64,000 nucleotides of DNA from NCBI GenBank assembly GCA_964016885.1, contig OZ024744.1, forward strand, positions 66,960,001-67,024,000, read 5' to 3'. A program made the translations under genes and the position numbers. This DNA is from Eledone cirrhosa. Lineage: Eukaryota. Below, in pieces: positions 1 through 64,000 of the stretch. The stretch's first letter is position 1; each line of letters opens with the position of its first letter. The notes under the pieces are model-generated. The model was not told the origin of the DNA and ran no database searches. It worked only from the letters and a program-made list of their open reading frames with translations.

Positions 1-142
1 ACGTGTTAAACTTGCTTGGTAAGTTGTGTTTAAATTTCTTTAGAAATTCGTCATTGTGAACTTTTATTTTTATACCAATTTGTAGAGGGACTGACAGGTC
101 AAATTTTGAAAAACTTTTGCAAAACACTTCAATTTTTTAAAA

Positions 143-1834
143 ATGGCTGAAACAAAGGCACTTACTTCTTTGTCAAAACAAGAAGTTGGGAAGGGAAAGC
201 CATGCATACTTGACCAGCAGGTAGTAGCAGACATGGACAAAGGTATGCCAACATTATCGCCTCAACATTTAGAAGAGGAACAAGCTTCAGCTGATTGTAA
301 GCAACTGAACACGCCTGACGTCACAAACGTCACATGTATCCACACACAGAAGGAAGTATGTGTAGCAAATACTAATACCACCACAACCAACAACAACAAC
401 AACAACACAATAAATGAGAACAACAACAATACAACAAAAGGAATCAGTGGCAACACAACGAATGAGACCATCATCACCACCACCAACAACAATAACACAA
501 TTTCATTTGCAGCAACAGTTGCTAAGCAACAGGATTTTAAATACTACTCCATGGACATTTCCCAAAAGTCCTAATATTTGGAAGAAACTTCCAACTATGT
601 GACGTTTGAGGGAGACACCCCACACATACACATACCCCCACAAGTAAGAGAAATGACACAGAAAAAGAAGCTAATTTATAGAACAGTTGACATCACTACC
701 AAAAAACCCATAACGCTCCCAACAAACTCTATTGAAGCTGCACTAAAAGATATCAAGCCAGACGTGGCATACCTCCAAAGAGGTAAACAGTATGGAAGTG
801 TGTCAGTGCTCTTTAAGAGCGAAACTCTGGCACAAAAACACTCGGTTCACCCAATAAAAACGGATCAATACATCTTCTTCCCCACATACACGGGAAGAAG
901 ATCCTACAAAATAAAAATAACCAGGATCCCACCAGAGGTCAACATATGGTGGATCCTACGCTGCATCCTGAAGAAGAATGAGGACACTCTCCTATCTGTA
1001 GACAGGACAGACTGGCATAACTGGTTTGGAACCTGCATCAAGGTTCTGGTACAAATGAGGCCAGAGAGAGTTGAGAAAATACCGGACAGGATCGTCCTTG
1101 AGGACGATGTCATCTCCATTTTAGTGGAGGGGAAAAGACCTCAGTGCCATAAGTGTGGGAAAACCACACACTTAAAGGCCTTTTGCCCTCTGTTAAACAA
1201 ACCGAGGACAAACAAGGTGTTATTACCAACACCAAAACCCCAGCATCAACACTCCAAACCAAACAACACAAACACCTGCAACATCCACTCCCACACCACC
1301 ACAGGCCAGAGACAACCACACACAATCCCACTGAAAATCCCTCCATTGCCTCTTCCCCCCTGTCAAATACTTCCACAAACACCTGCACAAACACTCCACC
1401 ACACAACATACCCCTCCCATCTACGCCTGATTAAGAAGTCTCAGATACGGGAAAAAACAAAAAAGACACAAAAAAGACACAAAAACATCTACAGAAAACC
1501 CGCACACACCCAACCCCACCATAAACACACCGCCACAAACGACAAACACACTAACAACACAATCACCACCAACACAACCAAACACTTCACCAACAAAACA
1601 AACACCCACACCACCACAATCAAAAACCCCAACCACAAAAAGAAAACTACAAACAGAAACAGTACACATAAAAAACAAACACACTACACATACATAAAAA
1701 CAAGGAACAAAGAACTGGTGGAAAGTGTCCGAAAGGACCCCACAATACAAACGGAAGGGAAAACCTTCCCCACCAATGACTCACCCCAAACCTCAAACTT
1801 ATCAGGGTATCAACCCTACAGTATGAAACTTTAA
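143..1834 (+). pseudogene. Tx1/L1-clade LINE ORF1 (gag-like), interrupted by an in-frame stop at 572-574
   Basis: ORFs 143-574 and 578-1834 share a frame; CX2CX4HX4C zinc knuckle CHKCGKTTHLKAFC; lies directly upstream of an APE/RT ORF2. Confidence 0.8.
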
Positions 1835-2017
1835 AAGAGAACTTCCCACATGATGTAGGCCCCCCTTGCCAAAAGCCCCTTAACTGTGTCCTGCTAAAAG
1901 GATTCCCTCCCTCACCAAACACCACCAATCTGGACATGGAGATCGAACAACCCGACCTCCAGGAAACGAAAAGGTAAGTGTTCCTGCCTTTTCTCTCCTT
2001 AACTATTCTTCACCAAC

Positions 2018-3647
2018 ATGGCGACTATACAAGTTGTATGTTTGAATGTACGTGGCCTGGGCATGTCCTGGAAACAGGGTCAGATTTTAAATGATTTCAG
2101 GTCACATTGTATAGATGTGATAGCCATCACCGAGTCCAGGATTCACGACAAGCAGCAGCTAACACCCATGTTCGATGATTTTGAGATCTACGCATCTCTC
2201 TGTCAGCCAGGAGGTGGAGGGGGAGTTGCTGTTCTGTTTCGAAAAAACTTGGATCTCAAAATACAGACGATTCACTTGGACCCGGAGGGCAGCCTGGTGG
2301 TTCTGGACGTGAATGGTAGTGAAGGTGGAGCTTTCAGACTGGTGGCCGTACATGCCCGACTGGGACATCGCGACCAGAGTTCTTCAAGTGTCTGGAGCCA
2401 TTCCTGGGAACGTCTCGCTCCTTAGAGTTAGAGGGGGACTGGAATGGCATCTTAGACGCACTTTGGGACTATGTAGGAGCTTGTGATAATAGAGGGGGGT
2501 GTAATAGCCTCAAAAATCTCATCAGCCAATTCCAACTGGCTGATAGATATCGACTAGACTTCCCAAGTGCACCACTGTGGACGTGGAGCAACCGCACTGG
2601 GTCCTCTAGATCGTATTTAGATAGATTTTTAATTAGAGAGAATGATAAAGAACATTAAGCTGTCCACAAATGCACATGGTTGCCTATTCAGACCACAAAT
2701 TAGTCACCTGCATAGTCAACCTTGATAGAACACATAGACAGGAACCCAGATACTGGAAGCTAAACATGTCGCTCCCGGCGCGTAAGGCCTACAGTAAACG
2801 TGTTAGCACCTTAGTTAAGAGCCAGTTGACGGGGGCGATCGTCAACAACAGGTGGTGGAGCTCTCTCAAGAGAGCAATTACAATAGAATCGATAGCATTT
2901 AGTAAGGAAGTAGCTTTAGAAAAACACAAAACTGAAAAGGAACTGGTAGCTAAAATAGAAGAGGCACTTAGGAATGGCAGTACAGCTGACGTGCTAGCGG
3001 CGAGAATGGCATTAGACCAGTTCTTCAACGTGAAACACGAAGGTTGTATTGTCAGAAGTAGAACACGTGCTCTAAGAAACGAGGGAGCCAAAGTTGTTAA
3101 CTGGGCCCGAGTGGCAGAGGCGAAAAGTGGTAACAAATCCACAATTCGGGCTTTGCAAGACAAAGATGGACGCATTATACCTGAACCCAAGCAGATGTGC
3201 ACGGCCTTCCAGCAGCACTTTGCACAACTGTTCGGGCAAAGCGGTGCGTCGAGCGAGGTGATGGACTTCAGCTCCTACCTCGACGGCGTACCACGACTCT
3301 CGAGCACGGATGCGTGGAGCTGCAAAAGGCCGATCACAGCGGACGAAATAGAAGATGCCCTAGGCCGCTGCGGGAAACGCAAATCACCCGGTTTAGATGG
3401 TCTATCCTATGAGTTTTACATAGGCATGCCAGACTTGTTCTCTGGCGTCCTCGAAGCGGTCTACTGCAACTGGCAGCAGAACAGGAGAATTCCCAGTTCT
3501 GTAGGCAGAGGCGTAGTAACGCTGATCTGGAAAAATGAGAATAAGGGAGATGAGATAAGCAATTTCAGGCCCATAACTCTGCTCAACAGATTTTGTCCAA
3601 GGTGTTAGCAGCAAGGCTGGCGCTTGTCGTCCAGAACCTAGTAGGGA
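2018..3647 (+). pseudogene. Tx1/L1-clade LINE ORF2 (AP endonuclease plus start of RT), frameshifted, cut off at about 3648 by an HHR element
   Basis: Motifs LNVRGL, GGGVAVL, GDWN, YLDRF, SDH, YWKLN, KSPGLDGL..EFY, NFRPITLLN. Confidence 0.88.
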
Positions 3648-3860
3648 ACACTGGAAGACAATATCCGTAGTGGTAGACCACTCAGTCCATGGGACGAGTT
3701 AGGTAGAAGTGGTTACACAACAGTTAGTTCACGATACCGAGAACAATTGTTTCACCTTAGCGGATCCTCAGCTCGGAAATTTCCGAAATTTCCGAGCTGA
3801 GGATCCGCTAAAGTGAAACTGTTCTCGGTATGGTGAACTAACTGTTGTGTAACCACTTCT
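3648..3860. mobile_element. Palindromic PLE-pLTR-like element, family A, with HHR motifs in both arms
   Basis: Inverted repeat 3705-3860 plus a ~57-nt extension on the left; same family as 12238-12440; minus arm reads CCGAG CUGAGGA UCCGCUAAGGU GAAAC AAUU GUU CUCGG. Confidence 0.8.
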
Positions 3861-3878
3861 CTCTCTCTCTCTCTATCT

Positions 3879-4018
<140 letters not shown>

Positions 4019-4083
4019 TAGGTAGTACGGTGAAATACTGGTGTTGGTACCAAATCAAGCATTCTATGCACTGGTAAAAGTGT

Positions 4084-4396
4084 ATATAATAGAATAGCGA
4101 GGAAGTTTCGTTTACATTTGAAAAATATTTATTGAGTATCGACCATGCGCGCGTTTCGCAGAGGATTGGCTCAAGGTAACCCATAGGAGTTATGGACCCA
4201 ACTCCAGTCTCTATCTGCTCCACAGACAACAAAAATATATCTTTTGTCGCATCACCAGTCTGAGGAGCAGATCGATAGTGGAGTCGGGTCCATAACTCTT
4301 ATGGGTCAATTGACACAATCCTCTGCGAAACGCGCGTAACAGGTCGATACGCAATAAATATTTTTCAAATGTAAACGAAATTTCCTCGTTTTATTC

Positions 4397-4405
<9 letters not shown>
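4084..4405. mobile_element. Palindromic HHR element, family B, in (TA)n
   Basis: Arms 4084-4227 and 4258-4405 are diverged inverted copies. Confidence 0.75.
4254..4344 (+). ncRNA. Type I hammerhead ribozyme (family B) with long stem II
   Basis: ACCAGU CUGAGGA GCAGA..(~50 nt)..UCUGC GAAAC GCGC GUA ACAGGU. Confidence 0.75.
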
Positions 4406-4445
<40 letters not shown>

Positions 4446-4729
4446 TTGGTGCTCTGAAATAGCGATGTATATAGTATATTTGGCAATATACTGTATGCTT
4501 AATTAAAAGCATTTTGAAGACCTTTCGCTATTATTTTAAAGTAGTGACTATGTCACTTCTTTTTTCAACAAACAAAGGAAGATAACCTGACAGATCTGTT
4601 TTATACTGTTGGTAATCATCAGAGCTTAGCACTCGCTTTGTCCGTTGAAAATGATAAATGTTGGATTCTTATAGAATTCCAGAATGATTACCAACAGTAT
4701 GAAACAGATCTGTCAGCTTATCTCCCTCC

Positions 4730-7720
4730 AGGACTTCACTCTGCAAGCAGCTACCAGACCTCCCAACACCTGTGAGTGAGCGGCTGATGAAGCTCCGCTT
4801 CCCCCTCGACCCATCTCTGCATGTCACAGCCATCAGCGCGTACGCCTCACTCTCACCAGCAACGATGAAGCAAAGGACGCTTTCTACGGGGAACTCAACG
4901 CACTCGTGAAGGGCGTCCCCCAAGCGATAAACTCATCCTACTTGGGGACTTCAACTCAAGAGTTGGGTCTGATAGCAGCAACTGGAGAGACGTGCTGGGA
5001 CCTCATGGCACAGGGAAGCTGAACTCTAACGGCCTCATACTGTTGAGTTTCTGCTCCGAGAACGACCTCACTATCACCAGCACACTGTTCCGCCAGGCAG
5101 ACAAGTTCAAGACGACATGGATGCACCCCCGATCCAAACAGTGGCATCAGATTGACTTTGCCATATGCCGTAGGAGGGACATCCGTGACGTCAGAATCAC
5201 CAGGGCCATGCATGGTGCAGAGTGTTGGACCGACCATCGCCTTGTCAGGACCATCCTGTCACTGCACATCACCCTGAGGCATCGCAAGACTCCAAAAGTC
5301 TGTAGGCCAGCTTTCGACGTCGCACGACTCAAGCAGCCACAGCATCGTGATGCGTTCGCGGGAGACCTGGACGGCCGGCTGACTGCCCATGGACTACTGA
5401 CCGGAACCCAACTCAACAGTGGGACTAGTTCAGGTCGCTGGTGACAGAGTCAGCCAAGGTAACCATCGGGCCGAGGAAGAGTGTCCACCAGGAATGGTTT
5501 GATGAAAACTATGAGCGCATCAGACAACTCCTGGACAAGAAGAGGAGGGCTTTAATTGAGTGGCAGAATGACAGCTCCTCCACCTCGAAGCGCGACGGTT
5601 TCAAGCACCTCCAGAGGCAGACCCAAGCAGCGCTACGCAGAATGCAGGACAAGTGGTGGGGAAAGAAGGCCGAAGAAGTCGAGAGATACGCTGACACAAA
5701 GAACTCCAAGATGTTCTTCAGTGCCATCGGGGACGTCGACGGACCCCCAAACCTGTCACCACACCACTCCTGTCTGCTGACGGCTCGATCTTTCTGAAGG
5801 AGAAGAGCAGCATCAACTCGAGGTGGTGAGAGCACTTCAGCAACCTGCTCAACAGGCTCTCCACTGTCGACCCTGCCGCCCTCGACCAGGTCCCACAGAA
5901 GCCCGTAGTCGGCAGCCTCGACCTCCCCATTACGTTGGATGAAGTCACGAAGGCAATCAACCAGATCAGCTCAGGAAAGGCCCCTGTGAAGGACGGGATT
6001 CCTGCTGAGATCTTCAAGTCGGCCGGTCCAGCTTCCCTGGGGCCTTCCACACCCACCTCGTCAGCATATGGGAGGTAGAAGAGGTGCCCAAAGACTTCAG
6101 GGATGTCACAGTTCTCTCGCTTTTTAAGAACAAAGGCCACAAAACTGACTGTGAGAACTATCGGGGCATTTCTCTCCTGTCCATCGCTGGGAAGGTCCTG
6201 GCTCGGGTCATGCTCAACCGCCTCATTGCCAACAACTCGGAGGACAACCTGCCTGAGGCGCAGTGTGGGTTCCGCCCAAACCGCAGCACGATCGACATGA
6301 TCTTCTCTGTACGCCAGGTGCAGGAGAACTGTGTCGAGCAGAACATGGACCTCTTTGCCGTCTTCATAGACTTGACGAAGGCATTCGACACTGTGAACAG
6401 GGAGGGCCTTTGACACTGTCAACAGGGAGGCCCTTTGACACTGTCAACAGGGAGGCCCTTTGACACTGTCAACAGGGAGGCCCTCTGGTCGATCCTGTCG
6501 AAGTTTGGATGCCCGACAAAGTTTGTGAACTTGATACGGCAATTCCATGACGACATGACCGGGCGGAGAGGCATCGGAGCCGTTCGGAATCACCAGTAAG
6601 GATGCGTGCTGGCTCCCATCCTCTTCAACCTGTTCTTCACCTGCGTGCTCAATCATGCCGTCAGGGACCTCGAACACGCAGTGTATCTGCGATACAGACT
6701 GGACGGCTCCCTGTTTGACCTGCGGCGCCTGACGGCCAAGACAAGGACTGTGCCCTCATGACCCACAGGGAGTCTGACCTCCAACTCATCGTCAACAAGT
6801 TCGCGGAGGCCTCCTGCCTCGTCGCTCTCACAATTAGCCTTGGCAAGACTGAGGTCCTGTTCCAGCCTGTACCTGTCTCCGTCGCCCACCCTCCTTCCGT
6901 CTCCATCGGAGTCACCCAGCTAAAGACGGTGGACGACTTCAAGTACCTCGGCAGTGTCATCAGCAGCGATAGAAGCCTCGACGAGGAGATAAACGCCAGG
7001 ATCTGCAAGGCCAGTCAAGCCCTTGGCCGCCTGAGGACACGCGTCCTGAACCAGTACAACATCAGGCAGTCCACCAAGCTCAAGGTGTACAGGACCGTTG
7101 TTTTCACCAGCCTCCTCTACAGGTGTGAGACATGGACCCTGTACAGAAGGCACCTGGAACGATTCCACATGCGAAGCCTGCGGTCAATAATGAACATCAA
7201 ATGGCAGGACTAGGTCTCCAACATCGAAGTTCTTGACATGGCTGAGACAACCAGTGTCGAAGCTATGATACTGAAGAGCCAACTTCGATGGGTGGGCATG
7301 TCATCCGGATGGACAATCACAGGCTTCCGAAGCAACTGATGTATGGGGAACTCTGTTCGGGGAAACGAAAGCGGGGCAGGCCTCTCAAGAGGTTCAAAGA
7401 CTGTGTGAAGTCCAGTATCAACAACACTGGAATCGCGCCAAAACAACTCGAGTCTCATGCCCGGGACCGGACTGAGTGGCGAGCTCTTACCAGACGCACC
7501 AAAGACTCTTTTGAAGAGAAGAGACGAGCAGAGGTCACCGAGACCCGTGAAAGGAGGAGAAAGGCATCAACAGCTGCCCCAAGCGATTCCGGTCTCTTCC
7601 CCTGCCCCCACTGTCCCCGGACCTGCAAGTCAAGGATCGGCTTCCACAGCCACCTTCGTGCCCATGGCAGACGGGAACTAAAGTAAAGAAGATGTCATCA
7701 TCGTTTACGATGGACAACCA
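4730..7720 (+). mobile_element. RTE-clade (BovB-like) LINE, decayed: APE + RT + C-terminal C2H2 finger
   Basis: GDFN, TWMHPRSKQWHQIDF, TDHRLV, NYRGISLLS, AQCGFR, FIDLTKAFDTV, FKYLGS, CPHCPRTCKSRIGFHSHLRAH across several frameshifts. Confidence 0.92.
6387..6485 (+). repeat. Four tandem copies of a 25-bp unit inside the RTE RT region
   Basis: GACACTGTCAACAGGGAGGCCCTTT-like unit at 6387, 6412, 6437, 6462. Confidence 0.9.
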
Positions 7721-7969
7721 AGATATATATATACAGTAACTGAGACTGCGTAAATATGTATATAAATTTATACATTTTTAGCATATAGAAATGTAAACAT
7801 GCCTGATATACGTATTTTCTTGTAAACTGAAAAAAAAATGGTTAATACTTTTTATCGATTTAATATATAATCTAATTGCATATATCAAATATATCCTAAT
7901 CACTTCACACATTTCCAGTTTTCTCTCATTTTCCACATTTAGTACCTCATATCTCACTGGCACATAGCA

Positions 7970-8235
7970 TCACTCCAGCGAAGAGTGCTTCAGTTTATTC
8001 AATCAACGGACCAGCGTGTTCGTGAAATTAATATGCAAGTGACTGAGAATGCAACAGACACTTGCACCCGTAACATAGTTCTCAGGGAGGCACAACTCAT
8101 TTTTTTTCCAGCTTAGTGGACTGCAGCAACCGGAAATAAAATGTCTTGCTCAAGGGCACAACGCTCGGTCTGGAAATCGAACTTACGATTTTACGATTGT
8201 AAGCCTAGCAGCCTACCCAGTAAGCAACGCGCCTT
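7970..8235 (-). mobile_element. tRNA-derived SINE family 2
   Basis: Minus strand shows tRNA-like A/B-box head followed by TGTGCCCTTGAGCAAGACA core; related copies at 34315, 54660, 61045, 61619. Confidence 0.7.
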
Positions 8236-8344
8236 CACACATTTCATACAACGACGGATTCTCCCAATTCTTTTAAAGATCCACAGATTCATGTAGTTTA
8301 ATATTATATAATCTATTGATCAGGCTCCCACCTATTCAATAGAT

Positions 8345-8487
8345 TATGTATGGTATGGTCCCGTAACTCCTGATAGAGTCGTAGGGGTGCAGTATTGACA
8401 TACAGTGTTGGACATTTTAAGCCTGGCAGAGCCCATCCCTCTCTAGGCCTGAGAACAGCAGATTTCTTCCAGAGAAAGATAGAAAGT

Positions 8488-8553
<66 letters not shown>

Positions 8554-8730
8554 GAGAAAGAGATATAGAGGAAGAATCAATCGACCCCAGTACTAAACTG
8601 GTACTTTTTTTATCGACCTCGAAAGGATGAAAGTCAAAATTGACCTCGACGGCATCTGAACTTAGAGAACCGGAACAACTACCATAGAGCATTCTATTCG
8701 ACGTTCTAACGACTCTGCCAATTCGCCGCC
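8345..8730 (-). mobile_element. tRNA-derived SINE family 1 (Meta-domain-like), long-tail subfamily
   Basis: Core TTTCATCCTTTCGAGGTCGATAAAAAAAGTACCAG on minus; tail shared with 56488-56815 and 62520-62880. Confidence 0.75.
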
Positions 8731-8970
8731 TTCAATAGATTATACCGACATTAAATCCTCGTATTTCACCACCATGATACATCACACTCCGTACATATGT
8801 TTTACACATATCAACTGACATTTTTAATGCCCAACGACTTTCTCTAATCTTGTGTTTCATCTTAAACACACCTGAACGGTGTGCCGCCTTGGTTGTATGT
8901 CTGTCTGTCTGTCTGTCTGTCTGTCAGGGATTTCACGGTATCTATTCTGGAACAACTGTTTCAAATAAAT

Positions 8971-9521
8971 CAAAGGTTCTCAAAGTGGGCGCTACCGCCT
9001 CCCACCCCAGGGAGCTTTCAGAATGTCTAGGGGGGGGGGGGATGGGGGGGGAGGATGGGGGGGGGGGTGCAGTAGTGATAATATAATACTATATTAAATA
9101 TCAAATGATACATATAAATATAGTAAAATAAAAAATATATAATATATATTTATACATAGTATATATTATATTATTTATTATATATAAATTAATGATTCTA
9201 TTTATTTGGTGGTATCGGTAGAGGGTCGGATGCCATTCTTTGCAGCAAAGAGTTGCGTCCCTTTATGATCTGTGTTCAAATCTCGTCGAGGTTAACTTTG
9301 CCGTTCATCCTTACGGTGTCGATTAAATAAAGTAGCAGTAATACACTGGGGTTGAATTAATTGACTTCCCCCTACCCCAAAGTTGCTGGCCTTGTGCCTA
9401 CATAAGAAACCATTATTTATATTTTGCATGTAGGCAGGTCTCTCTGGAAATAGGGGTAGGGGTGCTGAGGGTATTACGTGGCTGTAAGGGGGCGGTACCC
9501 CAAAATGTTTGAGAAGTTTTG
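8971..9521. mobile_element. hAT (Charlie-like) MITE with nested SINE
   Basis: Ends CAAAGGTTCTCAAA / TTTGAGAAGTTTTG; internal sequence matches 33290-34072; 8-bp TSD only partly retained. Confidence 0.65.
9206..9417 (+). mobile_element. SINE family 1
   Basis: GGTATCGGTAGAGGGTCGGA..GTTCAAAT..GTTAACTTTGCC..CATCCTTACGG..GGCCTTGTGCC. Confidence 0.85.
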
Positions 9522-9540
9522 GTCTAAATAGACGATAACG

Positions 9541-9700
9541 GATCCATAAATGCTGAGCTGGCCAGTCGCAGGTGTGAGCCCCGCGAGATGAAATGGCTCT
9601 TCCAGCGCGTCTCCCTTAACATCCTCCGGGGAAACGGCTTCTCCATTCTGTCCGGCGAGACCGTGGGGCGGCCAGCACGTAGGACCGCATTTGCTCACAA
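9541..9700 (+). mobile_element. 3' fragment of CRE-like retrotransposon
   Basis: Encodes ELASRRCEPREMKWLFQRVSLNILRGNGFSIL, close to the C-terminus of the element at 39190-40808. Confidence 0.75.
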
Positions 9701-10138
9701 TACAGAGAGATGGGGAGGGCGAGAGAGATGGAGGCGATGACAGTGGGAGTTCGGCTCTTCCGAGTTCGGAATATTTATCAGACTGTAGGTTTTATGTACT
9801 TGCTTTAATGTAGACAAAGAAATAGACCTATTTTTTGTCACAGGGATAACAATGACATTAATATACAGTTGCAATTTCCTGTCAGTTTCTTATACTGTCA
9901 CATCTCGCCCTAAAACCAAAGATTGAAGGCAAGATTTGAACTCAGACTCTAAAGCGATGCATTGCCCGCCTCTACTCCACTTCTACATATTAAAGAAAAT
10001 AGCTTCTCAGATTGCGCGTGGATACGGTGCACAAACACTAGGCATGAAAAAAGGTGGTAATTTTTGGATCCCACCGGAGAGCAAACGTATGACACGAAGA
10101 CCCATTCTAAGAAGACCTACAGGAAACTAAACATCAGC

Positions 10139-10460
10139 TTCTTCTTCTTCTTCTTCTTCTTCTTCTTCTTCTTCTTCTTCTTCTTCTTCTTCTTCTTCTT
10201 CTTCTTCTTCTTCTTCTTCTTCTTCTTCTTCTTCTTCTTCTTCTTCTTCTTCTTCTTCTTCTTCTTCTTCTTCTTCTTCTTCTTCTTCTTCATAAATTAA
10301 AGAATGATATCGTCGCTGCTTCAAAATTTAAAAATCTTCTGTCGGATTTTCATTAGAAGTGGGTGTTTTCCCTCCAAACAACCTCTTCTTGATTGCCTAA
10401 TACTTATCCATTGTGAAAGGGTTTGTGTTAATTTCAAAATGTGGAAGAACAGTGAAAACT
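10139..10460 (-). mobile_element. Retroposon 3' end with long (GAA)n tail (10139-10291)
   Basis: 10300-10460 is the reverse complement of 55855-55992, which also ends in (GAA)n. Confidence 0.7.
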
Positions 10461-10669
10461 TATTCTTCATTACTTATTATTCTGTCACTAATAACACAAG
10501 TCAGGAAGAAAATTAAGTGACGACACTTAACCATGCATATGTAGCGACATCAAACGTTTATTTTCACACTTTCTTGTGTTTTAGAAATGTATTAAAATAT
10601 TACAACTAGAGTTACAATGTTGAATTATTATAATAAAAATAATAAAATAATACGATACTTTATAACCTT

Positions 10670-12215
<1,546 letters not shown>

Positions 12216-12237
12216 AGAAAAAAGAAAATATATATAT

Positions 12238-12880
<643 letters not shown>

Positions 12881-13002
12881 TACACGGGTCGGAAAGATTC
12901 CTTTCTTTGAGCTACTTAATTGTAAAAACTATTTTGAGTTTATAACTCAATCTATGATATATACATATATATATATATATATATATTCTCCGAGAGAGAA
13001 AA

Positions 13003-13084
13003 GCATTCTGACGAGGATCTCTTTCTCAATGGAAATCCGCTTGGATTATCTATTTGTTTTGGGATCTGAAACCGCGGTAAAGGC
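13003..13084 (+). ncRNA. Type I hammerhead (family D, copy 1)
   Basis: GCAUU CUGACGA GGAUC..GAUCU GAAAC CGCG GUA AAGGC. Confidence 0.78.
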
Positions 13085-13474
13085 ACATATAGTAAGTACA
13101 GTGAATTTTTTGAAATTTATTTTAAAATGTTTTCTTTATTTGCTTTTCCTTGATTTTATATGTTCTGGCTTGTTAATTTATTAACTTGCCATTGAACGAC
13201 ACTTGCATACGGTCGGGCTATACTTGTATCCTTATGTGTATTATTTACATGTAGGAACACATACTTTTATTATTATTCTCCCCAACGGTAGAGAAACCCT
13301 TGGTCATTTGAACGACTGCTATTTTTAGTAGCGAGAGATTGACCTGTCCACTTGGCTTCAGTCTTTGCACACGGTACTAGAAAAATTGTTTCATCATTCA
13401 TTTGTTGGGGCAGTTTTGTATGGCGCCAGTTTGTATTTTGAACTCGGGAATCTTATATTCTCCGAGAGAGAAAA

Positions 13475-13556
13475 GCCTTCTGAAGAAGATCTCTTTCTCA
13501 ATGGAAATCCGCTTGGATTATCTATTTGTTTTGGGATCTGAAACCGCGGTAAAGGC
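13475..13556 (+). ncRNA. Type I hammerhead (family D, copy 2)
   Basis: GCCUU CUGAAGA AGAUC..GAUCU GAAAC CGCG GUA AAGGC; perfect stems I and II base. Confidence 0.85.
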
Positions 13557-13622
13557 ACATATAGTAAGTACAGTGAATTTTTGAAATTTATTAAAAACTT
13601 TTTCTTTATTTGCTTTCCCTTG

Positions 13623-13663
<41 letters not shown>

Positions 13664-13791
13664 AAAGTTCTATTTAAAGTTGTTGGGATACAACAAGTAA
13701 ATATTTTTATTACTGATATAAAGCACCCGACAAATTTTTGGAGTAGATATACGATATTAATAAATGGAAACTATATTTATAAAACCATATT

Positions 13792-13856
13792 TATTTCATT
13801 ATACATATTTCAGGGATACCACATTAAATTATGGTATGCCTTCATCAGACAAAATA
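13792..13856 (-). ncRNA. Type I hammerhead (family O), antisense and upstream of a PLE ORF
   Basis: UAUUUUGU CUGAUGA AGGCAUACCAUA AUUUAA UGUGGUAUCCCU GAAAU AUGU AUA AUGAAAUA; flanks match 42630-42830. Confidence 0.8.
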
Positions 13857-14405
13857 CAATATATAACAGTTTTAAAAATAGGTTTGACGTACCCTTTAAA
13901 ATACAACCATTACTTTTGGAGGCTGTCTGGATAGTGATTTGTTTATATAATAAGTCATAGTGTTAAGCACAATTAGAAAAAGACGGAGAGAAAGAAAGAG
14001 AAAAGAACAAAGACAGAGAGAGAGAGAGAAAAGAGAAAGAAAACCTGGAGAAATATCGGAGAGAGAGAGAAATATATGGAGAAAAGAAAGAGATAGATAA
14101 AGATAGGAGGAAAGAAAAAGAAAGAAAAGGAAGGAATAAGAAAAACAAAGGAAAGCAACAGAGAGATATGAAGTTATCATACAGAAAGAGAAACTCAAGA
14201 GAGAGAAATACTATATAGAGAGAGGGGGGACAGTGACAACTTTACGTCATGTCATATTAAGTTGACTTAACAATTTATATGAAATGAATAATAAAAATAT
14301 AAATATAAGTATCAATATTCATGAATGGGACATATATATATAATATGAGAAATTAAACACTGTTCAATAATGACCACATGTTTAGTTTAGAAACTTGAGA
14401 TCAAT

Positions 14406-15548
14406 ATGCCAAAATCTGAGTTCAAATCTGAGTTTAGCTGTGAACTAAATAGAAAAAGAAAACAAATTATACAATTTTTTAATTTCCTTAATCTGAAAAT
14501 AGAAATAGAGAATAACCATAGAATAGTCAATTTTCTTGATGTAACACTAAATCTCAACACATGTCTTCATTATCCATTTCACAAACTAAATGAGAACTTG
14601 AATTATGTCAACTTTAACTCTAATCACCCCAGATCTGTTAAAAATACTATAGTGAACTCTGTTCAAGAACGAATTTCAAGAATTTCATCTAATAAAAATA
14701 TATTTGATGAAAAGGCACAGTATTACAACGAAGCATTAGCTAGAGCTGGATATAGAAATAAAATTAAATACATCGATAATAATAATAATAAGCAAACTAA
14801 CCAAAATAATAACAATTTCAATTACGGTAACAACTTTAACAACTATAATAGAAAACATTACAATAATTCCAAAAGCCGAAAAAGAAATAGAACTAGAAAT
14901 ATATTATGGTTTGCTCCCCCTTTCTCACTAAATATTAAAACCCCTATTGCTAAACTATTCTTTAAAGCTCTTGACACACGCTTCCCTAGAACACATAAAT
15001 ATCACTCAATTTTTAATAGACACACTATAAAATTAACTTACTCGTCCACCAAAATTTTAGCACAAAATATTAATAGAATTAATAATAAGAATTTAAAACC
15101 TAACCAAAATACCAATAATAACCCTAACAATATTCAATTAAATAACTGCAACTGTAGAAATAAATCTAATTGTCCGTTAAGTAACAACTCCTTAGCTAAA
15201 AATGTAGTGTACAATTGTAATGTTAAAACTAATTTAAATTCATTTAACTATGTTGGTTCCACCTCTACAGAATTTAAATTTCGCTTCAATAATCATAAGA
15301 ATTCTTTCACAGATCCAAACAAAAAATCTTCAACTTCGCTATCTAGCCTACTATGGGACCTGAAACGAGATAATATTAAATATTCGATGAATTGGAATAT
15401 TATTTCTAAAGCTACTCCTTTTAATTCCTCTTCAAAAAATTGTGATCTTTGTATTGAAGAAATATTCTTTATATTAAAGTCCAAAAATTCCCTTAATCTG
15501 AGGAACAATTTATTCAGTTGCTGCAGACAGATTGAACTCAACGTTTAA
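14406..15548 (+). CDS. Penelope-like element, 5'-truncated: RT thumb + Cys linker + GIY-YIG endonuclease (probably Naiad-type)
   Basis: FLDVTLNL, YVNFNSNHP, WFAPPFS, IFNRHTIKLTYS, CNCRNKSNCPL, VVYNC..YVGSTS..RFNNH, CDLCIEE. Confidence 0.88.
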   Translation: MPKSEFKSEFSCELNRKRKQIIQFFNFLNLKIEIENNHRIVNFLDVTLNLNTCLHYPFHKLNENLNYVNFNSNHPRSVKNTIVNSVQERISRISSNKNIFDEKAQYYNEALARAGYRNKIKYIDNNNNKQTNQNNNNFNYGNNFNNYNRKHYNNSKSRKRNRTRNILWFAPPFSLNIKTPIAKLFFKALDTRFPRTHKYHSIFNRHTIKLTYSSTKILAQNINRINNKNLKPNQNTNNNPNNIQLNNCNCRNKSNCPLSNNSLAKNVVYNCNVKTNLNSFNYVGSTSTEFKFRFNNHKNSFTDPNKKSSTSLSSLLWDLKRDNIKYSMNWNIISKATPFNSSSKNCDLCIEEIFFILKSKNSLNLRNNLFSCCRQIELNV

Positions 15549-15864
15549 ATATAAATATAAATTTAAAATGTAGTATAATTAATTAAGTAATTTTAGTTAA
15601 TATATAGAACCTGTCGATAATCCATTAGATTCCTTCACCTTTTTCTTTTTAAACTTTCTTCCTAAATATAAACATGGATATAATAAACTACTCTAAAATG
15701 TCTATACTTCCAATGTATTAAATAAAATATACGTAAGGTAAATTTCTATATTAAATATATGGTTATCTGTAGAATCATTGGGTTTTTTAAATTTTTTAAA
15801 TCTTTTAAATTATTTTTACTTGTTTTGATTATGATAGCTTCTCATAACTTTCACAAGTCTACCC

Positions 15865-16776
15865 TTGTTGAACGTATATACTTACCTAATGCATATTAAC
15901 GGCTGAGTAGCCCAATTTGCATATGGAGTGGGTTAATCGGCCGGGTGCACCGAAAACGATAAACGGAAAAAAATGAAACGAAATTTCATTTCCCACTCTT
16001 AGTACGGCTGTTACTTAAATATAAGTATGTACACGTACATACATATATGTATACAGACGTACAGTAGTATGTATATATATATACATACATGCACACATAT
16101 ATATATGTACGTATGGATTCACAGAACATTTATTATAATGCTCGGTGTGTTTGTAAACAAACATCCCGTATTAAGCCGTAGTGTCCAGCAACCATCGTTG
16201 CTCGTTTGTTCAACACTGACAAAGGAACGCTGTACTAGTTTCAAGCTTATTAGCTATCGGCAGCAACGTATACCTTCCTGCCAGATTGTTTAACATATAT
16301 ACTTACCTAATGCATATTAACGGCTGAAATGAAATTTCGTTTCATTTTTTTCCGTTTATCGTTTTCGGTGCACCTGGCCGATTAACCCACTCGATATGCA
16401 AATTGGGCTACTCAGCCGTTAATATGCATTAGGTAAGTATATACGTTCAACAATCTGGCAGGAAGGTATACGTTGATGACGATAGCTAATAAGCTTGAAA
16501 CTAGTACAGCGTTCCTTTGTCAGTGTTGAACAAACGAGCAACGATGGTTGCTAGACACTACGGCTTAATACGGGATGTTTGTTTACAAACACACCGAGCA
16601 TTATAATAAATGTTCGGTGAGTCCATAAGTACATATATATATGTGTGCATGTATGTATATATATATATACATACTACTGTACGTCTGTATACATATATGT
16701 ATGTACGTGTACATACTTATATTTAAGTAACAGCCGTATTAGGGGTGGGAAATTAAATTTCGTTTCATTTTTTTCC

Positions 16777-16781
<5 letters not shown>
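15865..16781. mobile_element. Family E: two inverted, circularly permuted ~1.1-mers of a ~421-nt HHR monomer
   Basis: Terminal redundancy 15865/16286 and 16332/16755; inversion junction near 16327; HHRs at 16228-16268 (minus) and 16471-16511 (plus). Confidence 0.82.
16471..16511 (+). ncRNA. Minimal hammerhead (family E) with one core substitution
   Basis: CGUUG AUGACGA UAGCU AAUA AGCUU GAAAC UA GUA CAGCG; the opposite arm has CUGCCGA, so the consensus is CUGACGA. Confidence 0.7.
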
Positions 16782-16826
<45 letters not shown>

Positions 16827-16889
16827 GCGGTTTCAGCAACGACATGATCTGTACATTTTCTATTCAAATTTTTCTCTAATTCCAAAATT

Positions 16890-16986
16890 CCCCCCTGAAG
16901 ACGGAATAAATTATTCCAATATTGGTTGTTTCAATGTATTGAAGTAATTAATATTGTTTCTTAATTCCAGAAACCGTGGTTGGGGA
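16890..16986 (+). ncRNA. Type I hammerhead (family F) with long stem II, in a ~320-nt unit between (TA)n tracts
   Basis: CCCC CUGAAGA C GGAAU..(~55 nt)..AUUCC A GAAAC CGUG GUU GGGG. Confidence 0.75.
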
Positions 16987-17150
16987 CACTATATGAGTAA
17001 AACTGACTTATTTTAGATTGTCTAGCTTATATTCCCCAAATAGAGATTTTGATTTCAGTCTATGTTTAATTACTTCTCTGAGTTGATAGTTTATCTTCAT
17101 ATTTTATCTTTCCATTGAGATGTTTAATATTAGAGACGAATAACATTCTA

Positions 17151-17279
<129 letters not shown>

Positions 17280-17321
17280 ATTTATATATATATATATGTG
17301 TGTGTGTATATATATATATAT

Positions 17322-17510
17322 ATTTATTAAAATAATTGATTAAAGTTTAAGCAAAGAATCGGTGCTTTCACCCTTAAGGGTGAAAGCAGCGATTATATAC
17401 ATATATACATATATATATGCATATATATATACATATATATATCAGAAGATCCCGTTAAGGGTGAAAGCAGCGATTCTTTGCTTAAACTTTAATCTGTTAT
17501 TTTAATAAAT
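17322..17510. mobile_element. Short palindromic fragments of family G pLTR in (TA)n
   Basis: Fold-back centred on CCCTTAAGGG (17371-17380) plus a plus-strand copy from CAGAAGA at 17443; matches 37251-37318 and 41143-41215. Confidence 0.72.
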
Positions 17511-17602
17511 ATATATACATATATATATATACATATATATATAAATATATATATACATATATCTATACATTTATGTATATATATATACACATATATATAT
17601 AT

Positions 17603-17633
<31 letters not shown>

Positions 17634-17636
17634 CAC

Positions 17637-17668
<32 letters not shown>

Positions 17669-17796
17669 ATGTAGGAAGTGAGTTTTATTGTAGTACAATA
17701 AAGCAATGCAGATATCGGATAAGTAGCACTCTACAGTTTGTAGGACTGGAGTATAAATAATATATAAGATCAAAAGATGGTTAAAAGAGTTCCATG

Positions 17797-17867
17797 TATT
17801 TTATTATGCGCATTTCAAAAACAAATATCATCATGCGATAACATTTGCGTTTTCGTCAGATAAAATA
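17797..17867 (-). ncRNA. Type I hammerhead (family H, minus arm)
   Basis: UAUUUUAU CUGACGA AAACGCAAAUGUUA..UGAUAUUUGUUUUU GAAAU GCGC AUA AUAAAAUA. Confidence 0.83.
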
Positions 17868-17994
17868 GGGAGACATGATATGAAGGTTAAAAAACACTTG
17901 TGAATAGTGCAGTTTTAAATCAACATATCTTGAATATGTTGATTTAAAACTGCACTATTCGCAAGTGTGTTTGAAACTTCATATCATGTCTCCC

Positions 17995-18065
17995 TATTTT
18001 ATCTGACGAAAACGCAAATGTTAATGCATGATGATATTTGTTTTTGAAATGCGCATAATAAAATA
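17995..18065 (+). ncRNA. Type I hammerhead (family H, plus arm)
   Basis: Same motif with 8-bp stem I and palindromic stem III AUGCGCAU. Confidence 0.85.
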
Positions 18066-18083
18066 CATGGAACTCTTTTAACC

Positions 18084-18157
<74 letters not shown>

Positions 18158-18200
18158 TACATATATATTAATAAATGTAATCTGAGTTTTTCGAATATTA

Positions 18201-18387
18201 ATAATTGTTTCTACTTTTGGCACAAGGCCAGCAATTATCCAGTGTATTACTGGTACTTTATTTTATCAACCCCGTAAGGATGAAAGGCAAAGTTAACCTC
18301 GGCAGGATTTGAACTCAGAATGGCAAGGGCCGTAACTCTATGCGTCAAAGCATGGCGTCCGACCCTCTACCGATACTGCCAATCCGA
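18201..18387 (-). mobile_element. SINE family 1
   Basis: Reverse complement of the family 1 consensus. Confidence 0.85.
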
Positions 18388-18487
18388 TATTCGATTAGTT
18401 CGCAATTATGCAAACAGCCTCTTTAAAGCCATGTCAGTAGAATGACCTCGTAATTATTGCTCTTGTGTTGGCATGAGAATGTGAGAG

Positions 18488-18551
<64 letters not shown>

Positions 18552-19189
18552 TGAGAGAGATTGAGAGAGAAAGAAAGAGAGAGAGAAAGAGATGTTTACG
18601 CAAATACACCCACAATCACACCCACAGACACACAGACACACAGGTACACACACAGACACACACACATGCACACAAAGACACAAACAACAAGCACGCACAG
18701 TCACACACACACAAATACGATGAATTTTGGCGTCCATTTTCAGTATTGTTAAAAATTTAATGTAAATCCTTAATACCAATGTTTATTAACGATAATTACC
18801 TTTAATACGTTTCTATTAATTATTTTCTTCCATGATTATTCAGAAACATATCTGACATTGTCACTTTCGTATTAGCCATTGATAAATATGGCCATAAATA
18901 ATATGGTAAGCAATATATGATATAATAGATATAATATAGATTATATTATAACATCTAATTATTACCACTGATCTAATTATTATGACATAATATTATTACG
19001 TTTGAAAGGAAGGAATATAATATATCAAATTATAACAACTGGATGAAATGTATTTACCAGCTTGTTCCTGCTCAAATGTAAAAGGTAAGAAGAAAATAAT
19101 CATTCTTTCTCCACTACCTTTTGTCCTTGTATTATTGATGTTTTCTCTATGTGCACTTAAATTACTGGGGTTGCTGTGTAAACACATAT

Positions 19190-19880
19190 GTCTTGTGAAT
19201 ACTCTACAATGCACCCTATCATGTCAACTGCTACACTTTTTCTGTGTTTGATCTATACCTCCACTCATGTTTCTTTTCATAATGTAGTTTACAGTTTTGC
19301 TTTCTGCTTATCATGCCGGCCTCAATAGACTCTTGAACTTAGCAGGAACATGTGGCATCGTATGTACTGTGCCAAGTAGGTTAGTTTTTGTTAGTATCAT
19401 AGCGCTGTTGGTCGATATAGTCAATGGGGTAGTGCTTAAGAATGATGGAATCCACTAAGGAGTGTATAAAAATTTACCTGCCAAATCGTCAGATCCCTCA
19501 AAAAAACAAAAAAAAATATGTTAGGCAAATGTGCAGCCGATGTTAGGCAAAACGGCATTGGCGATTTAACTAACACATGATTCGAAGCACGGTTGGTCAA
19601 GTAGAAGTGCACCGTGACGTACATGGAACCCGGAGCCGTGAACCGAATGAGAATGACAAAGGATGCAGTTCTCGGTTGTTGTAGTAAACATTAGAAGGTG
19701 ACCTTTCGAAGACTAGTGAAGAAGGATTCGGTACCAACGGTTGTTGAACACAGGTCAGTCAGTTCTAAGACTGTAATTAATGTCTAAAAATATATCTATC
19801 GTGTCGTTATGCATTTCAGCTCTTCTATAGAATGAATGTTTACAAATTACCAAAAGTTGGCACCAAGCCCTTTGTTTAAT
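19190..19880 (-). pseudogene. Possible very decayed piggyBac-like transposase
   Basis: Ordered, frameshifted fragments GLGANFW/VIC, TESFFTSL, NLLGTV..VPAKF, RNMSGGIDQTQKKCSS resemble piggyBac motifs. Confidence 0.4.
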
Positions 19881-20684
19881 TTCTGGAAAAAACAAACAAA
19901 CAAACACACAAACAAACAAACTTCCAGAAAATGAGAGATTAGTTAAGTTACGTATGAGAAATTGAGGAACAAGATAATAGATTAGCAATATGTTCAGTAA
20001 CTGGTATTTTCACTTGCTCTGCTTCATTTTCACAATGCAAATTAGATTCACCAATAATAAATAGAATTAGCACAAACATGGAAGCAATTCTGTCAAGAAG
20101 ATTACTAACAGACCATCACAAATCTATAGGAAAAAATGGTATTTACAGATGAATACGGTCGTTTGATGTTCACTTTCTAAGTATCGTAATATGCAAAGGA
20201 ATTTTTTTTTAATAAATACCAACCACCAATAATAGTAACATTACAGAAACAGTGGCGCTAAGAAATACTGGATTCTTATTTAGGTATGAGGCCACTAGTT
20301 TATGGTGGAAGTAAATGAGATTGTGTAATGTGCATAACTTTTTAAACAGACATTAAAAGATAATCTATTAAGCAACTATATAAGTTATGTTACGTGTTAT
20401 AATAATAGATGTGCGAACTGTAAGACGAAATGAAAGCACAAGTTTCCTGGAAAAAATACATACTTATACATATATAAACATATATATATATATATATTTA
20501 TTTATTTATTCTTATACTATAACTTAGTTGCCATATAATAATTTACAACTTGGCAGATGTGACCAAAACCATAGATGGAAGAGCTAAGCACACACACACA
20601 CGCGCGCGCGCGCGCGCACGCACACTCACACTCACGCACACACACACGAGGGGACACACACGTACAATTTTTATCTCCTCATAA

Positions 20685-20715
<31 letters not shown>

Positions 20716-20842
20716 TATATAAAATATGTATGTATAGATATAGATATACATTGAAATTTTCATATATATTTTTTTATTCGTTTCAATTTTTTTCTTTAAA
20801 AATTGTTTAATATATTTTTATAAATTCTATTTAATATTTCCT

Positions 20843-21790
20843 ACCATCACCACCACCAACAAGTCGACCGCCACCACCACCAACACCACCAACAGCTCGA
20901 CCACCACCACCACCACCACCACCACCACCACCACCACTACCACCATGACGACCACCAACACGACGACCACGACGACCACCACAACCACCACCAACACCAC
21001 CAACAGCTCGACCACCACCACCACCACCACCATGACCACCACCTCAACCACCACCACCACCACCACCACCACAACCACCACCACCACCAAGAGCTCGACC
21101 ACCACCACCACCACCAACAGCTCGACCACCACCACCACGACCACCACAACCGCCACCACCAACACCATCACCACCACCACCACTACCACCACCACCAAAA
21201 CCACCACCATCACCACCACCACCACCACAACCACAACCACCACCACCACCACCAACAACACCATCACCACCACTACTACCACCACCACCACCACCACCAC
21301 CACCACCACCACTACCACCACCACCACCAAAACCACCACCACCACCAACACCACTACCACAACCACCACCACCAACACCACCACCACCACCATCACTACT
21401 ACCACCACCACTACTACCACCACCACTACTACCACCACCACCACCACCACCACCACCACTACCACCACCACCACCAAAACCACCACCACCACCACCACCA
21501 CCAAAACCACCACCACCACCAACACCACCACCACCAACAACAACAACAATACTACCACCACCACCACTACCACCACCACTACCACCACCACCACCACCAC
21601 CACCACCACCACCACCACCAGCACCACCACTACCACCAGCACCACCACTACCACCACCACCACCACCAAAACCACCACCACCACCAACACCACCACCACC
21701 AACAACAACAACAATACTACCACCCCCACCACTACCACCACCACTACTACCACCACCACCACCACCACCACCACCACAACCACCACTAAC
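20843..21790 (+). repeat. Degenerate (ACC/ACT/AAC)n trinucleotide tract, about 950 bp
   Basis: Direct reading. Confidence 0.95.
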
Positions 21791-21974
21791 ATAGTACTGT
21801 ATATTCTATTTTATCTTAGGTTGTTATATTTATGTCTATTTCATATTTTCTTTTAACAGAAATATTCTGTAAGACAGCTTAGTGTTAGAATATAACTTTC
21901 TTGATTGTCTAGATCGAAATGCCTCGCTTTTCACTGCAATTGTTTATCTTTCATGGTTTTGTCTTTAATCTCCT

Positions 21975-22435
21975 CCCCCCCCCCCCACACTCTCTCTCAC
22001 TCCCTCGCTCTCTCTCTCACTCTCTCTCTCCCACTCTCAGTTTCGATCTTTCTCTCTCTCTCTCATTCTCTTTCCTATTCTCTCTCTCTTTCAGTTCCTC
22101 TCACATTCTCCTTTTCCTTCATTCTCTTTCTTATTCTATCTCTCTCTCATTCTCTTTCTTATTCTCTTTCTCTCCTCTCATTCTCCTTTTCTTTCTTTCT
22201 CACTTACACAAACACTGTCTTACTTTCTCTGTCTCTCTTACTCTCTTTCACTCACTCGCTCTCTCCTCTTTCATTTTCTCTCTCACTGAGACACACACAC
22301 ACACACGCGCCCCCCTCTCTCTCTATCTCCTTCTCTCTCTCTTTCCCTCTTTATCTTTCTCTCATTCTCCTCCTCTTTCTCTTTCTCTCTATCTCTCATA
22401 TTCTCCTTCTCTTGCTCTCTCACACACGGACATAC

Positions 22436-22510
<75 letters not shown>

Positions 22511-22585
22511 CGCTCTCATTTTCCTTCCTATCTTTCACTCTCACACTCTCTCTCTCTCCCTCCCTCACTCTCTCTCTCACTTTCT
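21975..22585 (+). repeat. CT-rich low-complexity tract including (CTTT)n
   Basis: Direct reading. Confidence 0.9.
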
Positions 22586-22717
22586 ATGCCTCCCTCCATC
22601 AATTACCATAACCTAATCTGTATATCTATATATATATATTTTTGCTCGTTTTTGCAACAAATTATTGTAGATGGTCAGTTAAGATATCTAGCTATATATT
22701 TATCCCCACTTTCTAAG

Positions 22718-22749
<32 letters not shown>

Positions 22750-22770
22750 TGTATGTATGTATGTATGTAT

Positions 22771-25700
22771 GTTCTTCTGGTTTTATAATTTCACAAATAT
22801 TTTACCAATAGAGAGAGAGAGATTTGGTTTCTAACATAGACACAAGACTCTCTCATTGGAATTTACCCAACATCAACTAGGTAGATATGTATGCATGTCT
22901 GCGTGCATGCATGTGTAGATATGGATGTTATTGAATGTGTGGATGTGGATGTTTTCAGTTGTATGTGTGCATGTGTATATGCTTTGTATCTGTACATGTG
23001 TATATGCAGTTATTAGATGCAACATTTTTGGAATGATTTACATATTTTTACTGTTCCATTAATGGATTGTACTTGTAATTTCCTAACTAGTAGTGTTCTT
23101 TCTGTTCCTGTGAAGCCTAGCTTCTCAAGATTTGTATTGAAGCAGTTACTAACATATCCTAGTGCCCCAATAATCACAGGCATAAATCTGAAGGTGTAAT
23201 CAGGGTGGAGTATCTGCAGATTTCTCATCAGTTCTGCATAAATATTCTCCTTTTCACTAATGTTTGATATTATATTGGCATCTGCTGGGCAGCTAATTTC
23301 CACTACTGTGCATGCTTTCTTTTGCCTGTCACATACCATAATATCTGGTCTGTTATGCCTGCATTTTATTGGGGTTTTTACTGGAACATTCCACCAGTAC
23401 TCTTACATGTAATGTACATGGATGTCTTCCACATTGGTGTAGCTTTTAATGTGTTTATTATCGGGGCTATCTTTTTTACGAATTACATTGTACAGTGTTT
23501 TGACCACTACATCATGCCTCATAGGTAGATACTACCGCGATGACATCTTTGGACAGCTGCTGATGACATGGGTGATATCCTCGATGTTTTTTCTGCAGAG
23601 TCTGCACTTGTTATCACATCTAGGTGTTTTGCCTGGATCCCTATCTCGTTTGTGAATCAGGTATTTCGTGCTAATCTCCTGTTCCTGGATTGCAAAAGCG
23701 TATCCTTCAAAGTGGGAGCCAATATAGCGGTTGTTGGTCCAAGATAGACTACTTTCCTTATCTATATTGCTCTCACTCTGGAGCTTCCTGGCAACATATC
23801 CATGCATGATTTTTTGCTGATAAACATGCAGTTTTTCATCCTTGGATTCACTGCGATACTGCTGAGCGACATCCCTGGGTGTGAGTTTTTGATTATCACA
23901 CAGGGAATATCTCTCGAGGAGTTCCTTCCCAACTCTCATGATCTTATCTGTTTCATGGAGATAGACTTGCTCGAGAAACGCGCTCCTACGCTTCGAGGTT
24001 CGTAGATGTTGTCGGAGAGATATGATGCGACATTCAAATGTTGTCTGGACTGATGTTAGGCCTCTGCTTCCCTGCTTACGTTTCAAGTAAAGGCGGTCTA
24101 TGTCACTGTTGATGTGGAAGTTTCCGGTCTTTTTCAGTACTTTTTGAGTTCCAACATCAACTGCTCGGATTTCGTCTATCGAGTATTCCAAACGTTGGTG
24201 TTAGGACAGGCACAGCAAACACATTGGGAGCCACTGTTTTGTTTTGCGCAGAGAGTTCCGATGACCAGATCTTTCTTAATCGGGTGTAGTATTCCCTGGT
24301 TACGCGTTCTTTATTACAGATACCATTATAGGATATGTTCTCATCTATCCCCAGGTATCTGTTGCAGTCCTCATCAGATATCGGTGAATCAGTTAGGCCA
24401 TTGATGACAGTGTTGCTAGATTGGGCTGTTGTTTTTCCCCGCTTTACAGTCATGTATGAGCATTTATCTTGGCCAAACTCCATTCCTATATCCTTTGAGA
24501 ACGTTGTAACCAGGTCAAGATTTTTCTTCATCCCATCCATGTTCTTGGCATAGAGTTTCAAATCGTCCATAAAGAAATTATGTGTTAGGTTCGTATTTCT
24601 GTCCTCCTGTGAGCCAATGATGTATCCCTCACATTTCTTCAGCAGAAAGGACAAGGGGTTTAATTACAAGATGAATAATATCACAGAGAGGCTGTCCCCC
24701 TGAAATATACCCCTGCAATATTTTATTTTATCAGTGAAAATAGAGTCCTCGCTCTCTGTCTTTAACCTTAGGATAGTAGCCCAAGAAGAAGACAGCCTCT
24801 CTATGGCTCTAACAATAATGTCTGGGACTTTAGCAAGTTGGAGGGCCTCTATCATCCGAGAGTGGGGAACAGAATCGAAAGCTTTCCTGTAGTCCAGCCA
24901 GACTGTAGTCATATTCCACCTAAGTTGTCGCACCTCCGACATCGCAGTTTTCTTGATTAGGAGTTGTTCAGCATATCCCCAAACACCTTTCTTTCCAGCT
25001 GCTTGTTCATCTGTGATGATGTTATTATTTTCACAGTGATCTTGGAGGAATAGGTTCAGGCAGACTGTATACATCTTATACATCAGGTTCTGGCATGCAA
25101 TGGGTCGGTAGTTTTTTGCCAAGTGGATGTCTTTGTTCTTGGGGACCAGTAATGTTTGTGCTAATGTCAACCATTCTGGTATAAGTGTATCTCCCTTAAC
25201 AACTTGTTGGTAGAGGTCAGTAAGATGCCCCCGATAGAATATCAGTTTTTTGTACCAGTAGCCGACAATCATGTCTCTTCATGGTGTTTTCTTATCTTGG
25301 AGTTTCCCTATCACAGTCTCAAGGGTACCCTCACTTATTTCGTATGTTTTTGTTGTAGTGTAGGAGCAATAGTTCTTTCGGATTTCTCTTATCCACACTG
25401 CATCTTGGTTGAAATTCTTCTTTTCACCCCATATTTTGCTCCAAAAGGAATCTATGTCTTTCTGGGATGGGGCCTCAGTGACACTTATTATTTTGCCCTT
25501 CATATCTCTATAGACTGATGTTTGGTTTCGTCTGAATCTTTTATTAAGCACTTTTCTCTCATCTACCTTTTTCAGGCATCGGCGTTTTTCGCTAACAGCT
25601 CTCAATTCTTGTTTGAGGGTGATCAGCTTATATTGGAGAGTTCTGGTTCTACTGTTACCAAACATCGTCTGTATTGTATTTTCCACTCTTTGTTGGTAAG

Positions 25701-27020
25701 GAGTGAGGTTTTGTTTGTGTTTGTTTGCATGTAAGGAGCATTGTCACATATCCTATGTTTTTTCGTAGGTCAGCAATCTTTTTTTCTACTTTAGTTATAT
25801 ATGATGGTATTTTTGGTGGTGTTTTGTTCTTGTTAATATCTCTGCTATCACCAAGATAATGCTTCACTGTCGTTGCTAGGGCATATAAACAGGCGTTGAC
25901 TTGCCAAAATATTGGGGGTTTTATCCGTCGTAAATATTCATCCCTTATTTCGTCAATAACACGTAATATTTCATTACTTGGCGGTTGATTGGCAGTATCG
26001 GTAGAGGGTCGGACGCCATGCTTTGCAGCAAAGACTTACGGCCCTTCATGGTCTGAGTTCAAATCCCGCTGAGGTTAACTTTGCCTTTCATCCTTACGGG
26101 GTCGATAAAATAAAGTACCAGTAATGCACTGGGTATTTGCTGGCCTTGTGCCAAAAGTAGAAACAATTATTTGTTTTTTTTATTAAACATTGCCGTTTTA
26201 ATACGTTCAGCAAGAGAGATATTTATACATGAGTTAATTTCTCTCTGGAAGATTTCGTTGAGGGAAATTTTCAATTGTTTATACTTTTGATTATTATCAT
26301 TATCGATAGTATTTTCCACAACAGTCGAGGTAGACTCGGATGGTACACGTGGTGTCAAATTTTTTCGATTATTATTATTATTATTATCGATAGTGTTTTC
26401 CCCAGAATTCGAGGTAGACTTAGATGGTACAGGTGGTGTCAAGTTTCTTACAGGCATAGTTGTTTCAAGGCGCTGTTCGACCTGGCTGCTAGGAAGTCTA
26501 GTTGCATGGCGACCTGTAGCACGTGTTGTTGATTCCATGTTTGTTGAGGGGGACTTACAATTAATAAGATTTATCTTATTTTTACGTTTAACAAACGTCG
26601 CTTGTTGGCGTAATTGTTTCGCTGTAAAATAATTTAGCTCTGGGTGCATTTCGTCCCAGTGTAAATCATTATTAAGTTCGCAACTCCAAGAGAAATGCGA
26701 TTTATAATTTCGATTTCTTCTGTAGCTACAATTGAATACAGTTTGATTACCTTTCTTGTTGGTTGTCTTCGGTACTTCCTTAATTTTTTTGTTGATGATG
26801 TTTTCAGCCATGCTGTTTGTAGCAAATCCTTGTAAAATGAATTATGTATTTAGTCGGATATCTCTACGAATTCGAATAAAGGGTGTCTTCAGAAGGGATA
26901 GTTAGAAGAATAACCAGTTATTCAACATGACTGTAGTTGTGACATTACTGTCGGAGATAGTATTCATCTTAAATTGAATAAATAGTCTCCCACGCCAAAA
27001 TATGCGACTGATCGCGTTGA
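22771..27020 (-). mobile_element. R4/Dong-like non-LTR retrotransposon, near full length, frameshifted (RT + CCHC + restriction-like endonuclease), flanked by (TATG)n
   Basis: NYRPIAC, WLDYRKAFDSVPH, GIFQGDSLS, FMDDLKLY, RLYLKRKQGSRGL, CRLC..HVISSC, VEISCP..KENIY..PVIIGALG; no APE domain. Confidence 0.88.
25980..26170 (+). mobile_element. SINE family 1 nested in the Dong-like element
   Basis: Family 1 consensus. Confidence 0.85.
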
Positions 27021-27132
27021 CTGTCTGTCTGTCTGTATGTATGTATGTATGTATGTATGTATGTATGTATGTATGTATGTATGTATGTATGTATGTATGT
27101 ATGTATGTATGTATGTATGTATGTGTCAATAC

Positions 27133-27292
27133 AGCACTATGTGTCAATAATTGTCACAGGTGTAGTGTTTGTACCAGAGTTTTCAAGTCGCTGGCTGGAC
27201 TAAAAAGTCACACTCGTTCAGGCGCATCGGTAGGCGTTCTCCTAGATGGATATAAAGTATTGGCCGTACTCGAAAACGAGTTGGCAGCCACC
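27133..27292 (+). mobile_element. RTE-like 3' end with C2H2 finger and (ATGT)n tail; second copy at 27623-27781
   Basis: HRCSVCTRVFKSLAGLKSHTRS; two close copies about 490 bp apart. Confidence 0.6.
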
Positions 27293-27809
27293 ATGTATAT
27301 ATATGAGTGTATGTATGTATGTATGTATGTATGTATGTATGTATGTATGTATGTATGTATGTATATATATCTGGGAGAGATGACCCCTTAGCCTTTGTCA
27401 AGGCAGAATTCTAGGAGAAGGAAAACTCTGATATAACACCTGCAACCCTGATGGTATCCAATGATGTTGACTTGTTCTTCTTTTTGGTGAATATCATCTT
27501 GGTTAAGAGAGTGGGACTGGCTTTCTGTAGTGCCTTTGCTCACTATAAAAGCTTCACGGCACAGGCATTGCTTTATATCTGGAGATCTCTCTGCACTTGT
27601 CGTCACATGGTACCATGGGCCCAGCACTATGTGTCAATAATTGTCACAAGTGTAGCGTTTTTACCAGAGTTTTCAAGTCGCTGGCTGGACTAAAAATCGC
27701 ACTCGTTCAGCGCATCGGTAAGGTTTCTCCTACATGGATATAAAGTAGTAGCCGTACTCGAAAACGAGTTGGCAGCCACCATGTATGTATCTATGTATGT
27801 ATGTATGAT

Positions 27810-28015
27810 CTTCTGGTTTTATAATTTCACAAAGTTTTACCAATAGACAGAGAGTCGGTTTCTAACATAGACACACGACTCTCTCATTGGAATTTACACA
27901 ACATCAACTAGGTAGATATGTATGCATGCATGTGTAGATATGGATGTTATTGTATGTGTGGATGTGGATGTTTTGAGTTGTATGTGTGCATGTGTATATG
28001 CTTAGTATCTGTACA
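27810..28015 (-). mobile_element. Short 3'-UTR-only copy of the Dong-like element
   Basis: Matches 22771-22996 and again abuts (TATG)n. Confidence 0.8.
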
Positions 28016-28030
28016 ATTGGCACCATGTAA

Positions 28031-28620
28031 AATAGTTGTTTCTACTTTTGGCACAAGGCCAGCAAATTACCCAATACATTACTGGTACTTTATTTTATCG
28101 ACCCCTGTAAGGGGGAAAGGAAAATTTACCATGTAAAATACTGATAATAGAAACTGCCTTAATAACGAGAAAAATACACAACATCAGTGGTTTTCGGTCG
28201 GTGTGTTCCATTGTAGCACTGACAGGGCTTTACGACGCCCCACACTGTCGATGTACCCAAAGTTCGGTTATGTCTTCCACTCTTCCATCAGTACATTAAT
28301 GACATTTTTGTTGTTTCTTCTAACAACATACTGTCTTACGTAAATAATTGTTTCTACTTTTGGCACAAGGCCAGCAATTATCCCAGTACATTACTGGTAC
28401 TTTATTTTATCGACCCCATAAGGATGAAAGGCAAAGTTAACCTCGATGGAATTTGAACTCAGACCATAAAGGTGTCCTATAGTAATTGTTTCTACTTTTG
28501 GCACAAGGCCAGCAATTATCCCAGTACGTTAATGGTACTTTATTGTATCGACCCCCGTAAGGATGAAAGGCAAAGTTAACCTCGGCGGGATTTGTACTCA
28601 GACTATAAAGGGACGTAACG
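28031..28620 (-). mobile_element. Three partial SINE family 1 copies (28031-28128, 28343-28470, 28482-28620)
   Basis: TTGTTTCTACTTTTGGCACAAGGCCAGCAA..GGTACTTTATTTTATCGACCC. Confidence 0.8.
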
Positions 28621-28782
28621 TCAATAATATTACTTACTACTTTTATGCACCATACACATTAAATCAGTTACTCGACAACTCCACGAAAGACATACGCTAC
28701 CTTCATGAAAAGATAGCTCGGAAGTATTTGTTCTATCGGCACAGCTCGTACGGAAGGCAGGAAGACATAGTCAGTATATATA

Positions 28783-29318
28783 CAGTGTACCTCCCGCTTA
28801 TTCGCGGAATTTTCCTTAGAACCTAACTAATAATTGTTCGTGGAACTACCGCATTTTCGCGGAATCGTAAATATCTTCCGCGATTTTTAATAGCTTTTTT
28901 CGTGTCAATATATATTTTTGCGGTGGATTGGCAGTATCGGTAGAGAGTCGGACGCCATGCTTTTCAGCAAAGAGTTACGGCCCTTTATAATCTGAGTTCA
29001 AATCCCGTCGAGGTTAACTTTGCCTTTCATCCTCACAGGGTTGATGAAGTAAAGTACGAGTCACGCACTGAGGTCGATTTAATCGACTTTCCCCTCCCCC
29101 AAAATTATTGGCCTTGTGCCTATATAAGAAACCAATATATATTTTTGCGCGCTTTTTAACGGTAAATTATTAATAACAATATACCGCTTTGCGGGCTATA
29201 TTTTACGTTATGTTTTGACGTTTATTGACATTTTTATTGACCATGTCCAATATTCGCGGTTTATCACTCTTCGCAGTTGCTCTAATAACGTTAGCCCACG
29301 AATACCGGGAGACAACTG
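28783..29318. mobile_element. Tigger/pogo-like MITE with TA TSD and nested SINE (28919-29136)
   Basis: TA|CAGTGTACCTCCCGCTTATTCGCGG ... CCACGAATACCGGGAGACAACTG|TA. Confidence 0.7.
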
Positions 29319-29350
29319 TATATATATATATATATGTATATATATATGTA

Positions 29351-29440
<90 letters not shown>

Positions 29441-29444
<4 letters not shown>

Positions 29445-30395
29445 GTTGAAAAGGTAACACACCAGAGAGAGAGATACAGTGCGCTATCAATAAAACAGGG
29501 AAAAAAACCACCAGTCTATGGAATCTATAACCTATGAGAGGCAGACTATAGACACGATAATTAAAAATATAAATTAAAGCGTAAATAAATACCTCTATAA
29601 CTATATAACACACGTACAAATCCAAAGAGATCTGTTTCGCCAGTAATTTGTTGACAGAAAAGGAATAACCTCGGTTCCTCAGCGTATGTAAGGCTATACA
29701 TTTCAGACAACACTAAGAGAATTTTAAAAGTGACTGTCCAGCTACACGTGGGAGAGAGAAGTCACAGCGTGTTTAAGGGCAGTGAACCAGTGGCCTCTGA
29801 GGGATGAGCGGCTAGAAAGGGCAGCCCAAAACCACTCAGAGAAGTGTGCTCAACCAAACAGAGAGATAGGAAAGACTGTTATAAGGAGCGAAATATCGCG
29901 ATAAATTAACGGAGCCATAGGCCCTCGCCATTCCCTGTAAATAATGTGCTCAAAGGAGAAGAAATCCTGAGCTCTTTAAAATACAATATGTTGAAAAGGT
30001 AACACACCAGAGAGAGATATACAGTGCGCTATCAATAAAACAGGGAAAAAACCACGAGTGTATGGAATCTATAACCTATGAAAGGCAGACTATAGACAAA
30101 TTACTGGCGAAACAGATCTCTCTGTATTTGTACGTGTGTTATATAATTATAGAGGTATTTATTTACGCTTTAATTTATATTTTTAATTATCGTGTCTATA
30201 GTCTGCCTTTCATAGGTTATAGATTCCATACACTGGTGGTTTTTTTCCCTGTTTTATTGATAGCGCACTGTATATCTCTCTCTGGTGTGTTACCTTTTCA
30301 ACATATTGTATTTTAAAGAGCTCAGGATTTCTTCTCCTTTGAGCACATTATTTACAGAGAATGGCGAGGGCCTATGGCTCCGTTAATTTATCGTG

Positions 30396-30399
<4 letters not shown>
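29441..30399. mobile_element. Family I: ~545-nt monomer with ~110-bp direct repeat plus a ~300-bp inverted arm, degenerate HHR, in (TA)n
   Basis: Repeat starts 29441 and 29986; inversion near 30096; minus CUGAGGA (29676-29682)..GAAAC; plus GAAAC AGA UCUC UCU GUA at 30109. Confidence 0.72.
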
Positions 30400-30444
<45 letters not shown>

Positions 30445-30543
30445 AATGAAGTAATTCCGTCGGAAAAGTCCAGGAAAAAAGAGTGCTCTATGTAAGCAAC
30501 AGAGCTTAATTATTATTATGTAATAAACAACATAAGGCAATAA

Positions 30544-30603
30544 TTCCATTTACCAGTGGTTTCTTAAAAGCAAAAGGTTTTGCTTTCAATCCTCAGAACG
30601 GAA
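30544..30603 (-). ncRNA. Type I hammerhead (family S, copy 1)
   Basis: UUCCGUU CUGAGGA UUGAAAGCAAAA CC UUUUGCUUUUAA GAAAC CACUG GUA AAUGGAA. Confidence 0.85.
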
Positions 30604-30738
30604 AAAATCCTGGTTTGTTTATTGAATTTGGATCTTAAAAACAAAAAAAGCAAGCTATATGAAAGTGAGGCTGGAGAAGGAAGAAGGAAAGGAAAAAATA
30701 AAAACAAAATAAGACTACCCATACAACCACACATACAC

Positions 30739-30796
<58 letters not shown>

Positions 30797-31265
30797 ACAC
30801 ACACAGACACACACACACACACGCATGTGCATGCGCGCACGCACGCACGCGTATACAAATATAAATATATATATATTTCCCCCATACACATGTGTGTGCG
30901 TGCATGCGCGCATACGCGCAGGGTATGTTCTGTTGAAAGTGTCTCGTGAATTTATGGCTACAGTTGTATAGATTACACTTAGAAATTGTCCACAGAATTC
31001 CCTAAACCTTGGTCAATATACTAGAACCTTTAAGAATTTAGCTTTTAAGGAATCTCCCCTTCCTCCAAATCTATCTACCATGACTGACCCCATACTGATC
31101 TTACAGACACCTGTAAGCTAAAGAGAAAGCCAATGATAAGGATTGGCTCCAATCTGAATGCAGAAATCTGTCTGCCTTTGTTCCTCTAAGAACAAACATA
31201 TACAAACATTCATACATACACACACACACACACACACAAACATATCTACACACACACACGCATAC

Positions 31266-31300
<35 letters not shown>

Positions 31301-31677
31301 TACACACACACACATGCATATATACACACACATACACACACACAAAAGCACATATACATACGCACGAAATAGTCAACGCATTCACACACTCTCACACATA
31401 AAAATTTTTTTCAAATACAAGTACATAACGGCATACATACGCATACATGCATAACCACGCACAAGTGTACAATCTATACACACACACATGTGTATACAAC
31501 TATATGCACACACACACATATATGCATACACAAGCACATATATAATTACATAAATACAAACGTACACACACACACATATATATACACACACGTACACATA
31601 CAAACACATATACATACATAGCTAAACAATTATACACATACAAATACGTATATATCATAAACACGCACAACAGAACA

Positions 31678-31729
<52 letters not shown>

Positions 31730-31800
31730 TATACAATTATCAATATATACACACGCACATATGTACACACACACATATATACACACACACACATATACAT

Positions 31801-31836
<36 letters not shown>

Positions 31837-32019
31837 CTATATATACATATACATGCATATACACATATACACACATACACAACCACGCCCACACACATGC
31901 ATACGCATACACACACGTAAATGTGTGTGTGTATGTAAAACTCAATCTTAGATAAACCATAAGGACCTTACATAACCGTATATATAGTAGTAAAGTATTA
32001 AAGCAACATAAGGCAATTA

Positions 32020-32079
32020 TTCCATTTACCAAGGGTTTCTTAAAAGCAAACAAATTTTTCCTACAATCTTCAGGATGAG
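32020..32079 (-). ncRNA. Decayed hammerhead (family S, copy 2)
   Basis: UCAUC CUGAAGA UUGUAGG..GCUUUUAA GAAAC CCUUG GUA AAUGGA; flanks match 30500-30615. Confidence 0.6.
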
Positions 32080-32211
32080 AGAAACCTGGCTTATCCACAC
32101 ATACACATATATACACACACACACAAATACATACATATAAAAATACATACACACAGGCACACACACACATACGTATAAATTTATATACATACACACATAC
32201 ACACACATATC

Positions 32212-32286
<75 letters not shown>

Positions 32287-32476
32287 ATACACACAAATAT
32301 ACACACACATACACATAGGTATGTGGAGGGCAAGGCAAAAAGAATATATGTGGGGGCCGCATAGGAGAAGGTAAAATATAAGGGGAGGTAAGGGAGAAAA
32401 AATATATAATAAATGTAGGTATACAAGAGTACAGAACATAGAAACAGTAAAATAAAATATATATATATATATATAT

Positions 32477-32636
32477 ATAGGAACGAGTAGGACCCCGACG
32501 GCTGAGCTCAAGCCGTTTCGACGGCTAATTCTCACCCGTCGGGGTCCTACTCGTTCCTATTACTCACTCTACTACCCTAAGTATTGAGTACTTTGGTGCG
32601 TTATGGTCCACCTGGTTCCTTACCACATTTCCTTCG

Positions 32637-32640
<4 letters not shown>
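32477..32640. mobile_element. Small fold-back element, family J, with the 3' half of an HHR, in (TA)n
   Basis: 25-bp inverted repeat 32477-32560; minus strand CCCC GACGG..CCGUC GAAAC GGCU..AGCC GUC GGGG but no CUGANGA. Confidence 0.6.
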
Positions 32641-32686
<46 letters not shown>

Positions 32687-33054
32687 CAATAATATATAAA
32701 TAAAGATATTAAAGTTGGTGCAAAGTATCTCCGACGATCTCTCAAATATAACATTGTCAAAATCATATTACGAGAATCATGTTTACTCCTCGGCACCAGA
32801 AAAATACTTCGGTTTCAACCAGTTGATGACCTACGAAACTAAAAGGCGATCCACACCAGAGTCAGTACGGCTCACGTATCTATAAATATCACATCTCCTC
32901 ACTCCACCCCACCTCACCCTAGAAGTGATAATCACTCAAAACGTCGTGTTAATGTATGACATTTGGTAGGCACATACAGAGTGTTGAAAGATGCTGAAAT
33001 AATAGGGTTAAATGAGAGAGAATCACTTTAATCTTCAAATGCTAAAGAAACAGC

Positions 33055-33155
<101 letters not shown>

Positions 33156-33289
33156 AACTACACACAAACACATCCATAATCTAAAACCTTAACTGCAATA
33201 ATAAGACAGGTGATAAATAATTACCTGAAAAAAAAAAAAAAAAAAAACTTCAAGAACGGAAGAGAGACACTGATTGTAAAGGCTTACAT

Positions 33290-33872
33290 CAGAGATTCTC
33301 AAAATGGACGCTACCGGCTCTCGGGGATGGGGGGAGAGGGCTTGAAAAGGTCCAGGGAGCACTGGGGCCTATGGGGGTGGTGTGGTGGTGGTGGTGGGGG
33401 TAGAGATGATATAACAGTATATTAAATATCAAATGATACATATTATATATGGCAGTATCGGTAGAGGGTCGGACGCCATGCTTTCCAGCATAGTTACGTC
33501 CCTTTACGATCTGAGTTCAAATCCCGCCGAGGTTGACTTTGCCTTTCATCCTTACGGGGTCGATAAAATAAAGTACCAGTAATGCACTGGGTAATTGCTG
33601 GCCTTGTGCCTAAAGTAGAAACAATTATATATAAATATTAGCGTCCGAAACGTTAAGACCCTATTCCTGCTATATCAAGCGTTAACCTAATATATCCCTT
33701 CCATATACTGTACCGATTGTGTTGTTATTTCTGTTTACCTTTTACATACATATATATATAAATTACAGAATAATCAAAACTATGTTCAAAACATTTTATT
33801 GCTGACAATCGTTTCTTCCAAACTTTCGTTTAGATTCATCGGAGCACTAGCAAGGTTTAGACATATAATTAA

Positions 33873-33923
<51 letters not shown>

Positions 33924-34072
33924 AAGTAAAAAATATATAATATTTATTTATACATAGTGTATATTATATTATTTATTATATATAAATTAACGAAGGCAGG
34001 TCTCTCTTGAAATAAGGTTGGGGACGCTGACCGTGAGGGGGAGCGGTGGCCCAAAACATTTGAGAACCTCTG
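33290..34072. mobile_element. hAT (Charlie-like) MITE with perfect 8-bp TSD; contains a SINE (33450-33628) and an HHR unit
   Basis: GCTTACAT|CAGAGATTCTCAAA ... TTTGAGAACCTCTG|GCTTACAT. Confidence 0.85.
33800..33846 (-). ncRNA. Type I hammerhead with variant core CCGAUGA (family P)
   Basis: UGCU CCGAUGA A UCUAAAC GAAA GUUUGGA A GAAAC GAUU GUC AGCA. Confidence 0.68.
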
Positions 34073-34314
34073 GCTTACATGATCAACCTGATTAAGAAAA
34101 CCAAATGAGTCTGAGCACACCATGGATTGACTCCTAGAAGGTATTTTAAGACATTAGCTATGAGTAAATAAAGTAGCACCAATTTTTAAGCAGCTACATC
34201 AAATGTATCATAGATAAATTGCAAACAATTCAGAAAATATAAACCAGCGATGAATTCTGAAAATAGATTCCGTCTTCTATGAGGAGAATATTCCAAAGGG
34301 AATCCCCATCTGTG

Positions 34315-34432
34315 AAGGTGCGTGGCATAGTCGTTAAGATATTGGACTTACGATCATAATGTCGTGGGTTCGATTCCTGGACCCGGTTGTGTGTTGTGTT
34401 TTTGAGCAAAAACACTTCATTTCGCACTGTTC
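34315..34432 (+). mobile_element. SINE family 2 (5' part)
   Basis: GGTGCGTGGCATAGTCGTTAAG..GGTTCGATTCC..TTGAGCAAAAACAC. Confidence 0.7.
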
Positions 34433-34852
34433 CAGTGTTCCAGTGTTATAAAGGTGTGGCACTCGTCCATTGTTATCGTGGTGGTGTGAGACACATCTGT
34501 TGTGTATATATGTACGAAAGTCTTTAGAATCCTTCTCTGCTATTTGTCGTTAACTACTTAACCAAAATGCTAAACAATGCTATTCGGTGATACTCAGATA
34601 TTTCATGAAAGTAACCACATATTTTTGCACATATAACAAAATCTGAAGAATAAATTAGAATCTCAGAGAGTAACTGCAGAATAAAGATTTGCAACGAATA
34701 GTTTCTGTGAATATATGTCTTATTCAGTTTGTTTTAGCCATATACAGAGAAAACAGAAGATTTATATTGAATAATGGATAACTGGGTTTATGAATATCAC
34801 ATCTACTTCTAATAATTAATAAAGTGCATTTTACTTTTATCCATTTTACTTA

Positions 34853-34936
<84 letters not shown>

Positions 34937-35114
34937 ATCTATCTCTTTCTCTTTCTCTTACTCTCTCTCTCTCTCTTTCTCTCTCTTAGTGTGTGTCCCC
35001 CATTTTCTATATCTCACTATTTCTCTTCCTTTCAGCTTTTCTCTCTCGTATTCTGTTACACCTTTCTCTCATCTATTCACTTTATTCTTTTTTCTCTCAT
35101 CCCCTCTCTGTCCC

Positions 35115-35214
<100 letters not shown>

Positions 35215-35362
35215 CTGATCACTTTTGTCTCTTACTTTTCCCCCTCATTTTCTCTCTCTTTCTTTCATCTTCTCTCTCTCTGTCTATCTCCCTTCCCCAC
35301 TCTCCCTCTCTCCCTCTCTTTCTCTCTCTAGTGGTTCAGCAAATAGAGATCGATTTAAATAA

Positions 35363-36017
35363 CCGACTGGAATATATTGCCCCAGTATGGCCAAAAATAT
35401 AATAAGTAACAGATTGAAATATATTGCTCCAGTATGGCCGCAGATATAGTACCAGATTGAAATCGATTGCTCCAGTATGACCACAGATATAATAACAGAT
35501 TGAAATAGATTGCCCCAGTATGGCCACAGATATAAAACGGATTGAAATCGATTGCTCCAGTATGACCACAGATATAATAACAGATTGAAATAGATTGCCC
35601 CAGTATGGCCACAGATATAAAACGGATTGAAATAGATTGCTCCAGTATGACCACAGATATAACATAGAAATAGATTGCCCCAGTATGGCCACATATATAG
35701 TAGCAGATTGAAATAGATTGCTCCAGTAAGGCCTCAGATATAATAACAGGTTGGAATAGATTGCCCCAGAATGGCCACAGATATAACATATTGAAATAGA
35801 TTGCTCCAGTATCACCACATATATAGTTACAGATTAAAATAGATTGCCCCAGTTTGGCCACAGATGTAATCACAGACTGAAATAAATCGCTTCAGTATGA
35901 CCATAGATATAAAACAGGTTGAAATAGATTGCTCCAGTATGGCCACAGATATAATGACCAGGTATGACCATAGATATAAAACAGATTGAAATACATTGCT
36001 CCAGTAATGGCCACAGA
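35363..36017 (+). repeat. Minisatellite, ~43-bp unit, about 15 copies
   Basis: ACAGATTGAAATAGATTGCYCCAGTATGRCCACAGATATAATA. Confidence 0.92.
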
Positions 36018-36059
36018 CGACTCCAATGACAGAAGCCAGTAAAAAATATGATTCATTTT

Positions 36060-36900
36060 GATTGCTTTTGTGTATTTGCCCCTTCGAGTGTGTTCAGAAT
36101 CTTCATGAACAGGATTGATATGTCCAGTCGAGTTGGAAATATTTTCAGGGCTGGCAAGTGTAGGATCAGGCGGCTGGAATATGCCGACGACGTTTTACTA
36201 TTTAACTCATCAGAAGGTGATCTCCGACATGCACATAAAACGTTTGCTGCTGAGTGTTGTTGTACGGCAGGTACAACACTCGGAATATCAGTGCTGCAAA
36301 GACTGAGACATTTATCCTCTTAAGGAAACCTGTGAGTAGCGTTCCACTGAAGCAGGTGGAGAAGTACAAGTATTTCAGGGCCATGTTTACGAGTGGTGGA
36401 AGGCAGGAGGCTGAATTAAACGCAATAATTGCCGGAGCAGATGCAGTAATTCAACCATCAGAAGAAGGAAGGTAGGTGTAAAATCCAAACTCGCTATCTT
36501 CAATTCGGTATTTGTGCCAACCCTTACCTATGGTCATGAATCTTGGGTAATGACTAAAAGAATACAATCACGAATAAAATCGTTCGAAACGGGGCTCCTC
36601 CAAGGGTCTTTGGAGTAACGTTACTCAATAGAGTGCAGAGCTTGGAGGAGATCTGAGAGTCATTTCGGGTAGAACCGCTACTTCTCTGAATTGAGAGATC
36701 ACAACTCCGATACTATGGGCATGTGGTTAGAATGTCTCAGGAAAGAATTGCTAGATAGGTTTTACGGGCAAAAACCAACCGACTGGAGACACAGGGGTAG
36801 ACTACGAGCAAGATGGTTGTGGATAACATCCATGAGCTTGGCTGGTCATGCTTGGGGATCCAGCCGGATCAATTGGATGAGGCTTGCTTGAGGACTCTGC
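36060..36900 (+). mobile_element. Decayed RTE-clade LINE 3' portion
   Basis: LEYADD, QVEKYKYF, FNSVFVPTLTYGHESWVMT, RGRLRARW. Confidence 0.75.
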
Positions 36901-37118
36901 TCCACCTCCCTCCTAGGATTAAGAAGATAATTAAGCTAGCTTTGTAAATATTTGTAATGTTATACAAATGAATAATAAAAAAAATTATGTTAAAATATCA
37001 CTTACACACCAAATATACGTAGTTTAATGTGTGTGTGTGTACCTATGCTAAAGCGAGAATTTAATGTTATAGTATGTATATACATGCACACACACACACA
37101 GATAGACACACACAGATA

Positions 37119-37228
<110 letters not shown>

Positions 37229-37405
37229 CATATATAAACATATATATATATTTATTAAAATAACAGTTTAAAGTTTAAAGAATCGCTGCTTTCACCCTTA
37301 ACAGGATCTTCTGAAACTAAAGAAACCAACCTGTGAACGCAGAAGTAAATATTTCGAAAAACGTTGCAACCGAAGGAAGACAGGAAGACGATACTTTGGT
37401 TCGTG

Positions 37406-38330
37406 ACCTCTCCATACAGGTTGAGGCCAACCTCTCGGTCGTTAATTACCTCGACGTTACCATCAATTTGTCGAATGGCTTGCACTACCCGTATAGAAAG
37501 CCGAATGATACGCTTAATTACATAAACAAGCATTCTAACCATCTTGCCAGCATAACCAAGAAACTGGTAAGAAACGTTTCTTTGAGGCTTTCCCGTCTAT
37601 CTACAAACGAGCATATTTTCACCGACCATTCCACATATTACAATGAAGCTCTTGCTCGGAGTGGATTTGTCGATAAGGTAGCATATATCGAGTATGAGCA
37701 TAGACCGAGGAAAACTAGATCCCGACGCATTATATGGTATAACCCACCATATAATATGGAGGTGGCCACACCATTATGAAGCATTTCCCACTAGCACATA
37801 AATATAATAAGATTTTTAATAGAAATACCATTAAAATTTCTTACTCTACGACTCCTAACCTTGCACATAACATCACTGCTTCAAATTTAGCTAAATTACC
37901 TAGCCGTAAGAACACGTGTAACCCTGTAGCTAGTACTAACTGTAATTGTAGGAATCGGGTTGACTGCCCCCTATCCGAGAAATGCCTCTCCAGTAACATT
38001 GTCTACAAATGTAAGGTTGAAAAACCCACGTCCCGTAGGGCCTACATAGGGTTAACCGCCAATAGATTCAAGCAGCGTCTTTACATGCATACCCATTCTT
38101 TTCTTAACCCTTTAAGAAGGAATATGACGTCACTTTGAGCTTATATCTGGAGTCTAAAAGACAACTACACCCAATATTGGTTACACTGGGAGATCCTAGC
38201 TAAGGCCAGATCGCCGCTGAAGCCATGGAAATACTATATGCCAATGACCACATCTTAAACAAAAATTCTGAGGCAATTTCGGCTTGTAAACATAAATTGC
38301 ATAAAACTTTCCTGTATTACAACCCCACAT
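37406..38330 (+). pseudogene. PLE RT thumb + linker + GIY-YIG endonuclease, frameshifted
   Basis: YLDVTINL, YINKHSNH, WYNPPY, IFNRNTIKISYS, CNCRNRVDCPL, IVYKC..YIGLT. Confidence 0.85.
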
Positions 38331-38743
38331 TATACCCTAACGGATAGTGCGAACAATACGCGGATAATTTACGTCTTGATGTGGTAGCTAAGTATATTTT
38401 ATGTTTATACCATTACTTATTTGTATAGGTAAGTATATATTACCTGTATGTTTTGTGAAGGTACGTATACTTTCTCGTACGTATATTTGCTTGTATTTGT
38501 TATAGGTGAATATATTATATTATACATACTGCTACATGTGTATATGGTTATGTGTATACGTGTATTTTGCGTTTGTGTGTGTATGCGGGTTTGCACGTAT
38601 GTAGGGCGTGTGTATATGCGTACTTTGTGTTTTGGTTGACGTACGTTTAGCGAACATATGTGTATTTACCTGTAGGTATGTGTGCGCGCACGTTATATAC
38701 GTATTTATGTGTGTATATTTATATACGTTTATATAATTATATG

Positions 38744-38834
<91 letters not shown>

Positions 38835-39189
38835 CCGCGGGCACAGGTATTGCGCGGATTTTTGTATGTGTGTGCGTGTTTTTGTGTACGTGCTTGTATA
38901 TGAATACCCATGGCGGGTGTTTTCGCGTATGCATGTGTATGTACGTATATGGATGCGTATATATGTGTCTGTACGTATATGGGTACGTATATGGATGCGT
39001 ATATGGATGCATGTATATATTTAATTAATGTTGATTTCAATAACCTCTGTAATTTATTTACATTATTCTTAAATCTGAAGCCGAGAATCATTCGGTTTCC
39101 TAAATAGAATTTTACTTAGAATATCTTAATACAGAAAGAACGGAAAAAAGCGAAGATAATACGTCGTTAGATGGATATATTGTTGTCAT

Positions 39190-40808
39190 ATTTACAACAA
39201 TGATACGCGATGTGGCTCACCCACAGCCCCGGTGGAGAGAATGGAGAAGGCGTTTCCCCGGAGGACGGCAAGGGAGACGCGCTGGAAAAGCCACTCCAAC
39301 TCACGGGGCTCACATCTGCGGCTGGCCAGCTCAGTGCCTATGGTGGTGAGTAAGGAGTAGCCCTGGTGCCGAGGACACCACAACTCTCCACTGCTAGGGG
39401 TACGACCACAAACCTGTCGGAGAGCGACCGGTATTTGAGGAGTTTCGCCTCGTCAGCCCGACGTGCAGCAGAACCTGGGTCAGTCGCAGACTGCACCAGG
39501 TTGCGGCTGCAGAAAGTGTTGGTGCAAGTGGCATCCCAGACGAGGGGTTTGCCACCGCGGAACGGGGGGATGGTCATGCCATCTGGCCTTTTACCGTTCC
39601 CTCGATCCAGCCCCACCGGCTCGAGCTGGGAAGGGAAGCCTGCAGCGTCCAAGCCCTGCTTAATGACCTCGTTGAGGACAGCATGGCGTGGAATGCTGCC
39701 GGCACTGTGGCGACAGGAAAGCGGGTGGAGGCCGAAAGAGTCCACGGTGGAACCGCAGCGACATTGGTGTGTCTGGCAGATCCGGAGGCCGAGCCTCAGG
39801 GAAACGCAGATTCGCAGGCTATGGTTGTCTAGCTGCGTGCCAGTGGAGAAGGAGGGCAGGGCATGTAGCCAGGTACCACTGTGGGGTTTGGAGACCACAC
39901 GGAAACAAGCAAGGCGCTGCTGGTCGAGGTGGCGCGTGAGCCTGTCTGAGGCCAGGTTGCACTGGATGGCACCCCAAGTGCGTTGGCGGGACTTGACGTC
40001 AACAGGGGGAAAAGGAGGAGGGACGTCTACTGGGTTAAGTCCCAGCCGGACCCACGTCTCCCAGGCGGCCTGACGTTCTCTGAACACAGAGTGTTCTGTG
40101 GTGTTTTGAAGATACGCCGGCAAAGCTAGTGAGATCGGGGACCGGAGGCCAAGGCTGCCATACCTGAGAGGTAAAGTCGCCTGTTGTCACGCTATGTCGT
40201 CAAACTTGACGTTGCATATCTCTTCGGCTGCTGCTTGGATACAAGTATCGAGGTTAGCGAGGAGAGATGTCTGGGTGTAGCAGGGAGCGTTGCGGAGGGT
40301 ATAGAGGAGCTTCGGCATGGCGAAGCAGTTCCTCAGCAGAAAGAGAGCTGGGTGGCCGTCAATCAAGCCTAGTCGGCTCATGAGAGTCTGGAGTTGTTGA
40401 AGCCTGGACCCGATGGTGGAGCGGATGGCCGGCGGGTGGATCGGTGACTCGAGGATGAGGACATCCTCTTTGGCGGTCACCTGAACCTAGTGGAGAATGG
40501 ACCGCACCTCCAAGACGGAGGCTGCAAAGCTCGAAACATCCAGACTGACATTCACCACCTCCGACTTAGCTGAGTTGACCTGGAGGCCGATTCCTGCCAG
40601 GGCAGGAACCACCGATTGAAGGTCATGGCAGACCGTCCGTACGGGCCCGCCCAACGTAGCATCATCCAGATACCAAACGTTGAGAGGGGCCGTGATACTC
40701 CGGGCGATGTGGTCAATATCAAGGGCGAAGAGGAGGGTCCCAAACGGTCGCCCTGTTGGACCCCAGTAGCCGAGGGTATGACCGTATCAGCAGCAAGGAG
40801 CATGCTCG
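39190..40808 (-). mobile_element. CRE-like non-LTR retrotransposon, 5'-truncated (RT end + Zn finger + restriction-like endonuclease)
   Basis: GVQQGD.LGP, WYLDD, WLHALP, CRCG..HPLSC, KRPDG..WDATC, K..KY..PLAVE..G, FQRVSLAVLRGNA. Confidence 0.85.
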
Positions 40809-41063
40809 ACCATAAACGTGGTTTTGTCTTTGCGTGTAATTGTTCTCACCGATCCACATAATGACGTATTATCTTCGTTTTTTTTATCGTTCATTGCCAA
40901 GGAACGTCTTCACGAACCACCTAAATAGAATATTAGTCCACGACTTCATTTATACCATAAACGTGGTTTTGTCTTTGCGTGTAATTGTTTTCACCGCTCC
41001 AAATAATGACATATTAATCTTCGTTTTTTTTCCGTTCTTTGCCAGGGAACTTTTCCACGAACC
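40809..41063 (+). repeat. Tandem duplication, 145-bp period, in the PLE 3' region
   Basis: ACCATAAACGTGGTTTTGTCTTTGCG at 40809 and 40954. Confidence 0.8.
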
Positions 41064-41142
41064 AAAGTATCGTCTTCCTGTCTTCCTTCGGTTGCAACGT
41101 TTTTTGAAATATTTACTTCTGCGTTCACAGACTGATTTTTTT

Positions 41143-41193
41143 AGTTTCAGAAGATCCCGTTAAGGGTGAAAGCAGCGATTCATTGCTTAAACT
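41143..41193 (+). ncRNA. Type I hammerhead with variant core CAGAAGA (family G)
   Basis: AGUUU CAGAAGA UCCC GUUAA GGGU GAA AGCAG CGAUUCA UUGCU U AAACU; same core at 17443 and 37272-37318. Confidence 0.65.
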
Positions 41194-42079
41194 TCAATCT
41201 GTTATTTTAATAAATATTTTCTCTACGCTTCTTATATATTTGATATATATTTATCCTTATCTCTTTGGATTTTAGTCTTCAAGATTAGAGTTGTAAGTAT
41301 GTTTTATTTTATTATATTATGATAGGTTATTTATATATACATACTTTTGGTGAGTATGTGTGTTGTTTTTATTAATAGATAGATAATTTAACTATTTTTT
41401 ATATGTGAATAGTTACGACGAATTTTTGTTTAAATTTAATATATGTTTTAAGAAAACAGGAAGTAGTTTTATTTTATTACCGAAGATTATTTTGTACATT
41501 CAATAGTTGCATGAAGATAGGAATAAATTTACGAAATTATAATAAATTTTCATATTTATGTAGCTTAGCTGTTACTTAGAAAAAAATGTTATATTTCAAA
41601 GGAAAAGATAACTCTAAAATTTCTTATTTAATGTAGCTATATATATTTACCGTTTATTCTAGAATTTACGTTAAAAAATTCAAATTATTTTATATATGAT
41701 TTTATAGTATCATATATTACATATTTTCTAAGATGAAAATGTCTATATGTATTTTTATAGCATTCCTTATATCTATGCAGAGGTTAGTGGTATTAAGTAT
41801 TTGTATGGATTTACAATGCCTATAGAGTCTATTAGGAATAAATTCTACAGACATCAAAAGTATATTCGAAAATATCATTAAAAGCATCACAAAAAAAAAA
41901 GATTAAAAAATATTATTTAAAAACATCACGAAAACATCTACAAAACACGACGAAGATATATAAAATGTAAACAGGTGAGATATAGAGGCTATAGATAATA
42001 TTTCCTATAGATTATAGATATTACCAAAAGTCTGAGATTGACGATGTCTACAAGAGTTAAATAATTCTTTCTTTTTGTT

Positions 42080-42610
42080 TACAGCGTTTTGATTGGTAAT
42101 TATGTGGAATATTCTTCAATACATAAATGACAAATTCTCGAGAGAGCCATATTTCGGTATGCGGGCGCTTTCAAAATCGTTCCCCAAGCGATTGAATAGT
42201 CAATATTATTGTCTTTTAAGTATCAAAATTGATGTGAAAGTGATGTTGAAAATGTTTTGTCTTATCTATTAAATGTATGTTTGTGATTATACCAGCGTTC
42301 CTTAAATTTTGTTGAAGTCGCTCCTTATAGTTATATAATTTATCTCTAGTTTTTACTGTGCATTTGTATACTAAGTCTTTATTTAGACAATTATTCTGTA
42401 AAGGGCAATTTAATTCGTTTCTTCAGTTACATTTTCTGGAATTGTTAACTATAGGAACGGTACGATTATATTAGTATTAATACTAAATATAACGATCTTT
42501 TTCACTTTTAACATTATCATCATTAACATATTCATCCCAAGATTTGAAATTCTTTTTCACTATTCAAACAGATCTTAAAACGATAAGTTCTTGTTTTTGG
42601 ATATGTCACT
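42080..42610 (-). pseudogene. Decayed PLE linker + GIY-YIG endonuclease (not in the ORF track)
   Basis: Hand translation KCN*RNELNCPLQNNCL..LVYKCTVKT..GATSTKF..RWYNHKHTF..YLKDNNIDYSIAW..ICHLCIEE. Confidence 0.75.
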
Positions 42611-42629
42611 ATCTGTAAAACAACTTTTG

Positions 42630-42690
42630 TATTTTATCTGATGAGAGCGTACCAAGATTTTGGTACCCTTGAAATATATATATTAAAATA
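42630..42690 (+). ncRNA. Type I hammerhead (family O), inverted at the 5' side of the decayed PLE
   Basis: UAUUUUAU CUGAUGA GAGCGUACCAA GAUU UUGGUACCCUU GAAAU AUAU AUA UUAAAAUA. Confidence 0.78.
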
Positions 42691-42882
42691 AATATAGTTT
42701 TATAAAGATAGTTTCCATTTATTAATATTATTGATATTATACTCCAAAAGAATCCTGTAGAGTGCTTCGAATTGTTATAAATAAATTTGTTGAATAACCA
42801 ACAAATTAAATAACTCTATGCTTACACACATATATATATATATATATATATAGTTATGTAATAAACAACATGAGATAATTAT

Positions 42883-42943
42883 TTCATTTACCAGTGGTTT
42901 CTTGAAGACAGATGTTGTGTCTGTCTTCAGTCGTCAGAATGAA
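42883..42943 (-). ncRNA. Type I hammerhead (family S, copy 3)
   Basis: UUCAUU CUGACGA CUGAAGACAGA CACAACA UCUGUCUUCAA GAAAC CACUG GUA AAUGAA. Confidence 0.87.
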
Positions 42944-43042
42944 TAAAAGACAAGGTGTATTTATTAAAAATGGATTTGAAAACAAAATTTAGGAAATATG
43001 AAATTGAGGCTGAAAAAAAAACGGGCGAAAAGGAAATAGGGG

Positions 43043-43074
<32 letters not shown>

Positions 43075-43084
<10 letters not shown>

Positions 43085-43410
43085 GACGTAAATAAGAAAG
43101 TTATGAAAATTGACTTATTTACTAAAATTTCACTCCAACTAATTAGTTTCAGTAAGGGGATAAATACAGTTATGTAATACCTGTAGAGAAGCCTTTCGCT
43201 TTTTTCCATCCACTGAATTATTGTTATATAAGCTTCCAGTGTCCCCGCATTGCCTGGTGGCTTAGCTGAGAACAGACTCCCTGATGACGTAAGGCTTCTC
43301 TACAGGTATTACATAACTGTATTTATCCCCTTACTGAAACTAATTAGTTGGAGTGAAATTTTAGTAAATAAGTCAATTTTCATAACTTTCTTATTTACGT
43401 CTTTCATATA
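43075..43410. mobile_element. Fold-back HHR element, family K
   Basis: ~120-bp inverted arms 43075-43195 and 43291-43410, apparently identical; left end in (TA)n. Confidence 0.82.
43276..43354 (+). ncRNA. Type I hammerhead (family K)
   Basis: ACUCC CUGAUGA C GUAAGG..CCUUAC U GAAAC UAAUUA GUU GGAGU. Confidence 0.87.
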
Positions 43411-43518
43411 ATTGTTCTGCATTCCTCTGCATAGAACTACAAAGTTACTAAGACAAAACATATATATCTGCTAGCGTAGGTATGCATCTGTATACATATG
43501 TCGGTAGATATATTAATT

Positions 43519-43567
<49 letters not shown>

Positions 43568-43868
43568 CTTAAATATCCAGAAGGTAAACATACACACACT
43601 CAACTACGCGCATATACTAAAAAGTACGTCGACGTATACTTTCTCACATAAGCGTATTTGCGTCTACATAGAAATGCGGACAGGAACATAAATACATACA
43701 CATACATATACACAGATATATACATAAATACATACATATACAGAGATATATATGCACTCAAAAATGTATACGAGCAGTAGTTAGGAAGCAGGAATAACTA
43801 AATAAATAAAAAAGAACAAAAAAAAATACAAAAAATATATGTATACATATATATATATATATATATAT

Positions 43869-44338
43869 AAAAGAAATAGGATTTCGCTTCAAGCATAGCT
43901 TTATACAATATGTATAAATATTTCGTATCTCCAAGGAAATACGGTTTTAGGAAGCCGTATCTATGCAAACACCGGGGGGGGGGGGGGGGGGGGGGCTAAC
44001 GCCCTCTGGTGATGTCCAGCAGAAGCAAGGGGGACAACCGTCTATGCATTTCAGGCTTAACTGGCCATCGTCAGGACGGTCCCTCCCACCGCTTGCGACT
44101 GCTGGACTAGAAGACAGCCGAGAATATATAGTTTTCTCGTCGGTGTAAATGAGCTGATTAATCTCATTTGCATATGAAGCTGCATAAGTTGGCTCAACTT
44201 ATAATGAAAAAGAAATAGGATTTCACTTCAAGCATAGCTTTATACAATATGTATAAATATTTCGTATCTCCAAGGAAATACGGTTTTAGGAAGCCGTAGC
44301 TATGCAAACACCGGGGAGCTAACGCCCTCTGGTGATGT
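43869..44338 (-). mobile_element. Retrozyme-like unit, family L: ~339-nt monomer with ~130-bp terminal direct repeat, in (TA)n
   Basis: Repeat starts 43871 and 44210; several internal hairpins; central HHR. Confidence 0.82.
44037..44080 (-). ncRNA. Minimal type I hammerhead (family L)
   Basis: ACCGUC CUGACGA U GGC CAGUUAA GCC U GAAAU GC AUA GACGGU. Confidence 0.88.
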
Positions 44339-44719
44339 ATATATATATAAGAAATATGTGATGTATATATATATATATATAAGAAATATATATATATATA
44401 ATATATATATATATAATATATATATATAAGAAAGTAAAAATTAAAATCAAAAACAAAATAAAGTAAAAAAAGCGGGACGTGTTGACAACGATAGGTGTGT
44501 ATGTGTGTGGTGGTGGGGGGGGGGGGATAAATAAAAATAACTTAAATATAAACAAATACACAAGATATGCATATACATATATATAAATATACACATACAT
44601 ACACATATACACATATACATGCATATATACCTATACACACATGCAAACACACACACGTATATATGTGTGTATATATATATATAAATAAATATACGTACAT
44701 ATACACATACATGTGCATA

Positions 44720-47700
44720 TCTCTCTATATATAAAACGGTAGATGTCTGTCTGTGTGTGTGTATGATTTTTATGCATTTCCACATTTCTCTACCGATTTT
44801 GATGATTCTTTTTTCAATGTGCTCCAAATTTACCAGGACAGGTCAACGCGTAATTACTTTTGCCAAACATTTCTTGCTTCTATGAAAAAAAATCGATAAA
44901 ACTAAACACATGCTGTAACCCTCTCTCTTACACGCTTCATTCCTCTCACTACCCTCAATCTCCTCTGCAACTCTCTTTAAAAGGTTACTGCCTCCGTCTC
45001 CATTACAGTTTAGAACAACGACAAATCTTCTCTCTCTATAATAGATCATTCACCCTCTTCGTTCGTCATACATCAAATATCAAAATTTAAATAGTCGATA
45101 ACACTAAATACATACTGCTCTCTCAACGTTACATTTTACATCAAATAGCAAATATTCAAAATGAATTTATAAAACAACAAACGTAACAATAACGACGCTT
45201 AAGCGTTCATTTACTTGAATTTCAACAAAGACATTATATTTTATTGTTGTCCTTTTTGTAATTTTTCTTTCTTTCTTTTTCTCAATATGAGACAAAAAAT
45301 TAATGAGAAAACTTTTTTAACGAACGTCCGATTTCGATGATTTATTTTCCAGTGTGCTCCAAAATAACGCCCCTGTTTACGCTCTTTTGTGCTATAACTC
45401 AGACAGGCTTGGCTTACAGGTTTCACCTATTATTTGACGTGCATTCTTCATAGATCTTACTTAGTACTCACTTTCCACTTACTCACCGTTCAATTGAAAG
45501 TTTTGGCTACTCCCCCTTTCATACTCCATTATCTGCATAAATATCTACGTGTTCGATCCTGCTACAATATAGTACTCACTTTAAACTAATTCAAAATTCA
45601 TTTGAAAGTTTTCGCTACCAAACACATTCTTTGAATCTACGGTCATGCCACCCCCAAAAAGACCACGACTTAGTCGCCAAACTAAAGCTGCTTCTGCTGC
45701 CAAACGAAGAAGAGCTACAGAGTTGTCCGTAGAAAAATTGACTCGGTTGTCACAAAATGCAACTCGAAATGCAATTACCTGGGCAACCGAGACAGAAAAA
45801 AAGAGGAGCTTCCGCCTTTCCGGAAATGCATTTGTAACTGCAGTTGCATGTGCAGCGCAAACTGATGAACAACATTCTCGATGACGAAGCAAAAATGCGG
45901 CCTCCACCGCTCCGGCACGTGACGGTGAGGACGAAGAACACCGTTACAGTCGACGACGAAGAGATGCCACCTCAACTGCTGCGTCACGTGCTGCCGAGGA
46001 CGAAGGGCAGCGTTCCAGACGTCAACGTGTGGACGCTGCTTCAACAGCTTCCGTTCGCGCATCAGAGACTGCGCAAATTCAATTACAAAGGCTAAACGCC
46101 AACGCACTCCGCAGGAGTGCTAAACGAGGTACACAGAGGATCAGTTGCACTCAGTGGTCTCATAAGACTTTCCACTATGACCCAACAGTAAACTATGCAC
46201 TGATGCCAGAAGTTCAGATTGGATCCATGTCTGTCATTTGCCAATATTGTCGAGCCAAAAAATGGCCTGGGGAGACTTCAGGGATGTGCTGCTCTGACGG
46301 CAAAGTGAAACTGCCTCCTCTACAAGAACCACCACAACCTTTGAAGTCTCTACTGACCGGTGCCACAGCGGAGTCGGAACACTTCCTTCAATGTTCCAGG
46401 AAATACAACGCTGCCTTCCAAATGACCTCTTTCGGAGCTAACATCATACGCGAGGACAGCTTCATGCCTACCTTTAAAGTTCAAGGACAAATTTACCACA
46501 GAATCGGTTCGCTACTGCCCACGACAGACGGACAGCCCCAGTTCCCACAGCTATACTTTGTCACTGACTATTTGGACCAAGCGGAACGACGCGCTTTCAT
46601 TTAGCCTGGCACAGACATGAAAATTCTGTTGCAACTCCAGAGAATGCTGCACGAAAACAACAACTACATTCGCAGTTTTAAACGCGCATTGGAGGCTGCT
46701 CCGTTGCCAAACTTTGCTGTTATAATCGACGCTAACAGGAAACCACCAGGCACCCACGCCAGACGTTTTAACACTCCCACGTGCAATGAAATAGCTGTGC
46801 TTCTTCATGGAGAACAGTACAACAAGCGGGACATCATACTTCAGTGTAGGGACAATAGTCTGCAACGGATCAGCGAGACGCATAGGTCCTACGACGCATT
46901 CCAATATTCCCTACTTTTCCCATTCGGTGACGACGGATACCACTTTGGAATTCCTTTGTGAAACAGCAACAAAACTTTCCTCTATGCAATTCTACACCTA
47001 CCAATTCATGGTCCGAAAATGCTGCTTTAACCAACTCCACCGTGCAAGAGTAATCTTCAACCAGCTTGCTGTAGACGCGTGCGCAAAGATGGAATCTGAA
47101 AGGCTGTGCTACAAAGGAACAATCAAGTATGCCTTCGTTCGGACAGCTACATTCACTTACGGGATGGAGTAAGGAATGACGTCGATCCCGAGAACCTAGG
47201 AAAACATTGTATCCTTCCGTCGACCTTCATTGGGAGTCCCCGATACATGAGTGAACGCACACAGGATGCTATGACGTACGTGCGTCTCTACGGCAGACCG
47301 GATCTCTTCATCACTTCAACATGCAACCTTAAGTGGAATGAAATTACCGCGGAATTATTCCCCGGACAAAGGGCGTCAGACAGACACGATCTTACGGCAC
47401 GAGTCTTTCACTTGAAGTTGACAAAACTTATTGAAATCCTAAAATCAGGTAAGGCCTTTGGACCTGTTAGGTGCTACGTATACACCGTTGAGTGGGAAAA
47501 GAGAGGCCTGCTACACGCTCACCTACTCATTTGGCTGATAACGAAAATCAACGCAAGCAGCATTGACAGCATCATTTCAGCAGAAATACCCGACCCAAAA
47601 TTGGAGAGAGAACTCCGCAACATCGTCACTGCTCACTCACATGTTTCATGGGCCATGCGGAAACGGTTTCAACATGACTTCTCCATGCATTAAAGAAAGA

Positions 47701-50432
47701 AGGTGCACCAAGAGGTATCCTAGGCCATTCCTCTGAGAAACTCGGACAGGTGGTGACGGTTATCCATTATACCGCCGCAGGGAGCCAGCGGACGGAGGAA
47801 TTGTTGCGAAAACACCACATCACAACGTCGACAACCGGTGGATTGTACCCTACTGCCCACTTCTGCTTAAATTGTTTAACGCCCATATTAACGTTGAATA
47901 CTGCCACTCCGTCAAATCGATAAAGTACGTCTGCAAGTATATCAATAATGGGTCCGATGCTGCGTCGTTTGGTCTTACAATGGAGAACAACCGAGACGAA
48001 GTAACTCGATACCAAGTCGGCCGATACATCAGCAGCAATGAAGCGTTCTGGCGATTCTTCCACTTTGCAATACACCATAACTACCCCCCAATCAAACAGT
48101 TGGCGGTGCATCTTGAAAACGGTCAAAGAGTCTACTTCACCGCCTCCACCGCTGCTGAGATAGAAGAGGAACACAAAGACACCACACTTACGGCATTTTT
48201 TAAGTTATGCCGAAACGATCCCTTCGCCAAGACCATCTTCTACTCTCAGGTGCCATCATACTACATATGGAACACAGACAACAGAATTTGGGTAAGAAGG
48301 GTGAAAGGACAACCCGTGGAGGGACATCCAGACATTAAAATGTCCCCTACCCTTGGGAGAGTGTACACCATTCATCCTAACCAACAGGAATGCTCTTATC
48401 TCCGCCTTCTACTGCATGACGTGGTAGGACCGACATCTTTCGACGATCTGAAAACAATCAACGGAGAGCTTTGTACTTCATTCCGCGCACCCTGCTTTAG
48501 ACGGGGTCTACTGGAAGATGGCGCTCAGTGGGATGCGACATTGGCAGAGGCAGCTACAATACGCTCAGCGCGAACTCTTCGGCAATTCTTTGCGGTGCTA
48601 CTGCAGACATGCGAGTTAAGCGACCCTGCATCCTTATGGGACAAATACAAAGAGGACCTTTCCGATGACTACATACACCAAGGACAACTGCTACTCCCTC
48701 ATTCCGACGTACGACTCAGCGACGAATTCTTCAACAAAGCTCTCATTGACATCGAGGACAAAATCCTAACTGCCGGCGGAAATGACCTTCCATTCTATGG
48801 ACAGCCAAAAGTTCAGCGAACGGGCTCCGACAAACTTCCGACGGGCATAATTCAGGAAACTGCCTACGACGTCCATGCGCTCGAACTGTTCATCAACGAA
48901 AACGAGCCGGAAATGTTGCGGGCCCAACGGCAGGCGTATGATACAGTTTGCACTTCCATTCGTCAACGCACAGGAGGTATCTTCTTTTTGGACGCCCCAG
49001 GAGGAACTGGTAAAACATTCGTCAATAAACTCCTCCTCGCCAAAGTGCGACAGCAGAAAGGAATCGCCCTGGTTGTGGCTTCTTCTGGCATTGCAACTCT
49101 GCTGCTCGGAGGTAGGACAGCTCATTCCGCATTTAAACTGCCACTCAGCACGACTTCAGACGACACAATAACCTGCAACATCACCAAGGACTCTGACAAA
49201 GCTGAAGTCTTGAAAAGGTGCCACCTAATTGTGTGGGACGAATGCACGAATGGCATTAGACAGAACCCTACGAGACATCAGGGAATGCAACCGGCCGATG
49301 GGAGGAGTACCTCTACTGCTGTCTGGCGATTTTCGACAAACTCTTCCAGTTGTTCCAAAAGCCACCAGGGCCGACACTGTGGGGGCTTGCATTAAGTCAT
49401 CTCCCCTGTGGCAGGAAGTGACAATCCTGACCCTCACAACAAACATGAGAGCCCAACGGCTCGGCGACCACTCAGCAGCCGACTTCTCAAAGGACCTCTT
49501 AACAGTTGGTGACGGCACTGCACCTTCAGATGCAGCTGCAGAAATGGCAGTCTCGCAAGTAGGCACCGTTGTCGACACTGTTGACGACCTCACAGCCTCT
49601 GTCTTTCCCGATATGGCGACCAACTACAAAAACACGAGTTGATTATGCGATAGAGCCATATTGGCTCCCAAAAATGTCTCAGTTGCAAAAATCAATGAGG
49701 ACCTTCTGCAACGCATTCCTGGAACCTCCGTACCTACAAATCTGTGGACAAAGTGGTGGACAAAGATGAGGTTGACGATTTTCCAACAGAATTCTTCAAT
49801 TCCTTGGACCTCTCTGGACTGCCACCTCATGAACTGCGCGTCAAAGCTGGGACCCCAGTCATGCTGTTGAGGAACCTGGAACCACCACGTCTCTGTAATG
49901 GAACACGGTTAGTGGTAAGAAACCTCCTGCCGCATGTAATTGAAGCCACAATTCACACGGGCTGCGACGCTGGAGAAAACGTCTTCATACCCAGAATACC
50001 ATTAAATCCATCAGGTACGGAATGCCCCTGTACTCTGCGCCGACCTCAATTCCCCGTTAAACTTTGCTTCGCGATGTCAATCAACAAGTCCCAAGACCAA
50101 ACACTATCAACGGCAGGCCTGCATTTAGCCCAGCCGTGCTTCTCACACGGCCAATTATACGTCGCATGCTCAAGAGTGGGATGCAAGCAGAACTTATTCA
50201 TACTTGCGCCCAAAGGCAGAACAAAAAATGTGGTCTACATAGAGGTGTTGTGACTCCTCTATTCAGCACCACTGCAGTCTTGCCGGTCTGACATATAGTG
50301 AGTAGATGCTATTGTTGTATATTTTCAAACTACCCGTATTTACTTTCAATGCCTTAATATTCATAATTGAGTGGAATCATTAAAAGTACTTTAAAGCAAT
50401 TAAACTCCGAGCAACGCCGGGCACTTCTGCTA

Positions 50433-50433
<1 letters not shown>
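44720..50433 (+). mobile_element. Helitron, full length (~5.7 kb)
   Basis: A|TC 5' end at 44720; GC hairpin CCGAGCAACGCCGGG then CTAG|T at 50430-50434; RepHel coding region inside. Confidence 0.9.
45645..50253 (+). pseudogene. Helitron RepHel (Zn finger, HUH Rep, Pif1-like SF1 helicase), several frameshifts and stops
   Basis: CQYCRA..CCSDG, PDLFITSTCN, VEWEKRGLLHAH, KYVCKY, DAPGGTGKT, WDEC, GDFRQ, LCNGTRL, AMSINKSQ, FSHGQLYVACSRV. Confidence 0.93.
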
Positions 50434-50500
<67 letters not shown>

Positions 50501-50866
50501 GTGCGCACATATACACACACATACACACACACATATTTATATATAAACACACACACATACATATATACATATACACACACAACCACATGCATACACATTA
50601 AAAAAAATACAATAAAATAGATAAATGAATCTCAAAGGTACATAACCCATGTACATACGTACATATAGGCGTGCGCACACACGTACGTAATAAGGAATTA
50701 ACACAAACATACAAATAAACATATATGTAAATCCATACACACACATATATATATACACATATACACAAACACATATATACAAACACATGTATACATATAT
50801 ACAAATACATATAAACAAATATATACATACATATATATATAGATATACAAACACATACATACATAT

Positions 50867-51568
50867 TGCATTCGTTAGCTTGGCTGCAGCCAGAGCTCCG
50901 ATTATGTTGTACTAAATTTTGTATTATTATTTCCTAGACTTTATGATTAATTGATTAATTTAATTAGACAATTCTATTGATTGGTTAATTGTTTATGTTT
51001 GTTTAATAACATCTAGTTGAGTGCTTTATTCGGTTTGTGTAAGGGAATTTATTCCTTTGTTCAAATTTTGAATTTGACCGCCAAAACCGGGGATTACCTC
51101 CTTTCGGGAAAACCATGTGCCTACCAGCAGTGTTTACTGCTATTCAATCACAACCGGGCGGACTAGAACGAAAACTTGCTGACGAAGTAAATTCCACTGT
51201 TCTATCTTCCAAAACCAATAACTTGCAGGCTCCTGCAAGTGGATTTTGTCGATTTCGGATTTACAGAAACCTAGTGGAGATATTATATATTATATGTGAT
51301 ATATATTATATATTATATGTTATATATTATGTGTTATATATGGTATCGACGCGATGGTCCAGGTTTGTCAGATTTTCCTGAGTTCAGTTTTTTTCGTCGC
51401 TTTGGTCACTGCGGTTTGCCTTTCGGTCGTTGTCTTCAATTTGCAAAGCTGTCTAAACGTAATGTTATAACTCTAAGGTAATATACTTTATTGAGTGCTT
51501 AGCTGCACACCACGACTGCATTCGTTAGCTTGGCTGCAGCCAGAGCTTCGATTATGCTGTACTAAATT
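50867..51568 (+). mobile_element. Family M: ~650-nt unit with 52-bp terminal direct repeat and degenerate HHR (51175-51279)
   Basis: TGCATTCGTTAGCTTGGCTGCAGCCAGAGC at 50867 and 51517; CUGACGA A GUAAAUUCC..GGAUUUAC A GAAAC CUAG. Confidence 0.62.
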
Positions 51569-52040
51569 ATATATATATATACACTCACATACACACACAT
51601 ATATATATATATAAATATAAAAACACGTATATATGTAAGTACACATAAGCATGTCTGCATTTGCACCCACATATAACCTTATGTTAGTACACTTAAAAAC
51701 CTAGTGGGTATGTAAGGACAAAGGGGAGTAAAACTGAAATAAAATAATAAAAACAATTATTAAGAACAGGTAAGGGAGAAAAGAGGTGTAAAAGTTGTAG
51801 GAGAGAGTAAATGTTTGTAATGAGATCTGGATAAGGGTATATAGTTAACAAGTAATCCGGGTAAAGGATAAAGGTGATGGGTGTGTATGTATTAAAGGTA
51901 TGGTAGATAGTAGGGGTTGGGAATATAAGTCAAATGATATAAGAAAGAGATGAGGGAGAAAAAGTATATATTGGTAAAAAGTATGTGTCCATAAGGTAAA
52001 GAAATTGGTAGTGAGTGGGAGGCATGATAAGTAAAGAAGC

Positions 52041-53445
52041 TCAAGGTGGTTGAGCAATCGTTGGTATGTAAATCCAGTTAAAAAGTAGATGCGATTTCAG
52101 GTGCGGACAACATCTAAAGATCTCGGTCTTAGAGTTGAGACAAGTGGTAGAGGTTTTCAAGCTTTGGAGAATTCTAAATTTTTCCGTAGTACACAAAGAA
52201 CATTTCTTTGTGCCCCTTTGGCATTCTCTTGAATGGTCTAAAATAGACCAATCAATAGTGTACGGAATGTTTTTGTCTTTGAACTCCCACACTTTATTTG
52301 CCAGCGCCGTTGCTGTTCTTTTTTCAGGGTGTTTGAAAGAAGCGACATGTGCATAATACCTGGTTTTAAATCTATCCTGAGTCATGCCAACATATCGTTC
52401 ACTCCTGGCCTCATACACGATAGATTTGGTATTACATTTACCCTGTAATGGGCATTCTTCCGGCTTCCTGCAACTGCATCCTGGATTTACTCTAGTACCA
52501 TTAGAGTTGGTAATTTTAGTTTTCATTGATGGGCAGCAAGAGTAACTGATTTTAACTACATTTCTATTGAATATCTTATTATATCTATGATTAGGGGGAA
52601 AATGTTTGACAAGGAGGTCGAGGAATTTTCTTCCTACGTTAGTTTCAACTTAGAGAGAAGGGGGGTGTAAACCAAATATGTTTTTCTTTTCCTGGTATTG
52701 TGTTTAGTGTTAGAAAGAGGAGTAGGTAAATATTCAATTTGTTCGGGGAAGCCGCTGTTATTGAGGGCTTTATTATAATAAGGGGCGGCTTTGTTAAAAA
52801 TGTCTATAGACGAAGATAAGGTAGAGATCCTACGGCTAATGTTAGGAATAAGATTTTTAAAGACTATAGGGGGATGGCAAAACTGTTTGTGTATATATCT
52901 TAAATTTTCATTAGGTTTATGATAAGGTTTAAAAGAGTCGGTAAGTAGGTCAAGATTGATATCAAGAAAGTTAGCATTAGTAAGATTCGTATCTATAGTA
53001 ATTTTAAGGTTTAGGTTGGCAAAGGTATTGATTAAGTCTTTACAGAATTTATCAAGGTTATGACCGTTGGTGGTATGAGAAACTGCCAAACCGTCGTCAC
53101 GGTATAAACCGACATTATGGCAAGGAAATTTCTCTTTAAGGGTGTGGAGAAGGAATAATCCTGCTAAGTCACACACATCCACACTGTCATTTGAGCCCAT
53201 CGCAACATCAAAAGAGTTTTCAGGACTTGAAGTTTTAACCCAAGTAGCTTCATTAGCAAAAAATAGTGTTTTCCTAGCAGGAAAGATAACGTCTTCTTCT
53301 AATTTAGAAATATTAATGAAAAGTCTAGCAAAATCTAAGGCTTAATAAGGATTCAGTGATAGAGGGGTAAAAATCAACAATATCAAATTGCGTAAATCTA
53401 CACTTATTTTTTCCTTGTATGTTATTAAACCAAGAAATAACAGAC
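52041..53445 (-). pseudogene. Penelope-like element RT + linker + GIY-YIG, frameshifted and 5'-truncated
   Basis: QFDIVDFYPSI, MGSNDSVDVCDL, LYRDDGL, FLDINLDL, KHFPPNH..IFNRN, CSCRKPEECPL, IVYEA..YVGMT, CSLCTTE. Confidence 0.9.
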
Positions 53446-53579
53446 GATGTATTTAACTATCGAGATAAGTCAGTCATTTCTGACGGAAATACTTGATTTA
53501 TATATATATAAATATAAATTCAGCGAGAATCGCATTTCGGCGGGTAGAACAAGCGAAACATATACATACACAAACGCAT

Positions 53580-53666
<87 letters not shown>

Positions 53667-53731
53667 TATATATATATATATGTATATGTGAGTGCATGAG
53701 TGTATGTGTGTTTTTGAGTGTATATATGTGA

Positions 53732-53774
<43 letters not shown>

Positions 53775-53964
53775 AGTTTGTGTGTAGGTGTGAATATAAT
53801 GAATATAACGACACCCACCTACATTCACACATATTTAGCGAATCTTAAAACGTGGTTCTCACTGTTTTCTCTACATTGTCATCTCCCCTTACCCCATTCA
53901 TCAAGTGTAGAATTGTGTATATGTATCTCATATGTATTTCTTTAATGTCTATGTCTCTGTTTTT

Positions 53965-53999
53965 CTATACATTTCTTTTCTTTCTTTCTCTCTTTTTAT

Positions 54000-54086
<87 letters not shown>

Positions 54087-54249
54087 CTCTTTTCTTTCTT
54101 TTTTTCTTTCTTTCTTTCTTTCACTTTTCTTTCTTTCTCTTTTCTTTCTTTCTTTCTTTCTTTTTTACTTTCTTTCTTTCTTTCACTTTCTTTCTTTCTT
54201 CCTTTCTTTCTTTCACGTTTCTTTCTTTCTTTCTCTCTTTTCTTTCTTT

Positions 54250-54289
<40 letters not shown>

Positions 54290-54330
54290 TCGCTCTTTTC
54301 TTTCTTTCCTTCTTTCTTTCTTTCTTTCTT
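53965..54330 (+). repeat. (TTTC)n tract
   Basis: Direct reading. Confidence 0.95.
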
Positions 54331-54659
54331 GACAAAAATGACCAGATTTTTTCAATGTATGGAAGACAAAAATTCGAATTTAATAAGCGTTATGAAAAGT
54401 ATGAATCAGAAACTATAGTGTATATAAAAAATAAATGTTTGCATTAGCTCTCCGGTGGCCTAGCAAATAAAATACATATAGATTCGGTGATTTTCGATTT
54501 TTTTTAATAACATTTCCGAGTACAAGCCGGATACACACACAATATCCCGTTTAGAAAAAAATACTGCACGGCAGAGTTTAGTTCCTCTGTGTTCCGACCT
54601 GGTGTACGTATGTGTGTATGCTATATGTAACCAATGAAATTAAATACAAACACTAAAGT

Positions 54660-54922
54660 CTAAAGTCTGCCTTAAGTCAGAAGGCTCATTTGGCCGGTGC
54701 TTATCCCGGTTTCATGGCATGACACGACTGAGAGTACAAAACTCCCCCCCCCCCCCTGGAGGGATAAACCCCCAGCTATTGCTGGTATTCATTTTCAGTT
54801 GAGTATACTGGAACAACGTGAAATGAAGTGTTTTGCTCAAGGACACAACAGGCAACCCAGGAATCGAACCCACGACATTATGATCGTGTGTCCAACACTC
54901 TTACCACTAGGTCACGTACCTT
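54660..54922 (-). mobile_element. SINE family 2
   Basis: TTTTGCTCAAGGACACAAC..GGAATCGAACCC..TTACCACTAGGTCACG. Confidence 0.72.
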
Positions 54923-55085
54923 CACAATTTGAACACTACGTAGTTTTAAATATATAAGGAAGTTGAGAAGCTGTGATTAAACAAACTGACTTCCAGGAAA
55001 CGAACCTTAAATATTATAAATGAAAATAAATTTAGTAAATCCCACCAAATTCTTAATGAATTAATTAAAATACTAACGAATAAGA

Positions 55086-55722
55086 TAATTGTTTCTACTT
55101 TTGGCACAAGGGAAGCAATTATCCCAGTGTATTACTGGTTCTTTATTTTATCGACCCTGTAAGGATGAAAGGCAAAGTTAACCTCGGCAGGATTGGAACT
55201 CAGAACCTAAAGGGCCATAACACTATGCTGCAAAGCATAGTGTCTGATGCTCTACCGATTCTGCCAATCTACCGCCATTATAGATAAGATAATGATTTCT
55301 TATATAGACACAAGGCCAGTCAATTTTTTTTGGAGGCGGGGGGGGGGGATTAAATCGATCCCAGTACGTTACTGGTTCTTTATTTCATCGACCCCGCAAA
55401 GATGAAAGGCAAAGTTAATCTCAGCGGAATTTGAACTCAGACCGTAAAAGTCTGTAACTCTCTGCTGCAAAGCATGGTGTCTGACGCTCTACCGATACTA
55501 CCAATCCATCGCCATTATAGATAAGATAATGAAAGGTTCAATGATCTGCATAGATGACTTTTGAGTTTGAAGGGGGTGAGGATTAATTAAAAATACTAAT
55601 GACAGATTAGATGAAGAGGCGAAACACGAGAGTTAAGGCGTCGAATTGGCAGAGTTGTTAGAACATCGGCTCGTCTGCTTTGCAGTATTCGTTCCGACTC
55701 TCTGCTCTCTGAGTTCAAATCC
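55086..55722. mobile_element. SINE family 1 cluster: 55086-55277 (-), 55289-55513 (-), 55637-55722 (+, head only)
   Basis: Family 1 consensus. Confidence 0.8.
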
Positions 55723-56050
55723 TGTTACTTATTATATCTGTGGCCATACTGGTGCAATCTATTTCAATCTGTTACTATATCTATGGTCATACTGGAGATC
55801 CGACTTGGGGATCCAGCCGGATCAGTTGGAAATAGTTGCTTCTGACAGGACACGTTTTCACAGTTCTTCCACATTTCGGATAAGTACCAGGCAGACAAGA
55901 AGAGGTTGTTTGGAGGGAAAACACCCACTTCTAATGGCAATCCAACGGAAGATTTTTAAATTTTGAAGCAGCGACAATATCATTCTTAAAATGAAGAAGA
56001 AGAAGAAGAAGAAGAAGAAGAAGAAGAAGAAGAAGAAGAAGAAGAAGAAG
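55722..56050 (+). mobile_element. Composite: inverted minisatellite units, RTE 3' fragment, retroposon 3' end with (GAA)n
   Basis: 55722-55795 matches the 43-bp unit (reverse); CTTGGGGATCCAGCCGGATCA matches 36851; 55855-55992 matches 10300-10460. Confidence 0.65.
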
Positions 56051-56055
56051 ATATA

Positions 56056-56440
56056 CTCTTGGGTCACAAATAACAAGGGAGGAGTGAAATAAGCGAGTGG
56101 GGGATAAGCAGGGGATGTGAAATATGATGGGGGGGGGGGGGGCGTAAATTTTTCTAGGTTGTCTCTGTTGATTTTTTTAAAAAGCCAAAATTAGTCATTT
56201 AGTTTACATATTGAAACCCCAACTCCTCCTATTTATTTTATAACATACAAGATTTCTAGTAATGTACTTTTTTTGTCATGTATAATGTTTTTTATATCCA
56301 AAGAAAATTAATGCTACCACTTAAAATAAAATTTAACCGAAGATAGAACATTTAATGAGCAGGAATGAAGGGTGGAAGGGAAAAAATGTGAAAAATTAGT
56401 AAGCGGAGTGGGTGGGGGGCGATTATTCGAGACCCGAGAG
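56056..56440. mobile_element. MITE with TA TSD (Tc1/mariner-like)
   Basis: TA|CTCTTGGGTCACAAATAA ... TTATTCGAGACCCGAGAG|TA. Confidence 0.62.
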
Positions 56441-56487
56441 TACATCAATACAAGAATTATTCTTTTAATATTTTCTACTGGACATTA

Positions 56488-56815
56488 AGCAGCGAATTGG
56501 CAGAGTCGTTAGAACGCCAGATAGAATACTTTTATGGTATTTGTTCTGGATCTCTGTTCTCTGAGTTCAAATCCCACCAAGGTCAATTTTGTCTTTCATC
56601 CTTTCATGGTCGATAAAAAAAGTACCAGTCTAGTATTGGGGTCGATTCTTCCTCTATATCTCTTTCTCATTTCCCCTTTCTGTCTTCCTCTGGAAGAAAT
56701 CTGCTGTACTCAGGGCTGGAGAGGAATGGGCTCCACCAGGCTTACAGACCCAAGAAACACCGTTTATCAATACGGAGCCCCTACGACTCTATCATGGGTT
56801 ACGGGACCATACATA
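56488..56815 (+). mobile_element. SINE family 1, long-tail subfamily
   Basis: Matches 8345-8730 in reverse. Confidence 0.75.
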
Positions 56816-57024
56816 TATACGTACTGGGCATCAACTGACTTAACAAGCCTGGACAACTTGTTAAGTCAGTATTTAATATACACCACACGATTTTACACAG
56901 AAAGATTATTTATCTCGAATGCAAGGAGACAGGGACCTTCTACACACACATATATATATATATTCTAAAGTGAAATGACAGCAGGCCAAATATGTTGAAT
57001 TTCCTTAATTTTTTATTACCGAAA

Positions 57025-57082
57025 ACACTATGCACATTTCAGTGGTCAGGTTGCGTAAGAACCCGGTGATCTCCTCAGGTGT
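57025..57082 (-). ncRNA. Type I hammerhead (family T) in a ~250-nt unit between (TA)n tracts
   Basis: ACAC CUGAGGA GAUCA CCGGGUU..AACC UGACCACU GAAAU GUGC AUA GUGU; stem II base imperfect. Confidence 0.65.
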
Positions 57083-57366
57083 ACATTGTGTAATAAATGC
57101 ATACCAACGGAATGATGGTAAGCTTTAAGGAAACAAGCAGAGAAAAGGTGTGTGCTATATTTTTTATCCAGAAAAGGACGTAGTAGCATGCTGCCACATT
57201 GCCCGCCTGCCTATAAATATATATATATATATATATAAGGGTTGTCTCCCTTGCCGAACCCCACGTGGGGTCAGTAACAGTCATTCCTTATGTTAGCATT
57301 GAACTAAAACCTGTTGAAAAACCGGCTTCCTTGATCAATCATCTTACCAGAAGCCTAACATTATTT

Positions 57367-57540
57367 ATCGGTAGAGGGTCGGACGCCATGCTTTGATGCA
57401 TAGAGTTACGGCCCTTGCTATTCTGAGTTCAAATCCCGCCGAGGTTAACTTTGCCTTTCATCCTTACGGGGTCGATAAAATAAAGTACCAGTAATGTACT
57501 GGGTAATTTCTGGCCTTGTGCCAATAGTAGAAACAATTAT
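57367..57540 (+). mobile_element. SINE family 1
   Basis: Family 1 consensus. Confidence 0.85.
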
Positions 57541-57861
57541 TTATGTAAGCAGACAGTACTTGATTTAGGAGTCGCAGAAACCCAAATGCTGGATTTTACC
57601 AACCATCCAGGGGTCCGGGTAAATTTTCAATCACATATATTTGTATTTGTTTGACCCGAATTACTTGGTCGTTTTTTTGGCTGTGCGGATGATCGTTTAA
57701 CCATCGTCTCAGTGTGTTTGGCCTTTAACGTATGTTGTAGCTCTGGTTCATCTGAATCATTGAGCACTTGCCGCACATCTCGGAGATTGTTTTTCGTTAT
57801 TTCATAGGCCGAAATACGATTCTCGATAATTTATATTTGTATATATATATATATATATATT

Positions 57862-57916
<55 letters not shown>

Positions 57917-58100
57917 TAAATTATTTACTGTAGGATTTTAAAATTAAAAATAGAAATAGTAATTGTAAGAGAAAGCAATACAGGTAAGTATAAAACAAGA
58001 ACAAAACAAAACAATACAAAAACAAATTTATAAAGTAGTGTTATCTGACGTCTAGGGTATATTTTGAAAATTTGAAGTCAACAAAGATCTTTGTATGTTT

Positions 58101-58497
58101 GGATTGGCAGTATTGGTACAGCGTCGGACAGCATGCTTTGCGGCATTTAGTTGCAACCCTTTACGTTCTGAGTTCAAATCCCGCCGAGGTTAACTTTGCC
58201 TTTCATCTTTACGGGGTCGATAAAATAAAGTACCAGTAACGTATTGGGGTCGATTTAATCAACTTACCCTTCCCCCAAAAAATTGTTGGTCTTGTGCCTA
58301 AATCAGAAACCATTATTGGCAGTATCGGTAGAGGGTCGGACGCCATGCTTTGCAGCACAGTTACGTCCCTTTACGGACTGAGTTCAAATCCCGCCGAGGT
58401 TAACTTTGCCTTTTATCCTTACGGGGTCGATAAAATAAAGTACCAGTAATACACTGGGATAATTGCTGGCCTTGTGCCAAAAAGTAGAAACAATTAT
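58101..58497 (+). mobile_element. Two tandem SINE family 1 copies (58101-58316, 58317-58497)
   Basis: Family 1 consensus. Confidence 0.85.
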
Positions 58498-58744
58498 TAT
58501 TTATCTGTCCTAATAGTTCAGGACTAACTATCTTTTTAACATATGGTGCTGGGGCCTTTCCGGAAGTATAAGGGTCAGTGATGTCATGGCGCTGGAGGGC
58601 TTTGCCGGAAGCAGAAAGATGATTGACCTCACGTAAGGGGAAATAGCACCAGCGTGGGGTCGCTCTATTACTTGTCGGACAGTCGGAAAGACAGGTCACG
58701 CGTGTTCTTGCCGCGGGTGCTCGGGTTAAATGCCTATAGGTTTC

Positions 58745-59092
58745 TGGCCAGAGGTTTTGGAAAGTAGGACACTCACAGATATACACTATTGTGATCAGAG
58801 GTTTTGGTATACTCTTTTCTAGCCAGAGATTTTTGCAGGTAGGGCACTCATGGATATACCCTATTCTGGCCAGAGGTTTTAGGAGGCAGGGCACTCCCAG
58901 ATATACCATATTGTGGCCAGAGGTTTTGGCAGGTAGGGCACTCACGGATATACCCTTTTCTGACCAGAGGTTTTGGTAGGTAGGGCACTCACAGTTATAC
59001 TCTTTTCTGGCTAGAGGTTTTGTTGGGAAGGGGGTAGGGCACACACGGCCAGAGGTTTTGGCGTGTAGGACACATAGATATACCACATTGTG
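58745..59092 (+). repeat. Minisatellite, ~47-bp unit, about 7 copies
   Basis: CTGGCCAGAGGTTTTGGCAGGTAGGGCACTCACGGATATACCCTTTT-like units at 58866, 58913, 58960. Confidence 0.85.
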
Positions 59093-59160
59093 GACAAAAT
59101 CAACCAGGTAGACATACTACGAGGTAGTTGAGTTACGCTTCACCCTTACCCCCCTTAATA

Positions 59161-59376
59161 ATAATTGTTTCTACTTTAGGCACAAGGACAGAAAATTGTG
59201 GGGAGGGGAAAGTCGAATAAATCAACCCAGTGCATTACTGGCACTTTATTTTATCGACCCCGTAAGGATGAAAGGCAGAAAACTAACTTCGGCGGAATTT
59301 GAACTCAGAACGCAAAGGGCCGTAACTCTCTGCCACAAAGCAGGGTTTCCGACGCTCACCGATTCTGCTAAATCCA
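59161..59376 (-). mobile_element. SINE family 1
   Basis: Family 1 consensus, reverse. Confidence 0.8.
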
Positions 59377-59959
59377 CTTAGAATATATTATAAGATTATA
59401 ATAAGAAACTGATTCGGAGTTTTGTGTACTCTTTTTTTTTTCTTTTGCTATAGATTCGCCATCTTATTGTTTTCAAGAAAGCCGCCAAATACAAAACAAA
59501 TGCTATGATCTCAGACGATTGGGAGGAGAATGGAAACACAACAATAGATGTTATTGAATAACAAAAGTACTAAGCTCAAAATAGGAACTATAGATTGTCA
59601 TGCTAAGATGATGGGTAATAAGACTCCCTACATGACCAATACATGACAACAAGACTAAACAATAAAGAATAAGCGGATAAAGACAATTCGAAGCAACATT
59701 GGATGAGAAAAACCAAAACACAAAGCTGTGAAACCGAAGGATTTTCGATTGCGGTAAACACCAAATCCTTCTACCATACAAGAGACTACTACCATTTATA
59801 CACACACACACATGCACATGCACATACATAAATGCTAACATGCCCACCCCATATTCGCGCGCGCACACACACACACACATATATATATACATATATATAC
59901 ATATATACGTATTCATACATATAGACACAGAGTGAGACAGACAAAGACATACACAAACT

Positions 59960-59995
<36 letters not shown>

Positions 59996-60027
59996 CATAT
60001 ATATATATGCATTATATATACATATAT

Positions 60028-60084
<57 letters not shown>

Positions 60085-60169
60085 CACATAAATGCAGAAA
60101 ATAAAACGTAACCACAGAATAGGCTGAGGTTGAAAAGAATCAATCAATCACATTGTTTTTGGCTGCCTA

Positions 60170-60530
60170 GTCTTAACAGAAATAGAATACATCTGTAGGC
60201 ATGACAGAGATAGCTTTCTTACGCAGGAAATTATACTAGTATTATGAAATACCAATGGAAAGGAAGATATGGTATAATTATGCGGTAGAAAAGTTCTCAC
60301 TCAGAGAAATGACAGTGACCACACTCTGGGATATGGCAATTCACATAGATAAGGAGATTAAGGCATATCGACCGCCGGATACTGTTGTCAAGAAATCTGC
60401 AAAGTAAATGCCTTTCTGATCGATGTGCCACTACCAACAGACAATAATGTATCACTTAAAAAGGAAAGGAGAAAAATTATCCAAATTTAAAGAACTGAAA
60501 TAGAGATATACAGAATGAGGGGACAGGGAG
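60170..60530 (+). mobile_element. Decayed R4/Dong-like restriction-like endonuclease fragment
   Basis: TLWDMAIHIDKEIKAYRPPD..LIDVPLPTDNNV..KLSKFKEL. Confidence 0.65.
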
Positions 60531-60580
60531 CAAAGAACAAAGATTAAAAAAAAAAAAAAAAAAAAAAAACAATCTCCATA

Positions 60581-60966
60581 ATAATTGTTTCTATTTTTGG
60601 CACATGGCCAGCAATTTCCCCTGTGCATTACTGGTACTTTATTTTATCGAGTCTGTAAGGATGAAAGACAAAGTTAATCTCGGCGGGATTTGAACTCTTA
60701 ATGTAAAGGGACGTAACTATATGCCACCAAGCATATTGTCTGACGCTCTACCGATACTGCTGCAATCCCAGGTAATAATTGTTTCGACTTTTGGCACAAG
60801 GCCAGCAATTGCCCTAGTACATTACTGGTGCTTTATTTTATCGACCCCGTAAGGATGAAAGGCAAAGTTAACCTCGACGGGATTTGAACTTAGACCATAA
60901 AGGGGCGTAATTCTATGCTTCAAAGCATGGCGTCCGACCTTCTGCCGATACTGCCAATCCACCGCC
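60581..60966 (-). mobile_element. Two tandem SINE family 1 copies (60581-60760, 60775-60966)
   Basis: Family 1 consensus, reverse. Confidence 0.85.
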
Positions 60967-61044
60967 CTATACTACCAAACCATAATAATAAAGGCCTCCA
61001 TGAATGCATAGATTATGTAGATTAATCCTATAATAGAAACATCG

Positions 61045-61222
61045 ACAGTCGATCGATTTTGGTCAAATCGGACCAAGGAAACGATGTTTCCATTGGTCTT
61101 TCTAATTGCTAATACTCTATATTGGTCGCAATTCCAGGTAGAAGGAGCAACGTGAAATAAAGTGTCTTGCCTAAGGACACAACGCATCGCTCGGTACGGG
61201 AATCTAACTCACAACCTCACGT
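61045..61222 (-). mobile_element. SINE family 2 (partial)
   Basis: GGAGCAACGTGAAATAAAGTGTCTTGCCTAAGGACACAACGC; inverted relative to 61619-61870. Confidence 0.7.
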
Positions 61223-61372
61223 CTTCACTAATAGAAACATATATTGGAGATATAAGGTAAATGGGCCATTTGGAATAGTTCTGCGATTTTTTAGGAAAAG
61301 GACCTACTTTCTCAGTTCGGAGCAAATAAATGGCCCTTTGGTAAATAATTACCTAGTTTAAAACATATTTAA

Positions 61373-61597
61373 CCCTTTACCATTATTTACATTACTCTAT
61401 ATTTACTATTATGTTTTCACAGTTAAACACTTTACCTCACATAATTATCTAACAAAATATCGAATCTATGAGATTTTGATATTATTTATTTTGAGAACAA
61501 TACCTTAACATCAATATGAGTGGCTGCTTAAAACCGGTTTGAACAGAAAGAGGTTAGAGAATTCTGGCCGGATATGGCCGGTTTAAATGCTAAACGG
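61373..61597. mobile_element. piggyBac-type MITE with TTAA TSD
   Basis: TTAA|CCCTTTACCATT ... AATGCTAAACGG|TTAA. Confidence 0.7.
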
Positions 61598-61618
61598 TTA
61601 AAATACACGTACATCGTG

Positions 61619-61870
61619 TAGGCGCGTTGCTTAGTGGTTAGAGTTTTTGGGATTCGAAATTGTGAGGTTGCAAGTTCAATTCTCGGACCGGGTGATGCGT
61701 TATGTCCTTGAGCAAGACGTTTTATTTCACGTTGCTCCTTTACCTGGATTTGCCACCAGTAGATAATATCAGCAATGGAAACACCGATGAAAATAATGGT
61801 CCGATTTGACGAGGTCCACCCCACTCGGCAAGCGAATGAGTTCTGGGATCTTGTCGATCGATCAGAACGA
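61619..61870 (+). mobile_element. SINE family 2
   Basis: GGCGCGTTGCTTAGTGGTTAGA..AGTTCAATTC..GTCCTTGAGCAAGAC. Confidence 0.75.
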
Positions 61871-62214
61871 AAATATATAAATCGTTCCAATTCTTTTATT
61901 CTGTTCTCTTATAAGTATATAATGGACCAGTGTTATAAAATACCAACAGAAAATATAGACCAGAAAAAGGTCCCAAACAACCATATTCTGGACCATATCA
62001 ATCAACACAGAAAGAAGATGATTTATTTAGATTATTTTTAGAATCTGAAAAGAGACATAAGAAGAATGAGAGGACTGGAAACAGAAACTATCCTTATAAC
62101 AATAATAGGTATCTATTATTGTTATAAAGATAGATTGCCGCCACGTTATTAATAACTTATTCGCTCATAAACCATCAAGGTACACATTTGTCGATTTGCT
62201 AGAAATATTCTGCC

Positions 62215-62347
62215 TAGTGCCGGATTTAGGACAAATGAGGCCCTACGTTAGTTTAGTTATTTTGGCAGGAAGATGGACCCCCCACCACCCTGGCCAACGG
62301 GACCCTGTGCTTAAGCGCACCTAAGCACAATGGTAAATCCGGCACTG
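62215..62347. mobile_element. hAT-type MITE
   Basis: TIR AGTGCCGGATTTA / TAAATCCGGCACT; flanks ATTCTGCC / TTTCCGCC (6/8 TSD match). Confidence 0.7.
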
Positions 62348-62519
62348 TTTCCGCCAGACATTTAATGGATAAAAATGTTATGATGTTTCTTAAATCTTTG
62401 CAATTACTCTTCGCTTTAAAGACACTCGCGTTTCAATTTAAGTTTGTTTTTTATAGTACAACCTAACCTGCTTTATTAACATGTTATCTTACAAATTACT
62501 TATCTAACAATTAATTAGC

Positions 62520-62880
62520 TTAGTCATTAGAACGTCGGCTTTGCGGTATTGATTTCGGCGGCTCTCTGCACTCAGAGTTCAAATCCCACCGAAGTCAACT
62601 TTGCCTTTCATCATTTAGAGGTTGATGGAAATAGTACCAGTTTAATACTAGAGTAATTTTTACCTCTATATCTGTTTCTCACTTCATCCTTCTATCACTC
62701 TCTCTCTATCTCTCTATCTCCACCACCCCCTCTCTCTCTCTCCTTCTCTGGAAGAAAAGAAATCGGCTGTGCTCAGGCTTGGGGAGGAGATAGGTTCTGC
62801 CAGGTTTAAAAGTGCTTAAGAAACGATGTATGACATTACGGTGCCACTACAACTCCACCAAAAGTTATGGGTTCATACAT
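62520..62880 (+). mobile_element. SINE family 1, long-tail subfamily, diverged
   Basis: GAGTTCAAATCCC..AACTTTGCCTTTCATC plus tail shared with 56660-56815. Confidence 0.65.
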
Positions 62881-63300
62881 ACAATAACTTACTTAGATAT
62901 TGTCGAAACCATTCAACAAACATTCGATTAAGCACAGTATTTTTGTCAACTTCCAAAGTTTTTTAATGTTCATTTGCTTCTTAAATTAATTTTCTATAAA
63001 TAGAATTTAATTTAATTTAATTTTCTATAAATTTTTTAATCATAGAGAGTTGATAAACCAAAGCCATATGTCTCACACTGCATCCTTACTGAAAAACTGC
63101 GATCCAGTTCTCTTAATATGTCTGCCTTTTCTACATCTATATGTATTGTGTCTGTGCTTTACCACCACACTGATTAGATAACATCTATGAGCTTGGTTGG
63201 TCTCGCTTGGTGATCAAGCCGGATCGACTGAAGTCGATTACTTCTCATAATACACTCTGGAAAGTGTCACTGAAGCTGCAGCAACCACCATTATCAAAAT

Positions 63301-63370
63301 CAGGCATGGTCAATCTTTTTCAAGCTGTGGGCCGCTTATGATGTAGCTCATCATATGGCAGGCCGCACTA
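63301..63370 (+). mobile_element. Possible hAT-Charlie MITE left end
   Basis: CAGGCATGGTCAATCTTTTT..GGGCCGC..GGCCGCAC; no right end found. Confidence 0.35.
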
Positions 63371-64000
63371 CCAAAATATCCAAGACAATTTTGAAATTAG
63401 GAGTACTATTTAAAAAGCTAAACTGGTCCCAGTTTGCTTATTACTGATCTAACTAGGCGATCCATTGTTTCAGTATTTCTGTCACAGTACCTGCATTTTG
63501 AATCATTTCTTTTTCCAATACGTATACCTGATAATTTTTTATGACAAGGCATTGGTTTTGTGCAAGCATGCGCCTGTGTGCTGGCTGATTTGGTGAGGAG
63601 AAGGGCACCCTCCTCTGGTGCTCTTGGAGCGTCGGGTGGTTTAGGATTGGTGGGGCTCCAAAGTCACCCCACGGTGGTCCTCTCTTCTATTGGAGTTATT
63701 TATTATGTATTCGAATTTTCTGTAAGCCCCGACTTCCTTGCGGCCAATCAAAAATATCATTATTATTAATCATTTATTATTTTTATAAAAGAAAGTTTTT
63801 TCTTCATCTCCTTTCTTTGGCAGGACTGCAGTCTTGAATAATGTATAAATTGAGAATGAGAGCTTGGTGTCTAGAGATTTTCCATGCGCTTACCATACCC
63901 CACTCTCTAAATAGAGAAGTCTTAAGTATAATTGCCTTTGCATTCAATAGAGGGTTAGTGGTTGACATATGCGACGATTGCTTCGAAGTTATACTGTTCA

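What the first reader, a model, noticed from the sequence alone, without database searches (positions are those of the whole stretch)
43869..44338. Best retrozyme/viroid-like candidate: highly structured ~339-nt monomer with a perfect minimal hammerhead
Seen: about 1.4 copies of a monomer in (TA)n with a flawless minus-strand HHR (6-bp stem I, palindromic AUGCAU stem III). Stem I extends into a long imperfect helix (TCCAGCAG..GCAAG / CTTGC..CTGCTGGA). Three more hairpins follow (CGAGAA/TTCTCG, TGTAAATGAG/CTCATTTGCA, ATAAGTTG/CAACTTAT), and there is no credible ORF. Inference: this size, folding and terminal redundancy fit reverse transcription more than once round a small circular RNA.
Basis: partly seen in the sequence, partly recalled or inferred. 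Interest (0 to 1): 0.75.

Follow-up and report, generated by a model that had tools for sequence, protein, structure and literature searches.

The report
Hammerhead retrozyme with Penelope-type ends
This is one of over a thousand genomic copies of a 323-base non-coding repeat with a predicted self-cutting (hammerhead) RNA fold, and its copies mostly end at two fixed points, so it is likely an ordinary animal retrozyme pasted in by a borrowed Penelope-type transposon enzyme, possibly from an RNA circle.

Summary
Real, but a known kind. The insertion is 1.41 units of a 323-nt monomer (not 339: a private 22-G run inflates the spacing) in (TA)n, with one minus-strand type I hammerhead. At least 1,117 copies keep an intact core, plus 230 of an older subfamily; stems I and II show four compensatory changes between them. 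128 of 171 outer 3' ends fall at two sites 39 nt apart, 67 of 104 insertions are inverted pairs, and 33 of 35 pairs with two standard ends use one site each. That is the Penelope-like (PLE) footprint, shared by ORF-bearing PLEs in this genome. Yet none of 104 insertions is attached to an ORF, and repeats inside one insertion share lineage variants, so a single unit was likely read more than once (circle or template jump). Verdict: a new family of non-LTR retrozyme, likely PLE-mobilised; not a viroid. Cleavage, expression and circularity are untested; the partner PLE was not found. This scan had already noted the same two-armed footprint in other retrozyme families of this genome.

The parts
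43869..44338 (-). Whole insertion: 1.41 head-to-tail units (monomer positions 1-323 then 1-131; position 1 = 44338)
44016..44338 (-). One complete 323-nt non-coding unit
43869..44015 (-). Partial second unit (1-131); 3 substitutions and a 16-nt G-run expansion against the first
44036..44081 (-). Type I hammerhead: stem I 44075-44081 with 44036-44042, CUGACGA 44068-44074, stem II and loop 44053-44067 (U-U at base in this copy), GAAA 44049-44052, palindromic stem III 44044-44049; predicted cut after A 44043
44016..44105 (-). Extended imperfect helix continuing stem I (44084-44105 with 44016-44034)
44119..44202 (-).
43869..43907 (-). 39-nt 'tail' between the two preferred 3' ends (monomer 92 = 43908, monomer 131 = 43869); this copy ends at the outer site. 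Each site has a CGAAAT motif about 14 nt upstream (43920-43925, 43881-43886)
43974..43995 (+). 22-G run private to this copy (expansion or assembly error; not resolved)
43835..43868 (.). (TA)n target at the 3' junction
44339..44428 (.). (TA)n-rich flank at the truncated 5' junction; no target-site duplication can be told in the microsatellite

Best explanation
It is a copy of a high-copy, non-coding 323-nt tandem repeat with a conserved hammerhead fold, likely a non-LTR retrozyme that a Penelope-like retrotransposon protein reverse-transcribes into TA microsatellites. Shown: copy number, architecture, two fixed 3' ends, covariation, no attached ORF. Inferred steps: a source locus with two or more units is transcribed; two hammerheads pair through the palindromic stem III and cut out a monomer; the monomer is ligated to a circle (or re-entered by a template jump); a PLE protein nicks (TA)n and starts cDNA 119 or 158 nt downstream of the cut site; copying runs past the ribozyme junction and stops at a random point. 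When both sides of the break are primed, one at each site, a head-to-head pair results. This window's copy is a one-armed product started at the outer site that ran 1.41 turns. With one hammerhead it would not release a monomer by itself and is likely a dead end.
For: Copies: 1,117 intact-core matches, 0 for the reversed control; 230 for an older subfamily. Ends, in 99 loci chosen by the hammerhead motif alone: 128 of 171 outer 3' ends in two windows covering 36 of 323 positions; 5' ends in all 16 bins; 67 of 104 insertions inverted; of 35 pairs with two standard ends 33 mixed, 2 outer+outer, 0 inner+inner (p 1.5e-8); 104 of 128 standard ends abut TA/CA/TG repeats against 12 of 43 others. The old subfamily ends at the same two sites. 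ORF-bearing PLEs of this genome (713-714 aa open frames) show two alternative ends after their hammerheads and (TA)n flanks (by eye). PLE protein in vitro cuts AT-rich DNA, extends both strands and starts at two internal sites that define the 30-40 bp tail (PMC11167929). Selection on the ribozyme: 3 of 4 stem II pairs and 1 of 7 stem I pairs change on both sides between old and young subfamilies; 16 of 17 core positions unchanged, the other is H17 A to C. Single-unit template: at 22 variable sites the two repeats inside one run share the minor allele 98 times against 56 discordant and 716 both major; 17 rare shared variants in 80 runs against a control mean of 3.6, maximum 10 in 500. 11 of 181 runs hold two whole hammerheads.
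Against: Cleavage, transcription and circularity were not tested. No partner PLE found: 94 loci of three PLE protein searches share no sequence with the monomer except one chance neighbour. Longest run was 2.3-2.4 units, so no long rolling-circle arrays were seen. Arm lengths in 28 simple pairs are uncorrelated (rho -0.11), giving no sign that both arms come from one molecule. Outside the ribozyme the fold has little support: 2 compensatory, 3 one-sided, 9 broken pairs, and paired and unpaired sites change at the same rate (27 of 188, 17 of 118). No A-to-G editing skew (9.9 against 9.8 per 1000). Hammerhead cleavage was dispensable for insertion in vitro, and only 1 of 9 Xenopus dimers cleaved.
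Confidence: 0.72

Rival explanations
1. Same non-autonomous element and same PLE enzyme, but the template is an uncut linear multimer transcribed from a few tandem master loci; no circle is involved.
For: Uncut RNA was the main substrate in vitro (PMC11167929); runs are short; 56 discordant sites exist between repeats.
Against: Each of several nested lineage variants reached both repeats, which needs repeated rebuilding from one unit; the hammerhead stems covary in a lineage with no ORF.
Confidence: 0.16
2. These are plain truncated terminal repeats (pLTRs) of an autonomous PLE whose ORF lies in rarer long copies.
For: End pattern, tail and inversions equal those of PLEs; retrozymes are related to pLTRs in Xenopus.
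Against: Sequence upstream of the hammerhead runs into another unit, never into a shared ORF: 0 of 104 insertions; tblastn of 160 loci with five PLE queries put no ORF in line upstream. The older subfamily is built the same way. Hammerheads of the ORF-bearing families checked have long helix II, unlike this one.
Confidence: 0.07
3. An integrated viroid-like RNA that replicates RNA to RNA.
For: Size, stable branched fold and hammerhead.
Against: No hammerhead on the opposite strand; star-like decay with symmetric DNA substitutions; fixed PLE-type ends.
Confidence: 0.02
4. A DNA-level repeat (satellite, MITE or fold-back) whose hammerhead is a relic.
For: Many copies are inverted pairs; both strands fold equally well.
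Against: Polar ends (fixed 3', random 5'), dispersed copies, and compensatory changes concentrated in the ribozyme.
Confidence: 0.03

Closest known systems
Metazoan non-LTR retrozymes (coral, mussel, axolotl Rtz_331/Rtz_353; Cervera and de la Pena 2020, PMC7229834; parts 2-4 of 6 read, supplements not seen)
   Same: Small non-coding tandem unit with a type I hammerhead, size within 150-450 bp, low GC, self-paired fold, thousands of copies; weak palindromic helix III as in HHR_Amex1 and a U-U at the base of helix II as in HHR_Amex2.
   Different: Unrelated family as far as tested (no sequence comparison was possible); mostly 0.5-2 units in inverted pairs rather than long arrays; circular RNA not shown here; fixed 3' start sites are not described in the parts read.
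Penelope-like elements: Poseidon PAc (Frangieh et al. 2024, PMC11167929; parts 1-2 of 4 read) and EN+ PLE insertion structure (Craig et al. 2021, PMC8557442; passages read)
   Same: Two internal start sites downstream of the hammerhead, a 30-40 bp tail at one end, inverted 5'-truncated arm, AT-rich or (TA)n targets.
   Different: No ORF; the unit closes on itself; start sites lie 119 and 158 nt after the cut.
Retrozymes as non-autonomous PLE derivatives (Li, Clavereau and Pollet 2026, bioRxiv 10.64898/2026.07.22.740005; parts 1-3 of 5 read, supplements closed)
   Same: Co-occurrence with intact PLEs in one genome; mixture of monomers and dimers.
   Different: They link families by pLTR sequence in Xenopus; here the link is by insertion footprint and no homologous pLTR was found.
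PLE minimal hammerheads (Cervera and de la Pena 2014, PMC4209133; abstract and Results read)
   Same: Palindromic helix III predicted to need a dimer.
   Different: Helix I 6-7 bp and helix II 4 bp match their canonical type, not the minimal type (helix II 7-8 bp, helix I 4-5 bp).

Membership tests
Type I hammerhead ribozyme | Core CUGANGA, GAAA and NUH with three helices | tested here: met
   helix II closes with U-U in this copy, A-U or G-C in most relatives
Type I hammerhead ribozyme | Covariation in the helices | tested here: met
   4 double changes in stems I and II between subfamily majorities
Type I hammerhead ribozyme | Match to an Rfam hammerhead model | tested here: not met
   none up to E 10 in 43000-44400; a library miss, not a defining test
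Type I hammerhead ribozyme | Self-cleavage | not testable with these tools
   needs in vitro transcription
Non-LTR retrozyme | Tandem units of 150-450 bp, each with a type I hammerhead | tested here: met
   323-nt unit; 11 of 181 runs hold two whole hammerheads; this copy holds one, so by the two-unit rule of Li et al. it is a monomer derivative
Non-LTR retrozyme | Non-coding and not attached to an autonomous ORF | tested here: met
   (0 of 104 insertions; sample, not census)
Non-LTR retrozyme | No LTR, PBS or PPT organisation | tested here: met
   repeat length varies from copy to copy and the hammerhead lies inside the unit; PBS and PPT were not searched for separately
Non-LTR retrozyme | Expressed as linear and circular monomers | not testable with these tools
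   needs RNA data
PLE-mobilised element | Two 3' ends with a tail, inverted 5' arm, AT-rich target | tested here: met
PLE-mobilised element | Sequence shared with the pLTR of an autonomous partner | tested here: inconclusive
   not found in three PLE protein searches or a sister-motif search; most PLE families of the genome were not examined
Autonomous PLE | RT plus GIY-YIG ORF between pLTRs | tested here: not met
Viroid or viroid-like satellite RNA | RNA-to-RNA replication, usually ribozymes in both polarities (recalled) | tested here: not met
   one polarity only; replication itself not testable

The most novel reading that the evidence does not exclude
The copies are an in vivo record of a PLE protein dimer priming both sides of one DNA break from two fixed sites on a ribozyme-made RNA circle, each site set by a repeated CGAAAT motif 39 nt apart. 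This would tie retrozyme circles to PLE enzymes mechanistically and give a 323-nt portable template for PLE-based insertion.
Probability: 0.35. Interest if true: 0.55.

Novelty: new member of a known kind. Interest (0 to 1): 0.3.

Why it matters
Which enzyme spreads animal retrozymes, and whether the circle is the template, is proposed but not shown in the papers read. This family gives a small, countable test case: two defined start sites, a strict one-site-per-arm rule and a ribozyme kept under selection without any ORF. The class itself is known, and other families of this genome show the same footprint, so this copy adds an example, not a new principle.

Tried and rejected
RNA evidence: no RNA holder listed; the four runs of unknown kind gave only contigs, which confirm abundance and the majority alleles but cannot show ends, strand or circles, and skip the G run. 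Rfam: no hammerhead hit. Partner search: three PLE protein queries and 14 long stretches gave young PLE families with other terminal repeats; a pattern for sister hammerheads gave 14 old matches with no likeness to the monomer and no PLE ORF nearby. Pfam named none of five window ORFs above cut-off, so clade labels such as Neptune-like or Poseidon-like are my recall of motifs. A-to-G editing lead from earlier notes: not seen here. Both arms from one molecule: arm lengths give no support. A pile of 5' ends near one full turn was seen by eye but not counted as evidence (post hoc, AT-rich junction bias). Hammerhead conservation within the young family was not used, since loci were picked by that motif. 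The bacterial promoter scan is not relevant to this host. Literature: 'retrozyme + cephalopod', 'octopus + hammerhead + ribozyme + circular RNA' and 'hammerhead ribozyme + octopus + Penelope' listed no paper on this family; the library is incomplete and Repbase or Dfam were not available.

Full report
Observation. The stretch 43869-44338 lies between two (TA)n tracts. Its ends repeat at spacing 339, but 16 of these bases come from a 22-G run; the two repeats otherwise differ at 3 positions. The unit is 323 nt (44016-44338), followed on the minus strand by positions 1-131 again: 1.41 units. One type I hammerhead lies at 44081-44036 on the minus strand, with the predicted cut after A 44043, monomer position 296. 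Stem I has 6 Watson-Crick pairs and a G-U, helix II 4 positions with U-U at its base, helix III is the palindrome AUGCAU. By the definitions in PMC4209133 (Results read) this is a canonical metazoan type I motif that should work as a dimer. The fold beats shuffles (z -3.7; -5.1 as a circle) but so does the antisense strand (-5.6). There is no long ORF. Rfam shows no hammerhead hit.

Family. A genome search gave 1,989 first-look candidates, 40 scored. The exact core of this copy occurs 124 times, a relaxed core 1,117 times, and an older subfamily core 230 times; reversed controls gave 0. Most copies close helix II with A-U. Segments of the young, middle and old groups (145, 28 and 33) are 92, 87 and 76% identical to this copy. 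Between old and young majorities 3 of 4 helix II pairs and 1 of 7 stem I pairs change on both sides, and the core changes only at H17 (A to C). Outside the ribozyme the evidence is weak: 2 double, 3 one-sided and 9 broken pairs, with equal change at paired and unpaired sites.

Ends. The first 30 loci were picked by full-length match and are biased. I therefore counted 99 loci picked by the hammerhead motif only: 29 of the first 30 exact hits (one duplicate dropped) and 70 stretches covering most of the first 100 hits listed, all on one contig, with the loop variant over-sampled and a cluster of near-identical neighbours and hits already held left out. All such loci must contain a hammerhead, so short copies are missed. 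In 104 insertions, 128 of 171 outer 3' ends fall at monomer 85-100 (59, mode 92) or 123-142 (69, mode 131), windows set after seeing the first loci; 43 fall elsewhere. 5' ends occupy every bin. 67 insertions are head-to-head pairs, 36 single runs, 1 complex. Of the 67 pairs, 33 have one end at each site, 2 both at the outer site, 0 both at the inner, 25 one standard end, 7 none (p 1.5e-8 for 33 of 35). 104 of 128 standard ends abut TA, CA or TG repeats. The old subfamily ends at the same places (by eye). Each site has CGAAAT about 14 nt upstream. So ends are not freely permuted: 3' fixed, 5' random.

This is the PLE footprint. PAc protein cuts AT-rich DNA, extends both strands and starts at two internal sites downstream of its hammerhead that bound the 30-40 bp tail (PMC11167929, parts 1-2 read). 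Inverted truncated arms, a tail at one end only and (TA)n bias are described in PMC8557442 (passages). Young PLEs of this genome, some with 713-714 aa open frames between two hammerheads, also show two alternative ends into (TA)n.

Not a plain pLTR. Upstream of the hammerhead every copy continues into more monomer, an inverted arm or unrelated flank. Shared flanks were other repeats, and tblastn of 160 loci with five PLE proteins put no ORF in line upstream. None of 94 PLE loci matched the monomer, apart from the locus where a copy lies nearby by chance. The partner is therefore unnamed.

More than one pass over one unit. In 80 runs longer than one unit, the two repeats share the minor allele at 22 variable sites 98 times, disagree 56 times and share the major allele 716 times. 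Rare variants are shared 17 times against 3.6 expected from other copies (maximum 10 in 500 draws). This copy shares one lineage variant (position 65) in both repeats. A mutation arising in one unit of a linear master would stay in that unit, so the family has been rebuilt from single units repeatedly. A circle explains this simply; a jump from the 5' to the 3' end of a cut monomer, or rare re-founding of tandem masters, also can. Against a strong rolling-circle picture: the longest runs are 2.3-2.4 units, only 11 of 181 runs hold two ribozymes, arm lengths are uncorrelated and there is no A-to-G skew.

Comparison. It works like, and meets the sequence-level tests for, a metazoan non-LTR retrozyme (PMC7229834, parts 2-4 read), whose mobilisation by PLEs was proposed there and supported by phylogeny in bioRxiv 10.64898/2026.07.22.740005 (parts 1-3 read; supplements closed and may list relatives). 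Cleavage and circular RNA remain untested. Three searches found no paper on this family. Earlier notes of this scan describe the same two-armed, two-site pattern in families of 310, 312, 422, 467 and 591 nt, and a 323-nt family that I did not compare with this one; a look-up by sequence found none. These notes are unchecked and came after my own counts.

Verdict. Real feature; new family of a known kind; interest 0.3. The 33-to-2 rule and the repeated motif are the parts worth a bench test.

Noticed in passing
window 43076-43410: Another two-armed element: 123-nt inverted arms, 99% complementary. By eye the right arm holds a plus-strand type I hammerhead with a long helix II (43276-43354: ACTCC, CTGATGA, GAAA, palindromic CTAATTAG, GGAGT), missed by my scan's length limit.
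   Followed up: no
window 3737-3828, 12270-12309, 13792-13856, 17797-18065, 29608-29689, 30544-30603, 42883-42943, 57025-57082: Ten further hammerhead motifs of at least six types in this window; three types recur at the ends of PLE copies elsewhere.
   Followed up: partly
L251-L260 (for example G000:C10:37152500-37160500): A very young PLE family with 713-714 aa open frames between hammerhead-bearing repeats 4.2-4.4 kb apart; many copies score identically. Window 30544-30603 is one of its ends. A candidate source of active enzyme.
   Followed up: partly
L263, L256, L248: A tandem hammerhead repeat of about 420-480 bp with an ACTAGT helix III, four copies in a row in L263; likely another retrozyme family.
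   Followed up: no
L266-L273, 3' region after the ORF: A PLE family with no standard hammerhead core; by eye it has a core variant beginning TTGATGG followed by GAAA and a TATATA palindrome.
   Followed up: no
window 44331-44428: The 5' flank repeats the last bases of the element and a short AAGAAATA piece that equals the element's 3' junction, in a 32-nt period array: local slippage or repeated abortive priming.
   Followed up: no
L285-L298: About eight of 14 matches form an old, diverged hammerhead family with the same palindromic helix III and a different helix II.
   Followed up: partly
G000:C1:143.35-143.80 Mb: Six hammerhead matches at 58-65 kb steps, suggesting a large segmental tandem duplication.
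   Followed up: no
window 47100-50250: Long ORFs (up to 552 aa) that look like a Helitron Rep-helicase by recalled motifs; not tested.
   Followed up: no
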